Position numbers and translations under genes: made by a program. Below the pieces are notes generated by a model. It was given only the letters and a program-made list of their open reading frames with translations, was not told where the DNA came from and did not search any database. This document shows positions 1-64,000 of a DNA stretch of 64,000 nucleotides, in pieces (the stretch's first letter is position 1; every line of letters starts with the position of its first letter). This DNA is from Trichosphaerium sp. ATCC 40318 (lineage: Eukaryota > Protista > Tubulinea). Location: contig JALMLS010000064.1 in the NCBI GenBank assembly GCA_038496445.1, forward strand, positions 496,001-560,000. Reading direction: 5' to 3'.

Positions 1-206
1 GTACGCTTTGTTTTGCAAAAAAATAGTTTTGAGTTTTGGTAATTGATGCAAAAGTACAATTTACATTTGCTTTGAGCGCCCAGCTCACCAACGGGCCATG
101 CCTACGCGGCCACAAACCGTTTTTTATGAATTGCCCTCGATCTGGGAAAGTTCCTACTTTCTGCATCGAATGCTACGTCACCACATACATCTGATGATAT
201 TACTAG

Positions 207-1290
207 TACCGGCGCCCAAATTATTATGCAAGGCCGCAGATCACTTGGTTATGGCTTTGTCGAATTCGCCACTGCTGAAGATGCTCAAAAAGCAGTTGAC
301 CAGATGAACAAGAAAGAACTAGGCGGTCGCGAGGTTAATGTTGAGTTTGCCAAACCTCCTCCAGAACGAAGCTCAGGCGAAGATGGAGAGGGAAGACGTG
401 GTGGTCGTCGCGGAAGAGGCAGAGGCCGAGGCCGTGGACGTGGTCGTGGACGAGGATATCGCCGTCCACGCGAGAACACCGACGAAGAGGGTGACGAAGA
501 AACAGAACGGTAAGAGTTCTCTCTTTGCGAAAATCCACACAATTTTAATTTTTTTTTGAATTCACCATTCCCTTTTTTTGTTTCTTCGTTCTTTTGCTTA
601 TTTCTATTACAGTCCTCCTCGTCGTCGCGGTGGTCGTCGCTCTGATAATAAGGAAGAAGGAGACCGCCCAGAACGTGGTGGCAGAAGAGGTCGCGGTAGA
701 GGTAAACGTACCCGCGTACCTGAAGAAGATCGGTGCGTTTAATATCCAATTAATTGTTTTTTTTTCTGATTTTCAAGACTTTTTAATTAATCAACGGCAA
801 ACTGACCTCTTTCGACAGCCCAGACTCTGAGACTCTTCTCTTCGTTGCCAACTTACCTTGGGAATACGAAGACGATGATTTGATAAAGCTTTTCGAAGGT
901 TTGAGCGTTGCTGAGGCTCACGTAGTCAAAACACGCACAGGACGCAGCAGAGGCTACGGTTTCGTTGAATTTGCTGATCAAGCAGCCCAACTTGAAGCTC
1001 TCAAGCAAGTTGATGGTAAAGAAGTCGACGGAAAGAATGGACAGCGCGCAATTTCTGTCAAGATTGCCCACAAGGGTGGTGATAAGTCCGAAGAGACCAA
1101 AACGGACGCTACTACCACTGAGGCCAAAGAAGAAACCTCAGAGGTTGCCACTGAAGAGGTTCCAGAGACCAAAGAGGAGGTTACAGAAGAGAAAGCCGCC
1201 CCAGTAGCTGCTGCTACTGAAGAGACCAAGGAGGAACCAAAAGAGGTTGAAGAGACCAAAGAAGCAGAAGAAAAACCTTCAACTGAATAG
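207..1290 (+). CDS. RNA-binding protein with two RRM domains, RGG-rich linker and acidic tail (5' end lies upstream of the window)
   Basis: Exons 207-509, 613-732, 819-1290 joined by GT-AG introns. RNP1 motifs LGYGFVEF and RGYGFVEF, RNP2 LFVANLP, RG repeats between the RRMs. Confidence 0.9.
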
Positions 1291-1763
1291 ATCTTTATGA
1301 CCCCACTAAGAACCATTTATTAAACAAAATATTGATAATATCATTTTATTGTGGTTTGTTTTTTTGTCAAAAACGTGCGCTTGGAGGCTGCGTTATGTTC
1401 TCTTTCTTAAAGTATTGGGAGGAGCGTGAAAGTGTTATTGGCACGCGGTTTTTTTTTTGAAAAGGTCATTTTTTGGTTTGGGTGATGGACTCAAACTCGC
1501 TTCTCTACGCTGGTCTTGGGAATTGTTTTGCACTGTCTTCATGTAGTCTATCCTTGTATGATTGTGTGAGATGAACTGTGATCCTGTCGCGGACGCCAAA
1601 ACCCGTGGCGTATTAACACAGACTTAGAACCTTAGTCTTGCAGTTTCATGAAAACTCCAAAAATTTCGTGTGTCAACCCCAGAAGTTATTGTTTTAAAGC
1701 CCCAACACTATACACCACATATACTACTTTGTAGTAGCGTATCATCTTACACACAATCAAAAA

Positions 1764-4156
1764 ATGTTGCGTATTTCGGCGCTATTCGCAATTTTATGTT
1801 TATGGACTGTTTTCGCTTCAAATCATACTGTTCCTTCCAATGCAACACAGTGCACTACCACAGCGGACTGTTTACCATGGGTTTGCCGTCACTCTATTTG
1901 CGAGTACGTAAAAAGCTTAAAATTACTGCGCACGTGACCCACACACGTGCGAAATAGGCCTTGCTCTGTTGATGCGCGTCTTTGCGTGGCTGAACAGAAT
2001 TTCTTAACTTGTGCTTCTAATGGCGATTGTGTAACTGCAAGACTCTTTGGAGGAGAAAACGTACTAAAATACACGGGAAAACGTTTTTTAAACCTTTTTG
2101 GTAATGTTTCGCCGTCACGTGACTAAATTATAGGAATATTACTTGCATCTTGTAACTATGGGATTATGTATTATTCTTAGTAGTATTGCTAGTGCCGGAG
2201 GTAAAATCGATTTTGTGAAATAGCTTACTTTTCTTTGTACTTTTCTTGTTCTTACTAAACACTTGTAGGTATTGGTGGAGGTGGTGTTTTTGTGCCACTT
2301 CTAATTCTCATCGCTCAAGCGCACCCCAGGGAGGCCGTACCTCTATCGAATGCGCTGATTTTGGGTGTTGTTACCGTAAACTTGATGCAACTCGTTCCAC
2401 ATGCAAATCCACGCAAAGTACGTAATAATTCTTGTTTCGTATGTTGTTATTGATAAGTGTAGTTGGATAGACCATTGATAGACTATGATATTTGTATGCT
2501 TATGATGCCTCTCGCCCTTGGAGGTACGAAAACTCACATCTTGATAGTACATAAAGCTAACGTGTTGTAAGGAACTTCAATTGGATCTATTCTAAATACT
2601 ATGCTCACGGATTATGCTATACTTATTCTACTTTTTGTTGTATTGGCTATAGCTGGTTGGCGTACTGTTTTAAAGGTAGGAAGAAACGTATGAATGATTT
2701 GGTAAAGTAATTAAAACTCAGGGCATCAAAACATACAGAAATGAAAGCGCAATGAAAAAGATGAAAGTGGGTATCGTTGAGAGTAAGACTGAAGGTTCTG
2801 GCCTTGTATCAGGAAAGACAAGGTAATTTATTTTCAATTTCTAAAGATTGTGAACTAACACGTGATTTTTTGCAGAAAGTATGGGTTTTGTACATTACGA
2901 CAATACCCTATTTTCAAAATGTTGTTTCTTGTTTTTGCTTTGGCCCTTGTGACTATTCATGCACTTATGCTTGGCGGAAACAGAGGTATACCAACTTACT
3001 TAAACTCCTTATAATGTAACGTTTATTGTAGGAGGAAGTATACTTAATCTAGAGAAATGTTCAATGTGGTATTGGCTATTGTACGATTTTTTCTTTTGTT
3101 GCCTTTTTTTTTTTGTTTGTTAAGTTCGTTTTAGGTTGGCTGCACTTTATGTTGTATTGTGTTGCCTTGTGTTTGCAATGTCCATTTATTTATGGCGTAG
3201 TTTCAATAAGAATAAACTGGATGAAAGCACAAGATTGGTACCGACTTGTGTTTGCTTGATTTTCTTACTGTTTTCTCTCTAATAGATTGACTTGGATCAA
3301 GAGTCAGACTTATTTGAGGAGCCAAAGTCTGAAGAAGAATACCAAAAATGGACAATTAAGAGGCTAGTTTTATTGTGGTTTGTAAGTTTTTCACTGGGAC
3401 TTGTTGCTAGTTTGGTAGGACTTGGTGGTGGTAAGTTTCGACAAGATTTCTTATAGCTGTACTAATTTTTTTTCGAAAAGGAACTGTCATCAACCCAGTT
3501 CTTCTTGAGCTTGGGTATGTTGCTGATGTTGTCGTACGTGATTTATATAATTTAAGACAGTGTAATTTTAATCATTTGTTTATCATAGGCGGGTACCGGA
3601 AGTCTCATGATATTCTTTACTTCAGGCTCAGCTTTGATACAATTTTTTATTCATCGTACGCTTTACCTTTGTTTTTCACGTGCTTTCAGAACCTTTCAAC
3701 GAATACCTTGCCGATAAATTTTCTTCGAGTTATCATAGTATAAGCTTGGCATAACGCAACTAAGTTGTAGACTGAGAGATGTCTAACAACAAATTTTGTT
3801 TGTTCTTTTTTTTTTCTGGTTTTGACGGTTTTTCGCTACTAGGTCAGCTTGTGTGGGACTATTTCCTTGGATACTTTATAACTGGCGTGATTGGATCAAC
3901 TATTGGTCGTGTTGTTATCTCGTGGCTAATGGCAAAGACAGATAGGAAGAGTTTTATAGTGTTCGCTATTGGAGCTATAATAGTTTTATCTACAGTTCTA
4001 TTACTTGGTGTTGGTACGTAATGATTACTTCTGTTTTTTGCTAGTCCTCACACAACGTTTATCTTTGATACTTATACATTCAATTCTATAGGGATATGGG
4101 ATTTTGTTGTTGATTGGCAAGCTGGAGAAATCGAAACTTTTGGTTCATTCTGTTGA
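1764..4156 (+). CDS. TauE/SafE (sulfite exporter) family membrane protein with signal peptide and Cys-rich N-terminal segment
   Basis: Spliced translation MLRISALFAILCLWTVFAS...; motifs SAGGIGGGGVFVPLLILI, RPLIDYD, LVGLGGGTVINPVLLELG; multiple TM segments; ends FGSFC*. Confidence 0.85.
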
Positions 4157-4445
4157 TGCCATTTTAATTTCATTGTTTGCAATAAACCACCATAAAACTT
4201 CGCTATTTTTTTTTGGAGTAGAGTGTCAACTAAAACAATATGGTTTGTGCACGACTAAGGTCATTCTGTACAAGACGTGCACCTTCAACTTTTTTATGAG
4301 GCCGTAGACATGAGGTCGTAGACACAAGTTGAAAGTACAATTGAGATTCATTCGAATGCAGATAAAACTCAAAACAAAACTATTCACAAATCCATGTTTA
4401 AGAATCAAGGGGCAATAACCTTGAGAGGACTTTATTGCTATAAAT

Positions 4446-5448
4446 TTAAGGGTACCAGTTAATATCGACACCAACGCCACAGAGGGTTGCGTCACCTGTT
4501 CTTTCGTTAGAGACGACGTCTGGTTATAGAAAAAATTTGTTCAAAATTGAGAAATGTACCTTTATACTGCTTAATGTTTGGCTTGGTAAAGCCGCCAAAA
4601 GGTGTAAAATCGGAGAATGATGGATTATCATCGTAGTGAGGATACCTGGGAACGGGTTTAGGATGGGTGTGTCTTCAAAGGGGTACATACCAAAGAGGAA
4701 AGTTGCCATATGCTGTGTACGAAGAGCCAAATATCTCTGTCCATTGGGACTCTGAAGTGTAGATACCACATTTATGACCAGAGCTAGTACAGCCTGATAT
4801 GAGTTCGCTCATAAATTGTTGGTTCTCAGACGCAGAAGAATGCCAGTACTAAATAAACACAAGCGGTTGGATACGTTTCCAGAAAAACAAGAAGAAAAAA
4901 AAAACGTTGAGTCACAAAACTTACTTGAGGGCCTTCAATATCGAGCCAAATCATATTGTAGTTGGAAGAACCAAGGGCGCTTACCATACTAGATACTTGA
5001 CCAGATCCATCTCCACATGTTGGACAAGGAAATAGGTAAACATCTACGTATGCGATTCCAGCTGCTCTAGCTGCAGCGATGCTTGCTATCACGTGATTTT
5101 AAGCGTTATTTTTTTTCGTTTGTTTGGAAAAACTACAAGCAAAGTGTTTATTATAATCGCACCTGGTGCTGCTGGGTCTGGAGATCCTGTAGAGCGATAA
5201 GCCTAGAAGATAGTCTCGTTAGAAAAAAAGTGAAAGGAAAGTTCTTTTTTGGTTTTTCTTTACCCTGACAATAACAAAGTCGTTGCCTTGGCTCTTCAAG
5301 CATGAAAAATCAGCGTGGCTAACACCCTGTTTTTGAGTAAGCGGTAGTAATAACGTTTTCTGAGGTATACCTGCGATACGTCTACGCCGTACGTAGCGAA
5401 AGCAATACAAATGAAACCGAGAAGTAAAGTTGTTACAGCTAAGGACAT
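4446..5448 (-). CDS. Secreted GH25-type (protist/nematode-type) lysozyme
   Basis: Signal peptide [18 protein letters not shown], then [68 protein letters not shown]. Confidence 0.9.
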
Positions 5449-5588
5449 TGCGCTTTTTTAGTAAAAAAAGAATCCCAACATAAAAATGTGAAACAATGAC
5501 CGAACACAACCATCTTCTTCTTAAATGGTGCTTCTCGCTTTATTTAACGTTTGCGTTTGTTATTGGTGCACATGTGTATACCATTGGT

Positions 5589-7381
5589 CTAATTTTCTTT
5601 TTTTGTTGGAGAGACAATTGGTGTTTCTTCCTCTTCTTCTGTTGCTTTTTCTTTCTCAAGTTTTTTGCGTAAGAACCAGATATTGAGAGCTAAGACAGCA
5701 CCAGAGAATAGGAACGTTTCAAGTACTAATAGGATATAAGCGAAGGAAATCAATGGATGGTTCTATGTTAATCATCACGTACATAAATACTTTACATGAG
5801 GTGAATCTATTTCAAGTAGTTTGAAAGGAAGAAAACAAGCAAAGAAGTTGTTAAAAATATGAAGAATGATTGGCTCCCAAAGTGATTGTGTAAGAATAAA
5901 ACGAATGCTATACACTGTTCCCATAATAGTAGCAATAGTCATCTGAATAAAAACAAAGCATTAACACAAAAGTACACACGAGAAAGATTATAAACGAAGA
6001 GACAAAAAAAAAACAATATTGTCAAATGTCTTTGTTGTGTTAACCGTCACATGCCTAGTGTACTTTACGCACGTGACTTTTTTTGTTTGTTGTAAATGTC
6101 AGACGTTTGTGTACAATAAAAATGGCAGTGCTTACAAAACATTGGAATAAGAAACAAGTCAAATATACGTACTTGAATAAGTATGTAAGTAACATCGAAT
6201 TTTCCAAAAAAGACATTACCACAATGAGCAAGCGCAAACAATGCGTTTGAGACAATAAGAGATTTTGTAACATTATTTGTTCTCCACCATACTAGATGGA
6301 ACAGAAAACCTCTGTAGACAAGTTCTTCCATCAAAGGAGAGAAAATGACCATGCCAAAAAATCTAACATTCTTTTTGTTAGTACAAGTTTTTACATAGAC
6401 CACTAACACCAACGTTGGGCTGTTTCCCTGTCTTGTTTTGCTGTAAAAAAGAACGGTGTACAAAAAGAAAGTCCCTTTGTTTTTCTATGCAACTTAACTT
6501 TTGTATAAAACCAAGGCCACGTGTAAAGTTGTTTCAGAAGGGAAATTTATGTTCGTATTTTTTTTGAAGATAGTACCTTCCGTAGTCCATATAAAATGAT
6601 CCCTTTACTTCCATGAGGATATTAGATAACGTGATGTAATACTCACCTTTAACTGTGATTAGATAAATGATATATGGTGGCAAGATATACCGGCAGAGTA
6701 CTGAAACCAAACGTGTACGCAAAAGTTAACGACACTTAGTAAAATAATGGTTACACCAAAAAAGCTAAATCTTGGTCTGCCAATACCAAATCTGGTTGAT
6801 AGTAAGTACATTGTATCTACTGATGTAGACGTACGCGCGTGGGAACTTTCTGGTCTGCATGTCGCGTTGCATGTACGTAAAGTAAATAGTTACTAATGTT
6901 ATCGCTAATACCCATGGCATGCTCTCTAGTAGCGCTGTTTGCCATTCTAGGCTGAACATTTGAATAACTGCTGGTACAGCCGTAATGCTGCTATTTTGCA
7001 CTGAAGCGCGTAAGCCCTGCGTATATTAAGCGTACTGGACAGTAATAAATCAATTGTACTTGAGATATGGCGTTTAATCTTGATTCTTTAATATTTGACA
7101 CCATAGAAAAGGATGCAAAGCTCGCTACAGCTATAGCTCTGTATAGAAAGATGGCTATGAGTCCTTCAATGGTTGCTACCTAGTAAATTACACCAAACCA
7201 ACAAAAAGTGACATACGATGAGCTGACCAATTGGTGGTAGCTTGTTGACGCGGTTTTTAGCAGGTGGTATCTCTTTAAACTCCTCAGAGTTCATTTCCTT
7301 CTCTCGTTCTGCTTTGTACTGGTCAATCATCTCTTTCAATCCTCCTGAGCGAGACCCCGACATACCACTGCTTGTAGACAT
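5589..7381 (-). CDS. CPBP/Abi (CAAX prenyl protease type II) family intramembrane protease
   Basis: EELVYRG, FALAH and LHIFNN motifs within hydrophobic segments; N-terminal exons from ATG 7381 splice in frame. Confidence 0.85.
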
Positions 7382-7539
7382 AACGTGTGTACAAGCCAAG
7401 CTTTTCTGACTTTTTTTGTCAAATACAGTCAATACCTTTTTGAAATGTTTCTTGGCGCTCTGATCGACCGAACAATAACGTTTATTGCCTGAGTAACATG
7501 TCACGTGATGCTTATAAAAATGCAACTATTTTATTTGAA

Positions 7540-9225
7540 TTACAAAGTGGCTGTACTTTGCCAATATGCATTCCTAGGTGCCATCAGTCTACTGTTCTTT
7601 CGGTGCAGTACGGCGTGTATGTCCAGTGGGCTTGCACCCTTAGGTGGTGCTACACCAAAGTCCTCTAGCTGAGATGCTATTGTAGCTTGCAAGGTAGCCT
7701 TGTCACCGTCCCACCAATATGGGATGATAACCAAGTGAACACCTTATTCCAAGTCAATTACAACCGTTCTATTAAGAATAATGTACCTAAATCAGCACAT
7801 TGTTGTTGCTTCTCCACATCACTCATGCGTTGTACTAGAGCGTGATGATCGGCACGTCGTATATGATCATCATAATGTTGTTCGCCTTTATAGTACCGAG
7901 ATGTTAGTATAACAAAGAAAGACTGTGCTGTACCTTGGTACTCAAGTGCAATATTGTATTCTGGAACATACACATCAACAACAAGAGGTACTAAACTAGT
8001 ACTTCTTAAGCCGATAGCATGCTCTTCAATAACATGCGAATGAGGAAATATAGATCTCACAGTATATGCTATACGTCTAATATATTTAATTTAGTAACTA
8101 TGGCTGATTTAGTGCATGTACTGTTGCTTGAATCTCTTTGAGTTTATAAAAAATCTATGCCATTCCCAAGAGAAATTCGGGTCAATCGACTTTAGTGCTT
8201 GAGGCCAATAGTTTAATAGCCCCTTTCCCTTTGTATTGTGGTGCTTTATAGATATACCATACCTGTGTACTAGTCAATAATAGAAAACAAAAAGTACAAG
8301 CGAAGAGAAGGTACCAAGAGGAATTGTTTTGAATTTTTAGTTTCTTTCTTAAATGATTTAGAAAACGTCTTTGATTTGACTCGTCCTTCCAGTAGTTACG
8401 TGGAACACGTCTTAACATATTGATTAAATAACGACAATATCACAAACAAGATAGATACCCAAACTTCCATGGTACCCACGCATGGTCAGGAAAGGCTGAT
8501 GACAAGCAATAAGAAAGAGAATTGTTATAGTATTCGCTTTGAAAAAAAAAAGTTAGTACGAAATGATGGGTGGAATTCTACGCTTACAGCATTCCCACGC
8601 CTCCTTGTTTTATTACATCTATATTAGATATAGTATACCATTGATCTAGTTCTTTAATATCTAACTTTTCTGCCATTGTATTGAGTAAATAGCGCTGATT
8701 CGAAAAGTCACTCCAGAAATGTTTAGGAGCGCAACTAGGATTTCGTTCAGTTAAAGTCGGACTGTCTATTGGCTTACACAAATTCCCATGCTTTCCATTC
8801 ATGTCTAGGGTACACAAACGCTAGGCATGATAGCAAGGAACCATTGTAGAACCTCGGGTAAAGTGAGATAAAGGATGGGTTTGCGTTGGCTGGTACTGTA
8901 GTATCCCTGAACTATCCACAGCACGAAATGCGCTGTTGGTAATGTTGTACCAATCATCTAACTGTTTTACGTTAAATTCTATAGCGTTCAGTTCAATAAC
9001 ATGTCGTTGCGTTCGTAGAGACGGAAAGTATCTGAGACAAGTGTTAGATGTAGCGACAGAATTAGTAAAATAACGAAAATGACATTTGATACATACCTGC
9101 CACTCACATCGCGTAGTACAGCACCTACAGCACAGGACTGTTATTATTATACTTGTATTTATCAAACTGGGCGCCGTACGCTGTTGTGGTTGTGTGTGAG
9201 GTTTTAACGCTGCTCTTGCATACAT
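7540..9225 (-). CDS. Trp-rich ~70-aa tandem-repeat protein with C-terminal PD-(D/E)XK-like (DUF559/RAP-like) nuclease domain
   Basis: Repeats such as PKHFWSDFSNQRYLLNTMAEKLDIKELDQWY..GGVGML..YNNSL..FPDHAWVPWKF; C-terminal VDVYVPEYNIALEYQGEQHY...DVEKQQQC..LGVHLVIIPYWW. Start codon uncertain. Confidence 0.75.
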
Positions 9226-9297
9226 AAACAGCTGGCCATTTACTGTTATGTGTACGTTGTACCAATCCGGCTTAAGGCAGTCTAGTTTTTAACCTGA

Positions 9298-10654
9298 ATG
9301 GTCACAACATGCGCGTATCACTGTCACTTCGAAGCTCACTGTACCACAGCAAGTACGTTAACAACCATAGATTGTACATTACTAATTTAACAGACAAAGC
9401 ACCCCAACACCCTCTGCCCATGATATTCTGAACTCCACTGCTTACGTTCTTAAAATTAAAACTGTCAGCGGGTGGTACAAGCAAGGATACAATGAAATAG
9501 CGCATACAAGCCCAGAAGCAAGATTTCTACTGTACTAGTACCTGAACAACAGCTTACTAACATTTTCAAGCAAATGTCACAACGATTCCGTTTCAGCGTG
9601 CCTGACCAAATTGTATCCTGACTACAGATGGCAGCCTTGGCGTTTTGAGTACGTTTACACAAACGATGACATTCTTAAATCAGTAGGTGGTCGCCAATGA
9701 ACTTTTGGAAGTCACTTAGTAATCTACAACAATTCTTTAACGACACTTCACAAAAACATGAGATAACCACCTTAGATGGTTGGTACGAGGCTGTTAGTTT
9801 TGTAGATGTACCAGCAGGTATCAGTGCAAGGTATCTGAGGTGTAGTATCGGTGTTTTACTGAGTAGAACGATAGATACAGTGGTTCTATTCCCGATACAT
9901 TTATGTCTGTTTACCCAGAATATAACTGGAAAACACATTCTTTTTTCAGACAATCCTGGAATTCACGTGCATCGAGAACCACTTTAAAACACTTAGAGAT
10001 TGTTAATATTATTGCTCGCCGTATAAATATAAAAGTACTGGATGACTGGTACAAAGCTAGCAAAGCAGACTTTAAAGCATTTGGTGGAGATTCTATATTG
10101 TACGGGGCTGTTTTTCTAGCCTTCACTAAACTCGTTTTTAAGGAAGCATTATGGAAATTCCATCTCGATTTGCCTCGCTAGAATATTTCCTGACTATCAC
10201 TGGGACGATTCTGGGTTCTCTTGCAAAGATAAACCGTGGTATACTAGCTGGATGGATACTTCAAATCAAAGGAACTTTTTAATAAAAATGAAAGCGATTT
10301 ATAACATCTCAACGCCAGACATGTGGTATGATATAAACAAGCCAACTATTGTACTCATTGCACTTACCAATAACTTTTCGTAGGTATCGCATGTCAGTCG
10401 ATTCACTCGCGTCTAATGGAGGTCGCGGTATTTTACGGTATTGGCCTCATGTTCTTGAAACTATTGAACCACATATCACATGGGATTGGGTTCGTTTCAA
10501 GCACTCAACAAAAACCAAGCAATAGTATGTGCTAAATGTCACATTATTCAATGTTTTTTAAATTAAGATTAGCGTACTGATGCAGCGTTTACAAGAAGTA
10601 ATACCTGCAAAGAAGACAAAACTTGAAACGAAAAGAAAAATGGAATTCCATTGA
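9298..10654 (+). CDS. Trp-rich tandem-repeat protein, paralogue lacking the nuclease domain
   Basis: Same repeat (NFWKSLSNLQQFF..LDGWY; IKVLDDWYKASKADFKAFGGDSIL; YPEYNW); final exon YVLMQRLQEVIP...EFH*. First exon and start codon could not be resolved cleanly. Confidence 0.7.
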
Positions 10655-10995
10655 TACAATTATTGGCTTGTAGTCATGTCACGCTGTCGACACTCTTGAT
10701 GATTTTTTTGTTACATGTCGATGCGCAAAAGGCAGAAATTAGAAACCTGATGGTAAGTCGAACAACGTTTTTTTCGAAACAAGCCAAAAGTGTATTTTGT
10801 TCTATTATTTAGCATAGTTAACTACAGGACTAATAATAAAACCGTAAATTTAGAGATATGGGAGATTGACGTGTAGTAAATTCCCGATTCAGAGAATCAT
10901 TAACAAATAAATTCACCGGCACGACAGGTAATGATTATAACCTTGCATGCACCAAAATACGATCAAGACGACTTCCACACACGATGGCACAACAA

Positions 10996-11019
10996 TCACG
11001 TGATTATTAGTTCACGTGA
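10996..11019. promoter_or_regulatory. Tandem TCACGTGA (E-box/CLEAR/CDEI-like) palindromes upstream of the 11134 gene
   Basis: TCACGTGA at 10996-11003 and 11012-11019, about 115-140 nt upstream of the ATG. Confidence 0.45.
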
Positions 11020-11133
11020 AAACTGATGAGTGTCTCAAGGAACATAAACTTCAACTTACAACAAACAACAAACACCTCTCACAGTACGCCTTCAAGATGA
11101 AACATTATAAAGTTACTAATATCGCATAGAACA

Positions 11134-11946
11134 ATGTCTAAGAATTATAACGCAGCAGTAAAAGCAGCTCTTCCAGAAGCCACCAAAGCTTTCAAGAAAT
11201 CTCTCACTAACTCCAAGCACGGAAGTTCAAGTATAAAAGACAGCATCACTGCCCAAACAACACTACTTAGTAAAGGAGTTTCGCTAAAAACGACGGACTT
11301 GGGAAAGACAGACTTCAAGCGTTATGTATTCCAAGCGCTGACTCCATGCCAAGCCTCTGTCGCTAACTTTGGCATCGCTACTTTCAGTACGTGTTCTTTT
11401 TTCTCATATTTTCTTCAATGTTGACTTTGTGTTCTTTGTAGGAGTGTTGTTGGGCGCAATTGGTATTAGTTCAGAGCTTGGAGAGAAGGCAGGACACGCA
11501 TTATTCCAGAAAGCTGACGCGAAGACTCTGAATGGATTTGTTCGTTCGATTAAAGGCATCCAGGAGGTACAAGCACTTGGTTTAATGACTTCACTTAACA
11601 TCATCTAAGGCAGAAGGAGAACTTAAAAAGGCTTTGGCTACTATTAAGTTTCTTAACCAAGTAAAGCGTGCTATGGGCCTAGAAATAATCTATGGCGTTA
11701 TACAGGGTACCATGACTCGGTACGACTTTTTTTCATCAATTACATTTTTTGGCACTTTAATTAATTAGCTGACCCACTGAATTTTTTTACAGGGAAAAAT
11801 GGTTAAAATTAGGTGTTGTAATGATTGCCCAGCTCATGGCTTTCTTTGCAACTGATGGAGCTGCATTTGTTGCAGAGATAGTCTTGGTTTTTGCCGGTGC
11901 AGGCTGGGGTAAGGCTCTTGCTGCAGTTGTAAATACGTGCCGTTAA
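11134..11946 (+). CDS. Uncharacterised ~210-aa helical protein with C-terminal hydrophobic hairpin
   Basis: Four coding exons splice in frame; C-terminus KWLKLGVVMIAQLMAFFATDGAAFVAEIVLVFAGAGWGKALAAVVNTCR*; 5'UTR intron just upstream of the ATG; AATAAA after the stop. Confidence 0.7.
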
Positions 11947-12166
11947 TTAACTATAACTTGTAAAATCCAGAGCAACTACTGCTCTTCAATAAAAGTTGTA
12001 TCTAACCTAAAGATGTCTTTTTGATAAACCTTAAACTCTTGAGTAATGTCTTTGTAATGCACGCTTTCGTATCATAAGTAAAACCATCTAGAATAAAACT
12101 TGAAATACGTGACCAAAATGTCTTTGTGAAAATATTGTATTTGCGGTTTATTTTTATCTTTCCTCT

Positions 12167-12834
12167 TTACAATTCTTTTTTACTTAGCGCAGCAATAAGT
12201 TTACCCATATGTTCAAATGTCTAAAAAGTTATTTTGTTAACACATGATCGAAGAAACGAAAAATAAACAAAAAAGAAAAAAGAAAAAAGAAAATCAAAAG
12301 ACATACATCGTGTTGTTCAATAGCATCTTGCACGTGGACAATACTTTTAATCTTACAATCATCTGTGCAAGTATACGCCCCACTTTCATGATTATAAGCT
12401 TCAGCACCATCAATAAATTTCCAATGCTACATGGTCACGTGAGCAATTTGAAAAAACCAAAAAAATGACACGTCACATTAACACAAATATGAACGTACCT
12501 CCTTCCACATAGCGAATACAGTGCCATCTTCGGCTCTGCTAGGCTCAACGATGAATTCAACGTCAAATTCTTTAATGACAGCCAATACAGATTTAAGGCC
12601 TTCCTTGTCGAGTATTTTGCTAATGTCCACGTCGACAGAGTTTTGTTTCCATGATTCAATCGAAGAGTGTAGATCTATCATACGAGATGTCTTTTTTTCA
12701 GTGTTTGACGCTTCAACGCCTTTAAATGATTCTATTACTTCTTTTACAGATTCTTCGCAATCGCAAAAGGCTCTAGCATCATGAGGAGCAAATAACAACA
12801 ACACAGCAAGGGCGAGGAAAGTTTTTATGAGCAT
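12167..12834 (-). CDS. Secretory-pathway protein, probable SnoaL/NTF2-like fold, C-terminal KKEL
   Basis: Signal peptide MLIKTFLALAVLLLFAPHDARA; three exons; DGTVFAMWKEHWKF...GAYTCTDDCKIKSIVHVQD strand pattern; ends LSKKEL*. Confidence 0.65.
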
Positions 12835-13086
12835 AAGTTGGCTTTCTCACTACTTCTTTGACTTTTTGTAAAATCTCAAACCAGAAACGGCCGAGATATT
12901 GTGATCCTACAACCAGTACTTAAAACCCTTAAGCTGTCTATCGTACAAAAAAAAACAAGGGCGATTAGTACTTCTCATTAGTGCACTTGCTAGCAAAGAA
13001 GAGAAGCCGGATTTAAAAAAATAATTTATTACATTTATTCAATGCTTTGTAACAGCAACAAAAAAATAAAGTCACAAAGGATATTT

Positions 13087-15920
13087 TTACTTCTTTGCGA
13101 CCGCTTTTTTGCTCACTCTACGTGGAGATGGACCCTTGGACTCGGACTGCTATAAATCTTAGGTAGGAGAAAACAAAAAAATATGGCAAAAAATAAGTAC
13201 CTTTCTAGCAAGTTTCTTTGCGTGCTTTTCCTCTTTTTTTTTCTGCTTTTTGAGTTTTCTGGAGGAAGAACTTTGACCTGCTTCAGCTACGCCATCCTTT
13301 CCTTCGTCCTCCTCTCTTGGACTCTTTCCATTAGCGCGTGGAGAACGTCCTGTGGCCTTTCCAGTTGGAGAGGCTGGAGATTCATTAGAATCTTCACCTT
13401 GAGCAGGCTCTTCGTCTTCTGGCTCTTCAGGTTCTAGGAAACTCATTAAGATGGCGAAGAGAAAAAACTCTAACGCACCTTCACCTTCAGGTTGCTCCTT
13501 TTCCTTAGACTTTGAAGAAGAAGCTGCGGCCTCAACTACTTCCTCAGATGATTGAACAGTTGGTTGTTCAGCTACTTCATCGCCTACAGCCTCAGCTGCT
13601 TCTACAAAACAAAATAAGCGACTTAAAAAAAAAAGAAGAATTTCAACGCACCTTTTGGCTCAGGTTCAGGTTCATCTTCTTCCTCGACTTCTTCAGCCTC
13701 AGGTTGAGCTTCAGGCTCAGGCTTCTTTGCCTTTGTTTCTGGCTCATCGGTGGCCAAACGCTAAATAAAGAATTTAACAGCGATTTTTTGGGTTTTAGAC
13801 ATACGAGTCTCTTTCCGATATCCTGCTGGATAGCCAACAACAAATCAGTGGCGATGAGTGGGATAGTAGTATCTTTAGATTTCTTAGATGCCTTTGCTTT
13901 ATCATTCAAAGGTTGTAAGTCGACCTTGTCTAGATGTGAAACAATGTAGTCTTGGCATCTAGGAATCAACTGTTTGCCAAGATCACCGCTCATTTTGTAA
14001 GATACCTCCAAAATGGAGAGTACTGTAGGTACGCTAATACCACTGCAAATTGTATCTTCGGCAGCTTTGCTAAACAAATAGAGGTAAGATAAAGGCTACT
14101 ACAAGATGAATAGAGTACCGAAGTCCATCAAGTTTTAATTTAGCAGAGAACATAATAAGCTTTGTTGCGGATAGTGGGTCCATTGTAGTTTCACCATAGT
14201 ATACCCAACGCAAGAAGCTCTCAAAGGCAGCGCGATCGAGGTTTGCTAAGATATTGTGGGATACAACAGGAGCACCCATTTTCTTATCAGGAGGCGCCAC
14301 CTCAATGATACTAGCAATAGCTGCTGATTTACCTGTATAACAAGAAATATTAATTTTTTGACCTTTTGAGAGGCTACAAGAGTCCAAAATATAAAAGGAA
14401 CGCTACAACATACCTCCGAGAAGGGCGCGGTGTGCTTTAACCAAAACTTCCTTTTTCTTATCAGCCCAACGGAAGGTGACATCGAAACTCTCATTACGCT
14501 TATCGTAGAGCTCTTTAAAGTCGGATGTGAACGTGTTTTTAGCGTTCACGGATACAGGGTCACCAGCACCTTCTCGCGGTTGTGAAGATAGCAAAACGAC
14601 CTAAAAAGAAAAAAATATAAGCAAAACCGTAAAACCGAAACATTTCGTCAAAAAGAGGCGTTCTTTCTTTCGTCATTCACGTACCTCTTGAAATAACTCA
14701 AGACCGAGTGTTGTTACGCCATCTTTACTCTGTACCCATGTAGGGTTGTCCATAGCGAAATCCAAACATAATTGCTTAGCGCGAGGAACCTAAATGAAAG
14801 TATTAGTATCAAAAACGCAGTAACATAAAATCATTTCATTCGGAAAAAAAAATACTCGAAAAAAGGAAAATAAAACGATAAAGATATGATATTAAATAAG
14901 GTTACCTTCCAATCGTTTGCTTTACGCAATAGAGCATACATGTTTTTCATGTCTAGTTTCTGTTGCAAATACTAAAGAAAAACACAAAAAAAGTTAGTTT
15001 TTGTACGCGTATCTCGGGGTTGACAAATGGACGTTTACCTGTTCTAGCATTTGAATTAATCTCTCGATTTTATATTTTGCAGCAGCGTTGATTACATGTA
15101 CAGAGAGCATAGGGTTCATTTTTTTCTCTGAGAAATCAACATTGCCGGTATAGAGGTAAGTGAGGACTACTTTGAGACTTTGTTCGTCTATGTGCGATTC
15201 TGGATCGATTGCATACTCCTTAAGGCCTTTCTTTGCTTTTACCTTTTTTACACCCTGTTTTATCATGGCAGGGCATCGAGAGTTGATGACACAACTAGAT
15301 AGACAAGTTTAGGAGTTGAAAAAGCAATAAAGCAGGAAGTAAAATCTAAAATAAGGCAAAATCGTCACGGAGCTGAATTTATCTCTCCAAAAACAATGCT
15401 TAGGTCCGTTCTGGTGCAAAGAGCGACCGTTTTAGGTTGCCACAAAGTTAATAAAACTGCGCATGAGTTACCTGTGTGCTCGCAACTCCGTGCCATTGTC
15501 CATAAGGAAACTAATATCAGAGAAAAGGCCATTGCATACAAGGCTTGCGTGGGTCTCTATTGCCATTTTAGGTTTACAAAAAATAAACTCCAGATCTGCG
15601 CTTGGGAGTTCAAAAACCGTTTTACGCAACCAAAGGTATGCTAAAATTGCAATTTCCAACAGTTTCGCAATAAAAAGGATGTTGGAAGAAAATCGTGAGA
15701 CGCAGACGCAAAAGCGCAATTTAAAGCTCGCTCCGAGTATGCCAAGCACTTATATATGCAAGGTAGTAATTTACAGCGCATTCGGTAGTTGCATAGCCGT
15801 TAATACTAATAAACGCGTACCTAATGGTGTGTCGTCTACGCTACGACTTGAATTACGTTGTTTTTTAAGGGTTGGAGTGTTGCCAGCTTTAGAGGTCTTC
15901 TTACTACCACGACTCGACAT
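13087..15920 (-). CDS. Tandem BTB/POZ-domain protein with acidic/basic low-complexity tail
   Basis: BTB1 LFSDISFLMDNGTELRAHSCVINSRCP..VLTYLYTG; BTB2 SFDVTFRWADKKKEVLVKAHRALL..FESFLRWVYYG; ATG 15920 MSSRGSKK. Confidence 0.85.
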
Positions 15921-16134
15921 CTTAGCTCTTGTTGTTTTTATGCTCTTTATTGCTCTACAGTGTAGAGTTGGGTTGTCGGGCGTTTATTACAATCGCCTTT
16001 GGTGTAATTACCGCGAAGAATTTTGGTACAGAAAAAAACGACATAATTTAGGGTTTTGCTTGTCAAAACTTGAACATTTTCTCTACGCTCTGTATTGTTC
16101 ATAAACGTTACGCCAATCACATCAACACACCTGA

Positions 16135-18635
16135 ATGGATAAAATAAAGATAAAAGGACTTTGCCTGTCATGTATTGGTACGTTTGACGTCTATTATGAA
16201 AACTACGCTTGGATTATGCTTTCTGACGCTCCTAGTTGGTGTAAAGGAGAAAGAGAGACTCAAACGACAAAACTTATTTGTTGACATTACAATGCTCCAC
16301 GATTTCAGAAAAGCTGGCCTACAAGTTGAAGACAGCATTGATAGAACTATAAACTATAGGTTAGTGAATTTACGTTTTCGTTTTCTTAACAACACGTGTT
16401 CTTATGATAATTTTGTTAGTCATGTAGCTGACTCTGTATCTAAGCTTGTTGAAGGTTAGATAAGTTTTTTCTTCTTTTTTTTTGAAGAAAAGACATTTTG
16501 ATTGATGGTGACCTCCAGACTTATGATTTTGTAGATATAAAGGCGAAAACACTTGAGTACCTTGTAGATAAGATAGCAATGCATGTTTTGGAAACAACAG
16601 TTGCACGTTCTGTCACGGTTGAAATTGCAAAGCCAGCTGCTATTTGTACGATTACAATTGTGTCCTTTTTTTTTTTTCTCTTTCTTCTTTTTTTCCTGCT
16701 TGTAGCTGACTATCTCAAAGGGAGAGCTAATGCATCGGCTGTTGAGATTACGCGTGTTCGCGAACCAACTAGCGTTTCAATCCAGCAAGATAGTACCTAT
16801 CCAGTAGCAGCAGAACCGGATTTTTCTTTGGACAGCTTACTTCCAAGACCTCCAAAAGAGGGCAGAGTTTGGCTTTCTCTTGGATCTAATATGGGATGTA
16901 GAAGTCATAATATAAACAAAGCAATAGATAGTATAGCGTCATTTGCTAAAGTGAGATCTGCATCATTTCTATATACGACCAAGCCAATGTATAAAACAGA
17001 CCAAGATTATTTTTTAAACGCAGCAATCGAAATCAACTGTATGTTTTCACCAGAGGAGTTATTGCAAAAACTACAAAAGATTGAAACTGATATGATGCGC
17101 GTGAGAGGTACGCTAAGGATTTAATTGGAGTACTAATTCTACAAAGAGGAGAGGTATGGGCCACGCATCATTGATATTGATATTCTATTCTTTGATGACA
17201 TTTGTCATAATACATCGATTTTGACGATTCCTCATCCGAACATTGCTGAAAGACCTTTTGTCATTGGTCCAATGAACGAGTGAGTACGATGCTTGATTTT
17301 AAATAACTGATCTTTGTAGTATTGCACCTCAAAAGAAGTGTCCGCGTTCTGGAAAAACAGTGGCAGAAATGTGGTCTTCGTTGAAAAATAGTCAATCAGA
17401 TATTTCAAGAGTTGTACCAATTACGTTTGGGTCTGATAAAAAAGAAGTATGCATGCGCATGGATGAAAGAGATCCAGCTGTTTTGATGGGTATTTTAAAT
17501 GTTACACCAGATAGCTTTTCCGACGGAGGAATGTGGGAAGAGGTACATACAAAGTTTTTTTTTTGCACGCATCTAATGTTCCTGGAGGCGTCTGAGGCTA
17601 TAAAGAAAGCGACTGAGCTTCATAATTCTGGAGCAGCAATAATAGATATAGGTGGCGAAAGTACAAGACCTAGCGCAGATAGTGTAGAGTACGTCTAGAC
17701 TTATTTGAATAAGAATATTTCAGGAAAAGGTATAAATTATCAAACTAATTGGTTTTAAAGCGCTGATACAGAGATTGAAAGAGTTGTACCAGTTATAAAT
17801 GGCATACGAGCTAAACTGCCTGATACAATAATATCTATAGACACTACTAAAAGTAGTGTAGCGAGAGCGTCTATAAAAGTATGATAAGCGTATAAAGAGT
17901 TTCGCTAAATGATTAATGTTTTTTTAGGCAGGAGCAAACATTATTAATGATATTTCGGGCGGTTTATTCGATGAAACTATTCTCGATGTAGCCAAAGAAA
18001 CACGTGCACCTATCGTAATAATGCACACAAGAGGTACACCGAAGGAAATGAAGAGTCTTGCAGTATATCCAAAGGAAAAAGGACTTGTCCATGAACAGGT
18101 ACTTGTTTTCTTTCTTTTGTTACCTCTTAAGGTGTTAATTACCTGCAAGATTGCCACGGAGCTAAGAGAACGTGTCAAGAAAGCACTTGAGGTTGGTGTG
18201 TACCCTTGGCAAATAATTGTTGATCCAGGTTTGTCCTACATTTTTTTAATAACTAAGTATTGAGCCAGGTATTGGTTTTGCAAAGGATTCAAAGGCTAAC
18301 TTGGCTATACTAAAAAACCTTGATAATTTTATTTCTCGAATGTGTCATTTTCCCACTTTGGTACGCAACAACGGCAAAGTTGTACAATATCTCTTACTTA
18401 ATTGCAAGATTGGTGCCTCACGAAAGCGTTTCATTGGATCAATTACAGACAAGAAAGTACCAAAGGAACGAGTTTGGGGAACAGGTATAAACCTTGCAGT
18501 GTAGTTTATTATTGACATTCGCTAGCTGCTACCGTCACTGCCAGTGTAGCGGGTGGGGCAAAGATAATCCGAGTCCATGATGTAATTGAGTTAATAGATG
18601 TGCTCAAAGTAAGTAATGCCATTTACAAGGCATAA
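16135..18635 (+). CDS. FOL1: Trifunctional folate synthesis enzyme DHNA-HPPK-DHPS
   Basis: DHNA (GVKEKERLKRQNLFVDI, TINY, TLEYL, VEIAKP); HPPK (LSLGSNMG, FLNAA, GPRIIDIDIL, LTIPHP..ERPFV); DHPS (MGILNVTPDSFSDGG, IDIGGESTRP, ISIDT, INDISGG, MHTRG, DPGIGF, GASRKRF, RVHDV). Confidence 0.95.
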
Positions 18636-18887
18636 TTCACGTGCTTGATAAAAACAAATAAATAAAACAATCATCCTTACATTGAAGATACCACCTTTTG
18701 TATTAACGTTACTTGCCTGTTGTGTGTTTGTATGTTATTGATGCAGGATGCTAAAACAATAGGTGCGCGTGTTTCGCTTTTGAAGTTGGCCCAGTGGACC
18801 AATCGCGTTGCATCTCGTTATTTGTTGTTACAACTTTTCAGTGAAGAATTAATTAAGTCGACTGCCACTCGACATGTGTTACGAGTA

Positions 18888-21800
18888 ATGAGTAACAAGG
18901 AGGTAGTGGAGACTTCACCAAAGAAGGAGGGGTCTCCTTCGGCCGACAATGCATCAAATAGTGTTAGTGTGGAGTCAACGGACGCAAGTGCACAACAAAA
19001 CGCCACAAGCGTTGCAGGAGAGCCTATAGCTGTAATAAATAACGAAGCCGAAATTAAGGAACAAACCACAACAGAAAACGCAAGTGCGAGCGACGAAAGC
19101 CTTATCGAAGAAGTATTACCAGGGACGGAAGATAGGAAAATTAATAAACAGCAAAAAGACGAGTCAAATAACACAGTACCCGCTAGCGCATCGCAAAACT
19201 CAGCTAGTACTCCTGAGGATGCTACTGGCTCAAAACAAAGCTTGCAAAATTCGCACAAAAAAACGACAGACAAACGCACGTCTGAACAATACAACTAGAT
19301 TTTAACGTGCGCCGCATTGAAATTTAACGCTGAATTAGGAACCTCAGAAGAGAATAAGATTGTACGCTTTTAAATGGGTACACAAATATAACGTTTATGC
19401 TTATTACTGCGTAGAGCTCACCTAGGAAAGAGTCTGGTCCTAATCACAAATCAGGGTGGCTGGTAAAAAAAGGAAAAGTACGGCGGAATTGGTTAAAACG
19501 GTTCTTTGTACTTGATGATACAACACTGAGCTATTTCAAATCATCTGTGCGTCATTAACACACCTCTCTTTAAAATCCTTTTGGAAATCTGACACTTGAA
19601 GAAAGAAATGCAAAGATCGTAAAGGTGGTTTAAGACTGAAAAACATAACAAAGATTGAGGCAACAGCAATTCGAAAGAAACAATATTGTATCATTCTAAA
19701 CACACCTGATCGTGTATTCAGTATGCAAGCAAAGGATAATCAAGATAGGAGTGAATGGGTTACCGCCATACGCAAGTCAGTAACCAAGCTTGGTGGTATG
19801 AGATTTTGTTATTGATTTTGTTGAAACCGACTTTGTTATTGTTAATGCACTTCTTTTCGCAGTTGAGACTGGTCCAGTAAAACAGCTGTTTGACTGTTGT
19901 GGGAGAGGTGATCTAGATGAAGTTATATCCATATTATTAAAGGGATCAGTCGATGTTAATGTTAGAAACCCACGCGGAGATACAGCGCTTATAATTGCTT
20001 GTGATGCTGGCCACGAAGATATTGTTTCTAAGTTAATTTCGCTTGATGCAGATGTAAATGCCCAGGTAATCCAGTGTTGACACCACACATTTACCTAACA
20101 ACGAAATAGAGTAAGGACGGAGCAACAGGGTTATTATTTGCTTGTCAGAACGGTGATATCAAGGTTCTGTATTGTTAATACAAATTAGCTTGCTTTATTT
20201 CTAATTTGCAATATAGCTTGTTGAGCTACTCCTTGATGCTAAAGCTAGTATTGATGTCAAAACTACCGGTGGTTCAACTCCTCTTTCTCTTGCCAGTGAA
20301 TGTGGTCACTTGAATGTACTCAATAGTTCCTTTTGATTGATATAAATGCTAACAAAAAATTAGGTTGTAGAGAAACTTTTAGAAAAAGACGCAGATCCAA
20401 ATGAAGCTCGTACAACTGGTGCTACTCCTGTGTTTATGGCTGCATTGAAGGTTCTACTGTTAACATAACAATGCTTGCCTCTAACAGTTACTAGGGTCAT
20501 GCTAGCGCTGTAAAACGTTTGATAGACGCATCAGCGGATATTAATCTTTCTCGGAGCGATGGAGCTTCACCACTACATGCAGCAGTTCAAAATGGTTATG
20601 ACGATATTGTAGACTTGCTTATAGAAGCTGGGGCAGATGTAAACGCAAAGTTAGAGTCAGGTAAGTTAACAAACAACCTAGGTATTACTTGTACGCTAAC
20701 TTCTACTGTAAGAGGTGACGTCAGGTCTGACACCATTATATATTGCTAGCAGAGAAGGCAGAGCTAAAATGGTAGAGAAACTACTAGAAGCTGGTGCTGA
20801 TATCAATGCACAAACAGGGGAAGGTAATTGATTTACTTAGGTATCTGACATCTTTGCCTTACGTTGTTTAAATAGGAGCGACACCTTTCTTTATAGCATG
20901 CCAAGAAGGTCATGTTAATGTTATAGAAGTATTGATGGAGGATAAGAATGTTGATGTAAACACAGCTCTAAAAGAACGTGGTGAAGTACCACTTCATGCA
21001 GCAGCTGTTTTTGGAAGGGTGGATGTTGTAAAGAAATTAATTGATTTTGGTGTGGACGTAGATATTAGACGTACAGATGGTGGTGTACCTCTTCATGCAG
21101 CTTGCTTTGGTGGACAAACAGAAGTAGTTGATCTTCTACTAACACATGGGGCTAACCTCGATATACAAACAAAGGAAGGTCACTCTCCTTTGCACTTTGC
21201 TTGCCAACAAGGCCGTTTAAGCGTTTTACAAAAGTTAATAGCTGCTGGTGTTGATCTCAATAAGCAAACAAAAGAAGGCTCAACAGCTTTGTATGTTGCT
21301 GCTTCTAAAGGCATTGGACACTTGAAAATAATACAAGAACTACTGGCTGCTGATGCTACTGTATCAATATCAAATGAAGATGGTTTGACGCCATTAGATA
21401 TAGCTGCTTTAGGTGGACAACGAAAGGTTGTATCAGCTATTAAGGAGAAAGCCGGATCTGGTTGGTTTAATTCTACTAAACCACTCGTCATACCGGCAAA
21501 GCATTCATTAGTACTTGAATTGCATTCCGTGGGAGTTAAGGTATGTTTTTTTTGCACGTGTTGTGATGTTTATTAACTTTGGTTTTTTTTGGAAGGCTGT
21601 TGCTATGTTGAATGGAGAGCATGTTAAGACATTTGCTGGAAAAGTAGGATACAATAATCCAGGCGCTCATCCTAAGATTATGAGCCAATTCTTCAACAAG
21701 GATGACGAAGAACAAGAATTGACGTTACGTATTGAAGAAGGAGAAGGTTTAGGCGATGGTAAGTGCTTTAAATGCTTTTCTGCGATTGGATTGATAGACA

Positions 21801-22607
21801 GCTTTTTAATACTTTTTACTTAGTACCAGATACTGCAGAAGCTTGGGTGGCTATTAGGAGTTATCCACATGGTGTATTACAAGGTGACCAATCTGGAATT
21901 TCGTATATCCATCTAGAGTGGACAGGTGACCGTAACCAAGAGTATCCGCTTGAGAAGTCCATAAAGTTTTCACAGTTAAAAACATTTCCAAAAGCTGAAA
22001 AACTTGAGCTTAATGATGACACAATAAAGGTAAGCGAGTTTGATATCATCTGAGCGTTTGTCTAACATTACATGGAACAGGAATTGCATGACTTGATGAA
22101 AACAATACATGCTGCTTTTGAAAAAGCAGATTTTGATGCCGTGTGGAAATTCAATGAACCTCTACGCAAAAGTGGGCCAGCAGAAAAGGAACTGAAAGGT
22201 GTTAACCTAGAGGAGTTGATAAAACAATTTCTTGAAAATGTACGCTTCTTCTTTGTTTGGTGTACTGTTTAAAAGGCAAAGTTTCGTTAATGAATTTGTT
22301 AGGTCAAGAATGCTGGTATGATGCCTCTTAACCCTGATGAATACAATTTTAAACTAGTAAGCGATGATACTATGATTATGTGCTCTACAAAATCAGATCA
22401 GCCTATTCTTCGATCGAATGACTATGTTATTGATTCTGATGAGACTACTCATGGTATGCACTTTTTTCTACTTCCAGAAGTTTATCTTCTTTTTATTGCT
22501 TGTACCTCCTTGTATCTATTGGTACTTACTTTTTTTATAATTTAGCTGCTTTTCCAATGTCTGTTGGTAAAATAGATGGTGAATGGTATCTATTAGACGG
22601 GCAGTAG
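18888..22607 (+). CDS. PH domain + multiple ankyrin repeats + unassigned C-terminal domain
   Basis: PH: KSGWLVKKGKVRRNWLKRFFVL...EWVTAIRK. Many ankyrin repeats (GASPLHAAVQNG, GHSPLHFACQQG, GLTPLDIAALGG). About 250 further residues ending GKIDGEWYLLDGQ*. Confidence 0.88.
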
Positions 22608-23325
22608 TATGATAACACATCAGAAGTTATTTATATTTTTTTTTTTGCTTATATTTTTTGTATCTTTACCTTATAAAATAAATAAAATGGATTTCTTGAG
22701 CCTAAAAATCTCGTGATGCTTACGTTATAGTTAGTAAACTTAAAAACCTGCAATTTCAAATTAGATATTAAACTTGATAATCACTTTGAGTCTATCTAGC
22801 TTTCGGTAGGCTTGACGTGAGTGTTTACAAGCGCAAACGCCAATACACGTATACACTACACGGTTAATTGCACAAGGGCATCATCTGTCGCAACTGCACT
22901 TATTTATATTAACGTAAGGAATAGAATGTAGTATCGTTTAAATAAATGCGTTACACTTGATTTGAATGTACCAAGTTTTCGTAAAAGCAGAAAACTAGTT
23001 GTTTTTTAACCACAATTTTGGTTTATTGTGTTCGCACCTATTTTTAAGCACTTTGTCTGCTCTCGTCTTTCGATGAGCCACGGGGTGTAGTCACTTGGGA
23101 TACATAGACGAAATATTTGTCCCTTATTCACCGGGCCTCCAACGATGGAGGCCAATGAATGGATTGCATTCCCAATTTGATACTCATCTCTTTTTTTTTT
23201 GTTTTGAAAAAGCGCGAACAGGCTCAAAGTACGGTTTTCTCGTTAACACAGCGACATTTTGCTATTGGCTTAAAATAATGAGTTTAAGTATTTGACCTAT
23301 TCGGTTGCTACGCTACTAAAACACC

Positions 23326-24541
23326 ATGCTGATGCGCAGCGCCTTGTCGGTGTATCATACCAGGACTAATATTGTAGTCGCAAAAACAAATAAGCGCTCA
23401 ATTAACTCTGGTGTGTTCTTGCATCAAGTAAATAACAATGTAGCGGTAAAATCAAAAATTAACGAAATTAATGATAACCCTGGTGCTAGAAAGAAGGTAA
23501 GCGCCTAAAATCACTATTTTATAACCTTTGCAAAGGGTAGACGCATTGGACGCGGCCCTGGAAGTAGTAAAGGCAAGACAGCCGGTAGGGGTACAAAGGG
23601 AAGAAAAGCGCGCTCTGGTGGTACAGTACGTGCTTGGTTGGGTTATTAGACGTATTTACGCTTTATCAGCATCCATTGGGCTTCGAAGGTGGCCACAAGC
23701 CATACTACCAAACAGTGCAGAAATTCGGCTTCAAAAACTTTAGGTACGTGTCACTTTGTACCTACAAGACAAAAGAAGAAGCTAAAAAACAATTACAGAG
23801 GCAAGAGAACATACCAGCCATTGAACTTGGATAGATTACAACATTGGATTGACAGAGGTAAGCTTTTTTTTGCTTGCCTTGCAACCAGTTTTCTGAATCA
23901 ACATGTTAGGTCTTATTGACCCAAATAAAACTATCACCATGAAGGAGCTCGTGGACTCTGGTTGCGTTGGTAAGTTACGTAATAAAAACGCTGGTGTCAA
24001 ATTATTGAGCGAGGTAAATGAAAGAAATTTAATTAATAATGTTAATGGCGAGCGCAGGGAAGAGAATGGTTTACATCTAAGGTCACCCTTGAAGTCAGCC
24101 AAGCAAGTGCAAGAGCACTGGCAGCTGTTGAAGCCGCAGGAGGGTCAGTAAGCCTCTTCTACTACAACAAACTTGGTTTGAGGTGCGAAGTCATTTTACT
24201 TTGATATTTTTTTTTAATGGTTTATTTTAAATCTTATTCTTTATAGGCACATTGTATACCCACATAAATTTATGCGGCCAATATACTACCCACCACCTCC
24301 ACATAAGGTTAACAGAAAATTATTCGCGCCAATGGAACAACCTACTCAAAACCCAGTGTTTACTGGTTCAGTTTTGGAGAAAGACAGGGAAGAACTTAAA
24401 CATAAATCTAAGTATGTAAGAAAAGACGGAACTGAAGAGCAAGAAGAGCATGAAGAGCCTCAAGAGCAAGAAGCACACGAAGAGCCTCAAGAGCAAAAAG
24501 AACCTGAAGAGAAGAAAGAACAGGAAGCGAAGAAAGAGTAA
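23326..24541 (+). CDS. MRPL15: Mitochondrial ribosomal protein uL15m
   Basis: Presequence-like N-terminus; [64 protein letters not shown]. Confidence 0.92.
24432..24520 (+). repeat. Imperfect tandem repeat encoding the acidic tail ([18 protein letters not shown]) of uL15m
   Basis: gaagagcctcaagagcaa occurs twice with 27-nt spacing. Confidence 0.6.
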
Positions 24542-24768
24542 GAAAAAAAAATTATAAAGCGCCGTCTGTCAGTGTACCAAGCGCTGTCATCGTCTAAAAC
24601 ATAAGTACCGACCTTGTAAATAAAGCTAGTGCTCGGATGTTGACTTGTCACTTTTATTTTCGCGTACTAGCGTGGAATGTTCACTACACATTTTAAGCCG
24701 TGCCAAACCTTGAAACAAACCATACAACGTATCACCACATACTTGTGCTTGCATTCTAAACGCTTTGT

Positions 24769-27700
24769 ATGGCGGATAGACCTCCGAACATAAATAGAGG
24801 TGCCAAACCAAATGAAAGGCCAAACGGACCGCCAAAGGTGTGTTGTAGTGCTTGTAATCACTTCTAAAAAAGGTCCTGTCAATGAATTAACACATAAATG
24901 TCTGTAGCGCCCTCCTACAGTAAATAGAAGAGCTAAACCAAAAGTATCCGGGCCAATTAAACGTAGAACGCCGCGTAGGCCAAAACAACGTACTACGCCT
25001 TCAAAAGTAGGTGACCCACCTGTACACATAATTTTAACGCGTGACTGTTCGTAACTGTAGTAGGCAAATGGAACGCCACCAAACGTTCCAAAACGCAATG
25101 CGCAGAGCCCTAAACGATCACCACCTCCTACAAGTGTTGACACTGAGAATGATTTCTACCAGGCACGACCCGATACACCTCTCCAGTTTTTACAACCACC
25201 ATTGACAACTCTCAGCCTCCAACCGAAGTAAAAAAACGTGCTCCTCCTCCTGTAGGCGCCCCAAAAACCCCGAAAAAGAAACCAAACAGACCAGCACCAA
25301 GACCGGGTATACCACCAAATCCAAACAGAGCGCACAAGCCGAAATCCTATGGAAGAGGACCAAAAAAGCGCAAGTTACTGCCTAAAAGACCTAAAAGCAA
25401 ACCAAAAGGATTTAACAATCCCCATAATGGCAAAATCCGAGTTAGTACATTTTTTTATTCAATGAAATTTGACTTTACTGTTAGAAGGTTGGAACAGGTA
25501 AAAAAGTTGGTCCAAAGAAGCGTAGATTTTCAGGAAAGGGAGGTAAAGCGCCACTCAAGAAGCAGAGTATATACAAAAGAGCTATGGCCAAGAGTGCACC
25601 TCCTAAAAAGAAATCAATAGTAAAGTCAGCAAAGCGACCACTTACCGCTACTGCACCTACCAATGGCACTATAAAATCTGTAACAGCTCCTAAGGGACTT
25701 GGTAATATCATTGCGAAAGGCCTACCAATGGCGAAAGATGAGAAGGTGCCAGAAACAACTGATGAACCAGTACCAAAATCTGAAGTCCCTAAAACGTCAT
25801 CTCTTACAGCTCTTTTGGATTCCAAGCTTGATCTAAGAAGCCCACCCCCGCGACCAAGCGAACCTGTCCAAGAAACACAAGATCCACCACAATCAGATGT
25901 GTCTGTACAACGAAGAATAGCACCAAAACCACCAACGGGGGCGGTATCACAAAAAAATGCACTAACAGCTTTTTTGGATAAGTCAGAAAAGAGCGCTGAT
26001 CAATCAGGCGACAAGAACTTATCTGATTCTCACAAACAACCTGAACCAATCGTCCCACAATCACCTGAGGTACAAGATAAAGCACCCGAGCCACCAGATC
26101 TACCTACAGAACTAGAAGAAAAAGAAGCTGAAATTGATGCTGACTTTGTGAAACCAGAAGCCATAACGCCAAGCTCGAGTCAACCCTCTAGTGCCACTCC
26201 AGCAAGTAATAATCCGAAGCCATCACCGGTAAAGACGCCGAAGAGACCTCCGATGAGAAACAGACCCAAAATGCCTTCACAGGCTAGTTCAACAAAGTTT
26301 TCGTCGCCCAAAGGGCTAGCAGCAATCATAGCTCAAGCAAAAACCCCAACACAGTCTCAAGACCCCCCACCTACACCGAAAACAGTCAATCGAGCTCCAT
26401 CACCAAAGAAGGCTCCAGGAAGACCACCACAAAGACCTTCAGCTAAAAACCGAACACGGCTTTCAGTCATTAAAAAAAAACGTTATGGAAAGTTTGTACC
26501 ACCAGATGAGCCACTGCCTGTGCCGCCAAGTAAACCACAACCTAAGGTATCCGCTGACCCAAAACCTGAGATATCCCCAAAACCTGAGATATCCACTGAA
26601 CCCCAATCCGATCCTGAAGAAGAACCACTACCAGCAGTACCGTCTTATAAACCACCACCTCCTGTAGCACGTGTTGCTAAGCCAGTAGTTCCTGCTGTAG
26701 TACTCGATGGAGATGATGTTAAAACAGACGAAGAACATGATGATAGTCGCCGTGGACGCTCTCCTACACGCAAAAGAAGTATGGCTGTAAATATGAGAAA
26801 CTCTCAAAGCAGATCATCCTCTCCAAATGAGCTAAGAAAATCTATTGGTCCTCCTATTAATAGATCATCACAACCACATGTGTTGGCTGAGGCTGGATCT
26901 CCACCGGCAAGTACTACATTAGTACCGCCTGTAAATCGTTCGTTGCAACCGAAAACACTTGATAGTCCTTCAAGGAGTGCACCAGCATCCCCTAGAGGAA
27001 CATCACAGCCGAATTTACAGGTGAAATCGTAAGTTTCTTTTTCGTTTTTTTTGTTTTGGTATTCACTTTTTTTTAGACCTCCTACAGGTAAAGCCCAGCA
27101 TCAATGGGCTGTAAAGACTTTCGGTGCTGCTACTTTTTGTTATTGTTGTGGAAAGTTCATCAAAGGATTATACAAACAAGGGTTTCAGTGTAAAGGTACT
27201 TAGTCGCAATCTTAGCATGTAAAACGAACGCACAGAAAATGACATTTTATTAGTATGCAGAGCACCTATACGTAAGAAGTGCTATGCTGCAGGAACTAGT
27301 TCTGATTGTTGTGGAGAACCGAGAATATGGAATGGTAAAACAAGTCAACCCGTAGGAGCTGAATACTGGAAACGACATGGTACGTGGCTCACTTAAAAAC
27401 AAAACACAAAAAAAAACATAAACAACTAATTTTTTCTGAAGCCGAAAAGCCACCTCCGCCAACAACGGTTCAAGTCGCACAAAAACCTAAACCCAGGCCA
27501 GAGGTTAAAGCGGGAAGGGGAGCGATGAATAGACCTAGAGTGAGTTCATTTAGTAACACCGAAACAGGAGAAGTTGAGACAGTTGTAAGTGCTTTATTTT
27601 ACGAAAACCTGAAAAAAAAGGAACAGAACAAACAAAAGTTTTGTGTTACTAATTTTTTTTTTCACAAGGTTATGCTTCCTGGTCAAGGTGGAACTGTAAG

Positions 27701-28444
27701 AAATAAGGATATATCATCTCCAACACGCGGATCTAAACCACAGTCATTCAAACCGAAAAAGACAGCTATAGGTGTAGGAGAGACAGCCGGTACAATAGAG
27801 GTACGAATTTGCCTGGTTGATTTTTTTTTTGTTTTTTTTTTTGCTTTAGAAAAAGCACTAAGAGTGTTTGTATTGTAGGCTGTTATTATAGAACAGATGG
27901 AGGAAGAAGGCCATCAAGGATACAAGGCGCATATAAGAGGTGTTAAACAAGAAGGAGAAACGCTTAGTAGCAAGAAAAAGTCGATTGTTATGTATGAAGT
28001 AGAAGTAAGCAAAGGTGGGGGTAAACAATGGACAATTTTCCGTCGTTATCAGCAATGGTATGTTTGCCTTTTCTCCTTTTTTTTTCACTAAAAATAGTCA
28101 CGTGAATCTCACTTTGTGAGGTCACTACTTACCAACTTTTTTCCTCTCGGGTGTCTTCTTAGTGTTTTTGTTTTAGGTATGACCTTGATAAAACGCTCAA
28201 ACGGCGTGGTTTCCTTGCAAGTGATTCATTCTTTCCTACAAAACATCTAAAATCAGAAACAAAAAATAGGTTTTTATCACTTGCAAACAAAAACGATGCG
28301 AACTATGTAGTCCAAAAAAGACTAGGTGAGTTAGAAGAGTGGCTTCAAAGAGTGATTGTTATAAAAGCTATACATGATAGCCCACACTTCTATACATTCA
28401 TAGAGCCAATGCAACTCGGGGATAAAAAACCCCCTAAGAAGTGA
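24769..28444 (+). CDS. Large Pro/Lys-rich protein with C1 zinc finger and C-terminal PX domain
   Basis: Long Pro-rich exon 25584-27020; C1: HQWAVKTFGAATFCYCCGKFIKGLYKQGFQCKVC; PX: VMYEVEV..WTIFRRYQQWYDLD..FPTK..KRLGELEEWL. N-terminal exon boundaries approximate. Confidence 0.8.
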
Positions 28445-28799
28445 TTTCAAACATTTTTTAAGAGATTTCGGGCAAATCCGAAATCGAACACCCTGGCCTT
28501 CACACTGACCTTTTTTCAAAAAGACTTTCAGTCTACCGTTTATTTTGTTATGTCAGTGTATTGTAAATACAAAAACGGGCAAACATTGTACAATAGAAAC
28601 AACAACCCAAAAAAAAAGACGATTTCAATGAACTTGTTTTTTTTTAATTCGTCGTGAGTTTACAAAGGAATACAGTTCTTTTATATAACCTTCGGGTGTA
28701 TATTTGTCCGCTTGTGTAGGAAAGCAGTGAGTTCAGGCTGAAATTGCGGAATTTCGTCGTAAGTCAACAGTAAAATACTCTCAAAACCTTGTACATACG

Positions 28800-30874
28800 A
28801 TGCTATCTTCATTTTGGGGACAAACACCAGGAGCCACCTCATTAGCAGCTGGTAACGCATCATCAAATTTTAGAATGCCACAACAAAGCGGTGATGGAGC
28901 TCTATGGCTCAAATTAACAGGCACTGCAGCACTTCTATCTGCTGCTGCGGGAGTTGTTGGCGGTTCTATGCTTTACAATTACTTCTCTGGGACCACACAG
29001 GGATTTACAAGCAAGATTAAAAGTAATGAAGCGTGTCTGCTGTACAAAAGTGGGTTAATCGAAAGCCTTTATGTAAATAGTCTCGAAGGTACGTTATATT
29101 TGATTATACGCGTCCAATCCTAATAAACTCAAGCCAACGACCCCAACGAGGACACTTACGCTCAACTCGCATTTAAAAGCGACAATGGCACAGAACACCA
29201 ACTATTCGCAGTGTATGATGGCCATGGAGGTCGTAGCGCAGCCAAATTTTGTAAACAGGTACATTTTACTAAAAATGTGTTAAAACCAAAAATACGAAAT
29301 CCAAGCCCACTAATTTACTGTAGGAAATGTTTCATTTCATAGCACACAGGCTCAACGCACTGGAACAAGCAAAAGATAGACTATTCTCGAAATGCACAGC
29401 TCCAGAAGCAAGAGCAAAACTAACTTCACAATTTAACGATGCTGAAGTTGAGCTTGTAACTAGTGTATTGTCTGGAGCGTTTTTAGACTGTGATTTACAT
29501 TATCTCAATATGTACGTTCTTGTGGCAAATAACAAAACATTACTAAACTTTGTTTAATTTGTTTTTTTTTCTATTTAAGGGTTTTTACGCTTTGCGTTTA
29601 CGTTTAACTTGTAGATCCATTTTAACAGCTCTTGTTGCTGGTAAGCTATCACTAGATTGTACAGCTGGTACATGTGCGCTTGTAGCTCATTTTGATATAA
29701 AGAAGCAGAGGTATGTGTTTGCAAATGAGTTCATTATTTTTTTTTAATGTTTTTTCCCTCAGAGTTTATTTTGCGAATGCTGGAGATTGTCGTGCAGTAC
29801 TATTTAAACAAAAAGGAGACGCTTGGGAGAGTGAAGAAATGACAGTGGATCAAAATACTGATAATCCTGATGAAGTAGATCGAATACGACAAGAACATAA
29901 GCAAGATCAACGCGTAATACGTATGGGCCGTATAAAGGTAAGAAACCTTTTATTGGAATTCCGACTACTCGCTTTACAAGGTAATAATTTTTGTTATAGG
30001 GTATCCTAAGACCAACTAGAACTATCGGTGGAGCCTTGCTTAAGACAGCAGTCGCTAAAAAATTTGTTGCCCAAGTACGAACTTTTTATCCACAAAAATC
30101 CTCTCACTGATGATTTTAACCATTAGAACGTCATTTCCTCTCCATGGCAACCACCTTATACAACAGCAGTACCAGAAATTACGCACCACGATATTACAGA
30201 GAATGATCGATTTATAATCCTCGCAACAGATGGACTATGGGAACTCATGTCTACAGACGAAGTATGATGGTGTAATCCTTTTTTTTTTTTTTTTTTTTGA
30301 GTTCAGTTTTGAGAATTCTCTACTTGTTACACAAAAACTAACTCTCATCGTTTCTCAATAGGTCCTTGGTCATGTTAACGAAGTATATGATGTTAAACAA
30401 AAGAAAAAAGTGAACTTGGCTACATACTTGATCCTTAAAGTCCTAGAACGAGCTGCGCTCACTTGGTCTCATTCTTCGGGGAAAGCATCTTCCGATATGG
30501 CTGATGTAGTACTAGATTCTCTTGTTGCTGCACCAAAAAGCACAAGAAGACGTTTCTACGATGATATAACTATTGTCGTACTAAATCTACGTACAAACGA
30601 GATGTGGCATGATAATATGGCTACAAAAGAACATCCTCCGACATCTGTTCTTTCTATGCCTGAAAAAGTAGAAGCAAAGTTTTCTTCAATGCCTACTGTT
30701 GCTCCAAGTATTGAGAGAACAGATGCTCTACGAGATATGATTCCAAAAGCAAAATTGATGAATCTAGTAGCAGAGTTTTATGAAGATTATACTCCTTCTC
30801 CTACAATGACTTGGGGTGATAAGAAGCTACCTTTATTCGCTTATTTAAGCTCTATTGGTGTCGGCGCTTCTTGA
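28800..30874 (+). CDS. PP2C-family phosphatase, pyruvate dehydrogenase phosphatase-like, probably mitochondrial
   Basis: ANDPNED, FAVYDGHGG, GTCALVA, YFANAGDCRAVL, LRPTRTIG, PPYTTAVPE, ILATDGLWE, RRRFYDDITIVV; N-terminal presequence-like segment followed by a hydrophobic helix. Confidence 0.9.
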
Positions 30875-31263
30875 TCAAAAATAAGTACTCACACAAACAA
30901 CAACAAACTCTTCTTTTTTTTTACCCCCTTTCTTGTAATGTAACCCTTTTTTTACTCGATTTTTCTTTTTTCAACAAGAAAGGAAAAGACTACGAATAAT
31001 ACAAAGCAACTGTACAACAGCCTTATTCAGATATATCTGGCTGTCAAAAAACCCCCTATACCAAATACTGTATAATACAAAAAAAACCAATATACTTACC
31101 TATCGCGAAGTGAAGAGTTTCAATTTGTTTTGCTAATACGTCAAGCTTTTCTGTGGTTGGTTGGTTGTTCGGTATTTTCCTTTTTTCTCAACAAGTTAAC
31201 CTTCAAACGCAATATTGCTTAGCTCTTTCCATTTTTGGTATATTGCACTCAATTATACCCGTA

Positions 31264-32833
31264 ATGAGCAGCAGTTCTTCAAGTTCGGCATGCGAGGAAT
31301 ACAGTATTGGCTCAAAACTGCCACCACCTATGCCAAGTCGAAGAACCCGCCGAAAACTGGAAGATTCAAACGCTGTACAGCGAGTACGTAGTTGTTCAAC
31401 GTCGAAACTTGTTTTTTTGTGTATGGGGAAAAAACGAAAAACATTTTCTTTATTGCCTGCTTTAACTCCACTATGGTTATGCTATTAAGCGTAAATTAAT
31501 TACAGTATAATGACTACATTTCTAGTTCCGGAGTAGAAGCAGGAGCAACTCACCTTCCCCTCCATCGAAGCCTGCAGTGCTTAAGAGGTGCTCTACAGTG
31601 CGTGAAAATGAAATTTAAGTTCTTGAACACGTCAACGTCAAACTTCTCGAGAAAACTCTAATGAGCTATTAGCTCAATCCACGCGCTGTTTCACCTCCAG
31701 TGGTTAAATGTAGAGACATGTTAGAGTACCGCGAAGAAAGTAAACGACGTCAAAGACGTTTTAAAGGTACTCAAAGCCACAATTAGTGCGTGCAGTGTCG
31801 TCTTGTTTACATTTACGTAAAGGGTTACGCCGTAAAGAGCGTACCAAGAACCGGATTCCTCCTTCACTCTCTATGGGTGATTTAAGTGGCTTAGACGAGG
31901 AAGAATCACTTCAAAGACCAAAATCAAGTACGTACAGACAAACTCAAAAGAAAAAGGAAAAAAAAAACTTTAAATGGAAAACGACGCAAAGAAACTCACA
32001 ACGACATTTCTAGGTAAGAAGACTTCATCAAAGCAGAAAAACAAAAGGTACAAAAAACAAAACCGAACAAGCGACTTTTCTTCTCTTCTGGAAGACGGCA
32101 TTTCAATAGAGATATTTGTATGACGTCATTCCAGCGAAAGAGCGAAACGTTGCCAAAATCAAAATTCTGGACACGTTGTCAGACTGGACACGCACTAAAC
32201 TGCGTGTTTCGGACTTTTCTCAGTTTGTAACGGGTCAAAAGCGTTGTTTTGGAAATCTCTAGTGAAATGACGTTATGCCGATTGACTGATAACGTTATAT
32301 TCAACATCGTCTAACATTGTTTTCTTAGGGAGAGATCACACTTTAGAAAGCTATCTAGATCCGTTTCAGTTAATCTACTAAAACAAAAAAAGTATTCAAC
32401 AACAAGAAGCCCTTTGAAACCATTATCAGCAAGAAGTAGGATGAAGGCAGATACAGAGCTTTTAGAATTTTTTATAGATTTCAGAGATAACAATCGTGTT
32501 TGCTCTTTTGTGCCTGGTGATGAGGATGAAGAAGTTAAAATACTACCTCCTGTAACACTTAAAGAACCTAAGACAAAGGTCAAGTCACTTGGAAGCCCAG
32601 CAAAGAAGAGACTACGCAGACGAGAGTCAGTCAAAGCAAAGTCACGCCAACCAAAAAATGCAACAAAAGATAGAACTAGTTCTCGACGAAGATCAAAGTC
32701 TGCAAGGCCGAAGGAACATAGAGACCGTGAATCTAGATCTAGCTCAGGTAAAGGTGTACGCATGAACTCAACGAGAAGAAGCAAGAAAGCGAGACGACCA
32801 ATACCTCCTCTAGTCGTTGATGCTACGGCTTGA
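31264..32833 (+). CDS. Uncharacterised basic Ser/Arg-rich protein
   Basis: Several exons flanked by GT-AG sites, low-complexity S/R/K-rich translation, no recognisable domain. Confidence 0.55.
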
Positions 32834-33051
32834 AAAAAAAAACCAAAAAAACCCCAAGTAATTATTGAGAGAAGGAAAACAAGCGTCAAAATTCCTCCAA
32901 ATTGTACATTTTGTAATTAAAAAAACCTCTAAATCATTTTTTGCACACCTTTTTTTCTTTACGGCACGTGATCATCATGTTTAAAAAAAAACCAAAAAAA
33001 GACTTCGTTTTCCGGTTTTTTGTATGTATTTTGAAACAGTACAGGCTCTTT

Positions 33052-35263
33052 TTACGCTTTTGCGGCACTCTCCGCCTAATGATAAAGGGTCAGTAAGTTA
33101 TGTATTTGGCGTTTTGATACCCTGTCTTTAGCCTCTTTTGCGATAGATATGACGCCCTCAAGTGCCTTGATAATTAATTAGAGTAATGTTTTGAAATAAT
33201 TTTTACCTCAAGTCTCCTTGCTTGCTTTTCAACCAGTGCTTGCAATTGCTCGTTTCTGTCTCGAAGAGCTGTGTTTTCACCAGTTAAACCACGTATCTGG
33301 AGGAGTAAACCTTGAACTTGTTCGTATAATGCCATCTCAGCTTCAGTCTGAGCTAAATCGCAAACAACATCCTGCAAGCTTGTAAAAGAAAAGTTCTTTG
33401 TATTCAAACAAGTTATGCTTAAGCGTACTAGAACATCATCTTGGAAACTGTTTACACTTGACCGAGAATGAGATGATTCTGTAGATCTATCCCGGACACC
33501 TCTTGTAGTAGGCGAAGCATCTCTATCTTTACGAAAACGTGGTGCTCTTGTTGGTTGTAAAGCAGGTTTTAGTGTTGGTTCTTCTTTCTTCACTTCCCTC
33601 TTGACCTCCTTCTTCACTTCTTCTTTCACTTCTTCTTTCACTTCCTGTGGTTCGTCATTGCTTGTATTTACATCAGTTGGTTCGTCTGGAGCGACGTTCT
33701 CTGTCTTGTTCTTGATAGGTGTCACAACAGTCGGTTTTACCTCTGGTTCTTTATTTTCAGGCTTTTTCTTGATAGGTGTTCTCTTTGGTGCTGTAACAAT
33801 CTCAACAATATCTTTCTGTGGAGGTGACGATGATAGTGGTTGTTGTCTCTTTTTTTGTGTTACTATTGTAGTTGTATTTGTTATTGGTTGTGTGGATGGT
33901 TTCTTTGGCGATGCTAGTTTGTTTGCAGCTCTTTTAGCGCTTATAAAATCCTTTATACTTGGTCTACTAACACTTGATTTTCTTGGTGTTTTTGGCTTTA
34001 GCGATTGTTGTACTCTTGGACTCAATGCCTTAACGAATCTATTGACATTGCGTTAGGTCGAGTCTTTGTATTTACTGGTCTTTTGCGTACTTGTCTCCAC
34101 GCTCTGGCCAGTTTTTCTTGTACTTCATAAGAATCTGTCTCGACACACGACGAACACCTGGGTGTGCATCTATAAGTGTTTCAGTCATCATACGTTCTAG
34201 TACAGTGCGCCATGGTTGCATTTCTATTGAGAAAAAGTTAACGAAGGATGACGATGCTATAATAGGTTTGCTTAGTTAGTTACTGTGTTTTTCGCACAGG
34301 ATTTCTTTCATATAGGTTTGGTAGGTGAACGAACAAACGAACAGCTTTTTTTTTATTTCGCGAAGTAAATTTCATAAACAGGTATGGTAAATCACGTGAT
34401 TATGAAAATTGGATTGCTCAAACTTCATAAATCCATGTTTTAACTGCAATCACGTGATGTTACCATTTCTTTCTTTGAATGTTCTTTATAAGCCCACGTG
34501 GAAAAAAGTGTACCTTTGCTTGGTTTTGTATCGATGGCGATAAATACATATTCAACACATCTATGGCGTAATGTCGCATTACGTTTATCCTTTGTACCAC
34601 CAACGATAACAGATATGATATCCTTGTTGAACTTACACGCACGTACTATCCTACCAACACATGCATGACTTGCTGTAGCTATAACCTCAACTATTGAAGA
34701 AAGTTAAAAAGTTACTCAACTAGCACGCTAGTTGTAAAAGCAAAAAAAAAGTTTTTTTTTTTCGGATTTTGTAAATAAAAATAGTACGTGCTTGATTTAT
34801 ATGTTTGTTTTAAGAGAGCTGGTAAGAAGAACTCTTTTGCTAACGGTTCGAAGTCTTTGTATCGTTCAGCCTTTTACGTTGTGAATGAACGCCGATAGGG
34901 GTTTAAAAGCGCGTACCAAATGTCCCACTACGTCTCCGGCTACCTTCACCAAAGAGGAACGCAAATCAGCGCAGCATTTCTACTCACAATAAGATACATC
35001 GCGTATACAAGGAAACTAGGCCCCGCTGGGCATTTTTTCTTTTCAAACATCTACTCACTTGTAAAAGCGGACAAAGTGAAACCAAATCCTCCCTGCTAAC
35101 GTCTGTGACTACATAGAATTACGTCAGAGCTAAATAAATAACAATCCCTCTCACCATCTATTTTCTGTAACCCGCTAACTCTTTTTTGCCAATTAGAGTC
35201 TGCTAATAGGTCATATATTTCGCGGGCATCTTTTTGAAGCTTTGGAATGTCGTTTAACAGCAT
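33052..35263 (-). CDS. Compact CLASP-type TOG/HEAT protein with basic S/P linker and C-terminal coiled coil
   Basis: Spliced N-terminus ADSNWQKRVSGLQKI..DLRSSLVKVA..FEPLAKEFFLPALL..RNATLRHRCVEY..DAHPGVRRVSR..WPERGDKFVKALSP matches a CLASP_N TOG pattern. Confidence 0.8.
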
Positions 35264-35479
35264 TTGGATCACGTGATTTTATGAAAATAAGTTTTTTTTC
35301 TTCGGATGAAAAAAAAAAATCGTTTAGTTTATCTTTCTCTTTTGGTTGACTTTCTGTGCACAAGAAAGGCAAGGTTTTAAAGTGAACAACGTACAACTTA
35401 TTTTTATCATAGGTTCAAATGGCGTTTACTGCTGTTTATGCCAAAATAGCTTAGAAATTTGTTTTCGCATGTAAAACTG
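35264..35479. promoter_or_regulatory. Short bidirectional promoter between the CLASP-type and KCTD genes, containing TCACGTGA
   Basis: Divergent ATGs at 35263(-) and 35480(+); TCACGTGA at 35269-35276; poly(dA:dT) tracts. Confidence 0.5.
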
Positions 35480-36938
35480 ATGAGTGAGCCCCGCAAACCA
35501 AAGAATAAATCAAAGGATAGGAATACAAATAGTGTTGTAGTTAAAAACTCACCAAAGAAACGTAAAGACGCTCAAAAGGTACTTCACGCATTTATTCTTA
35601 CCTAAAAAACGGATTTAGAAAGCATTTGGCGATTTTGGCAACGTTGTGGAATTGAATGTCGGTGGAAAGTGCTACACGACGTCTTTATCGACGCTATTAA
35701 AAGTACCGGATTCTGTACGTCCATCTCTCGACGCTGTGTGCTGAAACACACCAACATTGCTCTAGATGCTCGCAGTCATGTTTTCTGGGCGATACAACCT
35801 AACAAAAGACTCCCAAGGCAGATACTTTATTGATCGAGACGGAAAGTATTTTAGGTTTATACTCAATTATCTACGCGATGGTGACGTACTCATTCCAGGC
35901 ATGACATTGACATTTGCAATCATCACTAACTAGCCAAAAACAGACGACACGTTCATCAAAAAAAGCGTTATTGTCGAAGCACGCTTCTACGCACTCAAAG
36001 GTAACCATAAAAGCCGATTTCGGCGTTTTATTTCCCTTAAAAGGCTTCTAGAAGCCATAATTCTAACTTGTTTTATTTTAAGAGCTAGAAAAGCGTATAG
36101 CGAAGCAATTACAAAGTTTAAAGCCTATGAGGTTTGATTACTCACATAACTTTGATAAAAAAGGATTAATATATTGGTTGGGTACTCTGAAGTACCAAAT
36201 AAAGCAATTCATAAACCCTGGTAAAACTGGTACGTTTTAAACAACGTTGGCAAAAAAAAAAGACAAAGTTGATTACCGCTATTGTTCTGGACTTTCTTCG
36301 AAAGGAATCGCTTTGATTCACCTTTATTCTTTAGGGAAGGTTATCGTACAGTCTTCTGGATTATCTACTAGTGGGCGTGGAGGTAATATATCATTAACAA
36401 GACGGGATTACGATTTTATTGGCAGAGATTCTGTTTTGTTGTACACTCATCCTATGCCGTTTTCCTGGTTCTCCGTTGATTTTACACCTATTAATTTACG
36501 TATTCTACCTTCTCACTATACACTCAAACATGGATACGATATCCCTGAGCACTTCTTACGTCACTGGGACTTCCTTGGGAGCAAGGATGGAGAAAATTGG
36601 GTTATTTTAAAATCTCATTCTTCGGATGCAAACTTGAGAGGACAGGGTTACTCTACGCATACATGGAAGATTGATAATCACGATAACCAAGTAAGTACAT
36701 ATTTTATGGTTTGCTGAAATTAATGTGGATACTTCTAGTACTACAGTCATTTTCGGATTCGGCAAACAGGTAAGAGATTTTTTGTTGTTTTTTTTATGTA
36801 ATAGCTTTAGGCGTGAATTCTTCGGAAGGTCATCACTTAGTTTGTTGTGGATTTGAGATATATGGTGACGTATATGAAATGATAGACCATGATAGCGATG
36901 ACGAAAGTGGCCAGGATGGAGAAAACAACAAAATGTAA
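35480..36938 (+). CDS. KCTD-type BTB/tetramerisation domain + discoidin (F5/8 type C)-like domain
   Basis: VELNVGGKCYTTSLSTL..SMLAVMFSG..YFIDRDGKYFRFILNYLRDG; C-terminal GLIYWLGT..SWFSVDF..PSHYTLKHG..LRHWDFLGSKDGENW..GFEIYG. Confidence 0.9.
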
Positions 36939-37811
36939 TTTAGAGACTTGAAATAAAACAAAAACGAAAAAAATAAACAAAACATCAACAATTTGTAAAT
37001 ACGTTAGTGAGTTTCAACTACTACGTAAGGGTGCTAACTTTTTTCATTGTAACATCAACGAAATAAAGTGGATGCAGGTGAACAAGTACCGTCCTATTAC
37101 TTTCGTCTCGGGTAATACCCAAGTGAAGTGCCCTTTGGTGAACCGTTTTTTTTATGTACATCTTTTTGTTAAGTTCACTGTTACTTAGGCGAATATTATG
37201 CTCTACGGCCCTTGGTACGCGATAAGTATAACCGCATACTGTTGTATTTAGCTATACCAACGAATGACACGCTAACACTTGCGATATTATGTAAACACAA
37301 CTGTTCACTATTCACAAAATAAAGCAGAAATCTTTTGTTTTCCGCAACGCTAGCGAAGCCCTTTTATTTCTACAAAGTTGCAGTTTTTGTAAAGGGAAGC
37401 TAAGCCTTAAACTGCCAAAACAACCCGAAGGAAGTTCCTTTTTCACCACAACACAAAAACATCTTAGCAACCCTCAAACCGCCTATTGCAATAATCTGTA
37501 TTTTTTCCTTCTGAATCACGTGATTTTTTCCGCATTTCGGAAAAACGCTACTAGCGCCACGGTTTCAAAGACAGCTTCAACGGGAACCGTTTTACGCGAA
37601 ACTAAGTACCCATCACATTCTGACATGAACCTTTGTTTTCAAATCAATTACAATCTTTGAGTTTGTCTGGTAGCCGAGGATGTGCGGACAGAAACACTAC
37701 CCATAAACAGCCTCATATTTTGCCTTTACTTGCAGTGACTGCTTTTTGTGAACACGGAATTCTAAGCTGCAAGTAACTTCCGACTAACGCCTTATTTCTT
37801 GCCTCTTCAAT

Positions 37812-38809
37812 ATGGCGCGCTCAAGGAGGCGCTCTGGGGCTTATACGCCGGTAAAGGGGCCGACCTTTTCTTATATCAACGAAGATACCATCGACGACGA
37901 TTTAAAGTGTTGTATATGCCACGATCCTTTTACAAACCCTGTTTTTCACTCACAATGCGGTACTACCTTTTGTAGAGGTTGTGTAGATCAAATAACCACT
38001 AAAAAATGCCCTCAGTGTAGAGGATCTCTTATACGTACGTTAACTAGCGTAAAAAACTCCCGCTCCATTTAACTGCCAAAGTTAAATCAACTAATAGGCT
38101 CCGGGCGCGCGTCAGCGGTAAACGTACTGCCAAACCCCAAGGTTACACACAATTTGGTGAACAAACTGTTGGTACGATGTGACGCCTGCGAAAAAACGTT
38201 TCCAAGGTACGACAGCGCGTATTTAACGCGTCTAACGTATATACTCAGAGAACAATTCGAACATCACGTAAAAAAGGCCTGTATAGTAGCCAAGGATCAA
38301 ACAATAGCAGAACAAGCACGAAGGATAGCTACTCAATCAAAAGAAATATCAATGCTTCAAGCACAGCTTGAGTCGTCTCATAACATGCGAGACACTCTTG
38401 CAAAGCAACAATCAAGCCTACTAGTACAAGTAGAACAGTTAAAAGAACGCAATGAGAAATTACAGAAGATTATAACATCAAAGCATTCAAACTCTCGTAG
38501 AACATCATCTAGGCGTCATCCTTATGTTCCAAAGGATTATCCACCCATCAACTTTAACGAGCAAAAAGCATCATCCAATATCGGTGCTTTTCAATTTCGT
38601 GGGTTTGATAGCGCATTAACTACACCAGACATATCACAACCACCACAACCACAACCAAAGCCACAACAGCAATCACAACATCAAAGAACAGGCTCTTCTG
38701 CTTTCCATTTCAGCGACCAAAGTCGTTCCAAAAGGCAAGCTTTTCATGTTTGTTTTTCGGTCAATCTCCTTGTACTAAATGTTTGTCATAGGCCTTTGAT
38801 ACGTGGTAA
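37812..38809 (+). CDS. TRAF-like RING finger protein with zinc finger and coiled coil
   Basis: DLKCCICHDPFTNPVFHSQCGTTFCRGCV..CPQCR; LLVRCDAC..FEHHVKKAC; heptad-rich segment. Last exon AFDTW* (unspliced stop at 38840). Confidence 0.85.
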
Positions 38810-39096
38810 CCGTACTAGATCAAATCTAGGAAATTCTTGATAATTACAGCATCATTGAGAATAGTAATCAAAGAAAAATGTATAGTGTAAAGTATTCTGT
38901 TTAAGTACAAAGTTGTGTGTATGAATCTTGTATCGGAAAAAAAAAAAATGAAAAGTTCAAAAAAAAATAATAACCACCTTTGAAACGTGACCACAGGCTC
39001 AATTCTCATTCCATCCCTTAGAAAAACGTTACCATTTATTACATGTCTTGTTGTAGTGAAGTACGGACGGACATTACAGTCTTTGTTTTGCATACA

Positions 39097-39773
39097 TTAC
39101 ATATTTATTCTCTCTATGTTTGGGGAATAGAACGATGCTTGGATTGTACCAAAAAAATGTACATCAGCTGAGGGACCACCTCCTGGAGGTAAACGACTTC
39201 CTATTCTTGCTGGAATGGATACAGTGTGATCACTTATACGTTGTCTTGTCTCACTAACTACTACTCCGTTTATCGAGAGGACCATTCTTCTTCTTTTACG
39301 CTCAAGTGTCACACGTGTATTTTCATTAAGCGGTAGAGGATCTGGTGTAGTTAACGCCGTTCCATATCCTGCAGGGTCTAGAGAAAATCCGAATCCTCGA
39401 CCGCCCTCTATGTTCAAACCGAATACAGCAATGTGACCTGTAAAAATCACGTGTTAGCGAACTGCCGAGCGCTCAATATAATTTCTTACCGTCGGCATGC
39501 ATTTGAACACGAAATTGGTTTTCAGCTACTCCAGAACTTACACAAGCGTCAGTGGTGAAGATGAATTCTAAAGAATAAGAGAGTACCTATCATAGCCAAC
39601 CAGGGTTGAGAACGCATACTGAGTTGGATGTACAAGAAGGTCAAAAACGAAGTCATATTTGCCAATATTAAGAATCTGCTCTGATACAACGCCTTGAGTG
39701 TATCTGAAGGAGTACGTTGAGTTTCAAAGATGTAACTTGGTACGTACGCTGGAAATACGGTAAATGTTGCCAT
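39097..39773 (-). CDS. Single concanavalin A/LamG-like domain protein
   Basis: Four exons; DFVFDLLVHP..QFRVQMHADGHIAVF..LPLNENTRVTLERK..VLSINGVVV..ARIGSR..FFGTI. Start codon tentative. Confidence 0.65.
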
Positions 39774-40777
39774 TGTGGCTTGTGTCGAAACACATGTTGT
39801 GAAGCAACAGTAACAAGCACACGCTAAAAAAACATCCTTTGAACGCTAACATATGTGTTGCTCTTATGGTTTGCTTTTATTTGTATGTTTTGGCAGTAAT
39901 TTCATTAAGTCACGTGGGATCTGTAGTTTTGTAGTAAACACAATGTCAGTACTCTTCGGCAACCAATTTACTACGAAAATGACTTAAAATTAGTAGTGGT
40001 ACCGTTTTACTACATGATTCAAACTGTCAGTACTCTGTAAGATACGGAAAATACTAAAATTTATCTGAGCAGAAATCGGTGCTAAACCTTTTATCTATAC
40101 TGCGGGATCAGGTGTGGCACGTACCAAGTACACTCATCTAAGTACCACTTGTTGAAGATCAGTAAAAAAAAAAGTCGATTTATAACATGTTAATGGAGCT
40201 GTATGACGCTGTACCATGCCGTTATTGTAAGTAGCGGATTTTTGTTTGGATCACTTCTCTTACAAGCCAACGCACTCACATAATACCAAAACCATATCAG
40301 AACATTGCTAGCAAACGAAATCGTAGCGGAGCTACAGTTAACGAATGTGGCGAAGTTGTGATAACGATGATGGCGATACAGATGATGCTAACATGCATTG
40401 AAGACAGCCATATATAAGAGCTTACAGGAGTCCATAGACTCGTTAGAATTTAAGAGTCCCGATTCATACAGAATGCCAACAGCCTAAGAGAGATAAGACC
40501 TTTATAAACAAAAACCATATAGACTTTTAAGTCATTCACCACCGGTGCTTTCTAAAGCCTTTTCGATTATGCTGCAGAGGCACTACGCTCATTAATACCA
40601 GTATCAAGCTGTCTGGAAGATCCGGGGTTGGGTAATTATTATATCCGAAATAATTTCGGCGGTATTGGCGGAACGCGGAAATTTCGCGGTTTTTTGACTT
40701 TTTTTGTGTGGTAGCAAAACAAGAAGGTGACCAAACAAGCAACAGCTTGTCTATATTGTATTCAAAAAGCATATAAT

Positions 40778-42749
40778 ATGGCCCAAACATCAGTACGTGA
40801 TAGAAAACAACTATTTCTCCTTGCTTTTCGCTTTTTCGCTCTTTTTCGTTGTTTTAACGAAAGAATTGAACGTATGAGCATGGAATTTACGATTTCAGAA
40901 TATGATTCCCATAAATTCTAATCATTTTATTCAACAGAGCAGAAAAAAAGTTGTCATTCTTGGCGGTGGCTTTGGAGGACATACTTTAGCAATTAAGTTG
41001 AGGAAATATGATAACTTGGAAGTCACATTGATAGATAAAAGAACCAGCGGAGAATGTAATATATACCTAACGAGGTATGTAACTAATTGGTTTTTCCTTC
41101 AACAGTCGAAAATTGTTTTGGTTGATTCTTTCTTTGCAGGGCACTAGTCCAACCAGAGCGTTATGATACAATATCCATACCACATAACAATGTTTGGTGT
41201 CACGAAATCATAACAGGTTTAGTATCCGAGGTCCAACATGATAAGGTATACTCGCCAAGTGATGGCTTACGTTTTTTTTGTGTGTAAAGTATTAACGACC
41301 AGAAAATAGGTTATCCTTCAAGACAGTACAGAAGTATCATTTGACTACCTTGTTATTGCAACAGGTGCTAGATATCCAAACTTAGAGGTTAGGCAACGTA
41401 ATGTCATTTAAATTACTAAGTTGCTTTCGAAGAAGCAGGCCAAGGCTAAAAAAAGTAAGAAAAAAAAAGGAAGCAGCAAAGAAGCTATAACAGAACCTAC
41501 CAAAGATGACGATTCAGAACCTCAAAAAGTTGCCTCAACAGGAGATCGTAAAGCTATGGTAATTAACGAAGCTTTGGCTTTGAAAAAATCAAACACTATA
41601 GCCATCGTTGGAGGAGGTAAAGCGCTTAAAAAACCTCACATACAACTAAACACATGTTAGGGTTTGTTGGTGTTGAACTCGCTGGAGAGATAATAGCAAG
41701 ATATCCGAATAAAGAAGTAACAATATATACAAATGCTAGTACACTACTACCTACTGGAACAAAAAAAGGTATAGAACGTTGTACACACTGGCTAAAATCA
41801 AGAAATGTTGGAATTGTGTATCAAACAAAAGTTACAAACATCAAAAGAAAAAAGAACGGCAAATTCTCGCTGACTATCGATGAAGACAGTAAGTACCAAG
41901 TGAATTATAAGCTAAGGTATCATCAGCACTAACAAATATCTTTATAGGTGACCCTATCGAAGTAGATCGCTACTACACTTGTTTTGGTGTAACACCAAAC
42001 ACAGATTTTATGAAACAAAATTTCAGCGATAAATTAGAACCACGAGGCTACATAAAGGTAAGCAAAACACGCCTCACAACAGATTTTGTTGAGAAAGCAT
42101 ACAAGAAAATCGAGTACTCTAGGAGCTGACTTTTTCCAAGGTTGACGAAACACTGTTACTTGAGGGATCAAAGAATATATTCGCTTTCGGAGATTGTATG
42201 AATGGAAATAACTTAAAGACAGCATACGGTGCAAAACTTCAAGCACCTCACGTTGCAGAAAACATTATAAGAAGTGCCACAGGAAAACCACTTAAAAAAT
42301 GGAAAGTTCCAGATAATCCAATCATACTATCCTTAGGCACGTGTTTTTTCCTCTGCACTAAAATCTATCGATTCTCGAGTAGCACGAGTAAATATCGCAT
42401 ATCTACGCGTAGAGGCCTCGCGTAGATGTAAAACTATTCTCACTAATTTCCGATGGAATTTACAAACAAAAGGTTGACTTAATAATGATTTCCAATAGGT
42501 TTAAATGCTGGTGTTTTTATGGTAAAAGGAACAACTTTTGCTTATTCTCTAGCACCATTTCTTAAAAAACAGTTTGAAGGAAAGCTACTCAAGGAATTTG
42601 GTCAAACAACAGCCGAGACAAAAAAGTTAAGTGGATTTAATAAATCGCTAAAGGACGCTATGGCAAACAATAAAAAGCAACCTCAAAAAGAAGAAGACGA
42701 AGAAGAAGATGACTATGATCCTAACATCATATTCACATGGAGGGATTAA
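40778..42749 (+). CDS. AIFM2/FSP1-like FAD/NAD(P)H oxidoreductase
   Basis: VVILGGGFGG, VTLID, FDYLVIATG, IAIVGGGFVGVELAGEI, PNTDF, GYIKVDETL, IFAFGD, AKLQAPHVAENI. Confidence 0.88.
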
Positions 42750-43763
42750 AATGTAACTAACAAATAAAACAAACCCTTGACACTACGCAGTGATTAATTT
42801 TTGAACTTAAATTTCACATTTGAAATAAAAATCTTGTTCACTGTTTTTTTTGGGTTTGTCTCCTTGTATGTTACCTTCATTGTATGTTTATCGTCTCAAC
42901 AATAATCTACACCAACTATGTTATTTTGTTATTCGTTGAAATGTTCAATTGAAACGCACGTGACACCAGAATGTTATTCTTGATTTTATCCTTTTTTTTT
43001 TTGAACATCAATTTTTTGCAAAAACAAACCTCGAGCCTGGATGGGTTAACAGACTCGAGATATGATTTAGCAGTGATGGAAAATATAGATTGTTATCTCG
43101 TTTGTCTCCATAAAAGTCTAAAATGTTCTTTAATGACAGCCAAACTAATCATAAGGTTCGAAAACTGAACCACTTGCCAAAAAAAGAGGAAAAAAAATAA
43201 GAACAAGAAATCGACGGAAATGCACTCTTTGTTATTAGGAGAGGTGGACAAGTGTTGGGTTTGTTGACGTCTGAATTAATCGATCAATTACGGTGCAGTG
43301 AATAGGAATAAGCCAAGATACACTAGTAACGTGATAAGCAACAATCAAGTTGTTCCTTTTTTTCTTGATTTTTTTTTTCCGTTTTTCGTTCACTTAACGT
43401 ACTTTGCGTTGGTCGGTGACAAATGTGATGTTGTGTGAACGGACGGCGAAGTGAGGTGTTTGACATTTCGTATATTTACATTGTGTGTTTGTTTTGCCAA
43501 GAATCAGGGACCACAACCTTCCGCAGGGTGGTTGATATGTACATGTGTTTTTTGTTGGGTAGTTTTTAATCGTTTTTGTGGGCAGGGTTTGAGTTCAGAC
43601 ATTCTGTAACTCTTATATTTTATCTCCCTGCAACCACTAGTAAAACGGGTTGTAACAACACCAATAGAGATAGGCAAGACGTCGTTTAGTTAGACGCGAG
43701 ATGCAAAAAATGACAAAAAAAGCCGGAAAAAAAAATCTAACTGTCAATCAATATGTGATTGCA

Positions 43764-46700
43764 TTATCGCTTGCGTTCCATCATCACATGCCGATACAAG
43801 CGTTCCAAGTCCATTGTATTGGCAATCTTATAGTAAGGAATTTTCATCTACACAGACATCAACAACACGAAGAGGCAAAGAGAGGAACCGAAGCGAAGTT
43901 TTGAAAAAAAAAAAAGGGCGAAAAAAAAATATGCAAAAAAAAAAAGGAGAGTAAGTAAGAAACATCTCCAAGGATCAGCTCTGGCCATTACATTACAATA
44001 CTTATTTCTTTTTTTTACAGTATCACCCAAAAAAACCCTGCCAAGGTCGACATATCGAGCTCAAAGAGTTGTTGTAGTACCTTTTTAGCAACTTCCTCTT
44101 CTTCAGGACCATTACCAATAGCAATCCATTTTTTAATTCTCTCATGCCCTTTCATAACTCTTTCAAAACATTGTTGCTTATTACACCCTAAAAAAACCAC
44201 CTCATAAGCAACAAAACCTTTTCAGAACCATAAAAAAAAAAAGAAAAAAAAGAAAAGAAGAAAGATCATCAAACCTTTTGGAGAAGCACTCAACACATTA
44301 TCTAGAGGTACAACCTCAGTAAAATCAAAAAGTACAAGCTTAGTTAAAGCAGGTATCAAGTGACTTGCGGTAACTACTGAATGAAGTACGCTGCATAGAA
44401 AGATTAGTGACAACAAAAAAACTAGCTAAAATAAAATAAGCTGTACGTACCGTTTCTCTCTTAACTTGGTAAGTATCTCACGTATTTTCTTTGACCAGCC
44501 ACCCGTAGTTTTAGAAATATCATCTAAGGTGTCTTTTATAACTTCCATCTTTCGTATCTTTGCAAGTTCATCTGTCTAAACCGAAGAAAAAACATTAGTA
44601 AGATCGACATTGCAAAAAACTAAACACAATAAACTATCTGTGTGATCACAACGTACGTCTTTCCAAAGTGCACGTATTTGACGCATTCTATATGCTGCAT
44701 CAAGAGCAGTAGGTGGTTTATCTTCAGTGAACTTTGCTCTGAAATCATAACTAAAAGAAAGTCAGCCAAAAAACAACAACAACAAATAATCTATCAACGT
44801 ACTTTACAACACTAGCTCCATCATCTGCAGCCAAGTACTCCTTTGCAGAAGAAAGGCCACCATCCCCTTTAAACGTATCCAAGTTCTTGTAAAACAATTT
44901 AGTGTTAGCAACACTTGTTATCAAGTTAATGATAATATCATCTTGTATACGTGGTTCTTTATCATGTTGAATACAAAAGTCTTGATACTTAGTAGCAATT
45001 ATCATTGTTTCATCCAAATCCCAAAGAACACCAATACTCCCTTTAGAACTAAAAGAAGGAAGACATTGATTTGTTCGACAAAGTTCACGCTTTGGTTCTG
45101 GAGGAGGTGGTTGTGTTGGCTGTTTTGGTTTATCTGTTTTAGCTTCCTGATTCTTGACACCATTTGCTTTCTTATCGCTTGCTGGGTCCTCATCAGATTT
45201 CTTTTCAGGCAGTAAGCTTGGATCACGTTCAGGAGTCTTGATATCTCTTTCATTTCTTTCTTTACTTCTATCACGTCGTTGTCCATCATTCTTGGCATCT
45301 CTTCTACCTGAGCGCCCATCTCGTGAACGCTTAGAATCTTTACGACGGTCTCGAGAACGTCGAGAGTGTTTGCTGCGCCTTCGACGCTTTGGGGACCTAC
45401 AACAGTTGTCAATAAATGGAACAAATAAGTTAATGCAATTAGTACCTGCTAGGAGAACGTGTGCGAGAACTAGAACGGTGTCGCTTTGTGCCTCGTTTAG
45501 GAGACTTAGAGTAAGACCCAGAATAAGACCTAGACGAGGAAGATCTTGACCGGTGCTTGTGACGCTTACGAGAGCGTGATCTTGGTGTTCGGTAGCGTTC
45601 TCTACTGCGAGAGCGCCTATGCTTCCTGCCTCGGGAGCTAGATCGCTTGCGACGCCTTGATTTATCACCTCGCCTTGGCGATTGTCGCCGTGGAGGCGTC
45701 CTACCGCGTCTTGGAGAATCTCGTCGTCTTCCAGGTGAATTACGCCTAGGTGGCGTGCGTGGGGATCGAGACGATTTCCGGGATTGCCTTCGTTTCTGTG
45801 GTGAACCTCGTGAGTTTTTCACGTGTCGCCGTGGAGACCTACAAACGAATATTAGAAGGATTTAAGGAATATTAGTTGATAAACGTACGATGATCTTCGT
45901 GAGTCACGCTTGTGCCCATTTCGTTGTCTATTGGTGTCATTCGTACTAATAGAACATTAGTCTCAGGCTTAAAAAGCTGGCAAGATGACTTACGTTCTCC
46001 TTCGCTTGTTTGGACCTTCTCGGTCACTATTTACATCTCTGCGACGTTTACCATCTGAATGCGATTCTAAAGAATTTCCATTGCGCCTGCCAGTGACAGT
46101 AAGGAAAACACGTTTTTTTTTTGGATTTGTCTCGTACAGTTTTTTTGTCTCCGGTGGCGGTGGAGGTTTAGGTTTATGTAGTTGGCCGTTGGCCTTGGGT
46201 TTAGGTGGTTCTGGAGGGCACGGTTCGGATACACTTTCAGCCTTGAAATGACGGTTAGGGAAAAAATCGCCGACGGGTTTTTTCAAAGACGAAACGACGT
46301 ACTTGTTTGTTTCCGTTGTAACGCACTATTTGTTTCACTTCTTCATCAGTTATTGCAGCCCAAGCTTCAGAAAATTCAACGTTTGTTTGAACTTTTCTCT
46401 CCAATTTATTCCATGTACAAACCTCACCTATTGGGCGTAAGGTTTTTTCCAAACGGATGTTTTTTTCCTTTGTGATGGTTAGTTATTGAGTTAACAAAAA
46501 AAAATAGCGCTGGGTAATACTATGAGGTTTTAGACGTAATTTTACGTACTATTCTACGATGTTGTTGTATTTCGTGCAAAGCTTTCTTGAACTCTGGGTT
46601 AGTCTTCCAATTTTTATCGGAAGGCTCTATTGCCCATGCCGGTATGCTTGCAGCGCGTCTTGGTAAAAGAGTGAATAAACCAAATTAGCAAAAAACAACT

Positions 46701-47204
46701 GCTAACCTTCGCTCTGCGTCTATCTCGGCGTCTACTGCCTTTAATTTGTCCATGCCAGCTTTGATGACTTCTGGTTTTAAAATCGCTCGTTGCTCCCAAA
46801 TGTTTAACACTTTGGTAGCTACTTTAAACTGCGACTCCTTGTACATGTTGTTTGGAATCAACAAATCAAGGACCGCCAAGATCGATGCCTCATCTATGAG
46901 AGGCGCTAAAATGTTCTTTCCGCTGTGCTTGAGGGAAATTTGGCATATAGAGTCGATGAGGTAAAAGAAACAAGTTCGTTCTGCTTTTGCTTTGATTTCT
47001 TCTCTCTAGTGACATTTAGATGTTATTAAAATGGTGTAGAACAACCTGTCCCATCGCCTCTATAATTTGCCCATACAAATCACCAACGAGAGCTTTGTTT
47101 TTTAGCACAAATTGCGTTGCACCATTGATAGCTTCCTTAGAGTGGTCCAGCTTCTCCAGCAGGTTGTTAAAAGAGTCGTACACTGCGCTATCATCATCAG
47201 ACAT
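43764..47204 (-). CDS. EYA: Eyes-absent (EYA) HAD phosphatase with N-terminal CID/Ctk3-like domain and RS-rich region
   Basis: All exons splice in one frame. CID-like LEKLDHSKEAINGATQF..FYLIDSICQ..KVLNIWEQR; RS/SP repeats; EYA motifs LWDLDETMII, AYRMRQI, TGGW, VVTASHLIPALTKLVLF, K..CFERV, IAIGNGPEEEEVAKK, PYYKIANTMDL. Confidence 0.85.
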
Positions 47205-47694
47205 GCTAGGAGCTTTTTATAAGTCGGATAAATAAATATAGTGGACAAACTTACCGAAATATCGATTAATGATGCGTGTGAAATATCCTTGATGCGTGGT
47301 AGCTTCGTAGCATTCCAATTTAGAAACTATAGAAAATAATGGACTTGTACTAGGCCGAATTTCGGCGACATTATAATTATTACATTGGCCACGTATTTGA
47401 TGCCCTTGTGAAGTGAGCGTTTTGTACGTTTTGCTCTGTATTGTTAGTTTGTTTCACTTTTGAGTTATCGTTAGACTTTATATATCACAATACGCCTCAC
47501 GCATTCAACAAGACCACTAAATAGCAGTATTAGACGTGCTAGTTGACGAGTGATCATAACAACTTAAAAAAAAGTACAACATAAGCTTCAACGCGCTGCC
47601 TTTAATGCTGCGGAAAGGTTTTAAGTAAGTCAGGATTATCCAACAGAGGGTCAAGTACACCAAGGTACAGTCACGCTAATAGAGCATTAGGGTG

Positions 47695-50600
47695 ATGAGT
47701 GATTTGTTATGGGGTGTCAGTGGCGCCGAATGTACATAATTACATCATTATACCTTCTAACAAGTCCTAGCCGATTTTGACACAGATAGCCTCATTGTGG
47801 ACGATAACTTGTCTCCTTTGGAACGCGTTAAGAAATACATATCTTCTGAATTAGTACTTCACAGGTATTTACTACGCTGTAATTAGCTATTTTAATGACG
47901 ATGGTCTAATTTTATAAGCTATTGATCTTATTCGTCTGTAGATTGTACTCTGTTAAAGAAATTAGCGAAGCAGCGACATCAATACCATTCGATGATATTT
48001 GCGAACATATACTACCTCTCCTACACGAACTTAGGGTATTAATACAAAAAAACCCAAAGCCCTTTTGTAACATTTTTTTTTCTACTTCTAAAAGAGCTAT
48101 ATATCGCTCCATATTGACCTAATGTAGATGGACGGTGAACCTGTTATACGTCAAGCGCTTGTTGAGCAGATGGGAGCTTTATCATTAACTCTTTTGTCTC
48201 ATGGCAAGAATGGCTATGAAAAGATACTACACCAACTACTACCTATTGTAGCGGGTTCAACAACAGATACAAACCAGCAGGTATGTCAATGAAATGTTTT
48301 TTTTTGTTTTTCTTTTATCTGTACTAAATATCGGCGAAAAGGTGCGACAGAGTGCTGCTGAGTGTTTATTAGTCATTGCCAGGGCTCTAGAGCAAGGTGA
48401 TGTACTTCCACATGTATTTCCAATCGTCAAGAGCCTAGCAAAAGACGGAACAGAAGAGGAACACCGCGTGGAAGCTGCTGAGGTGCAAATCAGTTTTTTT
48501 GGATTGTTTTGGAAAAATCAAGCAAAATATCACTTCAAGGTCATTTTTGCTCACGTCATTGTAGCTCATGAATGTCATGGCTCCTTTAGTTACCAAGGAA
48601 GTATGCTTGAACTACTATGTGCCACACGTTCAAAATTTAAGTCGTGATTCTACCTTTCGAGTTAGAAAGGCTGTAGCAGCGAACACAAGTAGTATTTGCG
48701 CTGTTTTAGGTCCAGAAAAATCAAGCGAGTTAATTGTAAGTCCTGTAGCCTCCTTTTTTGTATTTTACATAAGTTGTTCGAAATTACCCTTGACAGATTC
48801 TCATTCGTCTTTCTTTAGCTCCCACTGTTTATAGTTCTTTCTGGTGATGAGATTTGGGGCGTGCGTAAAGCCTGTGCAGAGAGCTTAGTTCCAATGGCAA
48901 AACGTATTACAACAGAGACACGCGCAAACGAACTAGTACAAGTATTTGAGAAATTAGCATCAGATGTATGTTGTTTGCTTTATCTTAGTTCTCACTTATC
49001 ACTTATTTTCCATAGTCTTCTTTATGGGTTCGTGGTGCTGCTTTTCAATCCTTAGGACCTTTCATTGCGACGTTCGATGATGGAAACGTACGTACAATGT
49101 TGCTCTTTCTTGAACTAAGTTTCAATCCTTGTCATCTGTATTTTGCGCTTTGCGCACTAGTACTTGCTTGCTTGCTACAAAATATACTTATTTTTGGTGA
49201 CACTAGGTGGCTGCATCCTTGTTAGATCTTTATAAAGGAATGGTTATTGAAACAAATGAGACTAGGTTTGGTGATAGCGACAATATTGCTTATTGCGCCT
49301 ATAACTTCCCTGCTGTATTATATACCCTTGGAAAAGATCGTTGGTCTGATCTGAGTGATACTTATCAAATGTTATTGACAGATGCACAGGTAAAACAAAA
49401 GCATGAAATGACTACAACGGAGATAGGAAATATTTCCTCGTTGTGATTCTTTTTTTCTGATTATATTGCAAATCTTTTAGCTTACCTTTTTACCTTCTAG
49501 TGGAAAGTAAGGCGTACATTATCGTTCTCTCTTCATGAAGTAGCACGTATTCTTGGTCCAGAATTAACAGAGTCAGGTATAAAGCTTTTTTCTTTCAAGA
49601 TATAGGATGATCCATGTGAACTTACAAATGAATAATAGATTTATTGCCTACGTTTGATTTATTCTTAAAAGACCATGATGAGGTTAAAATTGGAGTTTTA
49701 ACACATTTATCAAAGTTTTTAACAATTTTACGTCCTGAACTAAGAGTGCAGTACATTGGTAAGGATCCTTTGTACTTTGTTTTTTCTCTTTTCACTGAAC
49801 AAGATTTTAAAAAAAATGTTGATTGCTCTCTTCTCTTCCTGCTTTTTTGTTAACCAACTTGAAATAGAAATACTGCATGTTGTAAATGATACAGACGTTA
49901 ACTGGCGTTTCAGAAAAATAATTGCTGAGTAAGATAAACGCGTATTTGAAAAAAATTTAAAAATTCCTAACGATGCAATTTAGACAAATGGGTGCTTTTT
50001 CGACTCTTTTTGAGCAATCTACAGTCGTTGATTGTATATGTCCTTTAATTGTAGTAATACTTGGAGATCCAGCAGCTGCAGTACGCACAAGTCTTCTCCC
50101 ACAGGTAAACCAAAACCAACAAAATTTTTTATTTGAACCTTACGCTTTCACCTCAAGATTGGCATTATCCTTGAATCATTAAAATCCAACACAGAAGCTT
50201 ATGAAGCCCTTATAACTAAACTTAAACTTTTGCCAACGGTGGATTCATACCAGGTACCTCACAAGACTGAAATTGTATTTTTTTTTGAACCTTTGTTTGA
50301 TTGATTTTTTTTTGTAGGATCGTCTGTTGTTTGCAAAAATGTGTGCACACATTGTTGATGTTATTCCGAAGGATGACTTCATCAAATTTTTCTTAGATAC
50401 TCTTGTTGAATTGAGTAATGATAAAGTGCCAAATGTAAGAATAGCTACAGCAAAGGTTCTTGAAAAGATTAACAGAATGGGTACGTTTATCTAAATCCAA
50501 AACAATTTTCTTGAACATTTCAAAAAAAACCACTTGATTAAAAATCAGTTGCTGTTTCGTTAAAATTATAGTATTACATAAAATATACAATATTATTAGA

Positions 50601-51411
50601 AGCATCTCCAAAATAAACTTACAAAAAATATTATTTCTGGAGTGTTTTATTTAAACATGTAAAGTGTAATCTAAATTTTTTCTTTGAAATAGGTTTTGAT
50701 GTCTCTACGCATTTGGAGGTTCTCAAGAATGATAAAGATCGGGATGTTAAATTTTTTGCATGTGGTGGTAATGGCGAGGTGGTAACACCTGTTACAACTA
50801 CAACAGTTGCACCAGTTTCCCTTGTTGGTACTGTGGCAACAGGAGAAAAAGACGATTCTACACTTGATACAGAACCAAAACTCGTTTCACAGCCTTTCAG
50901 CAACGTACCAAGTACAATGCCCGGCGATGTTATATTCTCATCAGAAAATATCACTGAAGACACAGTAACATCAACAGAACCTGTACAAGATGAAAAAGAG
51001 GAAGACAAACCCCTACAAACAGAAGAAAGCGAAGAAATGGATACAGAAATTCAAGTTATTCCAATAAGTAAAACAGTTACAACACCAGTTGATGAATCAA
51101 AGCCTGAAGAGGTAGAAGAGGATACCATGATGGCTGCTGTAGCAGATGAAGTAACCATAGAACAACCTGTAGTAACCGAAGAGAGCGATGATGGCGACAA
51201 AGAAAACGACGACGTTGAAGATATCGAAAGCGTTGATACTGCTTCAAATGAAGTAGAAGACAACGTTCCTGAAGATGATCAACAAACTAAACCTCAAGAA
51301 GATGAGGAAGAACAAGAAAAACTTGTTTTGAATGGTACAAGTGAAGAATCAACAGGAGAAGAGGAAGAAACACTGATTAATGAAAATGTTTCTTCAGACA
51401 TAAATTTTTAA
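47695..51411 (+). CDS. PPP4R1: Protein phosphatase 4 regulatory subunit 1 (HEAT repeats) with acidic tail
   Basis: DDNLSPLERVKKY, DSTFRVRKAVA, DEIWGVRKACAE, LGPFIATF, YCAYNFPAVLYTLG, QWKVRRTLSFSLHEVA, NWRFR, DKVPNVR. Confidence 0.9.
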
Positions 51412-51786
51412 GCAATAAAAAAAAACTTTACCAGGGCATTTTCTATGCATAAAATAGAGCGTATGAAGTAATACCTCCTTCATACGAGCGTAATTTCAGG
51501 GATCAGACAAAAGGTATGAACATATTCTTTATTTACAGAATGGAGTGCTACAAACGCAAAGTGAAGTTCATACGTGGCCCGTTTATAACTTTTCGACGCC
51601 AGTACGCTTTCTGGCAACAAATAACGCGCAATTCATACAAAAATTGCTGTTGATTTCTCTCCGGGTCTGGTCCATTCGTTTTTTGTTAGTATTTAGGGTC
51701 AAGTCAAAAAAATCTCTCAGAGACTTTGTTCGAATTTAACCAGTTTTCTATACTTTCCAACAATTCACCTGAAGCGCACCTCTTCA

Positions 51787-52466
51787 TGGCAGAACTTACA
51801 GACGATCTAAGCGAATTATCCGAGGCATTTGGTAAAAGCTTGACGCTTACGGCGTCATCCTTCAGCGCCAAATACATAGAAACAGTCATTGGGTACCATG
51901 TGACAAAGCCAGGGTGTAAGGCGTTAATACAAAAAGAAAAACTGCTTACAGCTACGAACAACTACTACCATAAGTACGACGGTCCCTTAGCTACGCAGCC
52001 AGATGCTCCAAATGGTGTGTTCTTTTGCATTACGCCTACCAACACAGGAGAGCTTCCTACTATCACTGTTTATCCTACCTTTTCGCCTGGTGGAGGGTAC
52101 ATGGACAGGTTGAAAATGGAACTGGCACCTATACTAAACCGCAAAGACCTTGCTTTTTTTCACAAAAGCGACACTTCTGACGTTGAAACATCCCCGTCTA
52201 AAATATACAGGAATAAAACGAACAGACAAAGTCTCGTTGTGATTTGCCTCAACGAAGGTTCGCAATACAATTTTTCTCGGAAGCACTTTATCGAATTCCA
52301 TCCAAGCGAGTGTCGTCCTGGAGATCCACTTTGGTTAGATGGTGGCGTGTGGAAATGCCAAAAGATGCCAGTATACACCAATATTTGCTTTTTACATTCC
52401 TTAACGCTTGCTGATAAAATCACCACGTGGGATCAAGTTTACCGAATAAAAAGAAAAAAATGGTGA
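51787..52466 (+). CDS. Intronless uncharacterised protein with ADP-ribosyltransferase-fold/PHYHIP-C-like motifs
   Basis: Uninterrupted ORF (first ATG 51787) followed by AATAAA; GYHVT...I....LL...GVFF..GELP pattern. Confidence 0.6.
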
Positions 52467-52786
52467 AAAAAATTTAGAATACACTTTTTGAACATGTTTA
52501 AATAAAACGCTCTAGAAATAATATTTTTTGTAAGTTTGTTTTGGAGATGCTTCCAATAATATTGTATATTTTATGTAATACCATAATTTTAACGAAACTG
52601 CAACTGATTTTTGGTCAAGTGGTTTTTTTTGAAATTTCAAGAAAATTGTGTTAAATAAACAAGAACCTTTGCTGTAGCTATTCTTACATTTGGCACTTTA
52701 TCATTACTTAATTCAACAAGACTTGTTTTTTTTTTTCTTCTGTTCTAATAATTCTACATTTATTTACAACCTTCAAGGCATTAGCC

Positions 52787-54172
52787 TTATACAAAGCGGC
52801 GTCTCTTTGCTTTTCTTGCATTCTTTTTCTCTTTTTTTTCTCGCTCCCGCTTTAACCTTTGTTCTATCCTCTTCCTTTGTTTTACGTCAGTAAAGAATAC
52901 CACACACACATGCCGTACCTTGTAGCAAGTTCTGATTCGCTTTCTACAAAAGACACACGTCGTGACACGTCAGTTTTCTGAAACAAATACTTAGTACAAA
53001 ACACCTAGATGCTGAACAAGAAAAAAAAAGAAAGTACCTCTTGTAGTTGTGGTTCTTTACTAGTGACCTCATCGAAGAAGTCATCAAAACCAGATATACT
53101 TGTAGAGTTCTCATCACCACATTCTTGCATTTCTTGTACAGCTACATCAGGATTTACTAGATTCAAGGCACTCAATTTATCAGCTTCTGCAGCATCTAAT
53201 GATGCTGAGAATAGACTCCCATCAGAATCCAATGATCCAGAAACTGTAGCTGACTGAATCTCTTCTTTATGCTGGTTGTAGGACTCAAGTATGGTACCGG
53301 CCATTCCAGGAAATGCTTCAGGAATTCCCTTTAAGTTGCTTGTAAACTCCTACAAATATGTGTTAACAGAGCAGTAGGAAAACTACTGGTGCTCGCATAC
53401 CAATGATTGTAATGCCTCTTGATCGAACTCAATACTATTAAACGGTGTAGTTTGTAGTGCTAAAAGTTTGTCAAGATCAGAAGGTAGCGTCTAAAGCAAC
53501 TAGCACTCACTCTTTGGTATGTGAACTCCAAGATTTTTATACTCTGTAATTTCGTTATCCTTATCTACTATCCGCGTCTTAAGCACTCTATTTTGACGCA
53601 CAACCTCTGCAACAACGTGCATCATTGGGCTCAGAAATTCTGTCTACGGCAATGAGTATTAGCCAAACAAAACAATCAACAGGTGTGGGCAGTACTTGTA
53701 GAACGTAGGCAGATTGATCTGAAGCAGTAAGGCTGAAATCCCACTGTATTGGAAAGAAATCTACTTTTGTGTGCATGTGAAACACAACTGTGTCCTCAAG
53801 TTTCTCTATATCGTGGGTTACTTTGCCGCAAGCACTTATTTCCAAGTCTTTTTTCAGTAATCGGAGTATTTGAAATATTGAAGCGTGTAGTTGAGGAATC
53901 TCTCTCTATTGTACGTTAAAGCTTATTCAACGCATGTTTGGGCTATGTGCGCACCCTTTTGTAGTCTTTAAGTGCCCTGTAATCGTATTTGCCTGTCCAT
54001 ACAGTACGGAGATCCGTAAGTCGCACAGAGCATCCAAACGTTGTCTTATCCTTCTTGGAGCCATAGATATTGAATTGTACATAGTACTTGTTTCCAGAAA
54101 CACACTGAATAGGTTTCCAGGTATCGCCTATGCTCTATTAATTACATGTCTACAAGTGATGTTCGTACTCAT
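52787..54172 (-). CDS. NHEJ1: XLF/Cernunnos non-homologous end-joining factor
   Basis: WKPI..YYVQF..LTDLRTVW..QWDFSL..FLSPMM..KDNEITEYKNLG..LQTTPF; basic C-terminus KAKRRRFV*. Confidence 0.8.
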
Positions 54173-54315
54173 CGTAACCCGTTCAACGGCTATTTTCTTT
54201 TTGAATTGTTGTTGACCGAAATGTCCATCACACAAAAGTAATGTAAGAACTGTGGACGCTTTCTAGCAATAAAAACTCCGATGGCTATGTTAAAACTTGA
54301 GACGGGAGAGTAAAA

Positions 54316-56073
54316 ATGAAATTTAGCCGTTCTGTAGGTGTTAGGCGTGGTGAGGCTGGTTCGTTGGGCGTACGAGGCAGGACAGGTCGCTAATCTACAA
54401 TAGTCCGACCTAAAAGTATTAAAAACAGTGCAATACATCGGCATTCGCGTCGAGAAGTAGTAGAGAGATACGCCAACCTTCTCAATGTTTACACTTTCCG
54501 TGATTGGTACAGAGTACGCCAAAACGAGCTATCTGAGTTTTCCGACGCGCGACAGATACTCTCATAGTAAGTAGCCATAAAAATATAACCGAAATTGATC
54601 ACGTTAGTTATGGAGGTTACCAATCAATGTTACAGACGCTTTATCCTCACATAGATTGGCGAGCTTGGCAATTTAAGTACTGCGCTTATTATAAAGTGAC
54701 ATTGTATCTAACTCCTTCAGTAAAGTACCAACACAGCATTGGACACGCTCGAAGGAAATGGAATGGATCAATAATGCTGGGGAAACGTTGCGTGTTAAAC
54801 ATGTTGGAGACTGGCTGTCCCTTCGGTAACTATATTTCTAGAACCTAAACTCTGCCTTTGGTGTTTGTATAATAACTCCTTGTAGTGTTGATGATCTAAC
54901 AGCGTTCAGAGGTGGTAACACAATAATCAAAAAGTGCCAAAAAATAAAATCAATAAAGTGTCACATTTTGACACATTGCACTAGATATTCCGGATCAATG
55001 TCAACATTAATCAAGTCTTTGTATCCTGATTTTGAAATCTCAAACGTTCCAAATGAGTGCGCACTTACTTCTCGTAAATGTATAACTCATTCCTGTACAG
55101 AGAGGTAACCATGGTCCCTCAAGGTTATTGGCATAGTATAGAAAACCAAAGGAATAAAATTGATGATATTGGTAAGAAACTTGGTGTTAAGACAACGGAC
55201 GATTGGAAGCGAATTTCGCGAACTCATGTTCAAGCGCACGGCGGCAATTATATACTGTCAAGGCACGCCGAAGTATATAACTAACATCACTAATACAAAG
55301 CATCAGGCGAGGTGGGTCCCTGGATGAAACAATCCGCGCCTTGTATCCTCGTGTTGTATGGTACGAACACTCTTCATCATATTGAAGAAAAACCCAAGAG
55401 TTCAAAGACTATTTAGGCACTCACCTCACAACCACTTCGCAAGTAGTTCAAAGCAATATAAAGTACTAGAATCCATAGCAAAAGAGCTTGATATAAAGCA
55501 CTTGGATGACTGGCTATCTGTGCCTACAAAGAGGATAGATAACCTTGGAGGGTTCCGTGTCTTGCGTCTGTGCGTTTTAAATAGTCGATTCAATTATTAG
55601 TGCTGACTAGCCTCCCCTTAAGGCATGGCAATTCGTTACGAACCACGTTACAGCACATGTACAGAAATCACAATTGGAAGTGGGATTCAAAAAATAGAGG
55701 GTATTGGCAGAAAGATAGTAACCAAAGGCAATTTCTAGAGCATGCAGCAACATTGCTTGGGTTGGATGATGCCAATACATGGTAATTTTTTTCTGACACC
55801 TGTTTTGGTATTGACTCTGTACTTAGGTATAAGATATCTCATCATCAACTTGCTACTATTGGCGGTGCTGGTGTATTGCGATACTATCCCGAAGTTCTAA
55901 CAGTGTTGTACCCCACGAAACATTGGGAATTTACAAAGTTTCGTAAAGCTGAGAAAAGTTCACATAAGACGAATCAGTGGTGCGTTGAAATAGTTTATTG
56001 GCTTTCTTGTACTTACTCAAGTATTAGGTGGTTGACACAACTACTATCTCGTAAATTGTTCCTACCGAGTTGA
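54316..56073 (+). CDS. Trp-rich tandem-repeat protein, third paralogue (no nuclease domain), basic presequence-like N-terminus
   Basis: MKFSRSVGVRRVRPKSIKNSAIHRHSRR; about 5 repeats, e.g. PQGYWHSIENQRNKIDDIGKKLGVKTTDDWKRISRTHVQAHGGNYIL and RGYWQKDSNQRQFLEHAATLLG; ends WLTQLLSRKLFLPS*. Confidence 0.75.
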
Positions 56074-56995
56074 AGGAATCAGTCAAATGTTAGTGTAGAG
56101 CATGAAATGTACTCGTAACGATAGACTACCAAGCCTCGAAGCGTACATTCAGCTAATCGATCTTCAGTGATATCGCAGTGTTAGCCATCATTAAAAAAAT
56201 GTACTAGATTATATTACAGGCTTGGAGAGCTTCACAGTCTACGGAGAAATCAACTGCTGACGTTGAACAGTATAACGAATAAGCTTGCATCTTTGACCTT
56301 TCAGCAACAGTTTAAATATGCTGTATCGTGCAGCTCTACAACCTTCTTCGACGAGGATGAAAGCTAAGGGTAATAAACTGTAATAGCATTTTTACTTTTT
56401 TTGCAAAAAGGTGATAGCGTAGTGTGGTAGGGCGACCTCTCTGCTGAGAGGCCTGGCGTTCTTGCAAGTTATACATGTATGGTTGTATTATTATTTTTTA
56501 ATTACGATGAACCACTACTACTGAGCACCTTTCTGTTTACTAAATATAGCTTCAAGCTTTTAAAGTGTTCAAATCTGGTAAAAAATTAATAGTGGGCGAA
56601 TGAAAAATGCATGAAATCGAATATAAATCACCCCACGCCATTCATTGGGTGTAGATAAACACTTTAGATCTTCGTTTTAGAGTTGCATAACTTGGAATTT
56701 GCTGAAACTCATTTTTTTTTCTCAAAAAGGCGAAATCGCCTGTGGCGAACGGGTTTTTCTTTCCTTTTACGGTCTAGATCAATGCGCCTGTTCACAACTA
56801 CGTTTTAGACGCGATCTTACGTCTGAATTAGTTGTGCAACTATTTTAAGTTGCAACTAAAAACCTGAGAGGTACAAGAACGTAGATCGAAGTTTGACCAA
56901 GTAAGACCGAGGTAACGATGTGCAAGTACAATTTGAGCTAATTTGTTTTTCGTGCAGGAAGGATCGAGTACGACTTGAGCTTTTTAATGTACAGT

Positions 56996-58679
56996 TTACT
57001 TTTCATCTTTTGATGGTTCTGGCTTTGGACCAGCTTCAGTCACGTCATAATCCTTAGGTATATCATCCAAGTCCTTGAAAGAATGTGTTGCAGTACCGCG
57101 CTTCATAGGTTTTGGTTGGGAGTCATGAGGTGTCCATCCAATAATATAGATGATATCAAATGTAGCAGGAACGCGCCCATCCTCATCTTATGCGAAAGAA
57201 GGTCAATCAGTTGTTTTAACAATATTGCACGTGAAAGCGAACTAAACCAAAAAGCATAAACGTACCTGCATACATTTTCTGGTATATAGCAGCAGCGGCC
57301 ATCAAGGTCTCTTTTGATACATACTTTCGCCTGTAACAAATAATGAATAAATGGTAATAGTTTCTTTTTGACGAAATCTTTAACAAGGTACCTGTGTATT
57401 AGCGAGTTGTTCTCGCCCATAAGTTGTAATTCATGCATGAGAACATATGCGTCTTTATACTTTACAGTTATTGTTTCTCTATCAACTAATGATAAATGTC
57501 AGGAGACGTTAAAATTAAACAAAGAAGAAAAAAAACCAATTAAAAAAAAAGAATTAGAAAAAAAACCGTACTTGTAGGAAGTGCAAACCTCGCTCCAGAT
57601 AGAAGGTTACCTATATCAGATACCCCAACAAATGGAGATATATGTGGACTAACTCCACCTTCACGTTCACGTTCAGCTAGTAAGAATGCCGACCTAAAGC
57701 ATAACATTAGCAAACGTCTGGGTTTTTTCAAAAAAAATTATATCATCTTGGACTCTCACCTTAGCTCCTGTAATGTGTGTTCTCCAAACATGGACGCAAG
57801 AAATAGTCCGTCTGGTTTAAGAATATTCGAAATTTGTTCGAAGCAACCTGGCAAGTCATTGACCTTATTTTGAAAAAAAATTATTATTTAAATGATAAAT
57901 AAAGAAATGTGGGTACCCTGGTGTACACGGTAAGAATTCTGTAAAATGGTACGTACCCAATGAATATCTAGATTCGATAGAACAGCATCAAATGTGTTAT
58001 TTGCAAAAGGCAGGCGCTCCTCGTCAGCAACAATTCTATCATTACAATCAACAAAATCTCTTGCTGAAAAAAAAACCTATATGGGCGTACCGTCGTGGCT
58101 TTAGGCGGTATTGATCGTCGTACTTTATCCCATAGCGAAGTAAGTCTTCTATACTTGAGTAAGCAGGGTGTACAAAGGCGTTTGACTTGCCTGAGAGATC
58201 TGTTTGGTACAACGTCTCAATGCCTCCTCTATCATCCAAGAACTTGCGTGCATGCCTTTGATAATCGTTAACGTCAGCAAGCAGTACAGAATATATAGGC
58301 ACCCTCTTCCTGCGCCCATATCAAGGACATTAGGAAACTTACGGTCCTTTACATCCTAAACAAACAAACTTAACTTTGACACTTTGAAAATGTCTGCTTG
58401 ATTGGGGTGTATGTAGCGTTGCTATCAATATTTACGTACGAGAAGCCTATCTGTTAGTCTATCAGCTATTTCGTCTTTTAAAAAGTCTATTGAAGGATCT
58501 GCAAGCGCTGCTCTGTCCCGTTGTATACTGTAAAAGGGGTTTAATAGTACAATTGGCTAATAACGTTACCGTTTGAGTCGCCTATCAAACACAACTTGCT
58601 TCTTCATCATATAGGAGCGTGTAGAGCATTTTTTCCGTATTGACGAACTAGTTATGCTAGTTCTCGCTACACGTTGCAT
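56996..58679 (-). CDS. NDUFAF5: Mitochondrial complex I assembly factor NDUFAF5 (SAM-methyltransferase fold)
   Basis: [104 protein letters not shown]. Confidence 0.93.
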
Positions 58680-58849
58680 ACCTCGCAACGGGACGCTCAG
58701 TGTTTGTTACAGGCGCCGAGGTCGTAAGAAATTTGGTACTATTGACAGCATGAGACTTTATTTTGCTTCGAATTGTTACATAACGCCCAATTGCACGGAA
58801 ACGGCGCTAACAAGTTGATGGTGCAAGAAAACGCGGCATAATTTTGGTT

Positions 58850-61800
58850 ATGGCGGTGAGATCCGTATTTAACAGCCAGAAGGTGTTTGTATCAGAAAAA
58901 CTCCCAGTTCCGCGTCGTAATATCGTTGTAAAAGCAATACAAGCCAATGGCGGTATAATCGTTAACAATAAAGATGCCAATGCCGAAGATACCGTATACG
59001 TACTGCCTGGATCTAGTTTTATGAAGGTAAGCGAATAATCTTAAATTTATCATCGTCTCTTAAACGACTTTAGCCTTGCAGGACAGCACACGCATTGCAA
59101 CAGCAAAATGCAAGCATGGTCACAGAAAAAGTTGTATTGGAATGTGCTGAACTTCAAATTCCCCTACCGGCTCAGGGTCATGCAGTTGTATCTTGCGCGT
59201 TGCGTGACTGCGTCATAGTATTCACAGGGTTCACGGATAAGCAAAGTGTACGTCACAATTCCGCTTTTTGACACATCTCCTCAAAATCCCTCCAAATCTT
59301 TTCGTAAAACAGCTGGAGGGTTGATATCGTTTGTGTGAAATATATATATCACTGTGTGGTGTCTATTTGTACGTTTGACTAGTCTTAAACTGACAAACTA
59401 ACAGAAATCGATGAAAAATATGGCACATTTGCTTGCAGCTACTGTTGATAATCGCTTCACCCCAGAAACAACACACGTTGTGGCAGGTAGAAGTACACGC
59501 TGTTGGAAGGTAAGTATAACAAGAAGATTCAACGTTTCGTTTGTTTTCCTCATTTATCGTTAGAAAGCACAAGAAAACAAAAATTGTAGCGTCGTAAGGC
59601 AAGAGTGGGTGCGTATACTTGTTTTTTATTTAACTCTAATATTATATTTAGCTATCTCAGTCCTTCAGAAAGCATAAACGAGCTAAAGAACGAAATTACT
59701 TGGCGATGTTGCTCCAAGGTTAGCTTTTTTTTATTTTTTGGATTTTTTTTTTTACCTTTCCACATCACGTGCTACGATCACCGTTTTATCTTTTGGATAA
59801 CTGAGCATGCGTTATATGGGAGTACTGATTTTTTTTTAATCGTATTGGTAGGTTTGAAGATTTGCACCACTGGCTTGGAAGAACGTTTCGCTAATGATTT
59901 TGAGACTCAGATTGTTAAGCTTGGTGGAACTTTTGCTACAAGACTTGACAGGCATTGTACTCATTTACTTGCAAACAGAGCAGATAATGGCAGTAAAAAG
60001 TTTACTTTCGCTATTTCACATGGCATACCTGTGGTAAAACCGAATTGGCTCGTTGACTCTATCAATAGAAATGGCACGTTTGACAACCAAAAAAAAAACA
60101 AAACTTTCCAAGGATTCGAGCCGTTTAGCAGTCTTATGTAGCTTATTAATTTATTGGTAGAGATACAGCCAATGTCTAAGTACCAACTAAGTAAGAAAAC
60201 AAGGATTACGCCGCGAATGCGAGCGCCTACTCCAAGGCATGTTAGTGCTCTTCCAAACGCTACTGCCTCTACCGCTCAGCGTTATTTACCGCCTACTGCC
60301 ACTGAGGCGACGCCTCAGAGACAGATGACTCCAAAAGGGTATACACAAGACGCAAATGCGTCTGGTAGATTAGAAACACCACCACTGACGAACGGGACGC
60401 CTAAACAAGGTATTAAACCAGTGCTTAAAAACACTTACTTATTACAAAAGGATTCCTTACTGGTTACCGTATTTGTGTCGTTGGTTTTGGAGAGACTTAC
60501 AAAGGAAAATTGCGAAACGTTATATTTGATGCTGGTGGAGCTTTTTTAAGTGAACTTAGACGCGATAACGTTCCTACACATGTGATACTAAGCGATAGAC
60601 ACCAAAAAGAGTGCGTTGAAAGAACATTCGGTTTGGGGTTTTGTTTTTTGACACGCCGTAGGGAGGTGAAGCTACCGACTTGGCTTTTATCTCATACTAT
60701 CACTTTCGTAACAGCGAAATGGATATTTGATAGCAGCAGAATAAGTATGTCTACATGAATAATTTTTTTATTTTTTTCATTTAAGAAACCTCTTGACGAC
60801 GCGAAAACCTATCTTAATTTGTATTAGAAACGAAGCTAGATGAGCATAATTATGAAATAGCAGCTGATGATTTGCATTATGATAAAAAGAGCCCTCATAG
60901 GTCCAGTACAAATGGCCATGGAAGTGCGTACTGAGCACCTTTATGATTAACACATTGACTTTTTTTTTCTAGTGCAATCACCGTCTATGCTGCGGATGTT
61001 ACGTAAGTCTACTCAACTTGATACCAACGAATCGTATGCTCAAAATAGTCGCAACATACACCCGTACGTGCTCCTGTAACACAAGTAGCAAGATCTTAAC
61101 ATCTTGCAGTGCAGATGATGAGGAGGAAGATATTGATATGACACCGACAAGTGCACTTTCTATGAACCTTAATGGTACGCACTACACGTGCTATATTCAT
61201 ATCTTATTAATATTGTATAGCTTTCAGAATCAATTCACAAGAGATACCAGTACCACGTCCTAAAGTAAAACCAAACAGACGTGCTTCACGATATGTTAAA
61301 TCAACTTCAGCTTCAGAACATGACAAATATAGTAACAGTAGAAACGCAACAATGACTTATGAACCAACTCAACCTTATGTACCAACAGAGCCTAATCTAG
61401 GAAAACGTAAGAGATCTGTACGATCACCTTCGACAAAAGAAAAAAAGAAGAAACAGCAATCTCCTACAAAGTCATCAAAGTCGCCTCAGAAGAAACGATT
61501 CAAAAGAGACCAGAAAGTATTGGAAACTAGAATATCACCAAAAAAGAGGCACACTATAGCTAGAAGTGTATCTCCTCTTCAACGTAGCATTAAATCTCCT
61601 GAAAAACATCGATACATTAAAAACCCTCTAATGTCTCAAAGAATATCCCCGACACAGCCTGTTCGTACCAGGCACTCACGTGATAATCGACTACCTGAGA
61701 GCCCTTTCAAGGCATCTCGTAAACACATACCACAGAGACTTTTCCAACAAGACAATGATAACAATGGAGTGAGTCAAGCTTTGTTTGGCCCAAGTGAACC

Positions 61801-62880
61801 TAATCAGTACGTGCCGACTTTATGCTTTTTTCCATTGTTTTAGTGTTAACCAGTTTGTATTAGTTCTCGTTTTGCACAAGATGACATGCGTATTTCAAGA
61901 GACGACGTTGCTCATAATGACCCAGATGATGGTTTAGAGATAAAGTCAAGTCAAGAAACTGCTGAGGATATCGTTGTTCCTGATTCTAACGAGAAAGCTA
62001 GCACTCCTCGTTCGTTAATGGTAAATGTTCGTCAAGGTATTCCTGATGATGAGGTTGATTTTTTTCCTACGCCTCATGATTCACGGGAAGAGAGATCGGT
62101 ACGAAGGCTTTATATTCACTCAATTGTTTTTCATTACAGACTGTTCTTGATTGACTTCTTTTTTCAAGGGCAAAAAATATGAGACTGTTGATACAAGTGG
62201 TGTTTTTGGTAATCAGTTGAATTCTCCGTTGGCTGTAGAAAATCAAGATATATATTATGGAGGAGATGACGTTATACCATTATCAACGCAAAATGGTGCG
62301 CAGCGAGAGTATGGTACGATATGTTTTCCGGCGAATGGTTTAAAGAAAAAACCAAGTTAACAAAAAAACATGAATTTTAATTTTATTTCCTTAGACAATC
62401 AGCAAGATAATCAGCTCTACCTCAATGACCAAGCTATTGATGCACCACTACCTTTGATAACAGGACTTCAGCCTAATAGTGGTATGTCACAAGGTTACCA
62501 TAGAGAAAAAAACCTGCACAGAGCGGAAAAACATTTTTACATGTAGCAACAACTAATTTTCCTTTAGGTTACAGTGATAGTGCCAGACTGATCTTAATAA
62601 GTGGCGAGAACTTTAAACCTACACATCGTATTTGTTTTGGTGGCGTTGCAGCGCAAACAGCGCTTGAATATGGCGCTAGACGATTATGGGTATGATTTAC
62701 TGCACAAAAAAAACTAAACCAACATTTTGTAATGATCAAGTTCACTAACTCTCCTATTTATAGGCTGTACTACCTCGTTGTGATAAAATAGGACCTGTTA
62801 GAGTTTCTCTTATTGATCCTAATGGTATAGCTCTTATAGAACCCGACGCAGAGCCAACGTTTACTTATTTACGACGATGA
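58850..62880 (+). CDS. Multi-BRCT protein (TopBP1/Ect2-like N-terminus) with disordered S/T-P, S/T-Q region and C-terminal IPT/TIG domain
   Basis: BRCT repeats (LRDCVIVFTGF..THVV..W; LKICTTGL..GGTFATRLDRHCTHLL..KFTFAISHGIPVVKPNWLVDS; ICVVGFG..THVI..KWIFDS); C-terminal PNSG..ILISGENFK..ICFGG..AVLP..GPVRVSL..FTY. Confidence 0.82.
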
Positions 62881-64000
62881 GAATACATTACGTGTTGATG
62901 TACGTAAACGACATCGTAGAACCCTTTTATGAAATCATTATAGTGCTAAACCTTCATAGTTAACAGATATTGTCATTGCGCAATGTTTGGGGTTTTTTGT
63001 GGAATGTCTAAGAAGTTTTTGGAACAAACAGTGTTCCTTATGGCCTTGTGGTTGTTTGATATTATTGGTGATGTCCGGACGAAGAGCCCCGGTTTTTTAT
63101 TATATTAGTTTAACTCAATTTTTCTATTGTTGATTGGATTAGTAGTTTATTTATTGTATTGTGATTGTAATATAGTGTATATATGTTAGACGTTGTCTAT
63201 TGTTGAATTAAATATGAGGAGTAGGGCTCTACCTATTTTTGTTATAACTGCGCTTTGTTATGAATTCTTGTAGCACGTGATAGTGAACGACATCAAGTGT
63301 GTGAGTCCGCGGAGAACGTTATCGTATAAACTCGTGCAGGTAGCATGTGTAGCTTTTAGATTTTGCAAGTTTCTTTTTGTGAATTAAATAGCCTAGAGCC
63401 TTAAAAGAGTCCTCTCAGATGGTCTATCCTTGTTCGGGTTTTATGAACCTCCGCTGATTTAAATGAAAAAACTAACGGAACTTTTTCTCAGTTACAAGGT
63501 GACGATTGTCCTTATCTACATCTTGTGGATATGGGTTTTATTTATGACGTGATTGTTGTAATATTTATGGCGCTAGTTTTCATCGGATGTGACGAGATCA
63601 ACAAAAAAAAAAGGCGTGAGATAGCCTTGTTTAAGACTATGTCGGTGTCTCCTTACAAAGAACTTCATTTACGTAAATGCTTCGTCACAATCTCCACTTC
63701 GTAGGTGCAGTTTTCACATGAGAATGATTCAATAATAGGATAGTGATGATGCCGACAATTTCATCACAAAAAAGAATTGGAATGACATTAATTTTTTTCG
63801 TATATTTTGTTTTGTATTTACATTATTAATTTTACAGTACATGGTTGAGCACCTCTTGTTGTATCTTCAACGTATGAGTGTCTTAGTTTATGTTTGTGTT
63901 GTTTTTGTACATAGTATTTTTCAGTTTTTTTACAGTTGTAGAACGGCGTTATTGCCAGGAATTTTTCGTGAGCTTCTAAAGAGAAATGAGTCAATATTTT

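Follow-up and report, generated by a model that had tools for sequence, protein, structure and literature searches.

Introduction

In SCAF4 and SCAF8, a CID at the N-terminus precedes a disordered stretch rich in Arg and Ser; both proteins also have an RRM, and neither has an enzyme domain. The CIDs of RPRD1A and RPRD1B bind Ser2P/Ser7P repeats of the RNA polymerase II (Pol II) tail and deliver RPAP2, a separate protein that targets Ser5-P, to an adjacent repeat (PMC8091971). Phosphatases with a targeting module in the same chain are found among FCP1, SCP and plant CPL, which belong to the HAD superfamily, have a DxDxT motif and act on the Pol II tail (PMC3215212); their catalytic part is the Ser-specific FCP homology domain, and targeting occurs through BRCT or dsRNA-binding domains. 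Ctk3 has a CID-like helical N-terminal domain, and neither an RS region nor a phosphatase.

To our knowledge, the role of EYA outside animals is not known. EYA1-4 and plant EYA share a C-terminal HAD domain of ~255 residues, in which DxDxT, the motif II Thr and CFER/G-x-G-x-E-E follow each other in a characteristic order. In animal EYAs this domain is preceded by a disordered transactivation N-terminus that acts with SIX proteins, whereas plant EYA consists of this domain and nothing else (PMC8069645). A review from 2021 stated that no EYA had been found in protozoa (PMC8069645).

The enzyme responsible for the removal of Tyr1-phosphate from the Pol II tail (CTD) is poorly settled. PP1/Glc7 has been proposed as Tyr1 phosphatase in yeast. 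Rtr1 was the only possible Tyr1 phosphatase offered in a 2021 review (PMC8091971). In leukaemia cells, an EYA inhibitor was reported in 2025 to increase pTyr1 of the Pol II CTD (PMC12548103), which makes a link between EYA and the CTD topical.

Here, we describe a gene of Trichosphaerium sp. ATCC 40318 that very probably unites a CID, an RS region and an EYA-type domain in one protein. It lies within a stretch of 64,000 nucleotides (the window; contig JALMLS010000064.1, positions 496,001 to 560,000). The protein resembles SCAF4 and SCAF8 in its first two parts, but has an EYA domain at its C-terminus and no match to an RRM in any of the exons scanned against Pfam. It differs from animal and plant EYAs in that a CID and an RS region precede the phosphatase domain, from the RPRD1A/RPRD1B and RPAP2 pair in that a single chain carries both functions and contains an enzyme of the EYA (tyrosine) type, and from FCP1, SCP and CPL in its HAD subfamily and in the use of a CID for targeting. 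As the original prediction had supposed, we found no description of the combination of CID, RS and EYA in the literature. EYA domains would thereby extend to a free-living amoeba-like protist, and the fusion makes the EYA-CTD link a simple, testable hypothesis.

Results and Discussion

Gene Structure and Domain Organization

The coding region consists of 14 exons, joined via 13 GT-AG introns of 40-233 nt into one open frame of 832 residues (Table 1). The exon chain from ATG to TAA that had been predicted agrees with spliced RNA contigs drawn from three public runs (X1, X3, and X4). The translated frame includes the segments LEKLDHSKEAI, FYLIDSI, KVLNIWEQR, EIQQHRRIEKNIRLEK, EFSEAW, and WDLDET. 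A further intron in the 5'UTR ends 1 base 5' of the ATG, and the non-coding upstream exon extends to at least position 47300. An N-terminal extension of the protein was ruled out, as the spliced 5'UTR contains an in-frame TAA five codons upstream of the ATG.

Table 1. Features of the gene, in positions of the window.
Feature	Position	Strand	Remarks
Whole coding region	43764..47204	-	ATG 47204, TAA 43766-43764; 14 exons, 832 codons plus TAA
Exons 1-5	47204-47046, 47005-46707, 46658-46550, 46467-46303, 46241-46138	-	
Exons 6-10	46086-45994, 45945-45889, 45838-45446, 45396-44803, 44750-44657	-	
Exons 11-14	44575-44451, 44390-44275, 44187-44081, 43847-43764	-	
5'UTR intron, 49 nt, GT-AG	47254-47206	-	Joint 47205/47255, X3 contig
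CID-type domain, residues 1-~152, exons 1-2	46707..47204	-	Pfam, PDB alignment, Atlas, exon 2 model
Tyr68 (SCAF8 Tyr64)	46963-46961	-	PDB sequence alignment
Asp71 (SCAF8 Asp67)	46954-46952	-	PDB sequence alignment
Lys118 (SCAF8 Arg112)	46813-46811	-	PDB sequence alignment
Charged region, probably helical, family unassigned; residues 153-244, exons 3-4	46303..46658	-	Holds EIQQHRRIEKNIRLEK, EFSEAW
Pro/Arg/Lys-rich region, probably disordered; residues 245-328, exons 5-7	45889..46241	-	Composition
RS core, residues 329-500, exon 8 and start of exon 9	45276..45838	-	Composition
Lys/Pro/Glu-rich linker, residues 501-577, within exon 9	45045..45275	-	Runs into EYA in-exon
EYA-type HAD phosphatase domain, residues ~578-832, end of exon 9 to exon 14	43767..45044	-	TIGR01658, PDB
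Motif I DLDET, Asp586 and Asp588	45020-45006	-	
Motif II Thr738	44371-44369	-	
Motif III Lys		-	Within ...NKQQCFERV
Motif IV IGNGPEEEE, Asn795	44113-44111	-	

The N-Terminal CID

The N-terminus is a CID-type domain, as the original prediction had it. Exon 2 alone matches the Pfam CID profile (PF04818, positions 47-118) with 32.6 bits, above the gathering cut-off of 23.9 bits, and exon 1 contributes another 13 bits at profile positions 1-29. A search of exon 1 against PDB sequences returned nothing credible. In the Atlas, the domain was placed with a CID cluster at 0.95. A structural model of exon 2, corresponding to the C-terminal two thirds of the CID, reached a pLDDT of 75.9, and the best 18 rows of its Foldseek search were occupied by the CIDs of SCAF8, SCAF4, and RPRD1A (TM 0.56-0.71, E 0.06-0.6), which are the closest solved structures both by sequence and by fold. 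The CID fold is a right-handed superhelix of eight helices; for this model of two thirds of the domain, the VIA Z of 8.6 against CIDs is middling for a helical protein.

The residues of SCAF8 that contact the CTD are largely retained: Tyr68 and Asp71 are identical to their SCAF8 counterparts, and a lysine (Lys118) replaces Arg112. Arg112 forms a salt bridge with phospho-Ser2 in SCAF8 (PMC3215212), and the position remains basic here. The domain is a putative binder of the phosphorylated CTD.

The RS Region

The composition of the middle part of the protein agrees with the SR-protein-like RS/SP region anticipated from the sequence. Within the RS core, 35% of the residues are Arg and 24% are Ser, with 32 RS/SR dipeptides and 6 SP[RK] sites. 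Classical SR proteins have one or two RRMs; with an RS domain present and no RRM match in the scanned exons, the protein is SR-related at most.

The EYA-Type Phosphatase Domain

An EYA-type HAD domain forms the C-terminus. The sole credible PDB matches of exons 9, 12, and 13 are EYA2 and EYA3, and the same exons align in collinear order with the TIGR01658 profile (positions 6-64, 177-210, and 215-247, respectively). These matches were obtained in pieces only, with 12.2, 25.6, and 19.4 bits, and their sum of ~57 lies far below the cut-off of 195 that applies to the whole domain. WDLDET of motif I aligns with WDLDET of EYA3, and DxDxT likewise lines up with EYA2. Exon 12 aligns with residues 180-212 and exon 13 with residues 215-248 of EYA2, with agreement at the Thr of motif II and the Lys of motif III. 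The context of motifs II and III that is specific for EYA (...T..LIPAL... and ...K..CFER...) is present as well.

The earlier description of the domain as complete suits its EYA type and motifs I-III, but has to be qualified for motif IV and for the cap and last exons. Motif IV, which reads IGDGVEEEQ in EYA2, is IGNGPEEEE here; the original prediction overlooked that the Asp of EYA2 is replaced by Asn795, with the subsequent Glu residues retained. This position, the first of the acidic ones in motif IV, aids in holding Mg2+ in HAD enzymes (PMC8069645). Piecewise searches of TIGR01658 and PDB sequences gave no EYA match for exons 10 and 11, which encode the cap, or for exon 14, the last one, and the cap is without recognizable similarity to that of animal and plant EYA. 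Asp586 and Thr738 lie 152 residues apart, a distance in keeping with a large helical cap inserted between motifs I and II. For the N-terminal piece of the EYA domain alone, the predicted model had a pLDDT of 35.6, and the Atlas returned only HAD-like fragments, all of which were sub-threshold.

Searches for relatives used single-exon queries and length windows that exclude full-length proteins, so that blanks are weak evidence. When 1.84 billion representatives were searched exhaustively with HMMER, the N-terminal EYA piece (97 residues) matched nothing but a repeat protein that is unrelated (P0001), and no relatives were obtained in word-indexed searches with exon 2 and with the exon 12 open reading frame, or in two metagenome scans, one with the N-terminal EYA piece and one with exon 2.

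A Possible Role at the Pol II Tail

Tentatively, we take the most likely role of this putatively nuclear protein to be that of tethering its EYA phosphatase part to the Pol II tail in the phosphorylated state. The canonical-looking CID would dock on the Ser-phosphorylated heptad tail, and the basic, RS/Pro-rich disordered stretch of ~330 residues would act as a flexible tether that probably also brings the protein close to factors of splicing and elongation. The C-terminal domain would then dephosphorylate a nearby substrate, for which Tyr1-P of the tail heptads is the likeliest candidate; given the order of domains, it is reasonable to propose such a Tyr1-P phosphatase. CIDs make contact with the side chain of Tyr1 in its unphosphorylated form, and Tyr1-P blocks their binding; docking and catalysis would therefore need separate repeats.

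A precedent for such an arrangement is the scaffolding of RPAP2 onto the tail by the CIDs of RPRD1A and RPRD1B (PMC8091971), and the inhibitor data from leukaemia cells (PMC12548103) speak for the proposed role as well. Asn795, at the Mg2+-holding position of motif IV, implies that the activity may be weak or lost. Also weighing against the role are the unmatched cap and last exons, together with the low TIGR01658 sum, the fact that no single contig spans CID and EYA, and the blank searches for relatives in which the fusion might be conserved.

The fusion hints that the EYA phosphatase family may act on the transcription machinery. A broader and doubtful extension is a "Rosetta stone" reading, according to which EYA-type HAD phosphatases in general erase Tyr1 phosphorylation at the Pol II tail, a link that would have become permanent in this protist through fusion of the enzyme to a CID and an RS tether. 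If true, plant and protist EYAs would gain a function, and the still thin evidence for control of CTD pTyr1 by animal EYA would be supported.

It is rather unlikely, but in keeping with the long RS region, that the domain is an active EYA phosphatase whose substrate is not the polymerase tail, with CID and RS only recruiting it to transcribing chromatin or splicing factors. Targets might then be a histone tyrosine, comparable to pTyr142 of H2AX on which animal EYA acts, SR proteins or spliceosome components. Known substrates of animal EYA are chromatin and signalling proteins (PMC8069645), and H2AX-pY142 has been linked to transcribing Pol II (PMC6614800). The CID, however, would put the enzyme nearest to the heptad tail itself. 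The present data do not separate this explanation from a tethered phosphatase acting on Tyr1-P.

Asn795 raises the question whether efficient catalysis has been lost, leaving a pseudo-phosphatase or phospho-reader in which a SCAF-like adaptor between CTD and splicing uses the EYA domain as a binding module, e.g., for phosphotyrosine or another partner. RNA contigs under two different organism labels share the Asn795 codon, no difference being listed there, and the cap region has diverged strongly. According to a review, certain EYAs of fungi and choanoflagellates also have an incomplete motif IV (PMC8069645). However, both catalytic Asp residues (Asp586 as nucleophile, Asp588 as acid/base) are retained, as are the Thr of motif II and the Lys of motif III, four Glu residues follow Asn795 with the +4 acidic position among them, and the Asn carbonyl could still ligate Mg2+. 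We consider such a loss of efficient catalysis unlikely.

Relation to Ctk3

The region following the CID had been thought to resemble the C-terminal motif of Ctk3, but this resemblance received no support: at E<=1, exon-by-exon Pfam searches gave no match to CTK3_C (PF12350) in either exon 3 or exon 4 and no other credible match in these exons, and exon 4 had no PDB sequence match. This bears on the possibility that the protein serves a CTD kinase complex as a gamma subunit of the Ctk3 type that carries a phosphatase, its N-terminal 244 residues forming a non-canonical CID and a cyclin-binding C-terminal helical bundle. The Pfam CTK3 profile (PF12243) scores 22.3 bits on exon 1, where it exceeds CID, and 18.5 bits on exon 2, and the sum of these pieces lies above the cut-off of 23.7. 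Moreover, SCAF8 and Ctk3 (structure 5ce7) match the exon 2 model about equally well by Z (8.6 and 8.3, respectively), and CTK3 clusters occur among the Atlas neighbours. Each CTK3 piece nevertheless stays under its own cut-off, whereas CID on exon 2 is over its own, and sequence identity is greater to SCAF8 (22-24%) than to Ctk3 (18%). Together with the retained CTD-contact residues of SCAF8, this makes a Ctk3-type subunit improbable.

Expression as a Single Gene

All 13 coding introns and the 5'UTR intron are spliced in the RNA contigs (X1, X3, and X4), including those between 46550 and 45400, which are spliced as modelled. Twelve introns are listed as joints with lengths exactly as in the model, and intron 12 (87 nt) is visible as adjacent pieces (44186/44274), its joint being unlisted at a repeat. 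The CID exons are covered by tiling, overlapping contigs, introns 5-7 are spliced within an X3 contig, and contig 7 of X3 (1520 nt, 43741-45822) runs from the RS exon through intron 8 into the exons for EYA. No single RNA contig in the three runs covers both the CID and the EYA parts. Met is absent between residue 138, within the CID, and residue 591, past the catalytic DLDET. Asp586, and with it the phosphatase, can therefore only be translated together with upstream exons, as a fusion.

That two adjacent genes (one for CID and RS, one for EYA) were misread as one, or that the transcript is a read-through artefact, is highly improbable: although the whole stretch is not spanned by one contig and transcript ends are invisible in contigs, intron 8 splits the RS region, which continues into EYA within exon 9, the X3 contig links both sides, all 14 introns are on the same strand with continuous X3 depth, and a separate EYA protein with motif I would have no start codon.

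Among related strains or runs, 7 of 10 differences are synonymous, as are most strain differences in the linker (residues 501-577), which fits coding constraint, linker included. Rfam gave no match in or around the gene, the long intron 13 included. Matches of the remaining open reading frames of the window were to HPPK and ankyrin only.

Gene structure and transcript evidence

Three-frame translation and exon joining on the minus strand (47204-43764) give 14 exons that form a single frame, with 832 codons closed by a TAA stop. All 13 coding introns are GT-AG (40-233 nt), with GTACGT or GTAAGT as the donor in most and a branch site resembling CTAAC/CTAAT in every one. The one-frame splicing of the original prediction is therefore borne out, and the product contains all the peptides that it quoted. 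The spliced leader carries an in-frame TAA five codons upstream of the ATG; an upstream ORF of 15 codons, starting at 47313, possibly lies within it. Intron 13 had no Rfam match at E<=0.1.

Introns of particular length or position, and exons matching the EYA profile
Feature	Position in window	Strand	Description
5'UTR intron	47254-47206	-	49 nt; separated from the ATG by one base; joint in X3 contig
Intron 13	43848-44080	-	233 nt, T-rich; three to five times the length of the remaining twelve coding introns (40-87 nt)
Exon 9			TIGR01658 positions 6-64, E 0.11
Exon 12			TIGR01658 positions 177-210, E 9e-6
Exon 13			TIGR01658 positions 215-247, E 7.5e-4

The stretch is represented in four public sequencing runs (X1 to X4). 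Spliced contigs show that X1, X3 and X4 contain RNA, although two of the runs lack a library record. RNA across the exon junctions, proposed earlier as a check of the model, was found in X1, X3 and X4: in contigs aligned to 43700-47300 the skipped segments (233, 60, 81, 52, 49, 50, 48, 51, 61, 82, 48 and 40 nt) are exactly the predicted introns, and every joint reads CT..AC in plus-strand orientation, equivalent to GT..AG on the minus strand. Intron 12 (87 nt) is visible as adjoining contig pieces (44186|44274). Continuity comes from tiling contigs of X3, where depth is above zero across all exons. Contig 7 (1520 nt) extends from 43741 to 45822 through six exons, so that the entire EYA (Eyes-absent) part is joined to exon 8 of the RS region; a second contig has four joints within 45836-46302, a third (575 nt) three joints within 46466-47046, and a fourth the 5'UTR joint. 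Adjoining contigs share 16-26 nt, as reckoned from piece and side lengths. None of the run contigs covers the whole gene, and a single molecule is thus probable, short of formal proof.

Most of the gap left by this tiling is closed by the sequence, which points to one protein. The RS region is interrupted by intron 8 and then runs into the EYA domain inside exon 9. Methionine is absent from the predicted product between residue 138, inside the N-terminal domain, and residue 591, directly after the catalytic DLDET (residues 586-590); an EYA protein with its nucleophile must therefore start in or before the N-terminal domain exons. Seven of the ten differences in X1 and X2 are synonymous third-position changes.

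In the linker (45150-45267), X1 has two contigs: the first matches exactly, and the second shows 6 differences over 118 nt and may come from another allele, another strain or a paralogue. The metatranscriptome X2 holds pieces of the same exon that are 95-99% alike.

The N-terminal domain and RS region

A CID (CTD-interacting domain) fold is supported at the predicted N-terminus by profile, alignment and modeling data, in agreement with the original prediction. Pfam profiles were scanned exon by exon (cut-offs 23.9 bits for CID and 23.7 bits for CTK3). Exon 2 exceeds the CID cut-off (32.6 bits, profile positions 47-118) and exon 1 gives 13 bits (positions 1-29); CTK3 scores are 22.3 bits for exon 1 and 18.5 bits for exon 2. 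PDB sequence comparison places the SCAF8, SCAF4 and RPRD1A CIDs nearest among solved chains, and language-model features place exon 2 in the CID cluster (0.95). When exon 2 by itself was modeled with AlphaFold (pLDDT 75.9), the top 18 Foldseek matches are all CIDs of these three proteins (TM 0.56-0.71, identity 22-25%, rmsd ~2.5 Å to SCAF chains).

The original prediction had likened this region to Ctk3 as well. For the exon 2 model, VIA gives a tie between SCAF8 (Z 8.6) and the non-canonical CID of Ctk3 (Z 8.3; 5ce7, 18% identity); we favour a predicted canonical CID by sequence identity and kept groove residues only. Tyr68 and Asp71 correspond to the identical SCAF8 residues Tyr64 and Asp67, and Lys118 replaces SCAF8 Arg112, which forms a salt bridge to phospho-Ser2; Pcf11 has a methionine at this position (PMC3215212). 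The proposed Ctk3 C-terminal motif found no backing, as exons 3 and 4 lack a Pfam CTK3_C match at E<=1 and exon 4 lacks a PDB sequence match.

A long SR-protein-like region is present, as in the original prediction. Residues 245-570 have a pI of 12: Pro, Arg and Lys are abundant in residues 245-328, Arg (35%) and Ser (24%) with 32 RS/SR dipeptides in residues 329-500, and Lys, Pro and Glu in residues 501-570. No RRM was found in the Pfam scan of the exons.

The C-terminal EYA-type domain

Pfam gave no matches on the EYA exons, nor any EYA family among its matches. Three exons match NCBIfam TIGR01658 in profile order (see table), and their sole credible PDB matches are EYA2 and EYA3, at corresponding positions. 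In these alignments motif I (WDLDET), the Thr of motif II (VVTASHLIPAL versus VLVTTTQLIPAL) and the Lys of motif III ahead of CFER coincide with EYA. Motif IV differs, reading IGNGPEEEE versus IGDGVEEEQ in EYA2: Asn795 (codon AAT, 44113-44111, minus strand), at which the RNA contigs show zero differences, replaces an Asp that contributes to holding Mg2+ (PMC8069645). Exons 10, 11 and 14 had no EYA sequence match when compared piece by piece, and modeling of the N-terminal EYA piece by itself gave an unusable structure (pLDDT 35.6). The length of ~255 residues and the Asp586 to Thr738 spacing of 152 fit a whole EYA domain. Given the aligned motifs, the unmatched exons, the altered motif IV and the fitting length, the C-terminus is, as judged from sequence, an EYA-type domain that has diverged and whose motif IV is unusual. 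The complete EYA HAD domain claimed originally thus needs qualifying at motif IV and at the three unmatched exons.

Proposed function and relatives

The CID-RS-EYA architecture is real, with very little doubt, and undescribed as far as we found: a literature search gave no paper joining 'eyes absent' with 'CTD-interacting domain', consistent with the earlier claim of novelty. A 2021 review of EYA gives only a disordered N-terminus for animals and fungi and none for plants, and reports that protozoa have no EYA (PMC8069645). Searches of protein and metagenome collections with single exons or single-exon pieces gave no relatives, and with queries this short the blanks carry little weight; the protein collection evidently lacks the proteins of the organism itself, since there was no self-match.

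As the most economical mechanism we tentatively suggest, at somewhat below even confidence and with all functional steps inferred, that the CID would dock onto Ser-phosphorylated repeats of the RNA polymerase II tail (CTD), that the long basic region would serve as a tether, and that the EYA-type enzyme would work close by, with heptad pTyr as its most plausible target. A 2021 review of transcription phosphatases describes the CIDs of RPRD1A/B as scaffolds that recruit RPAP2 to this tail, and names no possible Tyr1 phosphatase other than Rtr1 (PMC8091971). In a 2025 paper, an EYA inhibitor led to higher CTD pTyr1, and the authors refer to previous studies for an action of EYA1 on Tyr1 (PMC12548103). 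The predicted activity is in doubt given Asn795; substrate and spread beyond the lineage are the further main doubts.

Other features of the window

The longest ORF of the window (25584-27032, plus strand, 482 aa, ATG start) had no Pfam match and sits in a stretch of raised GC (0.42) with strong positive AT skew. Two plus-strand ORFs, 16498-17124 and 20932-21576, contain an HPPK domain (folate synthesis) in one exon and ankyrin repeats in the other ORF.
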